Origin: Bacilli bacterium
GTDB taxonomy: Bacteria; Bacillota_I; Bacilli_A; ML615J-28; CAG-698
DNA length: 64,000 bases
Assembly (NCBI GenBank): GCA_050953065.1
Contig: JBMNLZ010000003.1
Span: 192,001-256,000 of the forward strand
Direction: 5' to 3'
Shown here in pieces: positions 1 to 64,000 of this stretch; the stretch's first letter is position 1, and every line of letters starts with the position of its first letter. The translations under genes were made by a program, and so were the position numbers. The notes under the pieces were generated by a model. That model saw only the letters and a list, made by a program, of their open reading frames with translations, was not told where the DNA came from and did not search any database.

Positions 1-10
1 CTTATTTTCT

Positions 11-1498
11 TTAAGTATACTTATTTATAACCATAGGAATTGTATTAATAATATCACTAGCAACTAACGTATATTCATTTTGGTAACTACCAACTGCACT
101 TTCTGCAGTCTCACCCAAAATATACGATGCAACAGCAGCTATTTTTAAGGTTTCCTTACTTCTACTTGCAAGACCTACTAAAATACCACTTAAAACATCT
201 CCACTTCCTGCTTTAGCAAGACCTGAATTTCCAGTAATATTAATATATGTATCAGTAGGAGATGCAATAATTGAAACAGCACTTTTCAAAACAACTGTTA
301 AATTATATGTATATGCAAAATCTCTAGCTACTTGAATTCCTTTTTGTTTTATTTCATCGACGTCTTTATCTGATAATCTCGCAAATTCTTTAATATGTGG
401 AGTAATAATTACTTCACATTTTTTCATTTTTAAAACCCCAACACCATATGTTGCTAAAGAATTTAGACCATCAGCATCAATTATTAAAGTTTTAGAATAA
501 TTCTTTAATAGATACTCAATAGTCTTATAAACTTCCTTGCTAACTCCTAGCCCCATTCCTATAGCAATCGCATCACTATGAGATATTATTTTATTTAAAT
601 TCTTTTTATCAAAAAGTAAGTTTCCGTTTTTATCTTTAATTAAAAAGTAAGTGTTTTCTAAAGCATTTAACGCAAAATTACTATAAAGCGATTTTGGTAT
701 GGCAAGTTGAGCATAACCTGATCCCATTTTTAAAGCACATAAGGCATTAAAACTAATAGCACTAGCTCCGATTAATTCTTTACTACCTGCAATAATTGTA
801 GCTTTACCAAAACTACCCTTATGTACATTTCTATCTCTTTTTGGAAAAAACTCCTTTACTTCCTTTTCTTCTAAAATACCAGAAGATTTAGTAACTGAAG
901 GAAAAATCCCAATATTTTCAACTACTAGTTCACCAGAATAATCTAGTCCATCATTTAAAAAATGACCATTCTTATAAAAACCTAAAGCAATTGTTAGATT
1001 AGCTTGAACTGCAATATTTAAAACTAGCCCATTATCAGCATTAATTCCGCTTGGAATATCTACACTAATTACATAAGCATTAGATTCATTAATCTTGATA
1101 ATAGTTTCATATAAATCTTGTTCAATCCCACGTGATAATCCAATACCAAATAAAGCATCTACAATAATATCATATTTATCAATAGGATATTTATTATGAA
1201 TTTTTCCACTAAATTGCTTTTTATTTTTTTCTCTTTCTTTTGAACCAACACCTTTAATAGCAAAAACTTCTACATCAAAATCTTGTTCTAAAAGTTTTCT
1301 TGCTACTACAAAACCATCTCCACCGTTATTTCCTAAACCACAGACTACTAATACTTTCTTTTTTTGAAATCTTTTTGAAATTTCTAAAGCTATCGCACTA
1401 CCTGCTTCTTCCATTAGTTCCAGAGAAGTAACACCTTTTTGTTCCATAGTAAAGGTTTCTGAGTTCTTCATTTCATCGCTTGAGACTACTAAAAACAT
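11..1498 (-). CDS. nnr: Bifunctional NAD(P)H-hydrate epimerase/dehydratase (YjeF N + C domains)
   Basis: Motifs GNNGGDG, DALFGIG, DIPSG, HKGSFG, DADGLN, TPHxxEF, GSGDVLSG; RBS AGGAGG at 1505-1510. Confidence 0.95.
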   Translation of the reverse strand: MFLVVSSDEMKNSETFTMEQKGVTSLELMEEAGSAIALEISKRFQKKKVLVVCGLGNNGGDGFVVARKLLEQDFDVEVFAIKGVGSKEREKNKKQFSGKIHNKYPIDKYDIIVDALFGIGLSRGIEQDLYETIIKINESNAYVISVDIPSGINADNGLVLNIAVQANLTIALGFYKNGHFLNDGLDYSGELVVENIGIFPSVTKSSGILEEKEVKEFFPKRDRNVHKGSFGKATIIAGSKELIGASAISFNALCALKMGSGYAQLAIPKSLYSNFALNALENTYFLIKDKNGNLLFDKKNLNKIISHSDAIAIGMGLGVSKEVYKTIEYLLKNYSKTLIIDADGLNSLATYGVGVLKMKKCEVIITPHIKEFARLSDKDVDEIKQKGIQVARDFAYTYNLTVVLKSAVSIIASPTDTYINITGNSGLAKAGSGDVLSGILVGLASRSKETLKIAAVASYILGETAESAVGSYQNEYTLVASDIINTIPMVINKYT

Positions 1499-1510
1499 AA
1501 AACACCTCCT

Positions 1511-1543
1511 AAAAAAATATTCTCCACCCCAAGGTGGAGAATA
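1511..1543 (-). terminator. Intrinsic terminator downstream of the SIS-domain gene
   Basis: TATTCTCCACC/GGTGGAGAATA stem followed by a T-run on the minus strand. Confidence 0.8.
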
Positions 1544-1546
1544 ATA

Positions 1547-3310
1547 CTATTTCACTTCAGGTTCAAATCCTAATCTTCTTAATGACTCAACAACATAAGA
1601 TTCTTTATAAACTTGACCTTCTTCTCTTCCTAGATATGATTTAAAGAATTCTTCCAATGCTTGTTCATATGGAATGTTTGCAATTGTAGCGATAATTCTA
1701 GTACTACGATCAATAAGTTTCTTATTTGTCGGCAATACTTGAATCATCCAATTTGACCATACACGTCCTAATTTTGTCATGGAAGCTGTTGAAATCAAAT
1801 TGAATAAAACTTTAATCATTGTATGAGACATTAATTCAGTAATTGTATGAGATACTTTTACAGGAATTAAAATTTCATTATCAGCTAACTTTTTGTTTGG
1901 AATCTCACCAATTCTTAAAACTACACCACCAGAAAACTTCTTAACATTTTCATTATACCAAGCCATTGTTTTTCCACAAGCTGAACCATGGATATCAACA
2001 CATACTAATTTTGAATTAGGTTGAGAATATCTTGATGGATCATCTTCATTACCAATTTCATAATCTCTAACATATTCTGTTCCAACTTGAGGTGGATTAT
2101 TAATTATTGCTTGAGAAGCTCCTAAACGTTTGTAATCTTCAACAGTCCATTCTAATCCTTTGGGCTCTCTTCTTAAAAGATGTTGCCAAGCAACTTCTGT
2201 TGGATAAAGTGGATCTTTGATAAACGCCCAACTAACTTGACTTGTTTTATCAGATTTTCTTCTAAAAGGAGGAATTGTAAAAGTAGGTTGTCTTTCTGTA
2301 GTATCTGTCATGATATCAAGTTGATAATCATGAGTAGCATAAGTTATTAACCCACCTTTTTTATAAGTTTCTGCTTCATATTCAATATATTTAGCAATTC
2401 CACTAACTGCAGGTTCACTTGATAATTGATCTAACATTCTAGTATATTCAGCTGTATATTCTTCAATTGTAAAAGCACCATCACCCAAAATAGAAAGTTC
2501 AGTTTCAGATAGATTTTCTTTTAACCATTGCCATCCAGCTATTTCTAAAGCTGCACCAACTGCTAATAATTGTACTGTAGCTGCTTGCATACGTGTAGAA
2601 CCAGCAATTGCCATATTTCCAGCAAATAAATAAATTTTTTGAATGTTTTCTCTTTCAAAAACAACTCTAACTCTATCTAAATATTTGCATAAGATTTCTT
2701 TTGGATTGTAATATACATAATAAGTTGTACAACCTCTGTCATCTGCTTCTAATACTGAACCATTAATACTTGCAGATAAACCACATTCAGCAAGTCCAAT
2801 TACTAAATCGCCTTTTCCTACATTAGCATCAATAACTTGTTGGCGACCAAAACTCATATAGTCTTCATAATTTTCAACTGAACGAACAATAGCTCTATCT
2901 CCACCAGTAATCATACTAATAGTTAGATTAGAAATTTCAATAAATTTTTCTTTTAATCTTGGAAGTTTTTGAGTAACTGCAGTCCAAAACGCTCTCCAAC
3001 CATTATCAATTTGAACAGCCATTCTTCCAGATGCTCCAACACTTGATAAAAGAATTGTTTTTCTATTATCAATTGCTTTTTTGATATCCTTTACTAAATT
3101 TTTAAATTCTTGAGTTTTAGCTGCATCATTAACAGCACGCGGGATATCTCTATCCGCATCTAAAATCATTTTAACTCCAGCTTTTGTGTCCTTAAGCAAT
3201 ACAGAGCTTAACCCTTTTGTAATAGGATTAGGTTGTTCTGTTGGAATCATCCCTAATTGAAATTGTTTTTCATTTTCTAAAAAATTTTTGGCTGCACTTT
3301 TATAATCCAT
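1547..3310 (-). CDS. MurQ/glucokinase-regulator-like SIS-domain protein (587 aa)
   Basis: MurQ-like segments TEQPNP, GASGRM, GGDRA-VENYED, GSTRMQAAT, LISTASM-LGRV-N-M and NKKLIDR, but about twice the length of MurQ. Confidence 0.7.
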   Translation of the reverse strand: MDYKSAAKNFLENEKQFQLGMIPTEQPNPITKGLSSVLLKDTKAGVKMILDADRDIPRAVNDAAKTQEFKNLVKDIKKAIDNRKTILLSSVGASGRMAVQIDNGWRAFWTAVTQKLPRLKEKFIEISNLTISMITGGDRAIVRSVENYEDYMSFGRQQVIDANVGKGDLVIGLAECGLSASINGSVLEADDRGCTTYYVYYNPKEILCKYLDRVRVVFERENIQKIYLFAGNMAIAGSTRMQAATVQLLAVGAALEIAGWQWLKENLSETELSILGDGAFTIEEYTAEYTRMLDQLSSEPAVSGIAKYIEYEAETYKKGGLITYATHDYQLDIMTDTTERQPTFTIPPFRRKSDKTSQVSWAFIKDPLYPTEVAWQHLLRREPKGLEWTVEDYKRLGASQAIINNPPQVGTEYVRDYEIGNEDDPSRYSQPNSKLVCVDIHGSACGKTMAWYNENVKKFSGGVVLRIGEIPNKKLADNEILIPVKVSHTITELMSHTMIKVLFNLISTASMTKLGRVWSNWMIQVLPTNKKLIDRSTRIIATIANIPYEQALEEFFKSYLGREEGQVYKESYVVESLRRLGFEPEVK

Positions 3311-3414
3311 TCTTTAAAATCCTCCTTGGAATATACTATATTTTTGCTTTAAAAATCATATACATTATAACAAACTCCTTGACTTATTGCAAGGAGATTT
3401 GCTTAAAATAAATG

Positions 3415-3450
3415 AATAAGAAGAATAGATTAATATCTATTCTTCTTATT
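3415..3450. terminator. Perfect 16-bp hairpin, probable terminator of the sigma/anti-sigma operon
   Basis: AATAAGAAGAATAGAT-taat-ATCTATTCTTCTTATT. Confidence 0.6.
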
Positions 3451-3527
3451 GGGGAGGGGAGAGAGAGGTAAATTTTTTTAAAAAAATAAGATACCTCTAT
3501 TTTTAGATTGGGGATCTAAAAACCTAA

Positions 3528-4760
3528 TTAATATTGGGCGCCATCACGCGGCTTTTCTTTTGGTCTAAATGGATTATCAAATTGATATTTTTCATCTTGA
3601 CCAAATCGATATTCATATCTTTTTTTCGGAGTATTTGTATTTGCCTGATCATTTGTCTGATCAACGATATAAACATCTACTTCTTTTTCTTGGTTATTTG
3701 AACGGTGTTTTATCGAAATACCGTTACCATCTTTCATTGGTTTTTTTTCAAACATAAATTCTTCAGTAAAATTGTTTTTACGATATTCAAATCTTAATTC
3801 AGTTTCTTGATCAGTTTTATGAAGTTTCATTGTAGTTTCGTATGAAAACTGATTGTTAAAGTAAACTTTATATTCAGTATCATTTTCTTCGCTGTTTAAA
3901 TTTTTTTCAACTTCAACCCAATTTTTTTCATCTGCCTTAACTGTTAAACATAAAACTGACTTTTCTAGAGTTGTCTTCTTTATTCCTATTACATCATATT
4001 TTTTTTCATTATAAATAATAAATCCCGAAAAACTATACTCATCATCTTCAATAGTACCATTTGTAATATTGTAATAAAAAGTATACTCAAAACAATTCCC
4101 TAAATATGTCTCAATTGTAATTTTTTCTTTATAAGCAAACTCTTCAAAATCAGATTCTAATTCTTCAACTTTAAATGCTTTTTTATTTTGAATCATTTGT
4201 TCTGATAAAATTAAGAATCTATGCATTCTAACTGCCATTTCCTTATCATTTTGAGGAGGACATTCAGGTGCTGAAAATCCTGGATCTATTTCCATACCTG
4301 GACCTGGTCCCATTCCTGGATCAATCTCTATTTCTATTCCTGATTCTGTTCCAGGGCCTCCTTTTGGAAACAGTGTACAACTTAACTGTTCTACAAAATT
4401 CATTTTTTCTACATCTGAATCTTCATTAAACATGTGTAAAGCTGAAATCGATTCAACAGCCATAACATTACTTGTTTGAGTAACAATTGGATCATCTTCG
4501 CCAATATCAAGTCCTACTTTATTGTTAACTACAACTAAAACTACAACTAATGAAATAACTAAAAGCATCGCAAAAGACATTGCATTTTTAAAACTAAAAA
4601 TAGTTCTTCTTGCTTTTGTCTTTTCAACTACCCTAATATTAGCTTCTTTAGGGCGAAGATTATATTTCGCCATAATATCAGAGGCTAAATCAGGAACAAC
4701 GATTGAATCAAATTCTGATTTTATTCTATTAATAATATCAGATTTAGTTGTCTTTTTCAT
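3528..4760 (-). CDS. Putative membrane-anchored anti-sigma factor
   Basis: Overlaps the 3' end of the ECF sigma gene; short basic N-terminus, one TM helix, large acidic C-domain; likely start MKKTTK at 4760 (ORF track gives 4769). Confidence 0.6.
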   Translation of the reverse strand: MKKTTKSDIINRIKSEFDSIVVPDLASDIMAKYNLRPKEANIRVVEKTKARRTIFSFKNAMSFAMLLVISLVVVLVVVNNKVGLDIGEDDPIVTQTSNVMAVESISALHMFNEDSDVEKMNFVEQLSCTLFPKGGPGTESGIEIEIDPGMGPGPGMEIDPGFSAPECPPQNDKEMAVRMHRFLILSEQMIQNKKAFKVEELESDFEEFAYKEKITIETYLGNCFEYTFYYNITNGTIEDDEYSFSGFIIYNEKKYDVIGIKKTTLEKSVLCLTVKADEKNWVEVEKNLNSEENDTEYKVYFNNQFSYETTMKLHKTDQETELRFEYRKNNFTEEFMFEKKPMKDGNGISIKHRSNNQEKEVDVYIVDQTNDQANTNTPKKRYEYRFGQDEKYQFDNPFRPKEKPRDGAQY

Positions 4761-5289
4761 CTTCGTCACCTACTTTCTTTTTTATTTTCTTTAATGCATT
4801 ATTATATATCCACAAAACTGTCCCTAAAGGTTTTTTTACAACTTGTGCAATTTCCTTATGTGTCATATCATGAACAATACGCATTACAACAATTTCTATT
4901 TCTTTTGGATTTAAGACCTCATACATTGTTTGCATTAATGTATGTTCTTCATCTTTTACTCTTTCTACACTTCCATAAACTTCTTCTTGTTCATATTCAT
5001 CAACATAGACTTCTCTTTTACGTTTATTGTATTCATTCAATGATAAATTCCTAGCTATTGTTATAATCCAAGCAAATGGATTAGTATTTTCTTTATACAT
5101 TGAAAGAGAATCTAATATTTTCAAATATGTATCTTGCATAATATCTTCAGCTAGACTTTGATCTTTTAGAATCGCAATTATAGTGTAGTATACATTATTT
5201 TTAGTTTCATAATAGAATTCATCAAAAAATTCCATTCTACCATCTTTTAATAAAGAGATTAACTCTTCTAATCTTTCTTTATCAGCCAT
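4744..5289 (-). CDS. ECF-type RNA polymerase sigma-70 factor
   Basis: AEDIMQDTY and WIITIARN (region 2); THKEIA-PLGTV (region 4); start MADK at 5289 with RBS AGGGGAG. Confidence 0.93.
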   Translation of the reverse strand: MADKERLEELISLLKDGRMEFFDEFYYETKNNVYYTIIAILKDQSLAEDIMQDTYLKILDSLSMYKENTNPFAWIITIARNLSLNEYNKRKREVYVDEYEQEEVYGSVERVKDEEHTLMQTMYEVLNPKEIEIVVMRIVHDMTHKEIAQVVKKPLGTVLWIYNNALKKIKKKVGDEDEKDN

Positions 5290-5392
5290 TTTTCTCCCCT
5301 TACTAATTATAAATGGCATTATAATTAATCTTTTATTTTCCCATTAAATAAACAAATAACTATTGATTTTTATTGGATTTATTTGAATATTT

Positions 5393-6289
5393 TTAATTTT
5401 TTTTTATATCTTCTAAAGTGGGAATCGCCTCTAGAACATATTTTTTTAAAACACTTTGACTAGCCAAAGCATTTGCTGTTAAAACACTATCATATAAAGT
5501 GTTACCCTTTACTAACATATAAGCTAAAATACCATTAAAAATATCTCCAGCTCCTGTTGTATCTATAGCTTTTAAAGGAGTCGTTGCAATATGCCTAAAT
5601 TTACCATCATAAATTAGAGCACCTTTTTCTCCTAAAGTTATTACAATTTCTTGAACACCTTTTTCTTTAAACCTACTTTTTACTTTATCATAATCATTTA
5701 AATTTTCAATTTTAAAAATATCTTTAACCTCATGTTCATTTGGAGTCATTAATAAACTATATTTAAAATAATCAGAAACGAAATTTTTTGAAGGTGCTGG
5801 ATTTAAAATGACTTTTACTTTATACTTATTAGCAATTTCAATTACTTTAAAATTAATTTCATTAGGTATTTCTAATTGTAATAAAACTAAATCACTTTTT
5901 TTAATGATTTCTTCTATTTCAATAAAATCTAAATCCTCTAATTCTAACTTTACTCCAGGAAAAACTGTAACTTGATTATTACCTTTTGAATTAGTTAAAA
6001 TACAAGCAAAAGGAGCCTTACCTTTTTTTTCTTTAATATAGTAATTTATATTATATTTTTTTAAGTCATTTTTTACTAATTTAGAAAAAACATCATCTCC
6101 AAGAGAACAAATAAAGTTTACATTTACTCCCTGATAGGCAAGGGTTAAAGCTTGATTGAACCCCTTTGCTCCTATTTCTTCATGCATAATGTTTGAAATT
6201 AGAGTTTCACCTTTTTTATGAAAGTTTTCTACTTCCATAAAAACGCTATACCCAACAATTCCAAAAACAGTAATCATAAAATCACTCAT
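5393..6289 (-). CDS. rbsK: Ribokinase (PfkB family)
   Basis: GAKGFNQA, LLQLEIP, NPAP, TPNEHE, DTTGAGDIFNG; likely start at 6289 (ORF track 6298). Confidence 0.85.
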   Translation of the reverse strand: MSDFMITVFGIVGYSVFMEVENFHKKGETLISNIMHEEIGAKGFNQALTLAYQGVNVNFICSLGDDVFSKLVKNDLKKYNINYYIKEKKGKAPFACILTNSKGNNQVTVFPGVKLELEDLDFIEIEEIIKKSDLVLLQLEIPNEINFKVIEIANKYKVKVILNPAPSKNFVSDYFKYSLLMTPNEHEVKDIFKIENLNDYDKVKSRFKEKGVQEIVITLGEKGALIYDGKFRHIATTPLKAIDTTGAGDIFNGILAYMLVKGNTLYDSVLTANALASQSVLKKYVLEAIPTLEDIKKN

Positions 6290-6391
6290 ATAAAACACCT
6301 CTAATTTAAATAATTATACACTAAAAACAATATTTTTTCCATTGTTAAATAAAAAATGTGAGATTAATCTCACATTTTTAAAAACTATTTT

Positions 6392-8845
6392 TTAATAAAT
6401 TTCTTTTTTCCTTGTTTTATAATCATAACAATATGCTATTAGGAAATTAATTACTAAATATATAAAAAAGCCACCTAAGAAAATTATAAAATAACTACTT
6501 AGTTTTTCTTTCATAGTAAAGAAAACCCCTAATGGTTTAGTAATTAGAATTGCTACCCTAATTAATAAAAAAGCAAAAATAACACCTAATCCTACGACGC
6601 TTGCACCATTAATAGTAGATTCTAAACTTACTAAAGTTAAAAACTGTGATTTAGATAAACCATTTTGCCATAGAATATTAAATTCACTTCGCCTTTCTTG
6701 GAAAGCTATTACTAAATTATTAATTAGCCCTACTAAGACTATCAAAATTACCAAAACTAAAAAGGCAGTAAATAGTCTAATAAAAGAAGTCATCATCCCG
6801 ACATAATGTGTACTTATATCTTTTGGAGTTAAAAAGATATATGGCTTATCGCTAAACTCTGTAATTAATTTTTCGTAAGCTTCTTCTTTTGAAGTCTCAT
6901 CAAATTTTACAACAAGACCATTATATCCTAAATCTAAATAATTGATATCAGCAATAAAATACATTAATGGTGAATCAAAAACCCCTTTTAATACAAAAAC
7001 CTCTTCATTTCTTCCAATTGCTATTTTAATTTCATCCCCTATTTTTAAATTATTTCTTACAACAATCCCTTCAGGTAATAAAATCTCATTATTAGAAAAA
7101 TCAAATGTTTTAATTTTAAACTCATCAGTATTCAAAACATTTTTCATATTACTTGGATTTAAAGCAAACAAATCCAACTCATCAGAATCTAATAAAAGGC
7201 AGTTTGTAATCATTAAATACTTATCAGCACTATCAACACCTTCTATATTTAAAACTTTATTATAAGTACTATTAAGTGGGTCTGCAATATTTTGAACATG
7301 CAAATCACCTTGAAAAGCATTTTCTAATCTTTTTATTTCATAACTTAAAACATTTATAAAAACAAAAACTATCATTGTTAAAATCAAACTAAAGATAAAC
7401 AATCTATTAGTATTTAAAATACTTTTATTTCTATTATTTGATCTAGAAACAATTTTAATCAAACCTGCTTTTTTTTCATCATTAAAAATCTTTTCAATTA
7501 TTTTATATATAAATCTTATTGCATAAGGTAAGAAATATATAATTAAAGCACAACCTAATAAAAATAAATACGAATTATAATATAAAATATGTCCTATTGG
7601 CATATAAAACATTATTACATAAGAAGCAATAAATACAATAACTAATACTATCAAAATTTTTTTATTTAAAAGGCGATAGTTTTTACTAACTCCAACTAAT
7701 AATTCTCTTAAACTCTTTTTTGTTGTTCTAATTATTTGAGAGATTCCACTTAAAACTACTAATAAAACTCCAAATCCAAAAGAATATATATAATAAATTG
7801 TTTTTGTTGTTAATTCTAAACCTTCAATATTTAAAATTTTTGTTAAAAAATTTAAAAATACATTAGAAACTGCTAAGCCTATCCCATTACCAATAAGCGC
7901 ATAAATTAAGAGTTCTAAGAAAAGTAGTGCATTCATTTGATGTTTAGTAGCTCCAACGCTTTTAAATATAGCAATAGAATCAATCCTATTTCCTACCAAT
8001 AAAACAACCGATGAATAAATTATAATTATACTAAGCAGCCCAATTAAAAAAGCTATAATTACTAAGAGTTTACTTTGGGCATCCAGTAACATCGTATCTG
8101 TCCCTCTGTCTGATAAAATTATTTCTTTATCTTTAAAATATTCACTTTCTTTAAAAGTATCAATTTTTTCAGTTAAAGTATTTTTATCAAATAATTTTAC
8201 ATATATTTTATTATATATAGGAGTAGATATAAAACTATAACCAAATTCATACCACATCATCTCATATATAGCCTTATCATTTGCTAAAACATCATGATTA
8301 AAGAAAAGACCTGTATTTTTAGCGATTCCTGCAACTTCATATCTTTTATTAATACTAAAAATTTTAACATATACTTCATCTTCTAAATTTAAATTATGTT
8401 TTGTTGCAAAATTCTCACTAACTATTATTCTATTATCTATTTGGCTTTGACCAATCCCAGCAAAACTTATTAATTCAAAAGGATTAAACTCATTTACTTT
8501 AGACAAATCAGTTGCATAAATATTAGCAGTATGATTTTTTACTCCATCATTATAAATACTAGTAATCATATAAACGCCATAAGCTTTATCGCCTTCATCA
8601 AGCAATTCATTAGCCTTTGTAAGCTCCATAAATCTAACTTCTGATTGAGAAGCTACACTAATGCTGATATCAGTTTCTCCAGCTGAAGCCCTATATTTAA
8701 CAACCGCAAAATTTGCAAAAACATCCTTAACAGCTAGGGTTGCCAAAAAGATAGCCACAGTTAAAGCTATCGTTATAATAATTATAATTGGTTGAGTTGG
8801 TTTTTTTCTTACACTATTAAAGATATGCTTAAAATAAACGAACAT
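6392..8845 (-). CDS. ABC transporter permease, FtsX/MacB-type (duplicated)
   Basis: Multiple TM blocks, two extracytoplasmic domains, IAIFKSVGA and ERRSEFNILW-GLS FtsX motifs; next to an ATPase gene. Confidence 0.88.
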   Translation of the reverse strand: MFVYFKHIFNSVRKKPTQPIIIIITIALTVAIFLATLAVKDVFANFAVVKYRASAGETDISISVASQSEVRFMELTKANELLDEGDKAYGVYMITSIYNDGVKNHTANIYATDLSKVNEFNPFELISFAGIGQSQIDNRIIVSENFATKHNLNLEDEVYVKIFSINKRYEVAGIAKNTGLFFNHDVLANDKAIYEMMWYEFGYSFISTPIYNKIYVKLFDKNTLTEKIDTFKESEYFKDKEIILSDRGTDTMLLDAQSKLLVIIAFLIGLLSIIIIYSSVVLLVGNRIDSIAIFKSVGATKHQMNALLFLELLIYALIGNGIGLAVSNVFLNFLTKILNIEGLELTTKTIYYIYSFGFGVLLVVLSGISQIIRTTKKSLRELLVGVSKNYRLLNKKILIVLVIVFIASYVIMFYMPIGHILYYNSYLFLLGCALIIYFLPYAIRFIYKIIEKIFNDEKKAGLIKIVSRSNNRNKSILNTNRLFIFSLILTMIVFVFINVLSYEIKRLENAFQGDLHVQNIADPLNSTYNKVLNIEGVDSADKYLMITNCLLLDSDELDLFALNPSNMKNVLNTDEFKIKTFDFSNNEILLPEGIVVRNNLKIGDEIKIAIGRNEEVFVLKGVFDSPLMYFIADINYLDLGYNGLVVKFDETSKEEAYEKLITEFSDKPYIFLTPKDISTHYVGMMTSFIRLFTAFLVLVILIVLVGLINNLVIAFQERRSEFNILWQNGLSKSQFLTLVSLESTINGASVVGLGVIFAFLLIRVAILITKPLGVFFTMKEKLSSYFIIFLGGFFIYLVINFLIAYCYDYKTRKKEIY

Positions 8846-8859
8846 AGTTTTTACCTTTT

Positions 8860-9525
8860 TTATTTTTCTTTAATTTTCCCATCAACTATATTTATTGTTC
8901 TAGTACCATATTTTGTAGTTTCTAAATCATGTGTTACTTGAATAATTGTTATATTATATTCTTTATGTATTTTAGAAAGATACTCCATAACTTTTAAAGT
9001 CGATTGACTATCTAAATTTCCAGTTGGTTCATCTAACATTATGACATCCGGCTTATAGATTAATGCTCTAGCAATTGCTACTCGTTGTTGTTCACCACCA
9101 CTTAATTGATCAGGATATTTATCCTCTAAAGCTTTAATTTCTAACGTATTACATAAGCTTTCATAATGTTCTAAAACTTTAGATATCTTTTCATTTTTCA
9201 AATAAATAGGTAATAAAATATTATCTTTCACTTTTAATGTTGGTATTAAATTGAAAAATTGAAAAACAAAACCTAGTTTTGTTTTTCTTAACATCGACAT
9301 TTCTTTATCATTTAGTTTCGTAATATCAACATCACCATAAAAAATATTGCCTTTATCAACATTGTCATTTCCACTTAAAACATTAAGTAGTGTTGATTTA
9401 CCACTTCCTGATGCTCCCATAATTGAAACAAAAGAACCCTGTTCAATATCTAAATGTAGGTTTTTAAAGATACAATTATTATTGTAAGATTTTGAAATAT
9501 TTTTTGCACTTATATTAATTCCCAT
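8860..9525 (-). CDS. ABC transporter ATP-binding protein (LolD/MacB-like)
   Basis: GASGSGKS, LSGGEQQRVAIAR, DEPTGNLD; likely start MGIN at 9525. Confidence 0.95.
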   Translation of the reverse strand: MGINISAKNISKSYNNNCIFKNLHLDIEQGSFVSIMGASGSGKSTLLNVLSGNDNVDKGNIFYGDVDITKLNDKEMSMLRKTKLGFVFQFFNLIPTLKVKDNILLPIYLKNEKISKVLEHYESLCNTLEIKALEDKYPDQLSGGEQQRVAIARALIYKPDVIMLDEPTGNLDSQSTLKVMEYLSKIHKEYNITIIQVTHDLETTKYGTRTINIVDGKIKEK

Positions 9526-9613
9526 ATTTTTATCCTTTTTATGAAACAATAGCAGCAATTAAATTGCTGCTATTATCATTTATTTTAAAATTTTAATCCA
9601 ACTATTTAACTTT

Positions 9614-11136
9614 CTATTTTGGAGAAATTAAAAGTGTTAAATAAGGAGCTGTTCCCAATATATATTGTTGGGAAACTATTTCCAATTCTTCTTCAAGTGT
9701 TTCAAGTTCATCAACTGATGTAGTGTTTATGTTTGTTGCAGCTATTTCTTCAATTATAGCCATAAGGTCTGCAAACGTAGACGTTTCACCTTCATATTCG
9801 ATTGGTTCAATAGCATTAGCTTCAAGTGTTGCATTAAGTGCAGCTATTGCAGTTTGAATCTCAACTAAAAGTTGTGCTTGAGCATCTGTATCTAAAGATT
9901 TATATGCTGCAAGAGCTAATTTAATTGATTCAAATGGTTGTTTTAAATTAGCTTTTTTATATTCTTCTTCAGTTACTTCAACATCATCAATATAGTATGT
10001 ATGAGTAACTTCTTCTAATATATGATCCCAACTACTTTCGCTATATATATTAGCACTCATAACTTTTAAGTAATTAACATTAAGTTTTCTAAGCAATGCA
10101 CTTACTAATTCTAAATCTAGATTTATATATTCATCTATTGCACCTAAAACTGCTTCTGTCAATTGAAGACTTTGAATCGCTTCACCATAATAATAAACAT
10201 CAGCTTCTGGATCTTCTGGATCTGTTGTATCTGCTGCTTCAGCTTCTTCAATTGATGCTATAATATCAGCAAATTTGCCTGTAATTGCTGCAAAATATTG
10301 ACCCCATACACTGTCATCTAAATTAATATTATCAATTGCATTTGCTGCAATTTTTGCAAGATAAACAATTTCAGTATTTGTTGGAGCTTCACCATTTACT
10401 GCTACTGAAGCAATAAATTCAATGTCATCATCTCCAATACCTGCACAGAAATTACCGATAATTGTAAGTAACAATCTGCTAGTAAGTACAAAGTTTTCAT
10501 ATCCTAAACCTACACCAATAATTAATCCTGGTTCTGGTCTATCAGTACCTTCATATTGTTCTGCTAATAATTGATAACCTAACTTACCAAGCGCATCATT
10601 TCCAATCAATCCAAGTAAAACTTCATATAATTCTAAAAATGCCTTAAAATCATCAGTTGTCATAGTTGCAGAACTATTTGTAATATATTCCATTAATTCT
10701 GCATTCTCTACAATTGCACTAGCTATAGCAACAGCTTGTGCTTCAGTTATTTTAGCATTATTTAAGTATTCTTTTACCATAGCGATTGTTGCTTCACAAT
10801 CTTCAATTGCTGTAGATTCTTCTACTACTCCAACAGTAACAAGAACTTCAAATATTTTTTCATCAATTGCATTTGTGTATTCCATTTCTTCAGCACTATC
10901 ATCTGTAATTACAAATGATATTTTACCACCAGTACTTGGATTTTCATCTCCGCCACCAGGGTTTTCATCTCCACCACCAGGAGTTTCATCTCCATCATCA
11001 GGATCATCATCTACTTGACCTGGTGTGTTTCCACCGTCATCTGGATCACCTTCAGTTGTAGATTTTTATCTTTACAACCAAAAAGTGCAAGTGAACAAAT
11101 CATTAGTAATAATACTAATAAAAAACTTTTTTTCAT
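9614..11136 (-). pseudogene. Frameshifted acidic lipoprotein (third paralog of the tandem family)
   Basis: ATG at 11136 gives signal peptide MKKSFLLVLLLMICSLALFGC; one extra A in the A5 run (T11063-11067) joins it in frame to the 9614-10885 ORF, giving 507 aa. Confidence 0.85.
10940..11002. repeat. Three imperfect 21-bp tandem repeats encoding a (PGGGDEN)-like linker
   Basis: ATTTTCATCTCCGCCACCAGG / GTTTTCATCTCCACCACCAGG / AGTTTCATCTCCATCATCAGG. Confidence 0.8.
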
Positions 11137-11299
11137 TTTATTATTCTCCTTTTCTTTCTGTTGAGTTATTTTTCCCCCAACCATACATAATTATTCTATC
11201 ATTTTATAAAATATATGTCAATGAATTCTAAAGCAAAAAAAGAGCCTAATTTGACTTGTTAGACTCTTTTTGTTTATCTGTTGATTAACTTTTAATTTT

Positions 11300-12682
11300 T
11301 TACTCAATTGATAACATCATATGTACATATGCTGCTTTTGTCCCTATATATTGTTTAAACACAAGTTTAGCATTATCAAATGCTGCTTCTGCTTCTGCAT
11401 ATGTTTTGCTATCAAAATCAAAAGAAGAGATTATTGTCAGCTGTGCCATAACATCTGCAAATGTTGATGCTTCACCTTCATATACATATTCTTCTTCAAA
11501 TTGTGCATCAATAGTTGTATTTAAGATATCTAATGTTGCTTCAACCTCAGCTTGAATTTGAGTTTTAGATGTAACTTTTAAAGAAGCATATGCTTTTTCA
11601 AACAATCCCATAAATTTAGATTTTTGTTTTAAATCAAGTTTATTATATTCTTCTTCAGTTACTAATTCTCCATTAATATAATATCTAACTACATCCTCGC
11701 CTTCAACTGGATCATAAGTACTTTGACTATAATGTTCAGTTTCCATAAGTTCAAATAACTCAACATCAACTTCTAGAAATACTGAACTTGCAAACTTCAA
11801 ATTAAGAGACATATATTGTCCTAAGAATCCTAAAATTTCTTTTCCAACTCCATATATATCTTCAGCACTGAAAGTTTCATTGCCAATATCTTCTTGAGGT
11901 AACATTTGTAATACTTTTTCGTAATTTTCTATAATTAGCGCAAAGTATTCACTCCATATCTTTTCACTTAAACTAATAGAATCTAGAGCATCTGCTGCTA
12001 TTTCAAATAGTTGAACAATTTCAGCATATGTTGGATCAAACCCACCTTTAACTATTGGAGTAATTGCTTCAACATCAGTAGAATCCAAACTCCAAATTGC
12101 ACTATTGATTAAAGCAAAAGACATTCTACTACTAATAACAAAGTTTTCATATCCAATAGCCTCAATTGAAGCAGTCATTTCAGTATCACCTTCTGCTTGA
12201 TTTAGCGCCATAGAATATGCCAACTTACCAGCTGCATCATTTCCAATGATTCCAATTGCTGCTTTATAGAAAGCTAATGCTTGATTAATTTCTTCAGCTG
12301 TTACATTTTTCAAATCATTCATAAGTCCTGTTACAATCATCTTCAATGTATCAGCGTTTTCTTCAGCTAATTCAGCTAAAGCAATAATTTGTGCTTCAGT
12401 TATTTTAGCATAATCTAAATATTCTTTTGATGCAGTAATTTGTACTTGATATAGTATAATTGGATCATTTTCTCTAGCTACTCCAGCTGAAACCATAATT
12501 TTAAAAAGTGCTTCATCAGACTTTTCAGTATAACTCATCGCCTCTGCACTATCATCTTCAACTTCAAATGATGATACTTTAGTTGGATCTTCTTCTTTTC
12601 CACCCAAAATTCCATCACAACCAGTAAAAAGAACAAGCCCAATAATCATTAAAAACGTTAAAAACAATACACTTTTTCTCAT
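11300..12682 (-). CDS. Acidic lipoprotein of unknown function (paralog 2)
   Basis: Lipobox FTGC; shares KEYLxxAKITE, IGNDAxGKL, GYENFV and YYIxxxxVTEEEY with both neighbours. Confidence 0.85.
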   Translation of the reverse strand: MRKSVLFLTFLMIIGLVLFTGCDGILGGKEEDPTKVSSFEVEDDSAEAMSYTEKSDEALFKIMVSAGVARENDPIILYQVQITASKEYLDYAKITEAQIIALAELAEENADTLKMIVTGLMNDLKNVTAEEINQALAFYKAAIGIIGNDAAGKLAYSMALNQAEGDTEMTASIEAIGYENFVISSRMSFALINSAIWSLDSTDVEAITPIVKGGFDPTYAEIVQLFEIAADALDSISLSEKIWSEYFALIIENYEKVLQMLPQEDIGNETFSAEDIYGVGKEILGFLGQYMSLNLKFASSVFLEVDVELFELMETEHYSQSTYDPVEGEDVVRYYINGELVTEEEYNKLDLKQKSKFMGLFEKAYASLKVTSKTQIQAEVEATLDILNTTIDAQFEEEYVYEGEASTFADVMAQLTIISSFDFDSKTYAEAEAAFDNAKLVFKQYIGTKAAYVHMMLSIE

Positions 12683-12744
12683 ATTTTTCTCCTTTTTAAA
12701 AAAACAATTTAGGGTAATATTATTAAAACCCTATCGCATATTTA

Positions 12745-12773
12745 TTTTACCATTTTATAAAAAATATGTCAAT
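12745..12773 (-). promoter_or_regulatory. Sigma-70 promoter with extended -10, conserved upstream of each lipoprotein paralog
   Basis: TTGACA-17 nt-TAAAAT with TG; similar copies near 11194-11222 and 14304-14332. Confidence 0.75.
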
Positions 12774-12877
12774 AAACCAATAATCTCATTTTTTTACCGT
12801 TAATATTAAAAGCCTAAAACTTTATAGTTTTAGGCTTTCATATACTCAAGTTATTTTTTTTACTAACTTATTTTATA

Positions 12878-14245
12878 TTATTGCATTTGATAAAATAAAT
12901 AAGGTGCTTTAGAACCAATGTATTGCATTACAATAGGTAATCCATTATTTAATGCTTCTTCAACTTCTGCTAATGTTAACGTAGCATAATTTAAATTAGA
13001 TAATTCTTCTAATTTAGAAATAACATCTGCAAATGTAGAAATTTCACCTTCATATACATACTCTTCTGTAATTTCTTCTTTTGCAACTGCATTTAGAGCT
13101 GTTAGGACATCAACAACTTCTGCTTCAAATTTTGTTTTAACAGCATTTGTTGAACCTTTATAAGTCTTTACAAATAAACCAAACAATGTTGTCATTTGTT
13201 GTTTTTCAAGTTTTCGATATTCTTCTTCAGTTACTTCAACATCATCAATATAGTATTTTGTTACAAAAGTATATGTTTCATTATCCCATTCATCTTTATC
13301 ATATTTTGATTTAGTAGCAACTTCAACAAAACTTTCATCAACTTTATTTAATGCTTCTTTAATAAAGCCAAGATTAGTATTCATATATTTTCCTAAGAAT
13401 TCTAAAATTGCTTTAGCTGCATCTTTTGCTTCTTCTGGATAATTTTCATTTGATGATAATTGTGCAGCATCATCCATTTGAGCTACAACAATTGCAAAAT
13501 ATTGTTCCCATACATCATCAGATAACTTAATACTACCAATAGCATCAGCTGCTATTTTTGCAAGTTGAACAGCTTCAGCATTTGTTGGTTCTTTTTCTTC
13601 AATAATTAATGGAGCAATTACATCAACATCTGCAGAATCAATACTAAAAATAATACTATTAATTATTGATAATACTACTCTACTAGTAATTACAAAGTTT
13701 TCGTATCCTACAGCTTCGATTGCAGCGATAGCTTCGGCATCACCTTCTGATTCTTTTAATGCCATATTATATAATAATTTACCAACTGCATCATTTCCAA
13801 TAATTCCCATAGCTGCTTTATAAAATTCTAAAACTTTTTTAATTTTCTCAGCTGTCATGTCTGGAGCATCATCATCCCCACCTATATTGCTAAGAATAAT
13901 ATCAGCTATATCTGAATTTTCTTCAATTAAAGTAGCTAAAGCAACAAGTTGATCTTCAGTTATTTTAGCTTGGTCTAAATATTCTTTAATTCCAGCAAAT
14001 TGATCTTCATATTTTGAAGTTTGATCACCTTCTTCAGCCATTCCAGCTGCAATAAAAACTTTTAGCAAAGCTTCATCTGACTCATTAGTATAAGTCATTG
14101 TTTCTCCACTATCATCCTTTACTTCAAAACTTCCAACATTAGTTAAACTACCACCATCTTTACCACCAAGTAATCCATCACACCCAGTGAAAAGTACAAG
14201 CGCACAAATCATTAATAACGATAAAAATAATAAACTTTTTTTCAT
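12878..14245 (-). CDS. Acidic lipoprotein of unknown function (paralog 1)
   Basis: Lipobox FTGC; same family motifs as the two downstream genes. Confidence 0.85.
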   Translation of the reverse strand: MKKSLLFLSLLMICALVLFTGCDGLLGGKDGGSLTNVGSFEVKDDSGETMTYTNESDEALLKVFIAAGMAEEGDQTSKYEDQFAGIKEYLDQAKITEDQLVALATLIEENSDIADIILSNIGGDDDAPDMTAEKIKKVLEFYKAAMGIIGNDAVGKLLYNMALKESEGDAEAIAAIEAVGYENFVITSRVVLSIINSIIFSIDSADVDVIAPLIIEEKEPTNAEAVQLAKIAADAIGSIKLSDDVWEQYFAIVVAQMDDAAQLSSNENYPEEAKDAAKAILEFLGKYMNTNLGFIKEALNKVDESFVEVATKSKYDKDEWDNETYTFVTKYYIDDVEVTEEEYRKLEKQQMTTLFGLFVKTYKGSTNAVKTKFEAEVVDVLTALNAVAKEEITEEYVYEGEISTFADVISKLEELSNLNYATLTLAEVEEALNNGLPIVMQYIGSKAPYLFYQMQ

Positions 14246-14419
14246 ATTTTCTCCTTTCTTAAAATAGAGGAATCACTTTTTAATCCTCACCCCTTGTAGT
14301 ATTATTTTACCATTTTTAAAAATATAAGTCAATATAATCTGAACTTTCTAGCTACTTAATTCTTAAAAAAAACCTAACACATAAATTGTATTAGGTTTTA
14401 TAACTAATTAAAATAACTA

Positions 14420-16207
14420 TTATGATAAAACATAATATTCAATATCAGATGAGGCTGTAATTACCTTTAACAAGCATCTATCACCTTTTTTAGTTACCGT
14501 AACATTAGTAAAGTTTGCAATACTACCAATAATGACCTCACCATAAGAATAAACCTTATAATAAACTATTTCTTCTTGAGTTACTTGTTCAAAAGTATAA
14601 CCATAATTAACTGTTGTATCATAAGTCAAAGTAGTTGAGTAATCTCTTGTAGAGCCATCTTCTCCTAACCAAACATATGTATTATCATATAAAGTAGCTC
14701 TTGCAAAGCCATTATAGAATTTGCCGATTTCTTTATATTTAAATTCATGAATGATTTTACCATCTAAATCAACTACGCCAAAAGATGTTCCAGAACCTAA
14801 CACCATAACATTCTTAGTAATTGATATAATAGTAGCATTTGCTAAATCTAATATAATATTTAAACTACTATCTACTAATTTTCCAGAAATAATATAACGA
14901 TCATCTTTTACTTTTTGAGCTGATACAGGTGATACGTTAGTAAATCTTTGAAGTAATTTTCCGTTATCATCAATTAACCAATGTTCAGCATTATCTGTAA
15001 TTACTTTATCAACAATTCTAAATATGAATGAATAAATATATGAACTAACATTTTCTTCATCAAGCATTGGTATTTTTGTTGCACCAATAACATAATCTAG
15101 ACTTAATTTTTTAACTTTACCATCTGCAATATTAAATGAATATGAGAATACTTTATATTTTCTTTCATTATTATAGAACGTAAAGTCTTTCGCATCATCT
15201 GATACTTCTTTAATAACTTGATAAACAATCTTACTATCAAATTCCATAATAGACATATTAGTAGCGTCATATGTAAAACGACTTATTTCTTTTTTCTCAT
15301 AATCACAATCATCATAGAAAACAAAATCAAGAGTAGTATTTAAATTTAAAACAGTTTCATAATAATATTTAGAATTCTTCCATCTTGGAGACCATTGAGA
15401 AGGTTCCATATTTTCAAAAGCATCATTTACAAAATTACCATAATTGTATTCTTCTCTTACTTTATTTTCTAATTTGAAATACTTCAAAACACCAACATTT
15501 GTTGCCCATTTTTCAATAATATAACCATTATAATTCTTTGAATCTTGTTCAAACGATGCATAATCAGAATAATACATATCAGTAATAACTAAAGTTGGTA
15601 GGGCTCCACTTGTATTAGTAATTGGGCTATAAGAAATAGAACCAGTATTATCATAGATAGTATATTCATATTTTGTTTGAGAACCAGAAATAATTGTTTT
15701 TGTTGCAATGATATATTTAGCATGAACTGCAGCAATTACATCATATTCAAGCGGAACAATTAAAGTACCATCAATAGAATAAATCCCTAGTTTAGAATTA
15801 TTACTAACTCTAATATAACCTTTACTTATATAATCGTTATCTATAAATACTGAATCAAAAGTAGGTTCAATAACATATTTATCATCAAAAAGTGAAAAAA
15901 CACCATATTTATAAGTAACAGGATCTCCTTCAATAGTTTTTTCTACTTTGATAAATCCATCATAAACGCTTCCTTGAAAAGCAAGACCTGTTCCCATTTG
16001 TCCTACTCTTTCTAATTTTTTATAATTAACATCTCCAGTTAAAGCATACTTTGTACCATTAGCATCCAAAATACTAGCATTAACTATTTGTTTGCTAGAA
16101 ACAGTATTTTGGCCAGAAAAAATTTTACTTACAACATCCTTACATCCTACTAAAGCAAACATAACAAATGCCAACAGGATGATTGAAAAAACCTTTCTTA
16201 ATTTCAT
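14420..16207 (-). CDS. Lipoprotein with WG-type beta repeats
   Basis: Lipobox LVGC; repeats such as KLGIYSIDGTLIVPLEYD and FGVVDLDGKIIHEFKYKEIGKFYNGFA. Confidence 0.7.
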   Translation of the reverse strand: MKLRKVFSIILLAFVMFALVGCKDVVSKIFSGQNTVSSKQIVNASILDANGTKYALTGDVNYKKLERVGQMGTGLAFQGSVYDGFIKVEKTIEGDPVTYKYGVFSLFDDKYVIEPTFDSVFIDNDYISKGYIRVSNNSKLGIYSIDGTLIVPLEYDVIAAVHAKYIIATKTIISGSQTKYEYTIYDNTGSISYSPITNTSGALPTLVITDMYYSDYASFEQDSKNYNGYIIEKWATNVGVLKYFKLENKVREEYNYGNFVNDAFENMEPSQWSPRWKNSKYYYETVLNLNTTLDFVFYDDCDYEKKEISRFTYDATNMSIMEFDSKIVYQVIKEVSDDAKDFTFYNNERKYKVFSYSFNIADGKVKKLSLDYVIGATKIPMLDEENVSSYIYSFIFRIVDKVITDNAEHWLIDDNGKLLQRFTNVSPVSAQKVKDDRYIISGKLVDSSLNIILDLANATIISITKNVMVLGSGTSFGVVDLDGKIIHEFKYKEIGKFYNGFARATLYDNTYVWLGEDGSTRDYSTTLTYDTTVNYGYTFEQVTQEEIVYYKVYSYGEVIIGSIANFTNVTVTKKGDRCLLKVITASSDIEYYVLS

Positions 16208-16312
16208 AATTCCCTCCTAGTAATTCCTACTTAAATTTTACCATTTTTTAAGCAAAATGTAAACAAATATTATTTGTTAACGCTAGCTAATATTTAAATC
16301 TTGTTATAAAAA

Positions 16313-16726
16313 TTATTTTAATTTTACTAATAAAAACTTACCTTCATTATTTGTTTCAATCATTGGAGCAAGTTTGCTCATATCCATCTCAAGTCCGTTT
16401 TTTCTTAAAAACTCTTCTGCCTCAGTATTTTTTCCATATAACTCGGACATATTATCAAGCTTACATGATAGATACTTTGAAGCTTCTACTTTAATAAGTC
16501 TAAAGCCAACGTTTTCTTTAATATTATCCGGCACTGTTGCATATCTCATATAAGCAACTTGTGCTTTTTCTCCTTGTGTAATTCTAAATTCAGATGTAAA
16601 GATTGTTGTATCTTTAATAGAATTGTTAACAATAAAGTCATTTATCATTTTATGAACTTGTTCTTCATCAAAGCCAAAACATAAAATATAATTTAAAGCT
16701 GGTTTATCAATGATTTTAAATTCCAC
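16313..16726 (-). CDS. Hypothetical protein, possibly a GyrI-like effector-binding domain
   Basis: GTG start with RBS AAGGAG; MEFKIIDKPA and GFRLIKVEASKYL resemble GyrI-like domains. Confidence 0.5.
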   Translation of the reverse strand: MEFKIIDKPALNYILCFGFDEEQVHKMINDFIVNNSIKDTTIFTSEFRITQGEKAQVAYMRYATVPDNIKENVGFRLIKVEASKYLSCKLDNMSELYGKNTEAEEFLRKNGLEMDMSKLAPMIETNNEGKFLLVKLK

Positions 16727-16738
16727 TTATTTTCTCCT

Positions 16739-17632
16739 TTATTCTTCTTTTACAATACTAGAAATTTTTTCAATTGCTTCTTTAGCCTCAGGAATTGGAT
16801 AAGCAGGAAAAACATGCATCATTTTAGGGTAAATGTAAAACTTAGCTTTTACATTTTGTTTTTCTAATTTATTTTGAAAAAGTTCTACATCAGGATAAAA
16901 AATTTCGTGAGTTCCTGCAAAAATATAAATATCAGCCACCCCTTCATAACTTCCATTAATTGGACTTAAAAGATAATGAGAATAATCTCCTACCTTAACC
17001 CAAGATGAAATCATTTTTTTAATGCCTTTAACTGCTAGAACCGGATCTTTTTTTTCATAATCTTTAATTTTAGGGTTCGACAAAGTAATATCTGGACAAG
17101 GTGACATTCCAATTATTTTAGAAGGCTGTTCTAATCCTAAATCTTTTAATAACAACCCTAAAACTAGCGAGAGGTTTGCTCCGGCTGAATCTCCCATTAA
17201 AATAATATCGCTTGCTCTATGAGAAACAATTAATAACTTATAAATATTTAAAATCTTCTCATATGTTTGTTTATAATTATATGTTGGTCCTAATGGATAA
17301 AGCGGTGCAATAATTGTAGCGTCAGTTTGATCAAAAACATGTCTTAAAAATCTCCAATGAAAAAAAATCGGTTTGGCAACAAACGCCCCTCCATGAAAAT
17401 ACAAAATCACTTTTTTACTTTTTCCCTTAATAGTAAAAGTTTCAACATCATCTACTATTACTTTTTCAGCTAAAGTTTTATAAACTAAAGGTAATTTATA
17501 AGGTTCTTTATTTTTTTCTTCTTTATTTTTTAAATAAAAATCAGATATTTTATCACTTTCAAAAATCTTCTTTGCTTTAACAGCCCGTAAAGATTTCTTA
17601 ATGATGGTACTGGAAAGACTTTGTTTTTTCAT
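16739..17632 (-). CDS. Alpha/beta hydrolase, hormone-sensitive-lipase-family esterase
   Basis: HGGAF oxyanion motif, GDSAG nucleophile elbow, C-terminal His (HVF). Confidence 0.92.
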   Translation of the reverse strand: MKKQSLSSTIIKKSLRAVKAKKIFESDKISDFYLKNKEEKNKEPYKLPLVYKTLAEKVIVDDVETFTIKGKSKKVILYFHGGAFVAKPIFFHWRFLRHVFDQTDATIIAPLYPLGPTYNYKQTYEKILNIYKLLIVSHRASDIILMGDSAGANLSLVLGLLLKDLGLEQPSKIIGMSPCPDITLSNPKIKDYEKKDPVLAVKGIKKMISSWVKVGDYSHYLLSPINGSYEGVADIYIFAGTHEIFYPDVELFQNKLEKQNVKAKFYIYPKMMHVFPAYPIPEAKEAIEKISSIVKEE

Positions 17633-17641
17633 TTCTTACAC

Positions 17642-18709
17642 CTATTTATAATAACTACCTACTACCTTAATAATTTTAACTTTATTTTTTAAAGTATCTT
17701 TTAAATCATCTAGAGTTTTATTATTAATACTACCTCTTAATTCAACATAAAAATAATAACCCCATTCTTTATCTTTAGTAGGACGTGAAATTATTTTATC
17801 CATACTAAAACCTAATTTAGCAATTTCTTGAATAATTGAAGCTAAGGCTCCTACCTTATCTTCGGTTGTAAAAATCACACTATAACAATTTCCATCTTTC
17901 GGTAATTCTTTTGAAATTACAATAAACCTAGTTTTATTTTTATCAGATGTATTTATTTTCTCACAAATTACGTCTAAATCATACAGCATTGCTGTGTCAA
18001 TTGAGGCAATTGCAGCTTTTGTTTTATCTTTAGCCTCACTTACATGCTTAGCAGCTAGTGCCGTATTTGGATATTCAATTACTTTAAAATCTCTTGCTTT
18101 TAAAAAGATTTGGCTTTGCAAGATAGCTTGAGGATGAGAATAAACTTCTAAAATATCTGTTATTTTAGTACCTTTTATCCCAACTAGATTTTGATCAATA
18201 TGTAAATCATAAATTTGAGTAATATATAAATTATATTTAAAAAGTAAATCTAAAACTTCAGTAATTTCACCAGTAAAAGTATTTTCAATTGGCAATACTC
18301 CAAAGTCAACCTTTTTAGATTCCACTGCTAAAAAGACTTCTTCAAAAGTATCATAAGAATTTAATTTAGAATGCTTGAATAATTCTTTTGAAGCTAAATA
18401 AGAAAATGCTCCTTTTACTCCTTGATAAGCAATTAATCTTTGGTCCAGTAAATCTCTTTGGTATTCTTTTGAAGTATTCATTAAATCTATTAAAAACTTT
18501 TTATAATAATTCAAAAATTCAGTTTCTTTTATATAAACAGAATTCTTTTCTAATAAAGCTTCTTCTCTTTTAGAATCACAAATTTCTAAATTATTTTTAC
18601 TTTTATATAAAGCAATTTCTTTAACTATTTTCATTCTATCTTCAAATAGTTTAGCAATTTCTTTATCAAGTGCTTCAATTTTTTCTCTTAAAATTAATAT
18701 TTTATCCAT
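17642..18709 (-). CDS. pheA: Chorismate mutase / prephenate dehydratase
   Basis: N-terminal AroQ domain; YQGVKGAFS, PIENT, SHPQA, NKTRF; C-terminal ACT domain (ISRP). Confidence 0.93.
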   Translation of the reverse strand: MDKILILREKIEALDKEIAKLFEDRMKIVKEIALYKSKNNLEICDSKREEALLEKNSVYIKETEFLNYYKKFLIDLMNTSKEYQRDLLDQRLIAYQGVKGAFSYLASKELFKHSKLNSYDTFEEVFLAVESKKVDFGVLPIENTFTGEITEVLDLLFKYNLYITQIYDLHIDQNLVGIKGTKITDILEVYSHPQAILQSQIFLKARDFKVIEYPNTALAAKHVSEAKDKTKAAIASIDTAMLYDLDVICEKINTSDKNKTRFIVISKELPKDGNCYSVIFTTEDKVGALASIIQEIAKLGFSMDKIISRPTKDKEWGYYFYVELRGSINNKTLDDLKDTLKNKVKIIKVVGSYYK

Positions 18710-18855
18710 ATAAACCCCATAAAAATAATACTTATTATAATTGTATCATAATTTATTTTAATAGTAAATATTTATAATCTTCATAAATTACTTGCTTTTC
18801 AATTATTTTTTTATTAAAATATTTACTAATATCTCAAAAGAAAGGGTGAAAAAAT

Positions 18856-19872
18856 ATGATTATAACAATAAAAAGTGATACTCCTAAAAAAGAATTAGAT
18901 GATTTCATAAAAAGTTTAGAAAAACAAAATCTAAAAGTTTTTGATATTGTTGGAACTCAAAAGAAAGTATTAGGCTTAGTAGGCGATACTTCTGCTATTG
19001 ATGAAAGAGAGTTCTTTGTTTTTCCATGGGTTGAAGATGTTAATAGGATTTCAGCTCCTTATAAAAAGGCTAATCGCCAATTTCATCCTCAAGATACAAT
19101 CATTGATGTTAATGGCATCAAAATTGGCGGAGGTGAAAAAATAGTGATTATTGCAGGACCATGCTCTGTTGAAAGCGAAGAACAAATTTTCGAAATAGCT
19201 GAAGGAATTAAACAAGCTGGTGCTGTAATGTTAAGGGGTGGAGCATATAAGCCAAGAACTTCTCCTTATGTATTTCAAGGTCTAAAAACTCAAGGTTTAG
19301 AAATTCTCTCAAAAGCTAAAGCTAAATATAATTTACCAATCGTTTCAGAAATCATGTCTAGTGATAAACTTCCAGAATTCTTAGCTCAAGTTGATATTAT
19401 TCAAGTTGGTGCTAGAAACATGCAAAACTTTGAATTGCTTCGAGATTTAGGAAAAATAAATAAGCCTATTTTATTAAAAAGAGGCTTATCTAATACAGTT
19501 GAAGAATGGTTAATGAGTGCTGAATATATAATGTCTGAGGGAAACGATCAAGTTATTCTTTGTGAGAGAGGCATTAGAACCTTTGAAAGAGCTACTAGAA
19601 ACACACTTGATTTATCAGTAATTCCTTTACTTAAAAAAATTACCCACCTACCTATCGTAATTGATCCATCACATGCTACAGGACACTGGGAATTAGTTGA
19701 ATCTATGGCGCTAGCTGCAATTGCTGCAGGATGCGATGGACTTTTAATTGAGGTTCACAATAATCCTCAAAAAGCCTTATCAGATGGAACTCAATCTTTA
19801 AAAATTAAAAAATTTGCTCAACTTATGGAAAAAGGAAAAGCAATTGCTAAAGTTATAGGAAGAGATATTTAA
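18856..19872 (+). CDS. aroF: 3-deoxy-7-phosphoheptulonate synthase (type I-beta, N-terminal regulatory domain)
   Basis: AGPCSVES, KPRTSPY, GARNMQNF, DPSH, SDG. Confidence 0.96.
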   Translation: MIITIKSDTPKKELDDFIKSLEKQNLKVFDIVGTQKKVLGLVGDTSAIDEREFFVFPWVEDVNRISAPYKKANRQFHPQDTIIDVNGIKIGGGEKIVIIAGPCSVESEEQIFEIAEGIKQAGAVMLRGGAYKPRTSPYVFQGLKTQGLEILSKAKAKYNLPIVSEIMSSDKLPEFLAQVDIIQVGARNMQNFELLRDLGKINKPILLKRGLSNTVEEWLMSAEYIMSEGNDQVILCERGIRTFERATRNTLDLSVIPLLKKITHLPIVIDPSHATGHWELVESMALAAIAAGCDGLLIEVHNNPQKALSDGTQSLKIKKFAQLMEKGKAIAKVIGRDI

Positions 19873-19947
19873 AAAAGCCTTAATGTACTGAGCCCCTTTC
19901 TCTGGTTATTCCAGATTTAGGGGCTCGCATCATAAAGGGCTTTTTTT
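19871..19947. terminator. Bidirectional terminator between aroF and the transporter gene, with an inserted hairpin element
   Basis: AAAAAAGCC...GGCTTTTTTT outer stem between convergent genes. Confidence 0.75.
19884..19932. mobile_element. Possible 49-bp IS3-like miniature inverted-repeat element
   Basis: TG...CA ends, GAGCCCC/GGGGCTC and TCTGG/CCAGA inverted arms, TAA on both sides. Confidence 0.4.
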
Positions 19948-21082
19948 AATTTATTAATAACTGAAAAATAATTAGAATTCCTAAAAATAAAAAGTTTATT
20001 AAAGAAAATAGTCCTAAATATTGCCAAGCTTTTTTAGGTTCTTCTTTTCTATATTGACTAAAAGTAATTAAACTAGCCAGCGATGCAACAATTGTTCCAA
20101 TCCCACCAATATTAACAGCAACTAATAAATTTGGATAATCTAAAGTAAACTTACTAAATAAAATTGCAGTTGGGACATTACTAATAAACTGACATGTCAG
20201 AACACTTACTATTAAAGTATTATGAGAAATAAGGTTAGAAAAAAATGTGCTTATACTTTCAATTCTAGATAGGTTTCCAGTAAAGATAAAGAAAAATAAA
20301 AATGTAAATAATAAACCATAATCCACTTTCATAAAGGCTTTATAATCAACTATTAACATTCCAACAACAACTACTGCTAAAGCATAATAAAATGGTACAA
20401 CTTTAAAAATTAGTAAAACCGCTGCAACAAACAATAAACTTAAAAAAACAGTTTTAACTTTTGGCAAATTATACTCTTGATTATCAATTAAAACTAACTC
20501 TTCTTTTTTAACAAACATAATACAAATAAGTATTAACAAAAATGATAGTAAAAATGGTGGCCCCATTATTTTAATAAACTCTAATGTGTTAATATTAAAA
20601 TATGAAAACAAATATATATTTTGAGGATTTCCAAAAGGAGTTACCATTCCACCTAAATTAGCAGCAATATTTTGCATGATAAAGGTAAATGCTAGATATT
20701 TTTTTTTACCAGTTGCTCTCATTATAAAAATACCTAAAGGTAAAAAAGTAATTAAAGCCATATCATTTGCTAGAATCATTGAACCGATATATGTCGTAAA
20801 AACTAGTGCTAAAATAACATTTCTAGTGTTTTTGAATTTCAAAACAATTGCTCTTGAAATCTTTTCAAAAAAATGGATATTATTAAATCCACATATTACA
20901 AGTAAAGTTGAAAACAAACAAGCAAGAGTTGGTAAATCTAAATAATTTAAATACTCTTTATCAATAGGAACAAAAAAAGCAGTGATAATACTAGCAAGTA
21001 AAGCTATCATCATTACTATATTTTGTTTTTCAAAATTCCAAATGCTATAAAGTATTTTTTTCAAGTTTTTAATCCTTTCCAT
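19946..21082 (-). CDS. ArsB/NhaD/SLC13-family permease (citrate-transporter-like)
   Basis: ANDMALITF, AANLGG-TPFGNPQN, QFISNVP, ASLASLI; many TM helices. Confidence 0.85.
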   Translation of the reverse strand: MERIKNLKKILYSIWNFEKQNIVMMIALLASIITAFFVPIDKEYLNYLDLPTLACLFSTLLVICGFNNIHFFEKISRAIVLKFKNTRNVILALVFTTYIGSMILANDMALITFLPLGIFIMRATGKKKYLAFTFIMQNIAANLGGMVTPFGNPQNIYLFSYFNINTLEFIKIMGPPFLLSFLLILICIMFVKKEELVLIDNQEYNLPKVKTVFLSLLFVAAVLLIFKVVPFYYALAVVVVGMLIVDYKAFMKVDYGLLFTFLFFFIFTGNLSRIESISTFFSNLISHNTLIVSVLTCQFISNVPTAILFSKFTLDYPNLLVAVNIGGIGTIVASLASLITFSQYRKEEPKKAWQYLGLFSLINFLFLGILIIFQLLIN

Positions 21083-21119
21083 ATTAAAAGGATTCTTAAT
21101 TTAGAATCCTAAAATTATC

Positions 21120-21698
21120 TTACTGATATTTAGCTTTTATTTCTTCTGCTTGATAACACAAGTCCATTATTCTATCTTCAATTTCTTGCAATTCAAAATT
21201 CTTGCGCATATCGCCTTCAAAGCTACCGCTTGGAATGCTTCTTTTCATAAAAATAGAAGCCATCCAGAAAAAGAAAATAGTTAAAATTACAAACAAACCA
21301 AAAACTATATAAAGTGGGGTATTATTTTTGCTGATTGCAGCACCAATCATCACAATTGAAAATAACAAAGAAAAGACCCCTAATAATACTAAAATGATAA
21401 AGAAAAACACTTTTGCAAAAAGCATTTTTTTCTTTTCCTGATTTTTCCTTAATCCTTGATGAATTATTACTCTTCTTTCATCTAAACAATCTTCAATCTT
21501 TCTTTCTATTTTAACAAGTTCATCATAATAAGGAGTATCTTGGTCTCGTCTAAATTTTAAAACAATTACCATTATGCCAGTATCTCTTATATCTTTACTA
21601 ATAAGTTCCCAGCCAATGGATCTTTGTCTTTGAATTCGTTGTTCAATAGAACTTTTTTCAGCATAAGCTAGTTCCATTTTTTTAATTTCATAACCCAT
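21120..21698 (-). CDS. Hypothetical membrane protein (2 TM)
   Basis: RBS GAGGA; two hydrophobic helices flanked by coiled segments. Confidence 0.7.
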   Translation of the reverse strand: MGYEIKKMELAYAEKSSIEQRIQRQRSIGWELISKDIRDTGIMVIVLKFRRDQDTPYYDELVKIERKIEDCLDERRVIIHQGLRKNQEKKKMLFAKVFFFIILVLLGVFSLLFSIVMIGAAISKNNTPLYIVFGLFVILTIFFFWMASIFMKRSIPSGSFEGDMRKNFELQEIEDRIMDLCYQAEEIKAKYQ

Positions 21699-21897
21699 TC
21701 TTTTTCCTCTACATCTACTTCATATATTATCAATTTTTATTATTTAAGTCAATTCAATTTAATACTATATTAAGATTTGATTTATAAAAAAAATCTTTTT
21801 AGTAAATTATGATTTAGTAAATCGTGATTGACTTAATATTAAATTAACATTAAATAGTTGAATAAATTTTATTTAAAATATATACTTTTAGACAATC

Positions 21898-21927
21898 AAA
21901 AAAGTCCAATATAATTACATTGGACTT
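21898..21927 (-). terminator. Intrinsic terminator of the hip operon
   Basis: AAGTCCAAT/ATTGGACTT stem with T-run on the minus strand. Confidence 0.7.
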
Positions 21928-21978
21928 AACATATAATTAAACATGATTTGAATTTAGTATACAAAATATCATATTAAT

Positions 21979-22929
21979 TTAACTCTTTAATCTAGAACAT
22001 CTTTTTTCAATCAATTCAAACAAAGATTTTTTTAAATGAGTTGGTAAATATGATTCCATGCACATTAACTGAAGCATATCTTTTTTAGCTACTAAATGAG
22101 TTATCATTTTTTGAGCTACATCTTTGTTAATACCTATATTCTCGGCAAATAAAAAGAAATCTTTCTTTTGAATATTCTTTTTTTTACCATTCATAGCTAA
22201 AGCAAAATCTTCTTCATCTTCTGGCATATTTACTTTTACAGGCAAAAGATCATAGGCTGCAGATAACACATACTGCATACTTCCTGCACTTGTTTCAATT
22301 AGTGAGAAATTCTTAAAATGCATATCTGAATTTCCAATAATATAAGAAAAAATAATGCGTATAAACAACTCAGTCAAATCAAGTTTGTTTCTTTCAGAAA
22401 ATTTATCAATGATTTTTCCACACTGTTCATAAGAACCATGATATTTATCCTGTGTTAATCTAGAACCTAGTTGACAAAAATCTTCCATAGCAAGTTTTTC
22501 CACATGGTCTTTATAAAAAATGCGGTCAATTCTTTTCGTTATATATGAATAAGTATTTCCATTTTTAATCAAAGCATGTGGAACGGTTGCAATGCCAACA
22601 GCCTCTGCCATACACATCACAAGATGTTCAGATTCTGGTAATGCTTCAAATTGTTTTACCTGAGGCTTTAAAATATATCCTGTAGGGTAGTTTACAAGTG
22701 TAAGTCTTGGCGCCTTACCATCAAACGATAAATGCAATGACAATTTCTTTTGAACACCAGGAACTGTATATCCCTTTCTAGTGCTTTCAGTAGCAAGCAT
22801 CTCCAATGTACTATCGCTCAGCTCTATTTGAGGCATCGTTATAGTTCCAAAAAATTTTCTAATACAACTATTATGCCAACCTAATTCGTTTTTCATTTTT
22901 AAAGGTTTCCCACAACACAAGCACTTCAT
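21979..22929 (-). CDS. HipA-family kinase toxin (HipT-like, lacking the N-subdomain)
   Basis: Gly-rich loop TVPGVQKK, YILKP, RIDR, MEDFCQ, GNSDMHFKNF, AYDLL. Confidence 0.92.
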   Translation of the reverse strand: MKCLCCGKPLKMKNELGWHNSCIRKFFGTITMPQIELSDSTLEMLATESTRKGYTVPGVQKKLSLHLSFDGKAPRLTLVNYPTGYILKPQVKQFEALPESEHLVMCMAEAVGIATVPHALIKNGNTYSYITKRIDRIFYKDHVEKLAMEDFCQLGSRLTQDKYHGSYEQCGKIIDKFSERNKLDLTELFIRIIFSYIIGNSDMHFKNFSLIETSAGSMQYVLSAAYDLLPVKVNMPEDEEDFALAMNGKKKNIQKKDFFLFAENIGINKDVAQKMITHLVAKKDMLQLMCMESYLPTHLKKSLFELIEKRCSRLKS

Positions 22930-23258
22930 ACGTACTTCTCCTTAATACTGACATTTCCTATTGGGTCTTTACATGCAACAAGTAATATAGCAAATCGATC
23001 GTTTTTAGAAATCTTCCAATTTCTACTGACAACATTCAAAAGCCATCCTTCTGGAATTAATCCATCAAAAAATGAAAATAGTGTTCTTGAAGTAAAACTT
23101 TCGTTTTGAACAGGTAAGGTTAGTGATACTGGTACTGCATTTTCTTTTTTGATATAATCTAAATCATAAGAAAAAGAGTATCCTTCATCGTTTTCTTCAA
23201 GAATACCCGCAAAACAATCACGAATGTATACATATGCTTTTCTAAAAACACTCATCAT
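22926..23258 (-). CDS. HipA N-terminal (couple_hipA) domain protein, HipS-like
   Basis: YSFSY, VSLTLP, FFDGLIPEGW, DPIGNVS; ATGA overlap with the kinase gene. Confidence 0.9.
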   Translation of the reverse strand: MMSVFRKAYVYIRDCFAGILEENDEGYSFSYDLDYIKKENAVPVSLTLPVQNESFTSRTLFSFFDGLIPEGWLLNVVSRNWKISKNDRFAILLVACKDPIGNVSIKEKYV

Positions 23259-23458
23259 TATTTCTCCTTCTTACCAGGTACAACTTCCATCCCAAACATA
23301 GAAAGTGCAACATTAACTTTATCTAAACGCACAGTTTGCTTTCCTTGCTCTAGTTCTCTTATAAAACGAAGCCCAAGACCTGAGCGAATAGCAAACTGCT
23401 CTTGTGTTAACCCTGCTGCTTTACGTTCTTTTTTTATATATTCAGCTATCTTGTTCAT
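23258..23458 (-). CDS. XRE/HipB-type HTH regulator (y4mF-like)
   Basis: RKAAGLTQEQFA-GLRFIRELEQGK-RLDKVN; likely start MNKI at 23458. Confidence 0.92.
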   Translation of the reverse strand: MNKIAEYIKKERKAAGLTQEQFAIRSGLGLRFIRELEQGKQTVRLDKVNVALSMFGMEVVPGKKEK

Positions 23459-23492
23459 ACAATGCCCCCTTATAATTGATTCAATCATATAT

Positions 23493-23593
23493 TACACCCT
23501 TTCGGGATGAATGTCAAATATTTTTTTGCAAAAATAACCCCTTCAGGGTATAATATATAAGTTTTATATATTTTTTATACCCGAACGGTAGTA
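23493..23593. promoter_or_regulatory. Three 18-bp imperfect palindromes, putative HipB operators
   Basis: TACACCCTTTCGGGATGA (23493), TAACCCCTTCAGGGTATA (23535), TATACCCGAACGGTAGTA (23576). Confidence 0.7.
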
Positions 23594-23688
23594 ATTTTAT
23601 ATAAACAATCCCCAATATTTAGTTATTATTGCTTGGTCTTCTAAATAACTTTCAATATAAACATTTTCGCTAATCAAAAATTAATTAA

Positions 23689-23718
23689 AAAAAAGTCTGA
23701 TAACATAATATCAGACTT
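23689..23718 (-). terminator. Terminator of the tRNA-Trp/tRNA-His transcript
   Basis: AAGTCTGATA/TATCAGACTT stem followed by a T-run on the minus strand. Confidence 0.8.
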
Positions 23719-23732
23719 ACTCAACTATTAAA

Positions 23733-23809
23733 TGGGGCGACTGATGGGGATCGAACCCACGAATGCCGGAGCCACAATCCGGAGCGTTAACCACTTCGCC
23801 ACAATCGCC
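23733..23809 (-). tRNA. tRNA-His (GTG)
   Basis: GGCGATTGTGGCGAAGTGGTTAACGCTCCGGATTGTGGCTCCGGCATTCGTGGGTTCGATCCCCATCAGTCGCCCCA: cloverleaf, G-1, encoded CCA. Confidence 0.97.
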
Positions 23810-23814
23810 ACAAA

Positions 23815-23888
23815 TGGCAGGGGTAGTAGGATTCGAACCCACATTGACGGTTTTGGAGACCGCTATACTACCATTGTATGATACCCCT
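23815..23888 (-). tRNA. tRNA-Trp (CCA)
   Basis: AGGGGTATCATACAATGGTAGTATAGCGGTCTCCAAAACCGTCAATGTGGGTTCGAATCCTACTACCCCTGCCA: cloverleaf, encoded CCA. Confidence 0.97.
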
Positions 23889-24005
23889 ACACACTGCTTA
23901 ACCATTATACTAAATTTTCTCTAGATTTGCAAGAAGTTATTGGCTTTTTTAAATATTTGTGATATAATGTAAAATGTTTAAATCTATATTATAAGGAGTT
24001 AAAAA

Positions 24006-24524
24006 ATGATTGAAGAAAAAATTTATGTAGCCTTAGATCCAAATGCAGATAAAGAATACTACGAACAAATCAAACTTTGGACTAATAAAACAGGCAACAC
24101 TTATAACTTAATTGACGGAATTGAATTTGCGAGCAAAGTAAACAAAGTTGATGACGAAGTTATAAAACCTAAAATTAAAGAAAGAGTTAAAGAAGCAAAA
24201 GCAGTTATTCTATTAATGGGCCCTACAACAAAGAGTATGAGAAAATTTGTTCGCTGGCAAATAGAGGCTGCTTGTAATAATCAAATGCCACTAATCGTTA
24301 TTAATACAAATGGCATCAGATCAATTGATTTTGCAAGATGTCCTACTTATCTAAAAAAACAAATTTCCATTCATATTCCTTTTCACCCAGACATTTTAGA
24401 ATTTGCTTTAAAAGATTGGCCCAAACAAAACGCTATTGCAATTGAAAAAGAAGATATAGGTACCTTTGTTTATGATCATGAAATTTATGAAAAACTAAAT
24501 ATTTCTACAGTTGATTGTATTTAA
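24006..24524 (+). CDS. TIR-domain protein (MTH538/DUF1863, Thoeris ThsB-like)
   Basis: IYVALD, IKERV-AVILLMGPTT, KFVRWQIE, PLIVIN-NG, RCP, IHIPF-ALKDWP match the ThsB-like TIR family. Confidence 0.8.
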   Translation: MIEEKIYVALDPNADKEYYEQIKLWTNKTGNTYNLIDGIEFASKVNKVDDEVIKPKIKERVKEAKAVILLMGPTTKSMRKFVRWQIEAACNNQMPLIVINTNGIRSIDFARCPTYLKKQISIHIPFHPDILEFALKDWPKQNAIAIEKEDIGTFVYDHEIYEKLNISTVDCI

Positions 24525-24564
24525 AAATAAAAATCTCAAAAGAAATCCTTTTGAGATTTATTTT
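24525..24564. terminator. Bidirectional terminator
   Basis: AAATCTCAAAAG/CTTTTGAGATTT stem between convergent genes. Confidence 0.75.
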
Positions 24565-26157
24565 TTAAGCAGGAAGCCTTTCATAAATCTTCTTCCCTTT
24601 AGTTAATAAAACAATCAAAACTAAAGCAGTCAATACTATAGCAAATAAGCTTCCTATTAAATAAACATAAACTAAAGGAATTTTGTTATCAATCAACAAA
24701 TACCCCAATACAATAAAAATCGCAGTTAAAAGAAACCCTCCTAACATTACCACTAGAACACTTGCACTTTGTTTAACTACTTTAGTTGGAGTATCCCAAT
24801 CAAACCTTGGTAAAAGTAAGTTTACAAATAATCCAAAAGCGCTGATACAAACTATCAATAACATTGGAATAATAAGCAAAAATACAAAGCCAATCAAATT
24901 AAAACCTAAAAAGATACTAGCAAGAATCGGATTAATAATAATAAAAGGCAAACAAATACCAATATTTACAGCCATTTTAGAAAAAAACACATCCTCTGTT
25001 TTTATAGGTAAAGACCTCATAATCCAAAACTGTTTTCCTTCTAAAGAAATTGACGAAGCTGTAGTTGAAATCATTCCATAAGTAAAAATTGCTATCGCTA
25101 TTAAAATTAAATAAAACATCGAATTATCAATTCCAGTTGCTGCAATTACTTCTCCGCCTGAAACCAAAAAAATAACACTCATCACAGTAGACATAATTGG
25201 TCCAACAATTGTATTCAAAAAATAAATCGGTATCGTAAAATATCTTTTAAATTCTTTTTTAACTAAAGAAACTCTAACTGAATTTGGTGTTTTTGCAACA
25301 TAAACATAATTTTTATTGCGATATACTCTTTTTGTTCTTTCATTAGCTCCAACAAAATTCTTACCAACCAACAAAACAAATAAAAGACTTGGAATAATTG
25401 ATATAGCAGTAAATATTAATAACGAAAGAAAATTATGTTCAATTCCTTCAACTGCAAAAACAGCTAAATAATAAATGTTTTTAAATTTACTTTCAAAAAA
25501 TGTCACCATTTCAGCATTTGATGCATCAGGCATCGCAAAAGAAAGTGCCATCACCACAACAATAAAAGCTAGACTTCCGATTATAGTTAATAAATTTTTG
25601 TATTTAAATCTATAAATAAAAAATCCTAAAATATATCCTATAAAACCACTAACAGCAATTGGAAAAAGAGGAGCGATAAAAAATATAAAAACTGAAATTA
25701 TTAATGAAACTACATCAAAACCACCAAAATAAAAATATAAGGCTATTGTTGGAATATAAATAATTGAAAAGAAAATTAAATTCATTAAATATAATCCAAA
25801 AAGTTTAGAACCAATTATTGTTTTTGGCTTAATTGGCATAGACATTAAAAGATCAAAATCCCTAGCTCCGAATAAATAACCATTAACTTTAAAAACAGTC
25901 GCAATTAAAGATAAAAAGGAAGCTATTGAAAGACCTAATAATAATATTAAATAAATAGCATTTTCTGCTTGAAATATTTCTCCAAAAATATAAAAGTAAG
26001 CAGTGATAATTCCCATCATTAGAAAATATATTAAAATTGAAAAAAATATAATTAAAGAAATTTTAAGTTTTGATTTTCTTTTTATTCCTTTAAAAAGGTT
26101 ATTTAATCTAAAATCGTTAATGAAATTAACTTTAACTAATTTCCAAAAATTACTCAT
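24565..26157 (-). CDS. ABC-2 type exporter permease
   Basis: About 14 TM helices; DFDLLMSMPI, SISLEGK-W-SLP, VVKQS. Confidence 0.88.
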   Translation of the reverse strand: MSNFWKLVKVNFINDFRLNNLFKGIKRKSKLKISLIIFFSILIYFLMMGIITAYFYIFGEIFQAENAIYLILLLGLSIASFLSLIATVFKVNGYLFGARDFDLLMSMPIKPKTIIGSKLFGLYLMNLIFFSIIYIPTIALYFYFGGFDVVSLIISVFIFFIAPLFPIAVSGFIGYILGFFIYRFKYKNLLTIIGSLAFIVVVMALSFAMPDASNAEMVTFFESKFKNIYYLAVFAVEGIEHNFLSLLIFTAISIIPSLLFVLLVGKNFVGANERTKRVYRNKNYVYVAKTPNSVRVSLVKKEFKRYFTIPIYFLNTIVGPIMSTVMSVIFLVSGGEVIAATGIDNSMFYLILIAIAIFTYGMISTTASSISLEGKQFWIMRSLPIKTEDVFFSKMAVNIGICLPFIIINPILASIFLGFNLIGFVFLLIIPMLLIVCISAFGLFVNLLLPRFDWDTPTKVVKQSASVLVVMLGGFLLTAIFIVLGYLLIDNKIPLVYVYLIGSLFAIVLTALVLIVLLTKGKKIYERLPA

Positions 26158-26860
26158 CGGCTAACTCCAAGAAAACAGTTTCTAATGATTTATCTTTAGT
26201 TACTTCTTTAGTATCACCCATTGCTACAATCTTGCCTTCTTTAATGATAGCAACCCTATCACATAATTTCTCAACCACTTCTAAAACATGAGTTGAAAAG
26301 AAAACAGAACTCCCCTCATCACACAACTCTCTCATCATTTGTTTAACAATATAAGCAGCTTTAGGATCAAGCCCAACAAATGGTTCATCTAAAAACAACA
26401 TCTTGGGTTTATGAATCAATGCTCCAATTAAAGCTAGTTTTTGTTTCATTCCATGCGAATAAGTTGAAATTAAATCACCTAAAACAGTATCAAGTTGAAA
26501 AATTTTAGCATATTTTTCAATTGATGCTTTTCTTTTTTCCTTTGAAATTTCAAAAATATCACAAATAAAATTCAAATACTGACTAGCTGTTAGAGTTTCA
26601 TAAAGGTCAGGATTATCTGGAATATAAGCAAATATTTTTTTACATTCTAAAGGATTATCCTTAATAGAAATATTATTGATTAAAATTTCACCTTTTTCAA
26701 AATTTATTAAACCACACGCACTTTTAATTAATGTAGTCTTACCAGCGCCATTATGTCCAATAAAACCAAAAATTTCACCAGGTTTAATTTCTAAACTAAC
26801 ATCATCTACTACCCATTTTACTCCATCATATGTTTTAGACACATTTTTTATTTTTAGCAT
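26150..26860 (-). CDS. ABC transporter ATP-binding protein
   Basis: GHNGAGKTT, YSHGMKQK, LDEPFVGLDP. Confidence 0.95.
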   Translation of the reverse strand: MLKIKNVSKTYDGVKWVVDDVSLEIKPGEIFGFIGHNGAGKTTLIKSACGLINFEKGEILINNISIKDNPLECKKIFAYIPDNPDLYETLTASQYLNFICDIFEISKEKRKASIEKYAKIFQLDTVLGDLISTYSHGMKQKLALIGALIHKPKMLFLDEPFVGLDPKAAYIVKQMMRELCDEGSSVFFSTHVLEVVEKLCDRVAIIKEGKIVAMGDTKEVTKDKSLETVFLELADE

Positions 26861-26965
26861 AAATTATCTCCTTTCAAATATATTATATAATAATATTTTT
26901 AAATATTTTTTAAAATAACATACATTATAACAAATAATTTTATAAAGGAAAGTATTTACTTTCCT

Positions 26966-28207
26966 TTAATTATTAATATAAGCATTAATTGTTGTTAATG
27001 AAATAGCAAAGCCTAAATTATCAACATCTAAAGTAACAATTTTTAAAGTATTAATTCCAATTAATTCACCATAAATATTAAATAATGGTCCACCACTATT
27101 TCCAGGATTAATTGCAGCATCATGCTGAACAAACATGGCATCTTCATTTTCCATGCTTCTTTCATTAAATGAAACAATTCCTAAAGTTACTGAATCATAA
27201 TATTGATACCCAACAGGATTCCCCATTGCTACAACAAAATCTCCTTGTTTAATAGTAGTAGGATCTCCAATTGTTACTTTTGGTAAATCTTTTGTGCTTG
27301 TAAACTTCAATATAGCAAGATCAAATGTAGCACTAGATTTAACAACATCATCAATTGCAATTTCAGTTTCATCTTCTCCAAAATATACTTTAATTACATC
27401 TGCTCCTTCTATTACATGATAATTTGTTAATAAAGTATATTGATAACCTTCTGCTAATGTCTCTTTTTCATAAATTACACCAGACCCAATCCCAATTCGA
27501 TTAAGTCTGATTGGTGGATAAGTTGTATTTTGATAATTACTAACGCCTAAAACTGCATCTTTATTATTTTCAACTAAAGTAGTTATTCTATTTCCTAATG
27601 AAATTAAATCAATCTCGCCACTAACAGTATAAGTTTCATTAATGATTTCATTAATAACCAAATCCTTCTCATTATCAAAATTTCCAACAAAAATAGTTAT
27701 ACTTTTTGAAATTGAAGCATTGTAATATGATCTTGCAGTAATTGTTGTAGCACCAGTTGAAACGCCTGTAATTTCTCCATCTGTTGAAACTGTTGCTACA
27801 GTTTGATTACTTGATTCCCAAATAACTGCAGTATTACTTAAATTCTTTACAGTTGCTGTTAGCTGAGCAGATTCACCTACTTTAATACTTTGTTTGCCTG
27901 AAATTGTAATATAAGGATTTGTTTTTTCTTGAATGTTTAAACTATATACAGCAGTTTTATTTTGGTATTTTGCTGTAATTGTTACTTCTCCTATTGCTTT
28001 AGCTGAAACAATTCCAGTTGATGATACTGTTGCTATTGCCTCATCACTTGATGTCCAAGTAACATATTCAGGATCAAAAGCATTCGTTTTAAGTTTTACA
28101 ACATCACCTACTGCCAAAACATCTTCCATTGTAAAATCTACTGATTCAAAAAAATTACACGCAGTAAGTGAAAAGAAAACTAACAATATAAAAAATATTT
28201 TTTTCAT
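26966..28207 (-). CDS. Lipoprotein with two Big_2 Ig-like domains and an HtrA-like serine protease domain (no PDZ)
   Basis: Lipobox LTAC; WTSSDEAIATVS and WESSNQTVATVS; TNYHV, DLA, GNSGGP. Confidence 0.88.
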   Translation of the reverse strand: MKKIFFILLVFFSLTACNFFESVDFTMEDVLAVGDVVKLKTNAFDPEYVTWTSSDEAIATVSSTGIVSAKAIGEVTITAKYQNKTAVYSLNIQEKTNPYITISGKQSIKVGESAQLTATVKNLSNTAVIWESSNQTVATVSTDGEITGVSTGATTITARSYYNASISKSITIFVGNFDNEKDLVINEIINETYTVSGEIDLISLGNRITTLVENNKDAVLGVSNYQNTTYPPIRLNRIGIGSGVIYEKETLAEGYQYTLLTNYHVIEGADVIKVYFGEDETEIAIDDVVKSSATFDLAILKFTSTKDLPKVTIGDPTTIKQGDFVVAMGNPVGYQYYDSVTLGIVSFNERSMENEDAMFVQHDAAINPGNSGGPLFNIYGELIGINTLKIVTLDVDNLGFAISLTTINAYINN

Positions 28208-28217
28208 TTTCTACCTC

Positions 28218-29870
28218 CTAAAACACAAATGTTAAAGTAACTACACTAGAATCTCTATAAACTTTAACCTCTGCTGTATCACCTGAACCAAGCATGAATT
28301 TTGAAATCTCAGATCTTATTTCATATGAAAAGTTAGTTTGAACACCATTAAATTCTTGAATAATATCATATTTTAAAATCCCAGCATCTTTAGCAACACC
28401 TTCATTAACCTCAAAAACTACCATTCCATATGTAATTCCTTCTGGCAAGGTATAATTATAAGTTGATGGATCACTATAGCGATCTGGATTCATTAAAATA
28501 GCTTTTACAGAAACTATTGTAACACCTATCTTTGCTCTTTGAGGACGAATTCCTTGTTCTAAAAGTGATACTATATTTAAAACTAAATTACTAGGAATTG
28601 CAAACCCCATATTATCAACACGAATATCTGAAATTTTAGTTGAGTTGATTCCAATCACTTCACCCTTTAAATTGACTAAAGCTCCACCACTACTTCCTTC
28701 ATTAATTGGAGAACTATGTTGAATATATTGCGAATCCCAATCCGAAATTTTATCACCATCTAAATCAGTTGAAACATATCTATTACAATAAGAAACAATT
28801 CCTAAAGTTACAGTATTATAATATTTATACCCATAACTACTACCAATTGAAAAACAAAATTCCCCAGTTACCACTTCTTCTGAATCAGCAAAACTCGCTA
28901 CTTCAAAATACAATGGACTTTCAAACTTTAAAACTGCTAAATCAATCTTATCATCATATTCTATTAACTCAGCTCTTATTTCAACATTTTGACCATAAAA
29001 GATTTTAATAATATCTGCATCACTAATAACATGCCGATTTGTTACTACGTAATATCTAAAAGTTTTTATATCTTCATGATTAAGCATTGACTCATCTTCT
29101 ATAATAGTATTATCTTTTAAAATAGCAAGACGTTTATAAATTACCCCAGAACTTTCAGAAAAAATAGTTGCCACACCATAATTGTTTAGTTGATAATTAC
29201 TAACTCCGATTATTGAAGATTTTGCTTTTTTAATAACTGGTTCTAAAAAATTGTTTTCTGTAGATAAATCTAGAGTCTTATTTTCAAGCGATATATTAAT
29301 ATCAATTTCATCTTCAACACTATCTAAAGTTTCGTTATAAACTAAAATTTCTCTTTCAGCCACTAATTCTTCATTTTCAACTGAAGTGGCTTTAATTCTA
29401 ACTAACCCACAAGAAACTCCCGTTACAACTCCATCAGTTGATACAGTAGCTATTTCTTCATCTAAACTTTCCCAAGTTACTTCTTGATTTAAGTTATTTG
29501 GTATTACTTTTGCTGTTAGATCAATATTTTCATCTAAAAGGCACTCTTGTGGACCTAGAATCGATATTTCCTCTTTAATTGAAACAATGCCCGTTAACCT
29601 TAAAACTAGGATAGTACCTTGATTATAAGCGTTTAACATTACAACCCCTTCTTTTTTCGGAGTAAGCATTCCACTTGTATCAACTGTAGCTATTTCTTCA
29701 TCACTTGTTGTCCAAAAAACGTTTTGAGAATTATATCTCGTTGATAACCTAACTTCCTTATCAACAAATAAATACATCGTTTCCTCATCAAGTGATAAAT
29801 TAAGTTTAGGAGCTAAAAAGCATCCAGATAAAGAGAAAAGAACAAATATTAATATTAATATTTTTTTCAT
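28218..29870 (-). CDS. Lipoprotein with two Big_2 domains, an HtrA-like protease and a PDZ domain
   Basis: Lipobox LSGC; two Big_2 repeats; TNRHV, DLAVL, EGSSGGAL; PDZ segment AKDAGILKYDII. Confidence 0.88.
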   Translation of the reverse strand: MKKILILIFVLFSLSGCFLAPKLNLSLDEETMYLFVDKEVRLSTRYNSQNVFWTTSDEEIATVDTSGMLTPKKEGVVMLNAYNQGTILVLRLTGIVSIKEEISILGPQECLLDENIDLTAKVIPNNLNQEVTWESLDEEIATVSTDGVVTGVSCGLVRIKATSVENEELVAEREILVYNETLDSVEDEIDINISLENKTLDLSTENNFLEPVIKKAKSSIIGVSNYQLNNYGVATIFSESSGVIYKRLAILKDNTIIEDESMLNHEDIKTFRYYVVTNRHVISDADIIKIFYGQNVEIRAELIEYDDKIDLAVLKFESPLYFEVASFADSEEVVTGEFCFSIGSSYGYKYYNTVTLGIVSYCNRYVSTDLDGDKISDWDSQYIQHSSPINEGSSGGALVNLKGEVIGINSTKISDIRVDNMGFAIPSNLVLNIVSLLEQGIRPQRAKIGVTIVSVKAILMNPDRYSDPSTYNYTLPEGITYGMVVFEVNEGVAKDAGILKYDIIQEFNGVQTNFSYEIRSEISKFMLGSGDTAEVKVYRDSSVVTLTFVF

Positions 29871-29879
29871 GACTTCCTC

Positions 29880-30194
29880 CTAAAGATTTAAGCCAACAAC
29901 CTCATCTACTGGTAAAGAAAAACATATCGCATGTGCTTCTGTTTTAATTCCCCATTTTTCACTAATTCCTTGCATAATATTATTTTTATTTTCTTCTGGA
30001 GATAAAATTAAAATAATATCTTTTTCAGCGTGAATTTCAATTCCTAAAAATTTCTTAATATCTGCAGTAGCAGTTGATCTACCTGACATTACAGTCCCAC
30101 CTTTAGCATCAAGACTTCTTGCAGTATTCATAATTTCTTCTGTAAAACCGTGATTACAAATTATCATAATTAATTCTATTTTTTTATCACTCAT
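29880..30194 (-). CDS. PII-like (GlnB superfamily) protein
   Basis: AKGGTVMSGR, EKDIILIL, ICFSLPVDEVVG. Confidence 0.85.
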   Translation of the reverse strand: MSDKKIELIMIICNHGFTEEIMNTARSLDAKGGTVMSGRSTATADIKKFLGIEIHAEKDIILILSPEENKNNIMQGISEKWGIKTEAHAICFSLPVDEVVGLNL

Positions 30195-30532
30195 TTTTTC
30201 TCACCTTCTTTTCCTAATAATTGATTTAAGGCTTTAACTCCATATACACCACTTAGAGGAATTGTAAAAGCAATTCCTGAATTTGGTGATTTAAAATTCA
30301 TTTTTTTATCCCACGCTAATAAAATTTCTTTAGCATCTATTTCGTTTGCAAAAGTCAAAACTACATCTTTTTCTTCTTCAACAATTCCTAAAAAACTCAA
30401 AACTTCTGAATTTACTGTACCTTTTCCTAAACTTATCATTTGAACACCTTTAATTAAAGGGCAACTTGACAACTTTTTCCCAAGGCCTCTTTCAACAATT
30501 CCTATAACTAATTTAATTTTTTCATTATTCAT
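30191..30532 (-). CDS. PII-like (GlnB superfamily) protein
   Basis: GKGT, LGI-EKDVVL, GIAFTIPL; start overlaps the DUF1538 stop. Confidence 0.8.
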   Translation of the reverse strand: MNNEKIKLVIGIVERGLGKKLSSCPLIKGVQMISLGKGTVNSEVLSFLGIVEEEKDVVLTFANEIDAKEILLAWDKKMNFKSPNSGIAFTIPLSGVYGVKALNQLLGKEGEKK

Positions 30533-32051
30533 CTTCTTCACCTATTAATTCTAATGCTTCTTTTTGTTTTTTCTTGGTTTTATATTCCATATATTTATAA
30601 ACTAATCCTAACAATTGAATTGTAACAAGTGGCGTTAAAGCTACTATTGTTATCAAACCAAAAGCATTAGACATTATCATTGAACTATCACCATTTCCTA
30701 AAGAGATGGCAGCACCTAAACCAAAAGCTACTAAGAATGTAGCAGTTAAAGGGCCTGATGCAACTGCACCTGAGTCAAAAGCAATTGCTGAAAATAAATC
30801 AGGTACAAAAAATGTTAATATTAAAGCAAGCCAATATCCTGGAACAATAAACCATAAAATACTAAATCCTAATAAGATTCTTAGCATTGCAAGCCCCATT
30901 GCAGCAGCAATGCTTAAAGAAATTGTAATTAACATTGTTTTTCTTGAAATCGCACCAGATGAAATTGTTTCAACTTCTTTATTTAAAACATAAACAGAAG
31001 GTTCTGCTAAAACTGCAACTAAACCAAAAACAGCACCAACTGGAATTAAAATCCAATTGTAACTTGATTCAGCAAGGGTTGCACCTAAAATTTTTCCAAC
31101 TGGTAAAAAGCCAACATTTGCACCAGTTAAGAAAAAAGTTAAACCAAAAAATGTATAAATCAATCCAAATGTTACTCTTAAAGTTTTCTGCTTAGAAAAT
31201 TTAAAAGCAAAGTAATTAAATATATAAAAAATAACGGCGATAGGCACTAACATAAAAAATACAGTTTTTACTTGAGTAACTAGTTCTTTTCCAACAGCAT
31301 TTAAAATTTCTTGAATACTATGAAAATTAATGATTACGGCCTCAATCGTAGCACTAGTTGGCTTATAAAAAGCTGATAATAATAAAACTGCTAGAATTGG
31401 CCCCATTGAACAAATCGCCACTAACCCAAAACTATCATCTTCTCTACCTTTATCGCCACGAATTGATCCGATTCCTACACCAAAAGCCATAATGAAGGGA
31501 ACTGTCATTGCTCCTGTTGTTGCTCCTCCCGAATCAAAAGCAAATGGTAAAATTTCTTTTGGAACAAAAAAAATTAAAATAAATGCTAAAGTATATCCTA
31601 TTAACAAGACATATCTTAGTTTAATTTTAAATAAAATTCTTAAAACTGAAATCATAAACAAAAATCCAAGTCCAATTGCAATTGCTATAATCAAAACACT
31701 ACTAGGAATTGCATCGCCTAATTGATTAGTTAAAACAATTACACCTGGTTCTGTAATAGTTACTAAAAATCCCATTAAGAATACAAAAAAGATAATTAAT
31801 ATTAAATTTTGTTTTTTGATCAAATAAGTACCCATAGTTTCACCAATAGGTAACATTGCGACTTCAGCTCCTAAAGAAAATAAACCAATTCCTAAAGTTA
31901 ATAAAATTGCTGATACAAAAAACAATATATACAAATATAAATTAAAAGGAACGAAGATTAACATTAGAAAGAAAATTGATAATGCAATAGGCGATACTGA
32001 CATCAAAGCTCCTAAAAGCTTCTTATAAATAATTCTATAAATTTCCGCCAC
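30525..32051 (-). CDS. DUF1538 family membrane protein (tandem duplicated domain)
   Basis: TEPGV/AEPSV, AFDSGGATTG/AFDSGAVASGP, FGLVA; start codon uncertain. Confidence 0.88.
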   Translation of the reverse strand: MAEIYRIIYKKLLGALMSVSPIALSIFFLMLIFVPFNLYLYILFFVSAILLTLGIGLFSLGAEVAMLPIGETMGTYLIKKQNLILIIFFVFLMGFLVTITEPGVIVLTNQLGDAIPSSVLIIAIAIGLGFLFMISVLRILFKIKLRYVLLIGYTLAFILIFFVPKEILPFAFDSGGATTGAMTVPFIMAFGVGIGSIRGDKGREDDSFGLVAICSMGPILAVLLLSAFYKPTSATIEAVIINFHSIQEILNAVGKELVTQVKTVFFMLVPIAVIFYIFNYFAFKFSKQKTLRVTFGLIYTFFGLTFFLTGANVGFLPVGKILGATLAESSYNWILIPVGAVFGLVAVLAEPSVYVLNKEVETISSGAISRKTMLITISLSIAAAMGLAMLRILLGFSILWFIVPGYWLALILTFFVPDLFSAIAFDSGAVASGPLTATFLVAFGLGAAISLGNGDSSMIMSNAFGLITIVALTPLVTIQLLGLVYKYMEYKTKKKQKEALELIGEEDE

Positions 32052-32128
32052 CTCCTTTAAAAATACCATAATAATACTAACATAAAGGGGCATTTTTTGC
32101 AATAAAAAAACCAAGAAAACCTTGGTTT

Positions 32129-32947
32129 TTACTTAATTATATCTGAAATAATTTTTTTCTTCATACTTGGTGCAATACAATTCTTCTTTGTAAAAACATC
32201 ATATTCGCTTTCTCTACAAACATCTAGAATTGCTTTATAATAAAGCAAACTTAAAAGTACTGCATTTCTTGCATCTGAATCAATTTTTCCAATATCTTTA
32301 ATTGCTTGATCATAATACCCATCAGCTCTTAAAGCTAAATCTTCAAACAGTTCAATAAATTCTTTTGTTGGTTTTTGAAGTGATATATCATAATTATATT
32401 TTTTTAATAATTCTTCTGGAAGATAAACTCTAGCATTTCTATAATCTTCACCAACATCTCTTAAGATATTAGTTATTTGCATTGCATAGCCTAAATTAAT
32501 TAATAATGGTTTTAACTCTTCATGATTTTTAGGCGATAAAATTGGACCAAGCATCAAACCAACAGTACTTCCAATTAAATAACAATATTCTAAAAACTCA
32601 TCAAATGTTTGATAAGATTTCTTTTCATAATCCATTTTTTGGCCTTTAATAAAATCTAGAAATACCTCTATATCCATTTCATATTTATTAAAAACTCTAC
32701 TTAAAGACCTCCAAAAAAAATCATTTTTATTAGAAGTTTTGATATTTACAAGTTTTTCTTCAATTTTATTTAAAGCTTCTAAATCTTTTTTTTCATCCAC
32801 TATATCATCTACCATTCTAACAAAAGCATAAATAGAATAAATGGCTCTTTTTTTATCCCTATTCTCGACTCTTTTGAAAGAACAAAAAATTGATTCTGAA
32901 TTATTTTTTATAATTTGTTTACATTTTCTATTATCTACACATCTCAT
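32129..32947 (-). CDS. crtB: Phytoene/squalene synthase
   Basis: YAFVRMVDDIVD, YCY-STVG, LGYAMQITNILRDVGED, RVYLP. Confidence 0.9.
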   Translation of the reverse strand: MRCVDNRKCKQIIKNNSESIFCSFKRVENRDKKRAIYSIYAFVRMVDDIVDEKKDLEALNKIEEKLVNIKTSNKNDFFWRSLSRVFNKYEMDIEVFLDFIKGQKMDYEKKSYQTFDEFLEYCYLIGSTVGLMLGPILSPKNHEELKPLLINLGYAMQITNILRDVGEDYRNARVYLPEELLKKYNYDISLQKPTKEFIELFEDLALRADGYYDQAIKDIGKIDSDARNAVLLSLLYYKAILDVCRESEYDVFTKKNCIAPSMKKKIISDIIK

Positions 32948-34440
32948 GATTTTCTTTTACTATCCTTTATAATTTCTGATACTGCTAATTTTGCACTAGT
33001 TAAAACAAAAGGTACTCCAGGTCCTGGATGACTTGAACCCCCTGCAAAATATAAGTTTCTAGCAACTCTAGCACGATTTTGTGGTCTAAAATAATTACTT
33101 TGAGAAAGAATTGGTTTTAGGCCATAAAGTGCACCTTTAAACATCATAAACTTTTCTTTAAAATCTTCAGGACTAAAAGGAATTTTAACTTCAATATGGT
33201 TTCTAATATCCTCAAAGCCTTTTATCTTTTCAAGCATGTTTAATATTTTTTCAGAAAAATCAGTCACCAAATCTTTTTTCCATTTATTTTCACTATCATG
33301 TAAATTAGGTACTGGAACTGAAACATAAAGTATTTCTTTACCACTAGGTGCTACACTTTCATCAATTTGACTTGGCGAATAAAGATAAATTGTTGGATCA
33401 TCAGGTATTCTATCTTCATATAAATCTTTAATATTTTGATTAAAGTCTTTTGAAAATCTAATATTATGGACTGGTAGATTAGGATATTTTTTATTTAGTC
33501 CTAAATAAAGCATAAATGCAGAAGACGAATATTCCATTTTCTCAACTTTTTTAGTTGGGAATCTACTTTTATCTTCTTCCTCTTTCATCAAATATTTTGT
33601 AGCATAAGGAAAATCTGCGTTTGAAAGAACAATGTCATATCTTTTAACTTCTCTATCAATTAAGATACCTTGAATTTTTTTCTTATCTATAATAATTTCT
33701 TCTACTCTAGTATTGAAATGAATTTTTCCACCTAACTCTAGAAATAGTTTTTCTAAAGATTTTGCATAAGTATACATTCCACCTTTAATATACCATACCC
33801 CGTAAATAGAAGCCATAATTGGAATTATTGAATAAAAGGAAGGACTTGTTTCAGGATTAATTCCAAGAAATATATTTTGAACTGCCAAAGCTTGGATTAA
33901 TTTTTCATCTTGAATATATTTTCTAATTAAACCATAAGTACTTTTAAATTTTTTTAATTTAGAACCTGCTATTAAGGATTTCAAGCTGTATTGTTCAAAT
34001 ATATTACGATAAGTTTTTTCAAGACAATTCTTTTTAACATATAAATATTTTTTATAAACATCTGCAATATATTCAAGATAGCCTAAAACATCTTTTTCAC
34101 TTAGACCTTCTAAATTTTTCATCGTTTTTACTAAATCATTAGACATCTGGAACTCTTTACCGTCTGCATAACTTAAAACACACATTGGGTCTAACCTTTG
34201 CATAGTAAAATAATTATCTGGACTTTTACCAGCGTAAATAAATATTTCTTTATAAATATCTGGAAACATTACAAACGTTGGACCCACATCAAATAAAAAT
34301 CCATTCTTCTTTATAATGCTCATTCTTCCACCTACGATGGGATTTTTTTCATAAATATCAACATCATAGCCATTAACTTTTAATCTAATCGCTGAGGCAA
34401 GCCCTGCTACCCCAGATCCTATAATCGCTATTTTTTTCAT
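32944..34440 (-). CDS. crtI: Phytoene desaturase family oxidoreductase
   Basis: GSGVAGL Rossmann motif, GGRM, FDVGPT, LYFAGGSSHPGPGVP. Confidence 0.9.
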   Translation of the reverse strand: MKKIAIIGSGVAGLASAIRLKVNGYDVDIYEKNPIVGGRMSIIKKNGFLFDVGPTFVMFPDIYKEIFIYAGKSPDNYFTMQRLDPMCVLSYADGKEFQMSNDLVKTMKNLEGLSEKDVLGYLEYIADVYKKYLYVKKNCLEKTYRNIFEQYSLKSLIAGSKLKKFKSTYGLIRKYIQDEKLIQALAVQNIFLGINPETSPSFYSIIPIMASIYGVWYIKGGMYTYAKSLEKLFLELGGKIHFNTRVEEIIIDKKKIQGILIDREVKRYDIVLSNADFPYATKYLMKEEEDKSRFPTKKVEKMEYSSSAFMLYLGLNKKYPNLPVHNIRFSKDFNQNIKDLYEDRIPDDPTIYLYSPSQIDESVAPSGKEILYVSVPVPNLHDSENKWKKDLVTDFSEKILNMLEKIKGFEDIRNHIEVKIPFSPEDFKEKFMMFKGALYGLKPILSQSNYFRPQNRARVARNLYFAGGSSHPGPGVPFVLTSAKLAVSEIIKDSKRKS

Positions 34441-34475
34441 TTTTCTCTTTCCCTTTTTCTTTTTCCCTTTTTCTT

Positions 34476-37400
34476 TTAAGTTAAAGTAACTGATATTCCT
34501 TTTTGAGCAACAAATGATGTTCCATCAATTTCAGCATAAATAGTTACCTTTCCTATTGAATATGCTCTAACTAACCCATTCTCATCAACTGTTGCTACCC
34601 CTGGATTACTTGTACTCCACTTAACAGTTAAAGATTCATTTTCAGGGGTAATAGTATAACCTAACTGCATTGTTTGACCAACTTTCATGGAGTTTGAACC
34701 ACCAGTAATTGTTATTGTATAATTTACTTCTGGAGGATTAGAATCAGTCACAGTAATTAAAATTGTATCATAAACAGTTGGATCGTTTACTAAATAAGCA
34801 GTAATTGTTACAACACCAGCACTAACTCCTGTAACAACTCCGTTATTAACAAAAGCTACATTATTATCACTTGAACTCCACTGAATAGCACCACCAACAT
34901 TTGAAGTTGCAGTTAAAGTAATTTGTTCTGCTACTTCTACAGTATCAAGCCCACTAATTGTTACAGTAGGTGTAACTTGGCTTACACTAATATTTGTAAA
35001 AGCTACTATTTCATCTCCTGAAATATCAACAATTAAATATATCGTAACATTTCCAGTACTAACTCCTTTAACTAAACCACCAGATGTTACAGATGCAACT
35101 CCCACATTACTGCTTGACCACGAAATAATAGCATTAGGGTTAGCTGGATCAATTACATACCCAAGTTGTAATTCTTCATTCACTGTAATATTTTTTGAAT
35201 TAGTGATGTATACATTTGGAAGAGAACTTGAATTATTAGTTACCGCAACCTCATGTGTTGCATAAACATTAGCATCAGTTGAAAGTGCTGCTTTAATATT
35301 AACAACTCCTTCTGCAACGCCATATACTATACCATTATTAACAATCGCTACATTTGAATTACTACTTGTCCAAGTAACATTTCCACCATTAGAAGCACTT
35401 GCAAGTAAAGTTATTGTTTCTTCGATATTAACCTCATGAGCACCAGTAATTGTTATCGTAATTACTTCAGTTTCAGTTACTGTAATATTAACAGAGTTAG
35501 TAATTGTAGTTCCTTCAATTGAAGCAGTTATTTGAACAGTACCTGTTGCTTTTGCAGTAACAAGCCCAGTTGCACTAACTGATGCCACACTAGAGTTGCT
35601 TGATTCCCATAATACAACTGCACTACTATTTGCAGGATTAATTGTATAACCAAGTTGTCTAGTATTACCAATTACTAAATTGACATTGTTTGTTATTGTA
35701 AGAGTACTACCTGGTCCAGTTTCTAAAACTTTAATACTATGTGTTGCTGATACATCTTCATCTGATGATAGATAAGCAGTAATATTTACATCTCCTTGTG
35801 CAACACCATATACTACACCATTATTAACAAATGCTATATTACTATTACTTGTAGTCCAAGTAATAGCACCCTCTAGATTACACGTGGCTTTTAATGTTAT
35901 TTGTTCACCTTTAATTATTTGATTTCCACCAGTTATACTCATAATTCCATTTGGAGAAGAAGCTTCACTAACTACTTCTAGTTGGTGAGTTGCTTTAACT
36001 GCTGGATCACTTTGTAAATAAGCAGAAATTATAACCGTACCTACTGCTAAACCTAAAACACTTCCATTATTAACTAACGCTTTATTTGTATCACTACTTT
36101 CCCAAACAATCGTACCAACTTCAGAACATTCAACTATTAAATCAATAGTATTAGCAACTACTACTTCACTTGGCCCAGTAATTGTAATAGTTGGTGCAGC
36201 AACTATTAATAAAGTTACTGTACTTGAAACATTTTGATTTGCAGTTAGAGTTGCAGTAATTACAACCGAACCTTCGCCTATTCCTGTTACTAATCCACTA
36301 CTATTTACTGTTGCCATATTAGTATGATTTGAAGTATAACTAACAATAACTCCTTCTGGAACTAACCCAAGTTGCATTGTGCTTCCTACATATAAATAAC
36401 TATTTTGTCTAATCAACATAATAGAAGTAGGTATAATATAAATTTCTATTGTATCAGTAATTGTTTCATCTTCATCTAGTGTTACAGTAATATCAACAAA
36501 GCCACCTTTTTTTGCAGTAATTAAACCAGTTGCTGAGACTGTTGCAATATTTTCATCTGATGAGGCAAAACTATAACTAGCATTCTTAGGAGTAACAACT
36601 ACGACAGCTTGTGAAGTCTCACCAACAGTTATCTCAGTTGCAGTACCAATTAAACTAATAGATCTTACAACATCATAAACTGTAATCAACACTTCATCAT
36701 AAATACTAGAACCTTCAATTGAAACTGTAATCGTAGCAGTTCCTACTTTTTTGGCTTCTAGTAAACCACTAGAATTAATACTTATTATACTATTATCACT
36801 ACTACTCCAATTTATGATAATTGATTCATCGATAAAATTAATTGAATAACCAAGTTGTAAAGTTTCACCAAGTCCAACATCACTTGCATTGTTTATTATA
36901 ATACTTTGAGTTAAATTATCTTGATTTTCAAAAACTTCAATTTCATATGATGTAATTAAAGTTGGATCACTTGACAAAAAGGCTACAATATCAACAACAC
37001 CTGCACTAACTCCAGTAACTTTTCCAGTTTCATCAACTGTAGCAATATTCTTATCACTAGAAACCCAAGAAATATTGCCAACAACAGAACAAGTTGCAGT
37101 TAATTTAATATTTTTTGAAACTAATAATTCATTAAACCCGGTAATTGTAATTGTCTCACCTGAATTAGGACTCATAACTAAAACAATATGAGTTGAAAAA
37201 ATGCTAGGATCATTTTTTAAACTAGCAATGATTGTTGCTTGTCCAACAGACACCCCATAGACAATGCCATTAACAACCGTAGCAACATATGGATTACTAC
37301 TTGACCATGCAAAATTTGTTGCTCCTAAAGATTCTGTTGCATTAAGTAAAATTGTATCACCTACTAAAACTGTATCATTACCTGTTATTGTTATAGTAGG

Positions 37401-38750
37401 TTTTTCTATTTCACCTGAAATAGTGATAACATAGGTTGCACTAAATTCATCATTGTAACCAGCTGAGGCTACAACTACTAAATTACCAGCTTTATGAGCA
37501 GTTAATAAGCCTGAAGCTGAAATTGTAGCTAAAGCTGTATTAGTACTAACCCATTTTATTTCAGAATAATAAGTTGATGAAAAATTAACATTAAGTTGTA
37601 GAGTCTCACCGCTTGCAATAGTATTGCTATCAGCAGTTATACTCATGTTAACTGTTGTAATATCATTTACATAAATTCTATAATTAGAACTAATCGTAGA
37701 ATCACTTTTTAGCGTTGCTGTAATATCAGTAATTCCCTTTTTAATTGGATTTATAACACCTTCATTGTCAACAGTTGCAACACTTACATCACTACTTGTC
37801 CAATTTACCACCGCATCAACATTATAAGGTCTTTCTACCGCAATCAAAGTTGCACTGTTTCCAACTTGAAAATATCTTTTACCTAATATATCAACTGAAA
37901 TTTCTATTTTAGCTTCCGTAACTTCAAAAATTAAATATGCTCTAACCTTTGTATCAGTGCTTAAAACTGCACTAACTACTGCCGTTCCAACGGCATTAGC
38001 TGTAGCAGTATTACCACTAATACTTACTACGGATGGAGTATCAGAAGAAAAAGTTACTAGCGAAGAATTAGTAATATTTTCTAAAACAGGAGCAAGTACT
38101 GCAGTATCTCCTACAAATAAATCAAGTTTACTATTAGCAAAAGTAATACTTGGTGTAATATCTGCTAAACTTTGACCAACTATAATATCTACTGAGGTAA
38201 ATTTATCAGTTCCAACTATAGTTACTGTGATTGTTGTTGTTCCACTTGTAAAAGCTCTAACTAACCCTGAATTACTAACATTAGCAACACTTGGTTTACT
38301 ACTGTGCCATTGAAGTTGAGATGATGAGCCATTTGCACTGCTAATAGAGTAAGCAAGTTGTAATTCATCTCCTATAAGCAAGTTTTTTGCATTGGTAATT
38401 TCAATGTCTCTTTGGTCAAGATGTTCTTCAATTATTTCAATGTCTATGAAATATTTTACATCTTCATATGTAACAAAAATACTTTGATCACCTAAAGTTG
38501 TATTATCAAAACCTGTTATCATATTTTTTTCAACAACAATATTTAAAACAGTACCATCTTTATAAGTTCTTTTAATAATTAAACCAGATAAATCTATTTC
38601 TTCATCTAATTCATAAACTGTTTGAAAATTAGTCGTATCTAAAGAAACTTCATATTTTGAAGCATTTAATTTACATCCGTTTAAAAAAAGAAAAAAGAAA
38701 AGAGGTATCATTAATAACCATTTCTTATTTAAAAAAATATTTTTCATCAT
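34476..38750 (-). CDS. Large surface lipoprotein with many Big_2 Ig-like repeats (putative adhesin)
   Basis: Lipobox LNGC; N-terminal bacterial Ig domain (GFDNTTLG); about 15 W-S-S-x-x-x-VA-V-x-x-G-V repeats; no catalytic domain seen. Confidence 0.88.
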   Translation of the reverse strand: MMKNIFLNKKWLLMIPLFFFLFLNGCKLNASKYEVSLDTTNFQTVYELDEEIDLSGLIIKRTYKDGTVLNIVVEKNMITGFDNTTLGDQSIFVTYEDVKYFIDIEIIEEHLDQRDIEITNAKNLLIGDELQLAYSISSANGSSSQLQWHSSKPSVANVSNSGLVRAFTSGTTTITVTIVGTDKFTSVDIIVGQSLADITPSITFANSKLDLFVGDTAVLAPVLENITNSSLVTFSSDTPSVVSISGNTATANAVGTAVVSAVLSTDTKVRAYLIFEVTEAKIEISVDILGKRYFQVGNSATLIAVERPYNVDAVVNWTSSDVSVATVDNEGVINPIKKGITDITATLKSDSTISSNYRIYVNDITTVNMSITADSNTIASGETLQLNVNFSSTYYSEIKWVSTNTALATISASGLLTAHKAGNLVVVASAGYNDEFSATYVITISGEIEKPTITITGNDTVLVGDTILLNATESLGATNFAWSSSNPYVATVVNGIVYGVSVGQATIIASLKNDPSIFSTHIVLVMSPNSGETITITGFNELLVSKNIKLTATCSVVGNISWVSSDKNIATVDETGKVTGVSAGVVDIVAFLSSDPTLITSYEIEVFENQDNLTQSIIINNASDVGLGETLQLGYSINFIDESIIINWSSSDNSIISINSSGLLEAKKVGTATITVSIEGSSIYDEVLITVYDVVRSISLIGTATEITVGETSQAVVVVTPKNASYSFASSDENIATVSATGLITAKKGGFVDITVTLDEDETITDTIEIYIIPTSIMLIRQNSYLYVGSTMQLGLVPEGVIVSYTSNHTNMATVNSSGLVTGIGEGSVVITATLTANQNVSSTVTLLIVAAPTITITGPSEVVVANTIDLIVECSEVGTIVWESSDTNKALVNNGSVLGLAVGTVIISAYLQSDPAVKATHQLEVVSEASSPNGIMSITGGNQIIKGEQITLKATCNLEGAITWTTSNSNIAFVNNGVVYGVAQGDVNITAYLSSDEDVSATHSIKVLETGPGSTLTITNNVNLVIGNTRQLGYTINPANSSAVVLWESSNSSVASVSATGLVTAKATGTVQITASIEGTTITNSVNITVTETEVITITITGAHEVNIEETITLLASASNGGNVTWTSSNSNVAIVNNGIVYGVAEGVVNIKAALSTDANVYATHEVAVTNNSSSLPNVYITNSKNITVNEELQLGYVIDPANPNAIISWSSSNVGVASVTSGGLVKGVSTGNVTIYLIVDISGDEIVAFTNISVSQVTPTVTISGLDTVEVAEQITLTATSNVGGAIQWSSSDNNVAFVNNGVVTGVSAGVVTITAYLVNDPTVYDTILITVTDSNPPEVNYTITITGGSNSMKVGQTMQLGYTITPENESLTVKWSTSNPGVATVDENGLVRAYSIGKVTIYAEIDGTSFVAQKGISVTLT

Positions 38751-38875
38751 TATTCCCCCTTTTTAAACACTCTTTCTTAAAATCCTTTGATACATTATTA
38801 TACCATATTTAACTTAAAATAAAGTTGTTTTTAAAGAAAAAAAGGTAAATTTTAATTTTACCTTTTTCTTGCTTT

Positions 38876-39484
38876 TTATTCAGTTTCTTCTTCAGTTTCT
38901 TCAGTTTCTTCAGTTTCTTCTTCACCTTCAGTTGGTTCTTCTACTGTTTCAACTTTAACAGTCGGTTCTTTAACTATTAAAACCATTTTTTCAGGATCTT
39001 CTAAAATTTTTAAGCCTTCTGGTACTACCATATCTTTAATATAGATAGCATCACCTGCGTTAAATTCAGCAACATCTATATCATAACTTGCAATTCCTTT
39101 TCCAACAGCATATTCTGTTTCAATAGCATCTGTAACAATTTGTACAAACAATTTTCTTTTTTCAACTTCTTCTTTGTTAATCGCAACAACTGGAATCGCT
39201 ACTATCATAGTATCAGTTTCAGAAACTTTTTGGAAATCAAAATGCATTATTTTATTTCCTCTATAAGTATCTATTTGAAGATCTTTTATATAAACTATAT
39301 GTTTTTTACCTTCAAGTTCAACTTGAAAAGTTCTACTTCTTCCAAATTCACCATAGATTTTTTTAAGTAGTCTTTCATCAATCATTACAGATTGTGTTTC
39401 AATTAGTTTGCTGTACATAACACCTGGCACCATATTCTTGGCACGCACTTTTTTTACTGATTCTTTCCTTAATTCTAATTTCAT
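38876..39484 (-). CDS. rplY: 50S ribosomal protein L25/Ctc
   Basis: KKVR-VPGVMY, HFDF, AIYIKD, acidic tail. Confidence 0.92.
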   Translation of the reverse strand: MKLELRKESVKKVRAKNMVPGVMYSKLIETQSVMIDERLLKKIYGEFGRSRTFQVELEGKKHIVYIKDLQIDTYRGNKIMHFDFQKVSETDTMIVAIPVVAINKEEVEKRKLFVQIVTDAIETEYAVGKGIASYDIDVAEFNAGDAIYIKDMVVPEGLKILEDPEKMVLIVKEPTVKVETVEEPTEGEEETEETEETEEETE

Positions 39485-39653
39485 ATGTCTTACTCCTTTT
39501 CTAACTTACTATAGTATTGTATCACATTTAAAAGAGTTTGTCTATAAATAAAAAACGCTCTTTTTTATAGCAAATGCAAAGTTTATCTTTTAATCTTATA
39601 TAATTCTATGATTATTATAAATATATCATTTACCTTTCACTTTAAATTTCATA

Positions 39654-39705
39654 ACAAAAGCCCCTTAAGTTTTTCCAAATTATATTTGGTCCAACTTAAG
39701 GGGTT
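39654..39705 (-). terminator. Long hairpin terminator at the end of the SipW-type cluster
   Basis: CCCCTTAAGTT...AACTTAAGGGG stem with T-run on the minus strand. Confidence 0.7.
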
Positions 39706-39738
39706 GGGGGTTAGGGGTTACAATTTTTTAAAAACATT

Positions 39739-40359
39739 TTATTCACAAAGAATTATAAGGTCATCTAAGTTTAAATCTCCCTTAGGATTGCTATGTCCTA
39801 CGAAATTAAAACTAAATGTTACCTCAGTAGTTGCTTTTGGATAGACAACTCCATTTACTCCTGTTGTATAGAAGTAAGATAAATCAAATGAAGCTTGAGT
39901 CCAAGTCTTAGGGATTGGTTGATTGTTAATCAAATATACTGTTACAGTGCCATTAATTATTGCAGTTAAAGTTAAGTTATGAGGATTATTAAATCCATTT
40001 GTTACTTGACTATAATAAAAGGAAATTGATGTAGCTCCAGTATAACTATCTGCTGATGTAAAAGATGAATTTTATTGCAATCTTAAACTTTGAGTTCCAT
40101 TATAATTATCAGTTGAACTATTACCAACAATTATATTTGTTAGATTCCATGTTTTACCATCAATTTTCAAAGTAGATCCGCCAGTATAATTTTCAAATCC
40201 GCTACCAGCCTCTCCTCTCCAATCACCAAGAGGAACCGTTTCAAATTGATTTGTAGTTAAATTATCAAAATAAGCATACGTGAAAGAAGTCGCAACAAAG
40301 AAAGTTAACATTGACATTACCATTAACATATATATTGGTATAATTTTAGTTATTTTCAT
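39739..40359 (-). pseudogene. SipW-type signal-peptide protein (class B) with an in-frame premature TAA
   Basis: ORFs 40072-40404 and 39739-39933 are in the same frame; read-through SLRLQ*NSSF aligns with SLRMKRNSSL in paralog 41275-41898. Confidence 0.88.
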
Positions 40360-40459
40360 ATTGCCCTCCTTTCTTTTAAAATTAGCCCAAATTAAACATT
40401 TCAATCTGGGCTAGTTTTAAGTAATTCTTTTTAAAATTTGTTTTTTAAAGTGTAATAAA

Positions 40460-40954
40460 TTAAGCAACTGAACCAGTAAATGTTAATGTGAAAGTAATAG
40501 GTTGTCCTTTAACTTCATCATAAGCTGCTTGTGTAGCAGGTTCAGCCATAGTTACTTCTACAGTAAACAATGTAGGTGTTGTAGTAATTGTTGTTGAACC
40601 AGATGGAGTTACAGTAACTGTTACAAGACCAGCATGAGTTGTAGAATTATTAATTTTAACATTGCTTGCAGTCGCAACAACACTCATTGTTCCTGATACA
40701 GTTTTGCTTGCTGCAACATTGTAAGTTAAAGTAATTTTTTTAACATCATTTGGACCAACATAAGTTGCTGTTGATGGAATTAAAACCTTCCCTGCTGGAG
40801 CTGTTGCTACCGCTTCAACTTCTACAGTTAATCCTTCACCAATTGTAATTGTTTCATCTTTTGTAACTGTTAAATTATCCCAATATGCATAAATTAAACC
40901 TGCACTCAATGAAATAAACAACACTAATAAAATAACTGATAAACGTTTTAACAT
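40460..40954 (-). CDS. SipW-type signal-peptide protein, class A (TasA/CalY-like fibre subunit candidate)
   Basis: Hydrophobic leader ending YA-YWD; beta-rich Thr/Val mature region; paralog of 42073-42555 and 42656-43150. Confidence 0.7.
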   Translation of the reverse strand: MLKRLSVILLVLFISLSAGLIYAYWDNLTVTKDETITIGEGLTVEVEAVATAPAGKVLIPSTATYVGPNDVKKITLTYNVAASKTVSGTMSVVATASNVKINNSTTHAGLVTVTVTPSGSTTITTTPTLFTVEVTMAEPATQAAYDEVKGQPITFTLTFTGSVA

Positions 40955-41040
40955 TTTTAAATACCTCCTTATTGTATTCTCTCTTTTTTACGTTTTTATA
41001 TACACAAGATTTTAAAAATCTTGAATATGCCTTTTTTACA

Positions 41041-41076
41041 AAATAAAAACTACCATAAAAATATTTTTTATGGTAG
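41041..41076 (-). terminator. Riboswitch expression-platform terminator 1
   Basis: CTACCATAAAAA/TTTTTATGGTAG + TTTTTATTT; overlaps the aptamer 3' end. Confidence 0.85.
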
Positions 41077-41144
41077 CTGGCTATCTTACATCTAAGACCC
41101 TGTAGTTTTCCGTCACTAAATCACTCTAGTTTTGGCTTTTTCAT
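41070..41144 (-). ncRNA. c-di-GMP-I (GEMM) riboswitch aptamer, copy 1
   Basis: GCCAAAACTAGA-GTGA-TTTAGTGACGGAAAACTACAGGGTCTTAG...AAGATAGCCAGCTACC; GNRA loop; promoter TTGACA-17-TACAAT at 41167-41195. Confidence 0.9.
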
Positions 41145-41274
41145 TTATTTATCACTTTGTATTTATATTGTAGCAAATAATTTTAATCTTGTCAACAAAT
41201 AAACACATTTTTTTAAAAATTTTTTTTTGATTGATTATTATAAATAGTTATCTTAGTAAAATGTATTTTTTAAG

Positions 41275-41898
41275 CTATAAGGGACTATATACTATCCTAA
41301 TATCATCAATATTCAAATCATATAAAGTAAATGTACCACCTGTAAAATCGAACCTAAAAGTAATTACACTATCTCTACTAAATACAGTACCATTTACACC
41401 TGTTGTATAAAAATAAGATAAATCAAATTCAGTATAACTAAATGTTTTAGGAATTGTTTGGTTATCTATCAAAGTTACTGTAGTAATACCGTTGATAGTG
41501 GCAGTCAAGGTTAATTTAGGACTACCCAAACCATATTTTGATTGACCATAATAAAAAGAAATAAAATTAGCTCCTTTATAGCTATCTACCGAAGCCAAAG
41601 ATGAATTACGTTTCATTCTTAAGCTTCTCGTATCATTGTAGTTATCCAAAAAACTATTCCCATATGTTGAATTTGTTATCGACCACACTTTACCATCTAA
41701 ATTAACATTTCCTGTTCCGCCAGTATAATTTTCAAAACCTGTTAAATAAACACCTCTCCAATCGCCAATTGGAATTGTTTCATTTTGTAAAGTGCTTAAA
41801 TTGTCAAAATAAGCATAACTGACAGAAATAGTAATAAAAAATGTTAATATTGACATTATCCATATCATATATATTGGTATAATTTCAATTTTTTTCAC
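41275..41898 (-). CDS. SipW-type signal-peptide protein, class B (beta-sandwich/lectin-like, adhesin candidate)
   Basis: Leader ending SYA-YFD; GFENYTGG and LNIDDI; intact paralog of the pseudogene. Confidence 0.7.
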   Translation of the reverse strand: MKKIEIIPIYMIWIMSILTFFITISVSYAYFDNLSTLQNETIPIGDWRGVYLTGFENYTGGTGNVNLDGKVWSITNSTYGNSFLDNYNDTRSLRMKRNSSLASVDSYKGANFISFYYGQSKYGLGSPKLTLTATINGITTVTLIDNQTIPKTFSYTEFDLSYFYTTGVNGTVFSRDSVITFRFDFTGGTFTLYDLNIDDIRIVYSPL

Positions 41899-41941
41899 AA
41901 TTTTCCACCTCTAGTAGCAGTAGGGTCACGCTATTTTTGCA

Positions 41942-42045
41942 AAATAAAAACTACCATAAAAATATTTTTTATGGTAGCTGGCTATCTTACATATAAGACC
42001 CTGTAGTTTTCCGTCACTAAATCACTCTAGTTTTGGCTTTTTCAT
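41942..42045 (-). ncRNA. c-di-GMP-I riboswitch copy 2 with terminator (aptamer 41971-42045)
   Basis: 105/106 identical to copy 1; begins 27 nt after the stop of 42073-42555. Confidence 0.9.
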
Positions 42046-42072
42046 ATATTTTGCTAATTCTTTACTAACTTT

Positions 42073-42555
42073 TTATTCAGGTATCGTTGCAGTAAATGTC
42101 AACACGAAACTAATTGTTTGATTTTTTAAAGCATTTGCTGCTTCTTGACTATCTGGATCATTTATTGATACCGTAACTATTACTTCTGCTGTAGTTGCGT
42201 TAATCTTAGTAGGAGCATCAATCAAAACATTTACAAGAGATGCATAAGTAGTCTCTCCACCAATTTTAATCTCACTTGCTACTACTTCAAAATCTAAGTC
42301 TACTGATGTTGCACTAGTTAACTCTACATCATAACTCATCACAACTTCTTTGACATCTCCTGGTTTTAAAACTGCGTTTGTTGGAATTAATGTTCCACTT
42401 GGTTCTACCTTAACTGTAACATCTAATGCTACATCATCACCAAGTATAACTGATGCGCTTCTAGTTGCACGTAGTTTATCCCAGTAAGCTGATGTCATAG
42501 TTGCTACTACAAATAATATAACAAATATGAAAAACGATATGATTTTTTTAAACAT
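42073..42555 (-). CDS. SipW-type signal-peptide protein, class A
   Basis: Leader ending TSA-YWD; TLIP, DVKEVVMSYDV, ISFVLTFTA; own promoter TTGACA-17-TAAAAT at 42602-42630. Confidence 0.7.
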   Translation of the reverse strand: MFKKIISFFIFVILFVVATMTSAYWDKLRATRSASVILGDDVALDVTVKVEPSGTLIPTNAVLKPGDVKEVVMSYDVELTSATSVDLDFEVVASEIKIGGETTYASLVNVLIDAPTKINATTAEVIVTVSINDPDSQEAANALKNQTISFVLTFTATIPE

Positions 42556-42655
42556 CTCTCTTACCTACTTTCTTATTAGTTTTTTACCAATAAGCATAAT
42601 AATTTTATGTTATAAACAATCCCTTGTCAATATGTTTTTCATAAAAGTTAATTTT

Positions 42656-43150
42656 TTATACTGCAGAAAGTTTTACAGTGAATTTAATTGGTTTATTTAC
42701 AACACTTTCATATTCTAAATAATCCTTTGGTTCACTTAAAGTTACTTTCACAGTAACTTGTGCATTTAATTTATTAGCTATTTCCCTAACTTTTATAATT
42801 TCAAAATTAACTAAACTACCTAATTCTAAAGATTCACCAATCATAACGTTGATAGCCTCAACATTTAGTTCTACTTCTTTTACGGTTTTAGAGTTTAATT
42901 TTACATTATACTGTAAAATCACTTCTTTTACATCGTTATCTTTAGCAATGGCTGTTATAGGGATTAAAGTTTTATCTGGACAACTAAGAACTTCTACAAC
43001 TTCAATTGAATCGTTTTCACCTAATCTTAAATAAAGGCTTTCAGCTTTAGTTGTGCTTCTCCAAAATAATATACCTAAAGCGATATTAAAACATAAATAT
43101 ATAAGTAATAAAACTATAAACAATTTTTTACGTCTTATTATTCTACGCAT
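42656..43150 (-). CDS. Class A paralog lacking the AY[FW] cleavage motif (possible membrane-retained anchor)
   Basis: TLIP, NDVKEVILQYNV, VTLSEP, IKFTVKLSA; leader ends GILFWR. Confidence 0.65.
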   Translation of the reverse strand: MRRIIRRKKLFIVLLLIYLCFNIALGILFWRSTTKAESLYLRLGENDSIEVVEVLSCPDKTLIPITAIAKDNDVKEVILQYNVKLNSKTVKEVELNVEAINVMIGESLELGSLVNFEIIKVREIANKLNAQVTVKVTLSEPKDYLEYESVVNKPIKFTVKLSAV

Positions 43151-43230
43151 AATATTAGCCTTTATCCTCCTTCTTAAAAAACTTTTTCTTTAAATTATAA
43201 AGAAATCCAATGAACGCTTTTTAAAAATAG

Positions 43231-43333
43231 AATAAAAAAGCGCCATAAAAACTTTATGGCAGCTGGCTATCTTATACTTAAGACCCTATAGTTTTCCGTC
43301 ACTAGATCACTCTAGTTTTGGCACTTTTACACA
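43231..43333 (-). ncRNA. c-di-GMP-I riboswitch copy 3 with terminator (aptamer about 43256-43333)
   Basis: GCCAAAACTAGA-GTGA-TCTAGTGACGGAAAACTATAGGGTCTTAAG...AAGATAGCCAGCTGCC then GCCATAAA/TTTATGGC + T-run; promoter TTGACA-17-TATACT at 43339-43367. Confidence 0.9.
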
Positions 43334-43442
43334 CTTTTAGTATAACAAACTAATTTAATTTTGTCAATACATATGATTAAAAAAATTTTTTAATATTTTT
43401 TTAAAAAAAACTCCTAAAATATATAATTTTAGGAGTATATTT

Positions 43443-45527
43443 TTAACGATTTGTAATGATATCCCACAAACATCTAAAGCTATCGCTTGAAATAACTGGT
43501 GCAATAATTAAAGAAATAATAGACATTAACTTAATTAAAATATCCATGGCAGGGCCTGCTGTATCTTTGAAAGGATCTCCTACTGTATCTCCAGTTACAG
43601 CTGCTTTATACGTTTCACTATCTTTTCCACCGTAATTTCCTTCTTCAATATATTTCTTAGCATTGTCCCAAGCACCACCAGCATTAGCCATGAATACAGC
43701 TAACATAATAGCACTAACAAGTCCACCAACTAAAATTCCACCAAGTCCAGCTGGACCGATTAATAAGCCACCCACAATTGGAGATGCAATTGCAATAATG
43801 CCAGGAATAATCATTTCTTTTAATGCAGCTTTTGTTGAAATATCAACACATCTTGCATAATCAGGTTTACTAGTACCTTCCATAATACCAGGATCTTCTC
43901 TAAATTGAAGACGAACTTCTTCAATCATTTGATTAGCTGCCTTACCAACTGATTTAATAGTAAGCGATGAGAATAGATAAGGTAACATAGAACCCACTAA
44001 TACACCTGAAATTACTTCAGGAGCAATTAAGTTAATTGCATCAAGTTTTGTTGCTGCTGCATATGCTACAAACAAAGCAACTGATGTTAAAGTTGCAGAC
44101 CCTATACAGAAACCTTTTCCAATAGCAGCTGTAGTGTTACCAACTGAATCAAGTTTATCTGTAATTGCTCTAACGCTTTTATCTAAATTTGCCATTTCAG
44201 CAATTCCACCAGCATTATCAGAAATTGGTCCATAACCATCAACACTAATAGTAATTCCTGCAGTTGAAAGCATACCAACAGCAGCTAAACCTATTCCATA
44301 TAAACCAAATGCAAAATACGCAATAATAATACCTAATACTAATACTGCAATAGTTAAAGCAGTTGATTGCATTCCACTACCAAATCCTGCGATTATGTTA
44401 GTAGCATGACCAGTCTGAGATTGCTTCGCAACCTCTTTTACTTGTTTATAATCACTTGATGTATACCATTCAGCAATTCTACCAACCATTACACCTGCAA
44501 ACAATCCTGCAAAAACTGCTAAAAACGCACCAAATGTTTTCAAATATAATAAACTTAATAAAAGTGAGCCCAACAATACTATTCCAGTTGCAACATAAGT
44601 TGAAATTGATAAAGTGATTTGAGGGTTTTTCCATTCACGCATTCTAATAAAAATAACACTTAACAAAGCAGCAATAACTCCAATTGCAGCTATCATTAGT
44701 GGGAATAAAATATATTTAATACTTGCTTCCATTGTTGCTGCATAAATTGAACCAAGTGCTACAGCAGAAATAATAGCTCCAACATATGATTCACATAAAT
44801 CACTACCCATTCCAGCAACATCCCCAACATTATCTCCAACATTATCAGCAATAACTGCAGGGTTTCTTGGGTCATCTTCTGGAATTCCAGCTTCAACTTT
44901 ACCAACTAAATCCGCTCCAACATCGGCAGCTTTTGTATAAATACCACCACCAACACGAGCAAATAAAGCTATTGTTGAACAACCAAGTCCATATCCACTA
45001 ATAACATGAACTGCCACTTTTAATTCAAAAATTCCATAAAACATAAGGAATAATGCTGCAAGACCTAACAATCCTAATCCTACTACTACTAATCCTACTA
45101 CTGAACCACCACTAAAAGCAACCTTTAAAGCAGAAGACATTCCACCAGTTTGTGCTGCATGAGTAGTTCTAGAGTTAGCTCTAATTGCTGCTTGCATTCC
45201 AACAAAGCCTGCAAGCCCAGAGAATAATGCTCCAACTAAGAAACAAATAGTTGATTGCCATCCAACTCCTTCAGCATTTTCAAGTCCAGGTATAAACCCA
45301 ACTCCTGTAAGCAATAACCCAATTATAATAAATATAGGGATCATAACCTTATATTCTCTTTTTAAGAAAGCCATAGCTCCCTCTTGAATATAATTACCAA
45401 TTTCTACTACTCTTTCATTTTCTACTTTAATAGCAACAACCTTCTTGTATAAATTAATTACGTATACAAGTGTAGTAAGCGTAGCTGCAATTACCAAAGC
45501 CAAAATAATAATTGTTGATGTACTCAT
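43443..45527 (-). CDS. hppA: Membrane-bound ion-translocating pyrophosphatase (K+-dependent type)
   Basis: DVGADLVGKVE, EDDPRN, DNVGDNVGD, GNTTAAIGKG (Ala signature), GDTVGDPFKD. Confidence 0.96.
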   Translation of the reverse strand: MSTSTIIILALVIAATLTTLVYVINLYKKVVAIKVENERVVEIGNYIQEGAMAFLKREYKVMIPIFIIIGLLLTGVGFIPGLENAEGVGWQSTICFLVGALFSGLAGFVGMQAAIRANSRTTHAAQTGGMSSALKVAFSGGSVVGLVVVGLGLLGLAALFLMFYGIFELKVAVHVISGYGLGCSTIALFARVGGGIYTKAADVGADLVGKVEAGIPEDDPRNPAVIADNVGDNVGDVAGMGSDLCESYVGAIISAVALGSIYAATMEASIKYILFPLMIAAIGVIAALLSVIFIRMREWKNPQITLSISTYVATGIVLLGSLLLSLLYLKTFGAFLAVFAGLFAGVMVGRIAEWYTSSDYKQVKEVAKQSQTGHATNIIAGFGSGMQSTALTIAVLVLGIIIAYFAFGLYGIGLAAVGMLSTAGITISVDGYGPISDNAGGIAEMANLDKSVRAITDKLDSVGNTTAAIGKGFCIGSATLTSVALFVAYAAATKLDAINLIAPEVISGVLVGSMLPYLFSSLTIKSVGKAANQMIEEVRLQFREDPGIMEGTSKPDYARCVDISTKAALKEMIIPGIIAIASPIVGGLLIGPAGLGGILVGGLVSAIMLAVFMANAGGAWDNAKKYIEEGNYGGKDSETYKAAVTGDTVGDPFKDTAGPAMDILIKLMSIISLIIAPVISSDSFRCLWDIITNR

Positions 45528-45609
45528 ATTTTTTATCACTCCTTAATATATTTTTTTTGCACACACTTTTAACATTATAGCATAATATTTTTAAAAGACA
45601 AATTATTTT

Positions 45610-46029
45610 TTATAAAAATGTATTATCAATTGTTTCAACTTTCTTTTCTTTTAAAATTTCTAATGCTTTTTCTAATTTATCAACCTTTACTAGAATAATT
45701 GCTTTATCAGCCTTTATTCCTAAAGTATATAAATAACTAATAAAGATATTTCCTTCTTCAAAAATTTTTAAAATCTTAGCAAGCCCACCTGGTTTATCAT
45801 CAACACGAAGTCCTAATAAATCATTATTAGATACAATAAAACCTGCTTTTTCTAAAACTTCTTGAGCTAACTCGTTATCATAAGTTAAAAGTCTTACAAC
45901 TCCGTAATCATCAGCATCAGCTACAGATATCGCAGCCATATTGATATTATTTTCAGCTAAAATCTTACACATCTCACTCAATCTTCCAGTTCTGTTTTCT
46001 AAAAAAACAGCTATTTGATTTATAATCAT
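45610..46029 (-). CDS. Tandem ACT-domain protein
   Basis: QIAVFLENRTGRL, DKPGGL; typical partner of paaK. Confidence 0.9.
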   Translation of the reverse strand: MIINQIAVFLENRTGRLSEMCKILAENNINMAAISVADADDYGVVRLLTYDNELAQEVLEKAGFIVSNNDLLGLRVDDKPGGLAKILKIFEEGNIFISYLYTLGIKADKAIILVKVDKLEKALEILKEKKVETIDNTFL

Positions 46030-46042
46030 TTATTTCCTCCTA

Positions 46043-47347
46043 CTATAACTTTCTTCTATCAGTTACTCTATTAATTTTTCCTTCACTACGAGGTAGTGAA
46101 TTAGGTGATACTAAAGTAATCTTAGCCCTTAAACCTAACATAGATTGCATATTAAATTCAATTTGTTTTCTAACTTGTTCAATCTTAGAGATTTCATCTG
46201 AAAATAAATTAGGACTCATTTCAATTTGAATTTCTAAAACATCTAAATTATTTATTCTATCAACAATAATATGATAGTGTGGTTCTACTTTACCACTAGC
46301 ATCTACAATCACAGCCTCTATTTGAGATGGGAATACATTAGCACCTCTTATAATTAACATATCATCATTTCTACCAAATACTTTTTCCATACGAACAAAA
46401 GTTCTACCACACTGACAAACTTCATAGTTTAATTTAGTGATATCTCTTGTTCTATATCTAATTAATGGAATTCCTTCTTTTGAAAGAGTTGTAAAGACCA
46501 ACTCACCAGTTTCACCTTGTTTTAATGGTTGAAGTGTATCTCCGTCAATAATTTCAGGATAAAAATAGTCTTCATTAATATGCATACCATCTTTATAAAC
46601 ACAATCACTTGATACTCCAGGGCCAGTAATTTCTGAAAGTCCGTAAATATCATAAGCATCTATTCCAAAACTTTTTTCAATACTTTCACGCATTTCTTTA
46701 GTCCAAGGTTCGGCTCCAAAAACTCCAATCTTTAAATGAGGTAATTTAAGATTATTTTTTTTAATTTCATCTGCTAAATGAATCGCATATGATGGTGTGC
46801 AACATAAAACATCTGCTTCAAAATCATTCATTAAAGTTAATTGTCTTTGAGTATTTCCACTTGAAGCTGGTACTACAGTTGCACCTATTTTTTCAATTCC
46901 ATAGTGAAGACCTAACCCGCCTGTAAAAAGCCCGTAACCAAAAGCAACATGAACAGTAGATAAGTTAGTTACTCCCATAGCAATTAGGCTTCTTGCTACC
47001 ATTTCAGTCCAAATATCAATATCTCTTTGAGTATATCCAACTACAGTTAGTTTTCCTGTTGTTCCACTTGATGCATGTATTCTAACAATATTTTTCTTAT
47101 CAGTAGCAAACATTCCAAAAGGATAATTATCTCTTAAATCCTGTTTTGTTGTTAAAGGAAGTTTAACAATATCATCAATGCTTTTGATATCTTCTGGTTT
47201 TATTCCAACTGCATCCATTTTTGCTCGATACATTGGAACTCTTTCATAAACTCTTTTTACAACTTCTTTTAAACGTTCACCTTGTAATGCTTTAAGCTCA
47301 TTTCGCGGCATGCACTCTATTTTTTTATCATAATAATTAACTTTCAT
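46043..47347 (-). CDS. paaK: Phenylacetate--CoA ligase
   Basis: HASSGTTG, GYGLFTGGLG, GAEPW, YGLSE, RYRTRD, GRNDDM. Confidence 0.94.
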   Translation of the reverse strand: MKVNYYDKKIECMPRNELKALQGERLKEVVKRVYERVPMYRAKMDAVGIKPEDIKSIDDIVKLPLTTKQDLRDNYPFGMFATDKKNIVRIHASSGTTGKLTVVGYTQRDIDIWTEMVARSLIAMGVTNLSTVHVAFGYGLFTGGLGLHYGIEKIGATVVPASSGNTQRQLTLMNDFEADVLCCTPSYAIHLADEIKKNNLKLPHLKIGVFGAEPWTKEMRESIEKSFGIDAYDIYGLSEITGPGVSSDCVYKDGMHINEDYFYPEIIDGDTLQPLKQGETGELVFTTLSKEGIPLIRYRTRDITKLNYEVCQCGRTFVRMEKVFGRNDDMLIIRGANVFPSQIEAVIVDASGKVEPHYHIIVDRINNLDVLEIQIEMSPNLFSDEISKIEQVRKQIEFNMQSMLGLRAKITLVSPNSLPRSEGKINRVTDRRKL

Positions 47348-47349
47348 AT

Positions 47350-47925
47350 TTATTCCTCTGTCTTAATAGCTTTAATTCCAGCTTCATATGCTTTTAAATT
47401 ATCTTCTAAATATTTACTAGGGATTACCTCTTTTAAAGCTTCAATAAATTTTTCTTGATTAAAGCCAAGCAAGAAACTTGCAGCCCCCAACATCACAACA
47501 TTAACAGTTTTTATATTTCCTATACCTTTCGCGATTTTATCCGCATCAATAAAATACTTTTTATAATCTGTATTTTCTAAATCTTTTAAAACATCAGGAT
47601 AATTTAGTATTCCACTTGCAACTGAAAGCGGAAAAATCTTTTGAGTATTAGCAAGCAATATTTTCCCCTTTTTTAAGAAATTAACCGCTCTTTTTGCTTC
47701 TAGTAATTCAAAGGCTAGAATCATATCAGCCTCACCATATGAAATTATAGGAGAGTATACTTTAGGAGCAATTCTAACATGTGTTACAACATTACCACCC
47801 CTTTGACTCATTCCATGAATTTCACTTAACTTACAATCTTCGCCAATTAAACTAGCATATGCTCCTAATACTTTAGAAGCAAGAATTGTTCCTTGACCAC
47901 CAACTCCAACAATTAATATATTCAT
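47350..47925 (-). CDS. iorB: Indolepyruvate:ferredoxin oxidoreductase subunit beta
   Basis: GVGGQG, EIHGMSQRGG, NVVMLG. Confidence 0.93.
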   Translation of the reverse strand: MNILIVGVGGQGTILASKVLGAYASLIGEDCKLSEIHGMSQRGGNVVTHVRIAPKVYSPIISYGEADMILAFELLEAKRAVNFLKKGKILLANTQKIFPLSVASGILNYPDVLKDLENTDYKKYFIDADKIAKGIGNIKTVNVVMLGAASFLLGFNQEKFIEALKEVIPSKYLEDNLKAYEAGIKAIKTEE

Positions 47926-49634
47926 GCATTTTCACCTTTAATACAATTAAATGGACATACCTTAGCACAAACTCCGCAGTCTACACAAAGCATTTGATCA
48001 ATAAATGCTTTGCCATCTTTTTTGATAATAGCAGGACAGCCTATTTTAAAACAAGCCATACAACTCTTACAATCTTCTACTACCATTGTACCCTTTTTTT
48101 GTTTACTTAACATTACACATGGTCTTTTAGCGATTATTACAGAAACTTCCTTTTGTTTTAATTCGGTTTTAACAACTTCTTCCACTTCTTTAATATTATA
48201 AGCGTCAACTGTAAAAACTCTTTTTACACCACACCCTTTTACTAAAGCTACTAAATCAAGTTTGTTTGTTGGTTGATTTTGTAAAGTTTTTCCAGTGGCA
48301 GGATTGTCTTGATGTCCTGTCATACCTGTTGTGTCGTTATCTAGAATGATTAAAGTAATATTAGCATTATTATAAACTGCATTAATTAATCCAGTTATTC
48401 CGTTATGAATAAAAGTAGAGTCTCCTATAACACTAACTACATTTTCACTATTAGAAGTCGCTTTAACAAAGCCATGAGCCATACCTAGTGCTGCTCCCAT
48501 ACAAATCATTGTATCCATTGCAGCTAAAGGTTCAGATGCTGCTAAAGTATAGCAACCCACATCTCCAATTACTCTTAATTTTAATTTTTTTAAAACATAG
48601 AATACTCCTCTATGAGGACAACCTGCACACAAAATTGGAGGCCTCGCTGGAAGTTTTTCTTGTATTGGTGCTTCTTCTTTTAAAAAGCGTTGTTTAATAG
48701 TTGATGCTAGAATTTCTCCTTGAACAGAAAAAACATTTCTTCCATCACAGTCTATCCCTAAAGCTTTAACTTCCTTTTCAATGTAGGGTTCATTTTCTTC
48801 TATTACTAATATTTTATCAACTTGTTTGGCAAACTCTTTTATCTTTTCTGTTGGTAATGGATATACCAACCCTAATTTTAAAACAGATGCATTAGGTAAA
48901 GTCTCTTTTACATGTTGATAAATAACTCCAGCACAAATCACCCCTAGTGATTTATCATTAATTTCTACTTTATTAATTGAAAAATTATTACACGCTTCTT
49001 TTAATTTGTTTTCTCTAGCCTCTACTGCAATATGACGAAGTCTAGCAGTAGCAGGATACATTACATATTTAGAAACATTTTTAACATATTCTTTTAATGG
49101 TAATTCAACTCTTTCGCCTAATTCTACAAAACTTTGAGAATGAGATACTCTTGTAGTTGTTCTAACAATCACAGGAGTATCATATTCTTCTGATAGTTCT
49201 AAAGCAATTTTTACATAATCTTTTGCTTCTTGAGAATCAGATACCTCTAAGACAGGCACATGAGCCATAGCACCATATAATCTTGTATCTTGTTCGTTTT
49301 GAGAAGAATGCATTCCAGGATCATCTGCTACTACAATTACAAGTCCCGCATTAACTCCACTATATGAAGCACTAAATAAAGCATCGCTTGCTACGTTTAA
49401 TCCCACATGTTTCATACAAACCATACTTCTAGCACCAGCAATTGATGCACCAAGTGCTACTTCTAGAGCAACCTTTTCATTTGGAGCCCATTCTGCATAT
49501 ACATCATTATATTTCGCAAATTCTTCAGCAATTTCAGTTGAAGGCGTACCAGGGTAAGCTGATAAGACTCTAACTCCAGCCTCATACGCACCTCTTGCAA
49601 TTGCTTTATTTGCAAGCATTAATTCTTTTTTCAT
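47922..49634 (-). CDS. iorA: Indolepyruvate:ferredoxin oxidoreductase subunit alpha
   Basis: YPGTPSTE, KHVGLNVA, CAGCPH, GDSTF-HNG; two C-terminal 4Fe-4S motifs. Confidence 0.95.
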   Translation of the reverse strand: MKKELMLANKAIARGAYEAGVRVLSAYPGTPSTEIAEEFAKYNDVYAEWAPNEKVALEVALGASIAGARSMVCMKHVGLNVASDALFSASYSGVNAGLVIVVADDPGMHSSQNEQDTRLYGAMAHVPVLEVSDSQEAKDYVKIALELSEEYDTPVIVRTTTRVSHSQSFVELGERVELPLKEYVKNVSKYVMYPATARLRHIAVEARENKLKEACNNFSINKVEINDKSLGVICAGVIYQHVKETLPNASVLKLGLVYPLPTEKIKEFAKQVDKILVIEENEPYIEKEVKALGIDCDGRNVFSVQGEILASTIKQRFLKEEAPIQEKLPARPPILCAGCPHRGVFYVLKKLKLRVIGDVGCYTLAASEPLAAMDTMICMGAALGMAHGFVKATSNSENVVSVIGDSTFIHNGITGLINAVYNNANITLIILDNDTTGMTGHQDNPATGKTLQNQPTNKLDLVALVKGCGVKRVFTVDAYNIKEVEEVVKTELKQKEVSVIIAKRPCVMLSKQKKGTMVVEDCKSCMACFKIGCPAIIKKDGKAFIDQMLCVDCGVCAKVCPFNCIKGENA

Positions 49635-49643
49635 ATTTTACTC

Positions 49644-50843
49644 CTATTTGTTAACTAACTTAGTAAAGTAATCACCAATTACTTTAATTCCTTTTTCAAT
49701 TTCTTCTAAACTTGCATTAGAAAAATTAAGTCTCATTGAATTAGTAAATCTATCTCCAGCAAAGAAATCATCACCTGGTAAATAAACAACATCTATAGAT
49801 ATTAATTTTTCAAAATGTTCTCTTGTATTAATTTTTAAAGCTAAATCAAATTCACCCCAAATAAATAGTCCACCATCTGGGTCTACAAAACTAAATCCTT
49901 TTGGCATATAGTGCTTTAACGCTTCAACCATTTTATTTTTCTTTTCTTTATATATAGGGACTATTGTTTTTAGATGATTTTCTAAAATATCATCTTTTAA
50001 AAATTCTGTTACTATTGCTTGAGATAAAGTTGATGTTTGAACATCAGTTGTTTGTTTAGCAATCGCAAACTTAGCAACTAGTTCTTTACTTGCAACCAAA
50101 GCACCACACCTTAAACTAGGTGCAATTATTTTAGAAAAACTTGTAATATAAACTATTAAACCTTTAGTATCTAATCTTTTTAAACTCTGAATATAGTCTT
50201 CCTTATAACTAATCATTGAATAAGGATCATCTTCTAAAACATGTAAATCATATTTATTAATGATTTCAATAATTCTTTTTCTGTTTTCTAAAGAATAAGT
50301 TTTTCCTGATGGATTAGAAAAAGTAGGTACACAATATAAAAACTTAGGATTATATTTCTTTATCTTTTTTTCTAAATCATCTAAATCAAGTCCATCAGAG
50401 TTTGAATTAACTCCAATTGGCACCCCTTCATATATTCTCATAATTTGTAAGGCTGCTAAATAAGTTGGGTCTTCTACTAATATAACATCGCCAGGATTAA
50501 TAAATGTTTTACACATAAAATCAATTCCTTGCTGTCCACCAGAAATTATTAAGATTTCAGATAAATCTAAATTTTTTAACCCCTTATATTTATCAAGAAA
50601 AATCTGAAGTTCTTTTTTAAAAGGCACATACCCTTCACTTGGACCATATTGTAAAATGTCTTCTGCATTAGCAGTTGATAAAACTTTATCAGCTAAAGTT
50701 TTAATTGTATTAACTGGTAATGTAGATTTAGTTGGAAATCCTCCAGCAAAAGAAATAATTTCAGGTCTTGTCAACATACTAAAAATCTTTCTTACTGAAT
50801 TTCCTTGAGCATCTCTCATCCGATTACTTAATTTTTCTCTCAT
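49644..50843 (-). CDS. PLP-dependent aminotransferase (LysN/aromatic, class I/II)
   Basis: ISFAGG, QYG, GGQQG, PTFSNP, EDDPY, SFSKIIAP-LR. Confidence 0.92.
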   Translation of the reverse strand: MREKLSNRMRDAQGNSVRKIFSMLTRPEIISFAGGFPTKSTLPVNTIKTLADKVLSTANAEDILQYGPSEGYVPFKKELQIFLDKYKGLKNLDLSEILIISGGQQGIDFMCKTFINPGDVILVEDPTYLAALQIMRIYEGVPIGVNSNSDGLDLDDLEKKIKKYNPKFLYCVPTFSNPSGKTYSLENRKRIIEIINKYDLHVLEDDPYSMISYKEDYIQSLKRLDTKGLIVYITSFSKIIAPSLRCGALVASKELVAKFAIAKQTTDVQTSTLSQAIVTEFLKDDILENHLKTIVPIYKEKKNKMVEALKHYMPKGFSFVDPDGGLFIWGEFDLALKINTREHFEKLISIDVVYLPGDDFFAGDRFTNSMRLNFSNASLEEIEKGIKVIGDYFTKLVNK

Positions 50844-50846
50844 AAT

Positions 50847-51413
50847 TTACTCCTTATAAAATTTCTCTTCATAATCTATTGTTAGGTTAAATAAAGCTTT
50901 TTTAATTAATGGACTAACTAACCCCGCTAAAATAATCTTTATTATATCAAACCAAATAAATGGGACTACACATAATATCAATGCTTCTTTTAGACTAACC
51001 ATCATCACAAAAGAAAACCAAAGACTTCCTAATAAATAACAAACTACTAGTGCTATAAACATTCCAACAAAGTTAAACAAATATCTAAATTTTTTAATTT
51101 GAGAAAAAAGCCCTATGATTAAAACCATTAAAGGATAAGCAAAAATGTATCCACCAGTTGGTCCTGCCAAAACTGAAACCCCGCCCCTAAACATCGCAAA
51201 GACTGGAAGACCAAGTGCGCCCAAAATAATATATAAACTAACCGAAACTAACGATATCTTTAATGGTAAAACAATTGAAACTATAAAGATCACTAGAAGT
51301 GATAATGTAAAAGGAATTGGTGGAGTTGGAATACTAATCTGAGCAAAAATACACATAAGCGCTGTATAAATTGAAACTTGTGCTATAAAATTTATCTGAC
51401 TTTTTTTCCTCAT
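50847..51413 (-). CDS. bioY: Biotin ECF transporter substrate component
   Basis: PIPFTL, YIILGALGLPVFA, GPTGGYI, PFIWFDIIK; likely start MRKK at 51413. Confidence 0.92.
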   Translation of the reverse strand: MRKKSQINFIAQVSIYTALMCIFAQISIPTPPIPFTLSLLVIFIVSIVLPLKISLVSVSLYIILGALGLPVFAMFRGGVSVLAGPTGGYIFAYPLMVLIIGLFSQIKKFRYLFNFVGMFIALVVCYLLGSLWFSFVMMVSLKEALILCVVPFIWFDIIKIILAGLVSPLIKKALFNLTIDYEEKFYKE

Positions 51414-51486
51414 ATTTTCACCAATTAGAGTTATTATATCACAAAGCATATAGATTTACAAAAATTAAATTTAAAAAATGATGAAG

Positions 51487-51675
51487 TTATTCTTCATCAC
51501 TTTTAATTTTTTCTTTTAACTTTTTAAAATATTCTTTATCTTTTGCAATACATCTATTTTTTTTACTACAACTTGCACATGCACCTTCTTTAATAAAACT
51601 TCTAATACTAAAAAATAAAACTAAAGCTACTATTAAAACTACTACTATAAGTATTATGATATCAATTAAACTCAC
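51487..51675 (-). CDS. FeoB-associated Cys-rich membrane protein
   Basis: TM helix then CASC...C; directly after feoB. Confidence 0.85.
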   Translation of the reverse strand: MSLIDIIILIVVVLIVALVLFFSIRSFIKEGACASCSKKNRCIAKDKEYFKKLKEKIKSDEE

Positions 51676-51676
51676 T

Positions 51677-53662
51677 TTAACCTCCTAGTAAAGTGCCAAC
51701 CCCAAAGATAACAACCGAAATCACCCAAGCCATTGCTGTTTGAAAACCAATTGCATAAAACATCTTCTTAACACTTCCTAATTCTTTACGCATAGCAGCA
51801 ATAGCTGCAAAACAAGGTGCTGAGAATAAGTTAAATGCAATAAAAGAATATGCCGATGCTTTAGTAAAGAAACTAAACATACCAGTCTCAAAAACACTTG
51901 AAGTAATGCTATTAGCATCAAATCCTGCAATAATATTCATTGAAGAGATTACTTGTTCTTTTGCAACTAGTCCTTGAATAGCACTAACTGTAGCTCCCCA
52001 ATTAAGTTCACCCAGTAATGGATAAAACAAATACGATAGAACTTTTCCAATGGAAGCTAAAATACTATCATCAATTGTTAAAACATCACCATCAATATAA
52101 TTAAACTTCCATGTAAAACTTAGCAATAACCAAACAATAATTGAACAAAGCAAAATTATTGTTCCAGCTCTTTTAATAAATTCCCAAGTTTTTTCTCCTA
52201 CATCTCGTGCAACATAACTTACTTTAGGTTTTTTATATTCTGGAAGTTCTGAGATAAAACTAGAAACCTTTTGTTTATAAACAAATTTCTTCATTATAAG
52301 AGCTGATAATACTATCATTATAATTGCTAAAAAATAAAGCGAAGCAGAAACTAACCCAGCATATTTATCAAAAAAATATCCTGAGAACAATGCAATTACA
52401 GGTAGTTTTGCACTACACGGAACAAATGGTGTTAAAATAATTGTCATTTGTTTTTCTTTATCATTTTCTATAGTTCTTGATGCCATTATTGCAGGCACAC
52501 TACAACCTGAACCTACAATAAAAGGTATTAAAGATTTTCCACTCAAACCAATTTTAGAAAATAATCTATCTAAGAAAAATGCAATTCTAGACATATAACC
52601 AGTAGTTTCTAAAAGTGAAATACACAAAAACAAAATAATTAATTGAGGCACAAATCCTAAAACCGCACTAACTCCAGCAATTATACCGTTAATTATTAAA
52701 CTAACTGCCCAGTCAGATGCATTAAGATTAATTAAAACACCTTCTAACCAACCAGAAAAATCATCAAACAAACCAGCGACTAAATCAACTGTTGCACTTC
52801 CTACAAGTCCAACTGATAAAAAATACACTGCAAACATAATCAATATAAAAATTGGAATCGCAAAATACTTATGTAAGAAAATTCTATCTAATTTATCATT
52901 CCATGTATCTTTAAAGATTTTTTCTCTAACACTTTTAATCTTTTTATTAACAATATAATCATATCTTTGATTAACAATTAATTGCTCTACATCAGTTTGA
53001 TATTTTTTTTCTAAAGACTCAATTACACCTTTTATTTCTTCTGTTTGAAACTTTAAAAATCTTTGATCACTTTCTAATATTTTAACCGCTACAAATCTTT
53101 TATGTTTTCCGTCCAAGTTAGCAATTATTTTTTCTAACTCTTCTTCTACATCTTTTTCATAAATTTTAGATTTAATCTTTTCAATTTCTTTATAATCTTT
53201 TATTTTCCTAATTAAATCATCAATTCCTGTTCCTTTTAAAGCTGATATTGGAATAATAGGAATACCTAAATCCTTTTCAAGTTTTTCAAGATCAATTGAA
53301 ATACCTTTTTTTTCCATTATATCAGCCATATTAAGAGCAATTATAACTTTTGTATCTAATTCTTGAAGTTGAGTTGTTAAATAAAGACTTCTTTCTAATG
53401 AAGTTCCATCAACAATATTAATAATTAAATCTACTTCTTCATCTAAAACAAAATTTCTAGATATTTCTTCTTCTTCAGTATAAGGACTTAAAGAATATAT
53501 CCCTGGTAAATCTACGATTTCATATTTTGTTCCTTTAATTGTTCCAATCTTTTTTTCTATCGTTACCCCAGGCCAATTGCCAATCTTTTGATTAGTACCA
53601 GTAAGCAAATTAAATAAAGTAGTTTTACCACTATTTTGATTTCCAACTAACGCTATTCTCAT
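51677..53662 (-). CDS. feoB: Ferrous iron transporter B
   Basis: GNQNSGKT, GNWPGVT, DLPGIYSL, NMAD, GCSVPA, PCSAKLP. Confidence 0.97.
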   Translation of the reverse strand: MRIALVGNQNSGKTTLFNLLTGTNQKIGNWPGVTIEKKIGTIKGTKYEIVDLPGIYSLSPYTEEEEISRNFVLDEEVDLIINIVDGTSLERSLYLTTQLQELDTKVIIALNMADIMEKKGISIDLEKLEKDLGIPIIPISALKGTGIDDLIRKIKDYKEIEKIKSKIYEKDVEEELEKIIANLDGKHKRFVAVKILESDQRFLKFQTEEIKGVIESLEKKYQTDVEQLIVNQRYDYIVNKKIKSVREKIFKDTWNDKLDRIFLHKYFAIPIFILIMFAVYFLSVGLVGSATVDLVAGLFDDFSGWLEGVLINLNASDWAVSLIINGIIAGVSAVLGFVPQLIILFLCISLLETTGYMSRIAFFLDRLFSKIGLSGKSLIPFIVGSGCSVPAIMASRTIENDKEKQMTIILTPFVPCSAKLPVIALFSGYFFDKYAGLVSASLYFLAIIMIVLSALIMKKFVYKQKVSSFISELPEYKKPKVSYVARDVGEKTWEFIKRAGTIILLCSIIVWLLLSFTWKFNYIDGDVLTIDDSILASIGKVLSYLFYPLLGELNWGATVSAIQGLVAKEQVISSMNIIAGFDANSITSSVFETGMFSFFTKASAYSFIAFNLFSAPCFAAIAAMRKELGSVKKMFYAIGFQTAMAWVISVVIFGVGTLLGG

Positions 53663-53994
53663 TACTCAAGCACCTCTATATCTATATTTTTCAAATCTTG
53701 TCTTCTTAAACAAAGTTCATACCCTCTCAGTTTTACAGCAACAGGATCTCCCATTGGAGCAATTTTTTTTACCTCCACTGTTACACCATTAGTAATCCCC
53801 ATATCTAAAAGTCTTCTTCTTAAAGCTAGGTTATCATTATGAACACCTTTAACAATTGCTTTTTGGCCAATACACAAATCACTTAAATGTCCTTCTTCTT
53901 TAGGTCCTAACCTTCTTCCTCTAGGACAAACCACTTCAACTTGGCCATCTGCTTGCATACATTCACCACGTCTAAATCGTCTTCTTTTCCTCAT
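53662..53994 (-). CDS. feoA: Ferrous iron transport protein A
   Basis: RRRLLDMGIT, APMGDPV-LRGYELCLR; likely start MRKR at 53994 with RBS AAGGA. Confidence 0.92.
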   Translation of the reverse strand: MRKRRRFRRGECMQADGQVEVVCPRGRRLGPKEEGHLSDLCIGQKAIVKGVHNDNLALRRRLLDMGITNGVTVEVKKIAPMGDPVAVKLRGYELCLRRQDLKNIDIEVLE

Positions 53995-54020
53995 ATTAAA
54001 TTTATCCTTTCTAAAAAAAT

Positions 54021-54067
54021 TGTTAACCTCGGTTAACATTATATCATCTTGTAAAAAGGTTTGTCAA
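54021..54067 (-). promoter_or_regulatory. feo promoter with an overlapping palindromic operator (putative DtxR-family site)
   Basis: TTGACA (54062-54067)-18 nt-TATAAT (54038-54043); perfect TGTTAACC-tc-GGTTAACA at 54021-54038. Confidence 0.7.
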
Positions 54068-54103
54068 GAGAAAAAAGAAAAAACTATTGTTTTTTTACAA
54101 TAG

Positions 54104-54189
54104 TTTTCATTATAGTGTCAATATTTATACCAAAAGATTAACACTATAATGTCAATCTTTATTATTAAACATTGACATTATAGTGTAAA
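54104..54189. repeat. Three 18-bp palindromes (consensus TTGACAYTATARTGTCAA) at exact 34-bp period
   Basis: TTTTCATTATAGTGTCAA (54104), TTAACACTATAATGTCAA (54138), TTGACATTATAGTGTAAA (54172). Confidence 0.75.
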
Positions 54190-54199
54190 ACAATCGCTT

Positions 54200-54559
54200 T
54201 TAATTAGAAATTTTTGCTCCAAACGGAATTAAAGCTAAAGGAACCATTTTAAAACATTGCATTCCAAAAGGGATTGTTATAATAAAAATAAACATAATTA
54301 TCCCAGCCCCAAGAAAAGAAAGTGCTAATTGCCAACCAACAATAAGTAACCAAATAATATTCATAATCGGATGTTTATCAAAATTAGTTGTAATACTTGA
54401 CCCCATAGGCGATAAAGAAAACTTAGCAATTTTAAAACATTGCTTACCAAATGGTATTCCTATTATTGTTATACAAAGTAGTAATCCTACGAAACCCCAT
54501 GCAAGAGCTAACCAAATTCCACCAAAAATTAACCAAATAATATTACCAAGTGTTTTCAT
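54200..54559 (-). CDS. YccF-domain inner membrane protein
   Basis: Duplicated GNIIW-GG / IIGIPFGKQCFK-PMG motif; likely start MKTLG at 54559. Confidence 0.92.
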   Translation of the reverse strand: MKTLGNIIWLIFGGIWLALAWGFVGLLLCITIIGIPFGKQCFKIAKFSLSPMGSSITTNFDKHPIMNIIWLLIVGWQLALSFLGAGIIMFIFIITIPFGMQCFKMVPLALIPFGAKISN

Positions 54560-54668
54560 AATTTCCCTCCTTTTGTCCATTAAATTATACTTTTACTAAT
54601 TTTTAATTGCAAGATTTTTCTTAACTATTTTCTTAAAATATGGTATAGTTAAAGCAAGAGGTAAAGAT

Positions 54669-55046
54669 ATGAAAAAACTAACTATGTCTAATGAAGACTA
54701 TTTAGAAGCCATAATCATTCTTGAAAAAGAAGGAAACGTAAAACTAACTAAAATAGCTGAAATGTTAAAGGTTTCAAAACCAGCAGCTAATAAAGCAATG
54801 AACCTTTTAGAAGAAAAAGGTTTCATCACCAAAGAAACTTATGGTAATATCATTCTAACAGAAAAAGGTAAAGAAGCTGGTAATAAAATCTATAAAAAAC
54901 ACTTAAATATTAAAAACTTTTTAACTTCTCTTGGTGTAAAAGAAGAAACAGCTGAAATTGACAGTTGTAAAATCGAGCATGTTATAAGCGAAGAAACTTT
55001 CCAAAGTATTTTAAAATATTTAGAAAAAAACAAAGAAGACAATTAA
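54669..55046 (+). CDS. DtxR/MntR-family metal-dependent transcriptional regulator
   Basis: EDYLEAI, IAEMLKVSKP, LTEKG, AEIDSCKIEH. Confidence 0.93.
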   Translation: MKKLTMSNEDYLEAIIILEKEGNVKLTKIAEMLKVSKPAANKAMNLLEEKGFITKETYGNIILTEKGKEAGNKIYKKHLNIKNFLTSLGVKEETAEIDSCKIEHVISEETFQSILKYLEKNKEDN

Positions 55047-55055
55047 ATGTCTTCT

Positions 55056-55994
55056 TTATTTTATATTATAAGTATCAATTCCTCTATAATTAATAATTTT
55101 AACTTTAGGATCTTTTGCTAGTCTTTCAAAAATTTCTTGCTTGTTTTTAACTTTTCTATTATTTAAAAAACTTTCAACTTCAAATTGATTCATTGGATGG
55201 CGCTGAGTAATATTTAAGATCGCGTCATAATCATCTTCAATAACACTTAAGAATTGTTCATGTGCTAAAACATCTAATGATATTGCATTTAACTCTTTAG
55301 ATACTTCTAACATTTTTTCATATGATAAAGCTTTAACTTTTAAATCTTGTGGCGGCCTATTAGGAGTATTAATATATAGTCTATCATATTTAATTTCTTT
55401 TAAAATCAATTTAAACTTTTCTAAATCTTCTTTAGAATCATTAACGCCTTCCATTACCATCATTTCAAGCCAGATTTTTCCTTTAAATTCAAAAGAAAAA
55501 TCTATTAAACCTTGATATACTTTCTTAAAAGACAAATCTTTATGATGACGATTTATTTTTTTAAAAGATGCTTCATCATAAAAATCTAAAGTCGGTAAAA
55601 CAATGTCTGCTTCATATAATGCTTTTTTTACTTCACTTTCAAATAATAAACTTCCATTGGTAATTACTGCAAGAGGTTTTGTAGTTAAAGATTTTATTTT
55701 AATGATTAACTCATATAAATCTTTAAATAACGTTGGTTCACCATCACCTGCAATTGTTATTACATCAAAGTTTAAGTTTTTAGATAAAACAGTTTTTAAC
55801 TCTTCTATTATATCTTTAACTTCAAAAAAACTTTGAGGTTTGTTTATCATTAAATTAGTTTTTCCAATTTGACAGTAGATACAAGAATAATTACATGTTT
55901 TTTTAGGAGTTATAGAAACTCCTAAAGAAGAACCTAATCTTCTTGAAGGAACTGGCCCATAAACATATTTCATTTCTTTATCTTCTTTCTTCAT
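55056..55994 (-). CDS. Radical SAM protein of unknown function
   Basis: YGPVPSRRLGSSLG, CNYSCIYC, GEPTL, TNGSL. Confidence 0.9.
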   Translation of the reverse strand: MKKEDKEMKYVYGPVPSRRLGSSLGVSITPKKTCNYSCIYCQIGKTNLMINKPQSFFEVKDIIEELKTVLSKNLNFDVITIAGDGEPTLFKDLYELIIKIKSLTTKPLAVITNGSLLFESEVKKALYEADIVLPTLDFYDEASFKKINRHHKDLSFKKVYQGLIDFSFEFKGKIWLEMMVMEGVNDSKEDLEKFKLILKEIKYDRLYINTPNRPPQDLKVKALSYEKMLEVSKELNAISLDVLAHEQFLSVIEDDYDAILNITQRHPMNQFEVESFLNNRKVKNKQEIFERLAKDPKVKIINYRGIDTYNIK

Positions 55995-56039
55995 AAATAT
56001 TAGTTAATAAGGGGAACTAGTAATCAATCCCTTTATTTT

Positions 56040-57170
56040 TTAAGATAATCTAGATTTAAAATCTTGATAACCAAATTCTTTAACTATTTTTACTTCACCA
56101 TTCTTTTCAACATAAACAATACTTGGTAAATTAATACCATTAAATGTATTATTCTTAACCATACTATAATGAGCCATATCAGTAAAAATAACTCTTTGTT
56201 TATATTCTAGTGGTTTATCAAATGAATAATCTCCAATAATATCTCCTGCTAAACATGTCGGTCCAGCAAAACGATAATTATATTTTTTTTCACCTAGCCT
56301 ACCACTGTTTAAAACAAATGGTCGATAAGGCATTTCTAAAACATCTGGCATATGACAAGCAGCCGAAGTATCTAGAATAGCAATATCCATATTATTATGA
56401 ACAATCTCTAAAACTTCTGATACTAAAAACCCAGTATTTAATGCGATGGCTTCGCCTGGTTCTAGGTAGACTTCTAAATTATATTTTTCTTTAATTTCAT
56501 TAATTGTTTTAATTAATAAGTCTAAATCATAATCATCTCTTGTAATATGATGACCTCCACCTAAATTAATCCATTTAATAGAAGAAAAATATTTTGAAAA
56601 CTTCTTTTCTACTTCTTTCCAAGTTCTATACAAAGTATCTGAATTTTGTTCACACATTGTATGGAAGTGTAGCCCTTCAAGCCCATCAAGCGTTTCAAAG
56701 TCTTCAAGCCTAACTCCAAGGCGCGAATTAATAGCACATGGATTATAAATCTCATGTTCAATTTCTGAATACTCGGGATTAATCCTCATCCCACAACTAA
56801 TATGTTTTTTATGGTTTTTAACTAAATTTTTATATTTATGCCATTGGTTAAATGAATTAAAGACAATATGATCCACTATATCTAGAATTTCAGACATTTC
56901 TTCTTCTTTATAAGCAGGAGAGAAAATATGATTTTCTTTACCTATTTTTCTCCCTAAAAGTGCTTCATGCAAAGATGAAGCAGTTGCTCCATAAAGATAC
57001 TTTGAAATTAATGGATATGTATAAAACATTGAAAAACCTTTTTGAGCCAATATTATTTTAGCGTTTGTTTTATCTTGAACTGTTTTTAGTTTTTCTAAGT
57101 TTTTTATTAATAATTCTTCAAACACTACATATGAAGGTGTTTTAACTTTATTCCAATCAAAGTTTTTCAT
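56040..57170 (-). CDS. nspC: Carboxynorspermidine/carboxyspermidine decarboxylase
   Basis: LAQKGFS, GLHFHT, GGGHH, EPGEA, HMPDVLEMPY, CLAGD, FNGI. Confidence 0.95.
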   Translation of the reverse strand: MKNFDWNKVKTPSYVVFEELLIKNLEKLKTVQDKTNAKIILAQKGFSMFYTYPLISKYLYGATASSLHEALLGRKIGKENHIFSPAYKEEEMSEILDIVDHIVFNSFNQWHKYKNLVKNHKKHISCGMRINPEYSEIEHEIYNPCAINSRLGVRLEDFETLDGLEGLHFHTMCEQNSDTLYRTWKEVEKKFSKYFSSIKWINLGGGHHITRDDYDLDLLIKTINEIKEKYNLEVYLEPGEAIALNTGFLVSEVLEIVHNNMDIAILDTSAACHMPDVLEMPYRPFVLNSGRLGEKKYNYRFAGPTCLAGDIIGDYSFDKPLEYKQRVIFTDMAHYSMVKNNTFNGINLPSIVYVEKNGEVKIVKEFGYQDFKSRLS

Positions 57171-57174
57171 ACTA

Positions 57175-58374
57175 TCAATCTACTAACTTTGGATTGAAGT
57201 CTTCATGCCAAGGAAGACCATATTTATTTAATGCTTCCATAAATGGATCTGGATCAAATTCTTCTACATTAAAGACACCTGGTTTTTTCCATTTCTTATT
57301 TAAAACAAGCATTGCTCCTATCATTGCAGGAACACCAGTTGTATATGAGATTGCTTGAGAACCAACTTCTTTATATGCTTCTTCATGATCACAAACATTA
57401 TAAACATAATATGTTTTATCTACACCATCTTTTTTACCTCTAATGATACAACCAATATTAGTTTTACCTTTAGTTCTTGGTCCAAGAGAAGCTGGATCTG
57501 GCAAAATTGCTTTTAAAAATTTTAGAGGAATAATTTCTTGCCCTTTATAATTAATCGGTTCAATTGAAGTCATTCCAATGTTTTCTAAAACTCTTAGGTG
57601 TGTTAAATATTTTTCAGAAAAAGTCATAAAAAATCTAATTCTTTTAATTCCCTTAATGTTTTTAGCAAGTGATTCTAATTCTTCATGATATAAAAGATAC
57701 ATATCTTTTTTACCAATTTTGGGAAAATCATATTCACGCTTCACTTCAAGTGGTAAAGTTTCAACAAACTTTCCATCTTCATAATATCTTCCGTTAGCTG
57801 TAATTTCTCTGATATTAATTTCCGGATTAAAGTTTGTTGCGAAATGATAGCCATGATCTCCTGCATTAGCATCTAGGATATCTAAATATTCAATTTCATC
57901 AAAATAATGTTTTTGAGCATAGGCAGTAAAGACTCCAGTTACACCAGGATCAAACCCACAGCCTAAAACTGCAGTAATTCCTGCTTTTTCAAACTTTTCT
58001 TTATATGCCCATTGCCATTTATATTCAAACTTTGCTTCATCTTTTGGTTCATAATTAGCTGTATCTAAATAATCTACCTTTGTTTCTAAACAAGCATCCA
58101 TAATAGATAAATCTTGATACGGTAATGCAACATTGATTACAATATCAGGTTTAAATTCTTTTATTATTGCTACTACCTCACTAGTATTATCTGCATCAAG
58201 TTGAGCAGTAGTAACTTTTGTTTTATATTTTTTTACACTTTCCTTAATCGCATCACATTTAGCAAGCGTTCTACTCGCAATACAAATTTCCTTAAAAACT
58301 TCACTGTTTTGGCAACACTTATGCACGACAACGTTTGCCACTCCACCAGCTCCAATAATTAATGCTCTACTCAT
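57175..58374 (-). CDS. Carboxynorspermidine/carboxyspermidine dehydrogenase (saccharopine dehydrogenase family)
   Basis: IIGAGGV, ALPYQD, DTANYE, GFDPG, FATNFNPEIN, YHEELESL; adjacent to nspC. Confidence 0.93.
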   Translation of the reverse strand: MSRALIIGAGGVANVVVHKCCQNSEVFKEICIASRTLAKCDAIKESVKKYKTKVTTAQLDADNTSEVVAIIKEFKPDIVINVALPYQDLSIMDACLETKVDYLDTANYEPKDEAKFEYKWQWAYKEKFEKAGITAVLGCGFDPGVTGVFTAYAQKHYFDEIEYLDILDANAGDHGYHFATNFNPEINIREITANGRYYEDGKFVETLPLEVKREYDFPKIGKKDMYLLYHEELESLAKNIKGIKRIRFFMTFSEKYLTHLRVLENIGMTSIEPINYKGQEIIPLKFLKAILPDPASLGPRTKGKTNIGCIIRGKKDGVDKTYYVYNVCDHEEAYKEVGSQAISYTTGVPAMIGAMLVLNKKWKKPGVFNVEEFDPDPFMEALNKYGLPWHEDFNPKLVD

Positions 58375-58405
58375 AGTAAACGTCTCCTTTATTTAATATA
58401 TTTTT

Positions 58406-59257
58406 TTATAATTGTAATAATAATTCTCTTAATAACTTGCAAGCAACTGCAGTTGAAGTCCCACTTGGGTCAAGCGGAGGTGATAATTCATTAATATCAC
58501 AACCAACAATATTGCAACCCTTTAAAACTTTACCCATTGCTTCAAGTAATTCTAAAAATGTTACTCCACCTGGTTCTGGAGTTCCTGTTCCCCAAAAATA
58601 TGATGGATCTAACACATCTAAATCTAGTGTAAAATACACTGGTTTCCCTTTTGTTTTTTCAATTGCGGAATCAAGCCCATCAAAATTAAATTTGGTTAAG
58701 CAAGAATGGATTTTAGCCCATTCAAACTCTTCTTTTTCTCCGCTTCTAATTCCAAATTGGAATATTTTATTATCACCAATTAAATCATGAATTCTTCTAA
58801 TAACAGTTGCATGTGATAATTTTTCATCAAAGAATTCATCTCTTAAATCAGTATGTGCGTCAAAATGAATCACATGCAAATCAGGATATTTTTTTAAAAC
58901 TCCCTTAACAGCACCAAGTGTTACTAAATGTTCACCACCTAGCATTACTGGAATCTTATTGTCTTTTACAACTTGTGTTGTATACTTTTCAATTTTTTCA
59001 ATAGATTTTTTAGCATCTCCAAAAGGTAATACTAAATCTCCTCCATCAAAAACAAAAATATCCGTTAATGATTTATCTAAATACGGACTATATAGTTCAA
59101 GTCCAATACTATCTGTTCTAATACTACTTGGTGCAAATCTAGAACCTGGTCTAAAAGATGAAGTACTGTCAAATGGTGCTCCAAACAATACTATTTTACT
59201 TTCTTTATATGACTTATCACAACCAAGAAAGGCATATCGCTTTTCTGTTATAATCAT
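58406..59257 (-). CDS. speB: Agmatinase
   Basis: GGEH, DAHTD, DLDVLDP, GTGTPEPGG. Confidence 0.94.
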   Translation of the reverse strand: MIITEKRYAFLGCDKSYKESKIVLFGAPFDSTSSFRPGSRFAPSSIRTDSIGLELYSPYLDKSLTDIFVFDGGDLVLPFGDAKKSIEKIEKYTTQVVKDNKIPVMLGGEHLVTLGAVKGVLKKYPDLHVIHFDAHTDLRDEFFDEKLSHATVIRRIHDLIGDNKIFQFGIRSGEKEEFEWAKIHSCLTKFNFDGLDSAIEKTKGKPVYFTLDLDVLDPSYFWGTGTPEPGGVTFLELLEAMGKVLKGCNIVGCDINELSPPLDPSGTSTAVACKLLRELLLQL

Positions 59258-60090
59258 TTAATTAACTCCTTTACATAATTAGGTAGCGCAAAAGAACCTT
59301 TGTGTAGTTCTTCATTATAATATTTACATTCTATTTTAAAATCTTTCCAAGCACTATCTACTACATCACCCTTAAACTTCTTAGATGCAAAGCCAAACAA
59401 CCAATGACCTGACGGATAGGTTGGAATATGTGCTTGATATACCTGACAAATATCAAAGAAGCTAGAAATTCTTTGATGCATTTTAGTAACCATATCTTTA
59501 TATTGTTCATAAAATGGGCTTTCATGTTGATTAATTAAAATTCCATTTTCATTTAAAGCATTATAACAATTTCCATAAAACTCTTTTGCAAAAAGCCCTT
59601 CTCCAGGACCAAATGGATCAGTTGAGTCTACAATTATTAAATCATAATAATCTTTAATTTGTCTAACAGCTTTTAAGCCATCTTCAAATTTAATTGTTAC
59701 TCTTTCATCTTTAAAGCCTCTTGTAAGATGCGGAAAATATTCAATACATTTTTCAACTACTACTTTATCAATTTCAATCATTGTAATTTCTTTAATAGTT
59801 TTATATTTTACCAATTGACTAACAGTTCCACCATCCCCTGCTCCAATTACTAAAACTTTTTCTATTTTTGGATTAACTGCCATCGGAAGATGAGTCACCA
59901 TTTCATGGTAGATGAATTCATCTTTTTCTGTAATCATTAAAACACCATCTAAAACTAAAATTCTACCATAATCATATGTATCTAGGATATCAAGTTTTTG
60001 ATATTCTGATTTTACACTACATAAATGTTCTTTTATTTTCATAGTAAGTTTAGCTGTTTCACTATGTAATTCTGAAAACCAAAGTTCCAT
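59254..60090 (-). CDS. speE: Polyamine aminopropyltransferase (spermidine synthase)
   Basis: DEFIYHEM, VLVIGAGDGG, EID, DSTDP, PTYPSG-W. Confidence 0.95.
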   Translation of the reverse strand: MELWFSELHSETAKLTMKIKEHLCSVKSEYQKLDILDTYDYGRILVLDGVLMITEKDEFIYHEMVTHLPMAVNPKIEKVLVIGAGDGGTVSQLVKYKTIKEITMIEIDKVVVEKCIEYFPHLTRGFKDERVTIKFEDGLKAVRQIKDYYDLIIVDSTDPFGPGEGLFAKEFYGNCYNALNENGILINQHESPFYEQYKDMVTKMHQRISSFFDICQVYQAHIPTYPSGHWLFGFASKKFKGDVVDSAWKDFKIECKYYNEELHKGSFALPNYVKELIK

Positions 60091-60092
60091 AT

Positions 60093-61538
60093 TTATTCCT
60101 CTACTATATTAATTTTTTCAATATTCATATCTTGCGGACCAATAATTAAACATCCTTTATCTTTAGCATACATTATATAGTCAATGATTTCAGCTGTAAT
60201 TACTTCGCCTGGTGCTAAAATTGGAATTCCCGGAGGATAACTCATTAAGAATTCTCCAGCAATTTTACCATAACTTTCTTCAATACTAACCTTTTTCTTT
60301 TTACTATAAAAAGCCTTTTGAGGACTCATTACAGGTAATGGATTAATATATTCATGATCAAAAAGACCAATCGGATCTTTTCCATAACGTCTTTTAATTT
60401 CAGATAAAGAAGCAATCAATCTTTCAATTTCTAAATCTCTATCTCCAGAAGAAATGATTGCTAGAATATTTCCAATATCTCCAAATTCAATTTGAATCCC
60501 GTAATCATCCCTTAAAATATCATAAACCTCTATTCCAGCCAAGCCCATTGCTCTTGTGTGAACTGATAGTTTTGTCATATCAAAATCAAAAACATTTTTC
60601 TTATCAACTATATCTTCTCCAAAAGCCCAGTATCCACCGATTTTATTTACTTCTTCTCTTGCATAATTAACATTTTCTAAAACTTTTTTTAACTTTTCTC
60701 TTCCATGTGCTACCATATGTTTTCTTGCAATATCAAGAGATGATAACAATAAATAAGATCCACTTGTAGTTTGAGTAAGATTTATAATTTGTCTAACATA
60801 AGTATGATCTACATTTTTCCCACAAAGCAAAAACGAACTTTGAGTTAATGAATTTCCAGTCTTATGCATACTAGCAGCTGCCATATCAGCTCCTGCTGCC
60901 ATCGCAGAAATTGGTAAGTTATCTCCAAAATAAAAGTGCGTTCCATGAGCCTCATCTACTAACACTTTCATATTATGTGCATGAGCAAGTTCAACGATTC
61001 CTTTTAAATCTGAACATATCCCATAATAAGTTGGATTATTAACAAAAATTGCTTTTGCATCTGGATTTTCTTTGATTGCTTTTTTTACATCATCCATACT
61101 CATTCCAAGTGCAATCCCTAAATCTTTACTAACACCAGGATTAATATATACAGGAATCGCCCCACAAACAACCATCGCATTAATTGCACTTCTGTGGACA
61201 TTTCTTGGTAAAATTAATTTTTCACCTTGTTTACAACTACTCATTATCATTGCTTGAACAGCTGAAGTTGTTCCACTAACCATAAAAAATGCATGATGAG
61301 CTTTAAAAGCCTCTGCTGCTAAGAGTTCAGCTTCTTTGATAACTCCAGTTGGATGACAAAGGCTATCCACATCTTTCATAGAATTAACATCTGCTCTCAT
61401 ACAATTAATTCCTAAAAATTCAGTTAATTCAGGATTGCCCCTTCCACCTTTATGGCTAGGCACATCAAATGGTACTATACGATTTTGTTGGTGAGCTTTT
61501 ATTGCTTCATAAATTGGTGCTCTTGTTTGATCTTTCAT
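60093..61538 (-). CDS. speA: Arginine/lysine/ornithine decarboxylase (PLP fold I; probably arginine decarboxylase)
   Basis: VPSHKGG, GTTSA, PRNVHRS, DEAHG, SMHK, YPPGIP; operon context with speB. Confidence 0.8.
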   Translation of the reverse strand: MKDQTRAPIYEAIKAHQQNRIVPFDVPSHKGGRGNPELTEFLGINCMRADVNSMKDVDSLCHPTGVIKEAELLAAEAFKAHHAFFMVSGTTSAVQAMIMSSCKQGEKLILPRNVHRSAINAMVVCGAIPVYINPGVSKDLGIALGMSMDDVKKAIKENPDAKAIFVNNPTYYGICSDLKGIVELAHAHNMKVLVDEAHGTHFYFGDNLPISAMAAGADMAAASMHKTGNSLTQSSFLLCGKNVDHTYVRQIINLTQTTSGSYLLLSSLDIARKHMVAHGREKLKKVLENVNYAREEVNKIGGYWAFGEDIVDKKNVFDFDMTKLSVHTRAMGLAGIEVYDILRDDYGIQIEFGDIGNILAIISSGDRDLEIERLIASLSEIKRRYGKDPIGLFDHEYINPLPVMSPQKAFYSKKKKVSIEESYGKIAGEFLMSYPPGIPILAPGEVITAEIIDYIMYAKDKGCLIIGPQDMNIEKINIVEE

Positions 61539-61548
61539 GTTTCACCTT

Positions 61549-62331
61549 TTAGTAAATATTAGTTCCACTAAATATTTCAATCATTTCTTTTCTTAAACTA
61601 TTTGTTATTTCAAGTCTTACTTTTGGGTCTAATTCATAAACATCTGTATTAAATAAATAATGTTGTAAGTTGATTTCCTTAATTAACATTTTTGTATGAA
61701 AAATGTTAGATTGATAAACATTAACATCAATTGCATCATATATTTTTAAAGTATCAGAACTTATATAGTCTTGAATTGAAGTAATTGAATGGTCTAAAAA
61801 ATGTTTTTTTCCATCTGTATCTCTTGTAAAGCCTCTAACTCTATAATCAATTGTTATAATATCAGAATCAAAACTACTAATTAAAAAGTCTAGGGTACTT
61901 AATGGAGAAATTGTTCCACATGTAGAAACATCAATATCTACTCTAAAAGTAGAAATATTGTTAGCAGGATTATATTCAGGATATGTATGAACTGTGATGT
62001 GGCTTTTATCTAAATGCCCCATAAAATATTTATCAAAATCTTTTCCTAGATTGCATGACTTATCAACCAATTGTTTATCAATTGGTTCTTCTACTAATAA
62101 TAAGTTAACACTTGCTCCTTGTGGCTCATAATCTTGTTTTGAAATGTTTAAAATTTTTGCACCGATTAATTCTGAAACCTTACAAAGAATCGCTGTTAAT
62201 CTTTCACTGTTATATTGTTCATCGATATATGCAATATAATCTAAGTGTTCTCTTTTTGTTTTAGCATAACAAATATCAAAAATGTTAAAGCTTAATGTTT
62301 TTGTTAGATTGTTAAAACCGTATAATTCCAT
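61549..62331 (-). CDS. speD: S-adenosylmethionine decarboxylase proenzyme (E. coli-type)
   Basis: GFNNLTK, YEPQGAS, HLDK-SHITVHTYPE self-cleavage site, VSTCG, DYRVRGFTR. Confidence 0.95.
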   Translation of the reverse strand: MELYGFNNLTKTLSFNIFDICYAKTKREHLDYIAYIDEQYNSERLTAILCKVSELIGAKILNISKQDYEPQGASVNLLLVEEPIDKQLVDKSCNLGKDFDKYFMGHLDKSHITVHTYPEYNPANNISTFRVDIDVSTCGTISPLSTLDFLISSFDSDIITIDYRVRGFTRDTDGKKHFLDHSITSIQDYISSDTLKIYDAIDVNVYQSNIFHTKMLIKEINLQHYLFNTDVYELDPKVRLEITNSLRKEMIEIFSGTNIY

Positions 62332-62361
62332 GTGTCTTCTCCTTCAAAGATTATTTTAAAT

Positions 62362-62390
62362 ATAAAAAACCTAATTGACTAATTAGGTTT
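62362..62390 (-). terminator. Attenuator terminator in the speD leader
   Basis: AAACCTAATT-agtc-AATTAGGTTT-TTTAT on the minus strand, about 30 nt before the speD start. Confidence 0.85.
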
Positions 62391-62450
62391 AATAGGTTTC
62401 TTACATAATTCTAGTTATTGTTTGTGATAATACTAGCATATATCAAAAAC

Positions 62451-62568
62451 CTATTAAATTGCGGATTTTACCGACGGCTCCGGAATCTCACCAGAACTTA
62501 TTTAACATGGGCTCGTTGACATATGTCACATTACCACCGATGAAGTTATGGAATACTCCACCTAATAA
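62451..62568 (-). ncRNA. FMN (RFN)-fold riboswitch variant upstream of the polyamine operon
   Basis: CGGUGGUAA...AGCCCAUG, UUCUGG-UGAGAUU-CCGGAGCC and CGG-UAAAAU-CCG match RFN P3/P5/P6; P1 UUAUUA/UAAUAG; ligand-pocket positions altered. Confidence 0.8.
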
Positions 62569-62575
62569 CAATGTT

Positions 62576-62604
62576 AGTTTATCATAATAGTGTTGTTGTG
62601 TCAA
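62576..62604 (-). promoter_or_regulatory. Sigma-70 promoter of the polyamine operon
   Basis: TTGACA-17 nt-TAAACT with extended -10 TG; predicted start about 62569-62570, at the aptamer 5' end. Confidence 0.8.
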
Positions 62605-62617
62605 TTACTTTTATCTT

Positions 62618-64000
62618 TTATTTGCCTTTTATATAATACCTTTTAGGAGACGTTTTTTTATATTTAATCAAACAAGTATTCTTATCTCCAATTAAATCAC
62701 TACGCCCTGCTTTAATTAAAGCCTCTTTTACTAATTCATAGTTTTGAGGTAAATGATACTGTAAAAGAGCTCTTTGCATTGCTTTTTCGTGTTTATCTTT
62801 TGCAACATAAACCTTATCTTTTAAGAATGGATCCATTTCTGTATAATACATACAAGTTGAAGCTGTCCCTGGGGTTGGATAAAAATCTTGAACTTGTTCA
62901 GGTCGATATTTATTTTCTTTTAAATAAAGTGCTAACTTTATAGCAGAAGAAATTGTTGAACCAGGATGAGATGATATTAAATAAGGAACAAGAAACTGTT
63001 TCTTATCATATTTTTCATTTAATCTTTTAAATTCTTCTACAAAGCTATCATATAGTTTTTTAGAAGGTTTTCCCATTCTTACTAAAACATCATCATCTAT
63101 ATGTTCTGGTGCAACTTTTAGTTGCCCTGAAATATGATGCTTAACTAACTCTTCAAAAAACTCTTTATTCTTATCATACATTATATAATCATATCTTAAA
63201 CCACTTCTAATAAAGACTTTTTTAACATTATCAAGCCCTCTTAGAGTTTTTAAAATCTCTAAATATTCTTTATGACTTACTTCCAGTCTTTCACAAGGAT
63301 TAAAACCAATACACTCTTTATTAACGCAAGCTCCATGTTCTTCTTGTTTACTACAAGCTTTATTATAAAAATTAGCAGTAGGTCCTCCAACATCATGAAT
63401 ATAACCTTTAAAATCAGACATCGCAGTAATCAACAAAGCTTCATTTACAATAGAGTCTTTACTTCTTGATTGAATGATTCTGCCTTGATGCATTGTTAAT
63501 GCACAAAAATTACAGCCTCCAAAACACCCTCTATTAGCAACAATTGAAAACTTAACTTCATCAATCGCTGGAACATGTCCTTTTTTTTCAATTAAAGGAT
63601 GAGTTTTTCTCATGTAAGGCAATTCATAAACTGCATCTAATTCTTTCCTCGACAAAGGAAATTCAGGTGGATTTTGAACTACATATTCTTTATCATAAAC
63701 TTCAACTAAGGCTTTTCCACTAAATGCATCAGTATTATTATATTGCATAATGAAACTATTTAAATAATCTTCTTTATTATTTACTATTTCTTTATAGGTA
63801 GGTAACTTTAAATACTCATATGCTACCATATCTAAAGACCTAGTTTTATAAACTGTATTTCTGATATATATTATATCTTTAATATCCATCCCGCTATTTA
63901 GCGCATCTGCTATTTCAACAATAGGTTTTTCTCCCATCCCATAAACCACTATATCAGCTTTAGAATCTATTACTATTGATTTTAAAACTTTATTATCCCA
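62618..64000 (-). CDS. ygiQ: YgiQ-family radical SAM protein (5' part lies outside the window)
   Basis: Frame open to the window edge (WDNKV...YGMGE); RGCFGGCNFC, DVGGPTAN, LKVAPEH, SSHPG, EQVQDFYPTP. Confidence 0.92.
   Translation of the reverse strand, partial: WDNKVLKSIVIDSKADIVVYGMGEKPIVEIADALNSGMDIKDIIYIRNTVYKTRSLDMVAYEYLKLPTYKEIVNNKEDYLNSFIMQYNNTDAFSGKALVEVYDKEYVVQNPPEFPLSRKELDAVYELPYMRKTHPLIEKKGHVPAIDEVKFSIVANRGCFGGCNFCALTMHQGRIIQSRSKDSIVNEALLITAMSDFKGYIHDVGGPTANFYNKACSKQEEHGACVNKECIGFNPCERLEVSHKEYLEILKTLRGLDNVKKVFIRSGLRYDYIMYDKNKEFFEELVKHHISGQLKVAPEHIDDDVLVRMGKPSKKLYDSFVEEFKRLNEKYDKKQFLVPYLISSHPGSTISSAIKLALYLKENKYRPEQVQDFYPTPGTASTCMYYTEMDPFLKDKVYVAKDKHEKAMQRALLQYHLPQNYELVKEALIKAGRSDLIGDKNTCLIKYKKTSPKRYYIKGK

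Follow-up and report, generated by a model that had tools for sequence, protein, structure and literature searches.

An FMN-aptamer-like leader with altered flavin-pocket positions upstream of a polyamine operon, a candidate bistable riboswitch derivative

Riboswitch variants that keep a scaffold while changing the ligand show how RNA sensors evolve and are a productive source of new ligands. FMN riboswitches control genes for riboflavin synthesis or transport; the window analysed here (a stretch of 64,000 nucleotides) carries on its minus strand an FMN-like leader in front of genes for polyamine synthesis, which raises the question of what such an RNA may sense and control at this place. A sequence-only reading of this DNA had proposed an FMN fold whose rewired ligand pocket would sense spermidine, a pathway intermediate or another signal, and which would act as an OFF switch.

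The polyamine operon and its promoter

The operon (56040-62331, minus strand, as are all features described below) comprises six polyamine synthesis genes: speD (61549-62331; TIGR03331, 406 bits), an Orn/Lys/Arg decarboxylase gene (60093-61538), speE (59254-60090), the agmatinase gene speB (58406-59257), a gene for a CASDH-like (carboxynorspermidine-synthase-like) dehydrogenase (57175-58374) and nspC (56040-57170). This order from speD to nspC, and the absence of a riboflavin gene, had been recognized from the sequence; the CASDH assignment stands only as a match below the family cut-off. Neither a riboflavin gene nor a flavoenzyme is encoded within the operon, and the genes downstream of the leader are those of polyamine synthesis, not the riboflavin synthesis or transport genes that FMN riboswitches control. 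The ribosome-binding site (AAGGAG, 62339-62344) and the start codon of speD (62329-62331) together occupy 62329-62344.

The promoter that had been proposed, TTGACA-17-TAAACT, is indeed present at 62604 to 62576; it matches 10 of 12 positions, has a TG before the -10 hexamer and would start transcription near 62569. Both hexamers are retained in the sister species, where the spacer has diverged (20 of 29 positions identical overall). Promoter-like sites as a whole are not enriched in the region (3, against 3.6 +/- 2.3 in shuffles). RNA-library contigs that agree exactly with 62325-62536, one of which runs across the terminator, give weak support for transcription of the leader, because such libraries can contain DNA; these contigs are uninformative on transcript starts, ends and levels and on the stretches without cover. 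A leader peptide was ruled out, as no credible sense-strand open reading frame lies downstream of the start site.

Relationship to the FMN aptamer and its flavin pocket

Direct reading of the minus strand gave the same leader RNA as had been quoted before. A cmscan of 62250-62700 returned a single significant match, to RF00050 (FMN), at 62445-62574 with 36.4 bits and an E-value of 8.6e-7, and a genome-wide RF00050 scan found the same locus with a per-genome E-value of 7.2e-7. A partial, low-scoring match had been expected; the score is low, but the alignment covers the full length of the model (positions 1-138 of 138). The RF00050 gathering threshold is 66.2 bits, well above the leader, which is not reported at that threshold, and among the matches listed at E <= 0.001 in a 151-genome class sample the leader is the sole one under the cut-off, its 36 bits comparing with 73-122 bits for all others listed. 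In both RF00050 genome scans the other listed matches all score far higher. The alignment supports a genuine and statistically significant relationship between the leader and the FMN aptamer, and 122 of the 130 bases of the aptamer-like domain are the same in the sister species. The same genome also carries a canonical FMN switch (120.7 bits) before the gene for an ECF transporter substrate-component domain protein.

Four helices and two junction C-G pairs align to RF00050: P2 (GGAGU/ACUUC, 62542-62559), P3 (GUGG/CCAU with an inserted hairpin UGAC-AUAU-GUCA, 62507-62537), P5 with its T-loop UGAGAUU (62479-62495) and P6 (CGG/CCG with loop UAAAAU, 62462-62473), the last two being present in all predicted folds. 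For P3-P4, where MAFFT misaligned the variant against the canonical aptamers, the positions were taken from the cmscan alignment. P3 with its insertion, P5 and P6 are as the sequence-only reading had them, but its "minimal" P4 is absent, since the two possible pairs would enclose just 2 nt and cannot form. P1 aligns as it had described but is vestigial, with three non-standard pairs among the eight of the Rfam alignment, and amounts to six A-U/G-U pairs in the window and four or five in the sister species; the leader therefore departs from the six-helix P1-P6 junction of the FMN riboswitch. In L2 the T-loop is exchanged for an unrelated 8-nt loop, the T-loop of L5 and the sequence of L3 are retained, and L6 is retained except for one base, which is altered jointly with its tertiary partner. 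Relative to the RF00050 consensus, a G-C pair of P2 has become A-U and a C-G pair of P3 has become U-A, with pairing kept, and the equivalent of C30-G93, a tertiary pair in the FMN aptamer according to the available part of PMC12219259, is U-A in the leader, so that both sides are altered. The near-loss of P1, the absence of P4 and the anti-aptamer strand with its rod, described below, are not mentioned in the sequence-only reading.

In the FMN aptamer, A48, A85 and A99 hold the isoalloxazine ring (PMC12219259 and PMC6298564, as far as their available portions go). The equivalents of these three bases in the leader are U (62505), U (62474) and A (62460) by the cmscan alignment, in which the F. 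nucleatum numbering was inferred from junction order without a tool; the junction bases 3' of P3 and 3' of the C-G pairs are thus U where the consensus has A. The equivalents of G98, A63 and G10 are changed as well, the last to A, and the phosphate-side guanines (equivalents of G11, G12, G32, G33, G62 and G84) are all G. All 30 aligned canonical FMN aptamers from the same bacterial family retain the pocket bases that are changed in the leader. The substitutions reported earlier at A48, A85, G98 and A63 are accordingly real, with G10 to be added, but a rewired pocket is not the sole way to read them: A48U, A63U, G98C and the new J6/1 are all base-paired in the predicted rod fold, so that most of the substitutions create ordinary rod pairs. 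Judged from these bases, FMN is most likely no longer recognized by the leader, and a new ligand specificity is a possible hypothesis.

Conservation between the two species is strong where the aptamer-like core lies. The core (62455-62562) is the same in the sister species at 104 of 108 bases, against 202 of 383 fourfold-degenerate sites of speD, speA, speE and speB, a difference that places the leader under purifying selection. Each of the four core changes either falls in a loop or preserves a pair; in P2 a G.U of the stem becomes A-U and two loop bases are changed. The leader type is very rare, being known from one uncultured bacterial genus (2 of 106 order genomes and one metagenome contig) and from two species-level sequences, G000 and G035, the latter the same as L071 and L174. 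With two such sequences, covariation backing for the helices of either state amounts to single events, and the pocket is beyond a covariation test because the homologues are confined to one genus. In a separate DNA run, X4, no difference from the window is listed within 62332-62660.

Searches for further members point the same way. A DNA similarity search of 57 family genomes with the leader gave, besides the window, one real match, in the sister species (88%); 18 further places listed are A+T-rich matches of 24-47 nt and of no weight. A pattern search of reference genomes, which allowed any non-A at 85 and any non-G at 98 and was too loose, gave at least 120 stretches at no fewer than 80 loci, both lower bounds. 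Among the 80 loci listed, one (that of the sister species, L071) is of the leader type with polyamine genes, 50 represent a different FMN-like group, 12 correspond to the P2-P3 half of an ordinary FMN aptamer and four are from Collinsella, one of which (L057) has no Rfam match at E <= 0.001. Eleven other speD-speE loci of the order, with short leaders, gave no FMN-like match at E <= 0.1. For 28 further speD loci of the class sample, 16 gave no RF00050 match at E <= 0.5, most of them chosen because the upstream gap reached or exceeded about 140 nt (103 nt in L188), and the remaining 12 have gaps of 7-133 nt, too short for the leader element. Conserved homologues upstream of polyamine genes, by which the earlier proposal was to be judged, were thus found within one genus and nowhere beyond it in these searches.

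Alternative pairings and their possible role

The terminator noted before is a hairpin at 62390-62367 (stem 62390-62381/62376-62367, loop AGUC) with a tract of six U (62369-62364), the whole spanning 62364-62390. It is weak (-8.3 kcal/mol, or -4.9 kcal/mol without the three A-U pairs common to segment B) and has two G-C pairs; a consensus scan, which needs three, did not call it. The sister species keeps the terminator with a shorter stem. Segment A (62447-62458), which combines the end of J6/1, the 3' strand of P1 and its flank, is the exact complement of segment B (AAACCUAUUAAA, 62388-62399) over 12 nt, as had been claimed together with the 3-nt overlap of B and the terminator stem, and the complementarity extends to 20 nt at 85%. 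In the sister species 11 of the 12 bases of A are the same, and B is identical at all 12 bases within a linker that is identical at 36 of 50. Segment E (AUUAGGU, 62560-62566), the vestigial 5' strand of P1 with J1/2, has the same sequence as a stretch of the terminator 3' arm and could pair with the 5' arm (segment C, 62382-62388). Immediately before synthesis of the terminator 3' arm, the leader of the window has its lowest predicted energy with E:C stacked on A:B. A central A.A mismatch interrupts E:C in the sister species, whose leader does not have the corresponding fold (State II below) as its minimum-energy structure at any of the lengths tested. The canonical FMN switch resident in the genome likewise uses its 5' P1/J1-2 segment to mask the terminator.

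A second set of pairings involves strand Y (62424-62446), which lies 3' of the aptamer and forms with A the 3' arm of an anti-aptamer rod (62424-62459). This arm pairs with P3/J3-4 (62500-62537), so that P3 and its inserted hairpin double as the 5' arm. Once Y is made, the rod is the minimum-energy fold at all lengths in both species; over 122 nt it has -38.2 kcal/mol (z -4.68), and none of 200 shuffles is equally stable. The FMN-like fold has -16.2 kcal/mol against -46.7 kcal/mol for the minimum-energy fold, so that the rod fold is about 30 kcal/mol more stable by nearest-neighbour energies, which take no account of tertiary structure or ligand. Y has one change relative to the sister species, whereas the remaining linker has diverged, and this sole substitution faces the sole substitution of the 5' arm, an A.C (62526/62436) that becomes G.U in the sister species. 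The resident canonical switch has no anti-aptamer strand, and its FMN fold is the minimum-energy fold at five of six lengths, with the antiterminator at length 150. The leader thus combines a conserved structured aptamer-like domain with platform pairings (A:B, E:C, terminator and rod) that are predicted to be mutually exclusive, as in a riboswitch.

It is proposed that the leader is a selectively maintained derivative of an FMN riboswitch that is bistable, responds to a non-flavin effector and controls terminator read-through, a reading that we hold tentatively and at somewhat less than an even chance. From the homology, conservation, complementarities, gene context and predicted energies we infer two states in the cell, an effector and its nature, and a sign of regulation. 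The weak intrinsic terminator (U-tract 62364-62369) would close the 5' leader of about 240 nt and is the probable point at which read-through is controlled. In State II (read-through) the FMN-like core would be folded, with P2, P3 and its inserted hairpin, P5, P6 and the junction C-G pairs, and the former P1 strands would be splinted to downstream sequence, A (62447-62458) with B (62388-62399) and E (62560-62566) with 62382-62388, which would mask the terminator. In State I (termination), 62424-62459 would invade P3/J3-4 (62500-62537), the long rod with P5 and P6 as its cap would form, and the release of B and the terminator arm would let the terminator fold. A non-flavin effector would shift the balance between the two states; operon position and analogy point most plausibly to a final or intermediate product of polyamine synthesis, and feedback repression at high polyamine is the favoured sign. 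The narrower proposal, in which the FMN fold now serves to sense a polyamine-pathway compound other than a flavin (such as spermidine, a related polyamine, agmatine, dcSAM or MTA), we consider doubtful.

The bistable reading draws on the full-length RF00050 alignment with an E-value of about 1e-6, on an FMN-type architecture kept through pair-preserving changes in P2, P3 and C30-G93, on a rod that is the minimum-energy fold of both species and is matched by none of 200 shuffles, on E:C stacked on A:B as the window's fold before the terminator 3' arm, and on two precedents, the ldcC motif at the same operon position and the SAM-I-derived spermidine switch (PMC10853860, available in part). It has difficulties of its own. 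State II is not the minimum-energy fold of the sister species, where E:C carries the A.A mismatch; if the rod forms immediately on synthesis of Y, the ligand-free and P1-locked states would both terminate and no obvious ON state is left; A:B shares just 3 nt with the stem of a terminator that is itself weak, with two G-C pairs; and the guanines that face the FMN phosphate are all kept, which makes a flavin-related or phosphate-bearing ligand possible. The OFF switch of the sequence-only reading, in which the rewired pocket binds spermidine or an intermediate, P1 forms and the terminator follows, with the rod irrelevant, is improbable. It accommodates the pocket substitutions, the perfect complement of the P1 3' strand beside the terminator and the biosynthetic operon downstream, and the spermidine OFF switch derived from SAM-I (PMC10853860, in its available part) would be its precedent, but it is weakened by a P1 of just four to six A-U/G-U pairs (six in the window, four or five in the sister species), gives no account of the conserved Y and the rod, and faces a simpler explanation, by pairing, for most of the pocket changes.

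Pairing of this kind is the core of a further reading, unlikely though of real weight, that the leader is a remodelled relic without a small-molecule ligand, an ancestral FMN riboswitch zipped into a selected rod and hairpins. Such a relic could be a constitutive attenuator, a processing or stability element or a protein-binding site, its stability could respond non-specifically to cations such as polyamines or Mg2+, and its duplex, about 34 bp long, would be a suitable substrate for a double-strand RNase. The rod, about 30 kcal/mol below the FMN-like fold and of minimum energy in both species, the pairing of A48U, A63U, G98C and the new J6/1 within it, the vestigial P1, the absent P4, the lost L2 T-loop and the failure to find relatives outside one genus all fit; it leaves unexplained the perfect complementarity of B to A (12 of 12 bases conserved) when A is buried in the rod, the persistence of L3, the L5 T-loop, the junction C-G pairs and the two-sided change of C30-G93 to U-A, and the pair-keeping changes of P2 and P3 relative to the consensus. 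A leader that has kept FMN or another flavin as its ligand, tying polyamine synthesis to flavin status, is very improbable: the A99 equivalent and all phosphate-side guanines are retained, and known FMN variants still bind flavin derivatives (PMC6298564, available portion), but U stands in place of both stacking adenines, the equivalents of G10, A63 and G98 differ, neither P4 nor the L2 T-loop has survived, the 36 bits compare with 73-122 for the other matches listed in the 151-genome class sample, the genome already has a canonical switch of 120.7 bits and the operon is without a flavin gene or flavoenzyme. A decaying, functionless remnant of an FMN riboswitch is strongly disfavoured and keeps hardly any probability; the low Rfam score, missing P4, weak P1 and single genus would suit it, but the core is identical between the two species at 104 of 108 bases against 202 of 383 fourfold sites, and the flanking genes have 86-88% nucleotide identity, which argues against a very recent transfer of the locus.

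If the bistable derivative does sense a polyamine-pathway metabolite, no FMN-scaffold riboswitch before it would have had a ligand other than a flavin, and polyamine-pathway riboswitches would gain a second class, structurally unrelated to the first; the platform of the leader would be unusual in setting a dedicated anti-aptamer strand against the whole P3 domain. Even without a ligand, the leader would illustrate clearly how a natural riboswitch junction can be zipped into a stable new structure under selection, and so would bear on riboswitch loss or conversion. Its practical weakness as a study case is that two sequences are known.

Comparison with known riboswitches

To our knowledge, one class of polyamine riboswitch has been validated, the SAM-I variant, and the ldcC motif is still an orphan. 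The pairing of an FMN-like leader with a polyamine operon, of which the sequence-only reading knew no description, has none in the literature searched, which did not cover the supplement of PMC6298564 (57 variant sequences). According to the available part of Salvail et al. (2023, PMC10853860), the SAM-I-derived spermidine riboswitch is a terminator OFF switch for speD, speE and speB. Like it, the leader is a variant of a cofactor aptamer before genes of the speD/speE/speB/ldcC type, has a terminator platform and is expected to follow a feedback logic; the two folds are unrelated, and ligand binding and OFF function were demonstrated there and would be hypothetical for the leader (PMC10853860, same portion). 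The association with polyamine genes and the terminator platform indicate a similar placement, not membership. A SAM-I variant was also considered for the leader and rejected, as 62250-62700 has no SAM-I family match at E up to 10.

In the speD-speA operons found to be closest (67-71% SpeD identity), the ldcC motif occupies the leader's place, with RF02440 scores of 68.2 bits (L189) and 60.3 bits (L190) upstream of speD and a decarboxylase gene. This motif is an orphan RNA with a proposed link to polyamine homeostasis, a small hairpin with a possible pseudoknot and unlike the leader (Weinberg et al. 2017, PMC5737381, available in part). The leader itself gave no RF02440 match at E up to 10, and an ldcC assignment was rejected. 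If a pathway metabolite is sensed by the leader, at least three unrelated RNAs would fill one operon position across lineages.

Subtypes 1 and 2 of the FMN variants resemble the leader in an FMN scaffold with altered binding-site bases, in unusual genes and in rarity (PMC6298564, in the part available); subtype 2, an ON switch, has riboflavin and lumichrome as ligands (Atilho et al. 2019, PMC6298564, same part). Both subtypes keep 48, 85 and 99 and change G to A on the phosphate/ribityl side, the reverse of the leader, and they precede transporters (COG3601, EmrB, NorM), the only genes named in that part of the text, whereas the leader has no downstream transporter; the opposite pattern of changes and the absence of a transporter place the leader outside both subtypes. 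From the FMN riboswitch proper it differs in its anti-aptamer strand and rod, its vestigial P1 and its lack of P4 and of the L2 T-loop. With the same riboswitch it shares the order and sequence of P2, J2/3, P3/L3, the P5 T-loop, J5/6 and P6 and the two junction C-G pairs, and with the canonical switch resident in its own genome it shares a 5' P1/J1-2 segment that mimics the terminator 3' arm.

The leader and its kinship to the FMN aptamer

A promoter, TTGACA-17-TAAACT with a TG before the -10 hexamer (62604..62576, minus strand; 10 of 12 positions matched), precedes a leader of about 240 nt, after which comes speD (start codon 62329-62331, minus). The operon runs in the order speD, a 481-aa Orn/Lys/Arg decarboxylase, speE, agmatinase, a saccharopine-dehydrogenase-type protein and nspC; the speD product matches TIGR03331 with 406 bits (cut-off 255.8), and the saccharopine-dehydrogenase-type protein is nearest to carboxynorspermidine synthase at 437 bits, under the cut-off of 800. 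These gene-family assignments bear out the sequence-only reading that polyamine genes, and no riboflavin gene, lie downstream. Both known spermidine-type polyamine routes are thus encoded at 56040-62331 (minus), the SpeD/SpeE aminopropyl and CASDH/NspC carboxyaminopropyl routes sharing one operon with arginine decarboxylase and agmatinase; because the two are combined, the final polyamine may be something other than plain spermidine. In the rest of the order, unlike here, speE directly follows speD. Upstream lies a gene for a radical SAM protein (Radical_SAM_N and DUF3362 domains; 62618-63949, minus); only 13 nt separate its end from the -35 hexamer, with no terminator seen in between, so transcription from this gene may possibly run on into the leader.

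An Rfam scan of the window at gathering thresholds returned nothing at the leader position; the RNAs above threshold were two tRNAs and three c-di-GMP-I riboswitches (RF01051; 41069-41146, 41970-42047 and 43255-43332, all minus, 55-58 bits, cut-off 35), the latter an unusually dense cluster within about 2.3 kb of one strand. With an E-value threshold, the sole significant family in 62250-62700 was RF00050, the FMN family (cut-off 66.2 bits), at 62445-62574(-) with 36.4 bits and an E-value of 8.6e-7, the runner-up family having an E-value of 1.4; a genome-wide search recovered the same place (E 7.2e-7). A partial, low-scoring match had been anticipated, and the score is indeed low, but the alignment spans all 138 model positions. 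Such a significant, full-length but low match shows the leader to be truly related to the FMN aptamer, though very divergent from it. The same genome carries a second, canonical FMN switch (120.7 bits), whose downstream gene encodes an ECF transporter substrate-component domain. In a class sample of 151 genomes, RF00050 matched 119, all 119 with at least one match above the cut-off (73.4-122.2 bits), and the variant leader was the only sub-cut-off match listed at E <= 0.001.

The RF00050 alignment retains P2 (five pairs), P3 (four pairs and a 4-bp hairpin insert), P5 with its UGAGAUU T-loop, P6, the L3 sequence and two junction C-G pairs. The earlier by-eye alignment therefore stands for P3, P5 and P6, and for the loss of the L2 T-loop; its P1 and P4 are degraded, with three of eight P1 pairs non-standard and P4 reduced to two pairs enclosing 2 nt. 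Read directly from the sequence, P1 comprises six A-U/G-U pairs in the window and four to five in the sister species of the same genus. Compared with the consensus, a P2 G-C pair has become A-U and a P3 C-G pair U-A.

According to two papers (PMC12219259, PMC6298564), the isoalloxazine ring is sandwiched by A48 and A85 and paired to A99, the phosphate side is formed by G11, G12, G62 and G84 with C31, G32 and C83, and the C30-G93 pair supports G12 (Fusobacterium nucleatum numbering). Placed on the leader by junction order, a mapping of our own and not tool output, A48 corresponds to U (62505), A85 to U (62474), G98 to C (62461), A63 to U (62496) and G10 to A, while A99 is kept (62460), as are G11, G12, G32, G33, G62, G84, C31 and C83 (all minus strand). 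The alignment so read reproduces the proposed substitutions and the retained A99, G62 and G84 equivalents; the C30-G93 equivalent is U-A, both partners having changed. At the compared 3'-half and J1/2 positions, all 30 canonical aptamers aligned from this bacterial family keep the consensus bases.

Conservation and distribution

The comparison of conservation rests on one other sequence, that of the sister species (genome G035, also recovered as record L071 and metagenome contig L174). The aptamer core is identical at 104 of 108 bases, against 202 of 383 for the fourfold-degenerate positions of speD, speE, speB and the decarboxylase gene; identity is 36 of 50 in the linker and 20 of 29 in the promoter. 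The four core changes are a P2 G.U to A-U, two L2 loop bases and a P3-insert A-U to G.U. A functionless, decaying FMN relic was considered and is ruled against by the contrast between core and fourfold sites, which makes it appear very unlikely. The leader is real, FMN-derived and selectively maintained.

Its range is narrow. Across 57 genomes of the family, RF00050 found a sub-threshold element in two (the window's own genome and the sister species) and a canonical aptamer above the cut-off in 47. A tight P5-P6 core pattern (T at position 85 and C at position 98), allowing at most one mismatch, occurred in 2 of 106 genomes of the order; matched exactly in a metagenome collection it gave one locus, the sister species, with records of the window's own genome possibly outside that count. 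A looser pattern in reference genomes matched at least 120 stretches, and among the 80 loci listed one was of the variant type. speD is present in 13 of the 106 genomes of the order, and the 11 outside the genus have short-leader speD-speE arrangements with no FMN-like match at E <= 0.1. In a class sample with 399 scored genomes, speD was found at E <= 1e-40 in 36; the best SpeD matches, at 64-71% identity, are closer than those from the order itself (57-64%), and the four best share the speD-decarboxylase order. None of the 16 loci scanned, out of 28 new class loci, had an FMN-like match at E <= 0.5. The expectation of conserved homologues upstream of other organisms' polyamine genes thus failed beyond one genus in the family, order, metagenome and class speD searches.

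Two of the closest SpeD relatives found in the class sample, from two other families, carry the ldcC motif (RF02440) upstream of speD and a decarboxylase (L189:1135-1185, 68.2 bits; L190:1173-1225, 60.3 bits), in leaders of about 300-350 nt with a terminator at the end. According to PMC5737381, this motif is an orphan whose place is in the leaders of arginine, ornithine or SAM decarboxylase genes, and a link with polyamine homeostasis has been proposed. Its occurrence at the same place in related operons indicates that the position before speD is commonly filled by a regulatory RNA, which in the window's genus is FMN-derived. Elsewhere in the family, a speD-speE pair is followed after about 300 nt by a lysine riboswitch (RF00168, L182:3424-3599, 73.9 bits).

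The looser pattern also drew in other loci. Fifty of the 80 listed loci (within L052-L131; e.g. L061, L064, L088, L095, L119), from records titled Christensenella, Christensenellaceae, Clostridia and similar, form an FMN-like group in which A85 corresponds to C or, rarely, T, and G98 to A or, rarely, T, the A99 equivalent being A, C or T; six loci scanned scored 52-71 bits, around the RF00050 cut-off, and for all three tested an ECF riboflavin-transporter S component (PF07155) is encoded downstream. They may be the published 'subtype 1' variants or a further variant group. Because the FMN fold has an internal two-fold likeness, the P5-J5/6-P6 pattern also hits the P2-J2/3-P3 half of ordinary aptamers (L054, L065, L074, L076, L077, L091, L096, L097, L110, L116, L126, L127), L054 being confirmed as such at 109.6 bits; in the variant, where C follows P6, the P5-P6 half resembles the canonical P2-P3 half more. 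Four Collinsella records (L057, L086, L089, L104) share a conserved stretch fitting the T/C form of the pattern, and L057, the one of the four scanned, had no Rfam match at E <= 0.001.

A predicted competing rod fold and the terminator

Predicted folding of the leader yields a long rod and not the FMN fold. Complementarity links the strand directly 3' of the aptamer (62424-62459) to 62500-62537, a segment comprising the P3 5' strand, P3 insert, P3 3' strand and J3/4; about 34 pairs are predicted, with P5 and P6 as the cap. For the 122-nt rod segment the predicted energy is -38.2 kcal/mol and the z-score -4.68, with 0 of 200 shuffles equally stable; the aptamer interval alone has a z-score of -1.75, and its predicted fold is not the FMN aptamer. 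For the leader to the end of the 3' strand (62424-62446), the minimum-energy fold has -46.7 kcal/mol and the FMN-like secondary structure -16.2. The sister-species sequence, folded at three lengths, gave the rod as its minimum each time; in the alignments that 3' strand has one change, the remaining linker being far more diverged, and this change (62436 C->U) faces the sole 5'-arm change (62526 A->G), so that a mismatched A.C becomes G.U. For arms of about 36 positions, two single changes would face each other by chance roughly once in 36.

The rod bears directly on the proposed rewired ligand pocket. In it the new J6/1 takes up the U at the A48 position, P5 gains a pair through the U at A63 (62496 with 62478) and P6 one through the C at G98 (62461 with 62475), only the U at A85 being left bulged. 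The base changes are present, but in the predicted fold most of them have an ordinary base-pairing explanation, a rewired pocket being one reading among others.

A second alternative pairing involves the terminator. Segment 62447-62458 is perfectly complementary to 62388-62399, as the sequence-only reading had it, and the latter is identical in the sister species at 12 of 12 bases, so that this pairing too is marked by conservation. In addition, AUUAGGU at 62560-62566 duplicates a portion of the terminator 3' arm, and 62382-62388 is a possible pairing partner for it. Just before transcription of that 3' arm, the minimum-energy fold of the window sequence stacks this pairing with the terminator 5' arm on the 12-bp pairing, with P2, P3, P5 and P6 folded and the terminator predicted to be masked; it has -48.3 kcal/mol against -48.0 for the rod at a nearby length. 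In the sister species this state was not the minimum-energy fold at the lengths tested, and the AUUAGGU pairing is centrally mismatched. The terminator is a weak one, at -8.3 kcal/mol; leaving out the three A-U pairs it has in common with 62388-62399 gives -4.9. These predictions fit a bistable leader, in which one state would have the FMN-like core folded and the terminator masked, and the other the rod formed and the terminator free. Of the P1-based OFF switch proposed earlier, the complement beside the terminator stands; the weakness of P1 makes a P1-locked state of the classical kind doubtful.

Anaerobic digester, bioreactor and sludge metagenome runs (as labelled) contain 64-100% of the stretch's sampled words. 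RNA-library contigs without any difference cover 62325-62477 and 62448-62536 (run X15), 62340-62490 (X17) and 62159-62342 (X16), the first extending at least 31 bases to each side of the terminator hairpin and U-tract. They would suit a leader that is transcribed, with some read-through; such contigs show no ends or levels, and the libraries may contain DNA.

Possible signals and known riboswitches

The full-text literature search found no paper linking an FMN-type RNA to polyamine genes, in line with the sequence-only reading, to which no such description was known; the nearest papers are PMC6298564, PMC10853860, PMC5737381, PMC12219259 and PMC11477304. The leader, found in one genus, is apparently undescribed. 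The most plausible signal would come from the polyamine pathway and act by feedback repression, as suggested by the leader's position, the ldcC motif and analogy with the SAM-I-derived spermidine switch, described in PMC10853860 as a terminator OFF switch before speD, speE, speB and ldcC. The A99 and phosphate-side guanine equivalents that remain would suit continued flavin sensing, which is unlikely, the bases corresponding to A48 and A85 both being U. A structural element without ligand is a serious rival, and the rod, in which the A48, A63 and G98 substitutions pair, complicates the claim of a new ligand, yet gives the leader an interest of its own. Judged from sequence, a new ligand specificity is a tentative reading with the balance clearly against it.

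The leader differs from the known FMN-type RNAs compared. The resident canonical FMN switch has its six-helix aptamer as the minimum-energy fold at five of six lengths, whereas the variant is predicted to fold as the rod; at the remaining length, 150, just before the terminator 3' arm, the canonical switch instead engages the terminator 5' arm with its 5' P1/J1-2 segment. The published FMN variants, as described in PMC6298564, keep positions 48, 85 and 99 and lose phosphate-side guanines, whereas the leader described here shows the reverse.
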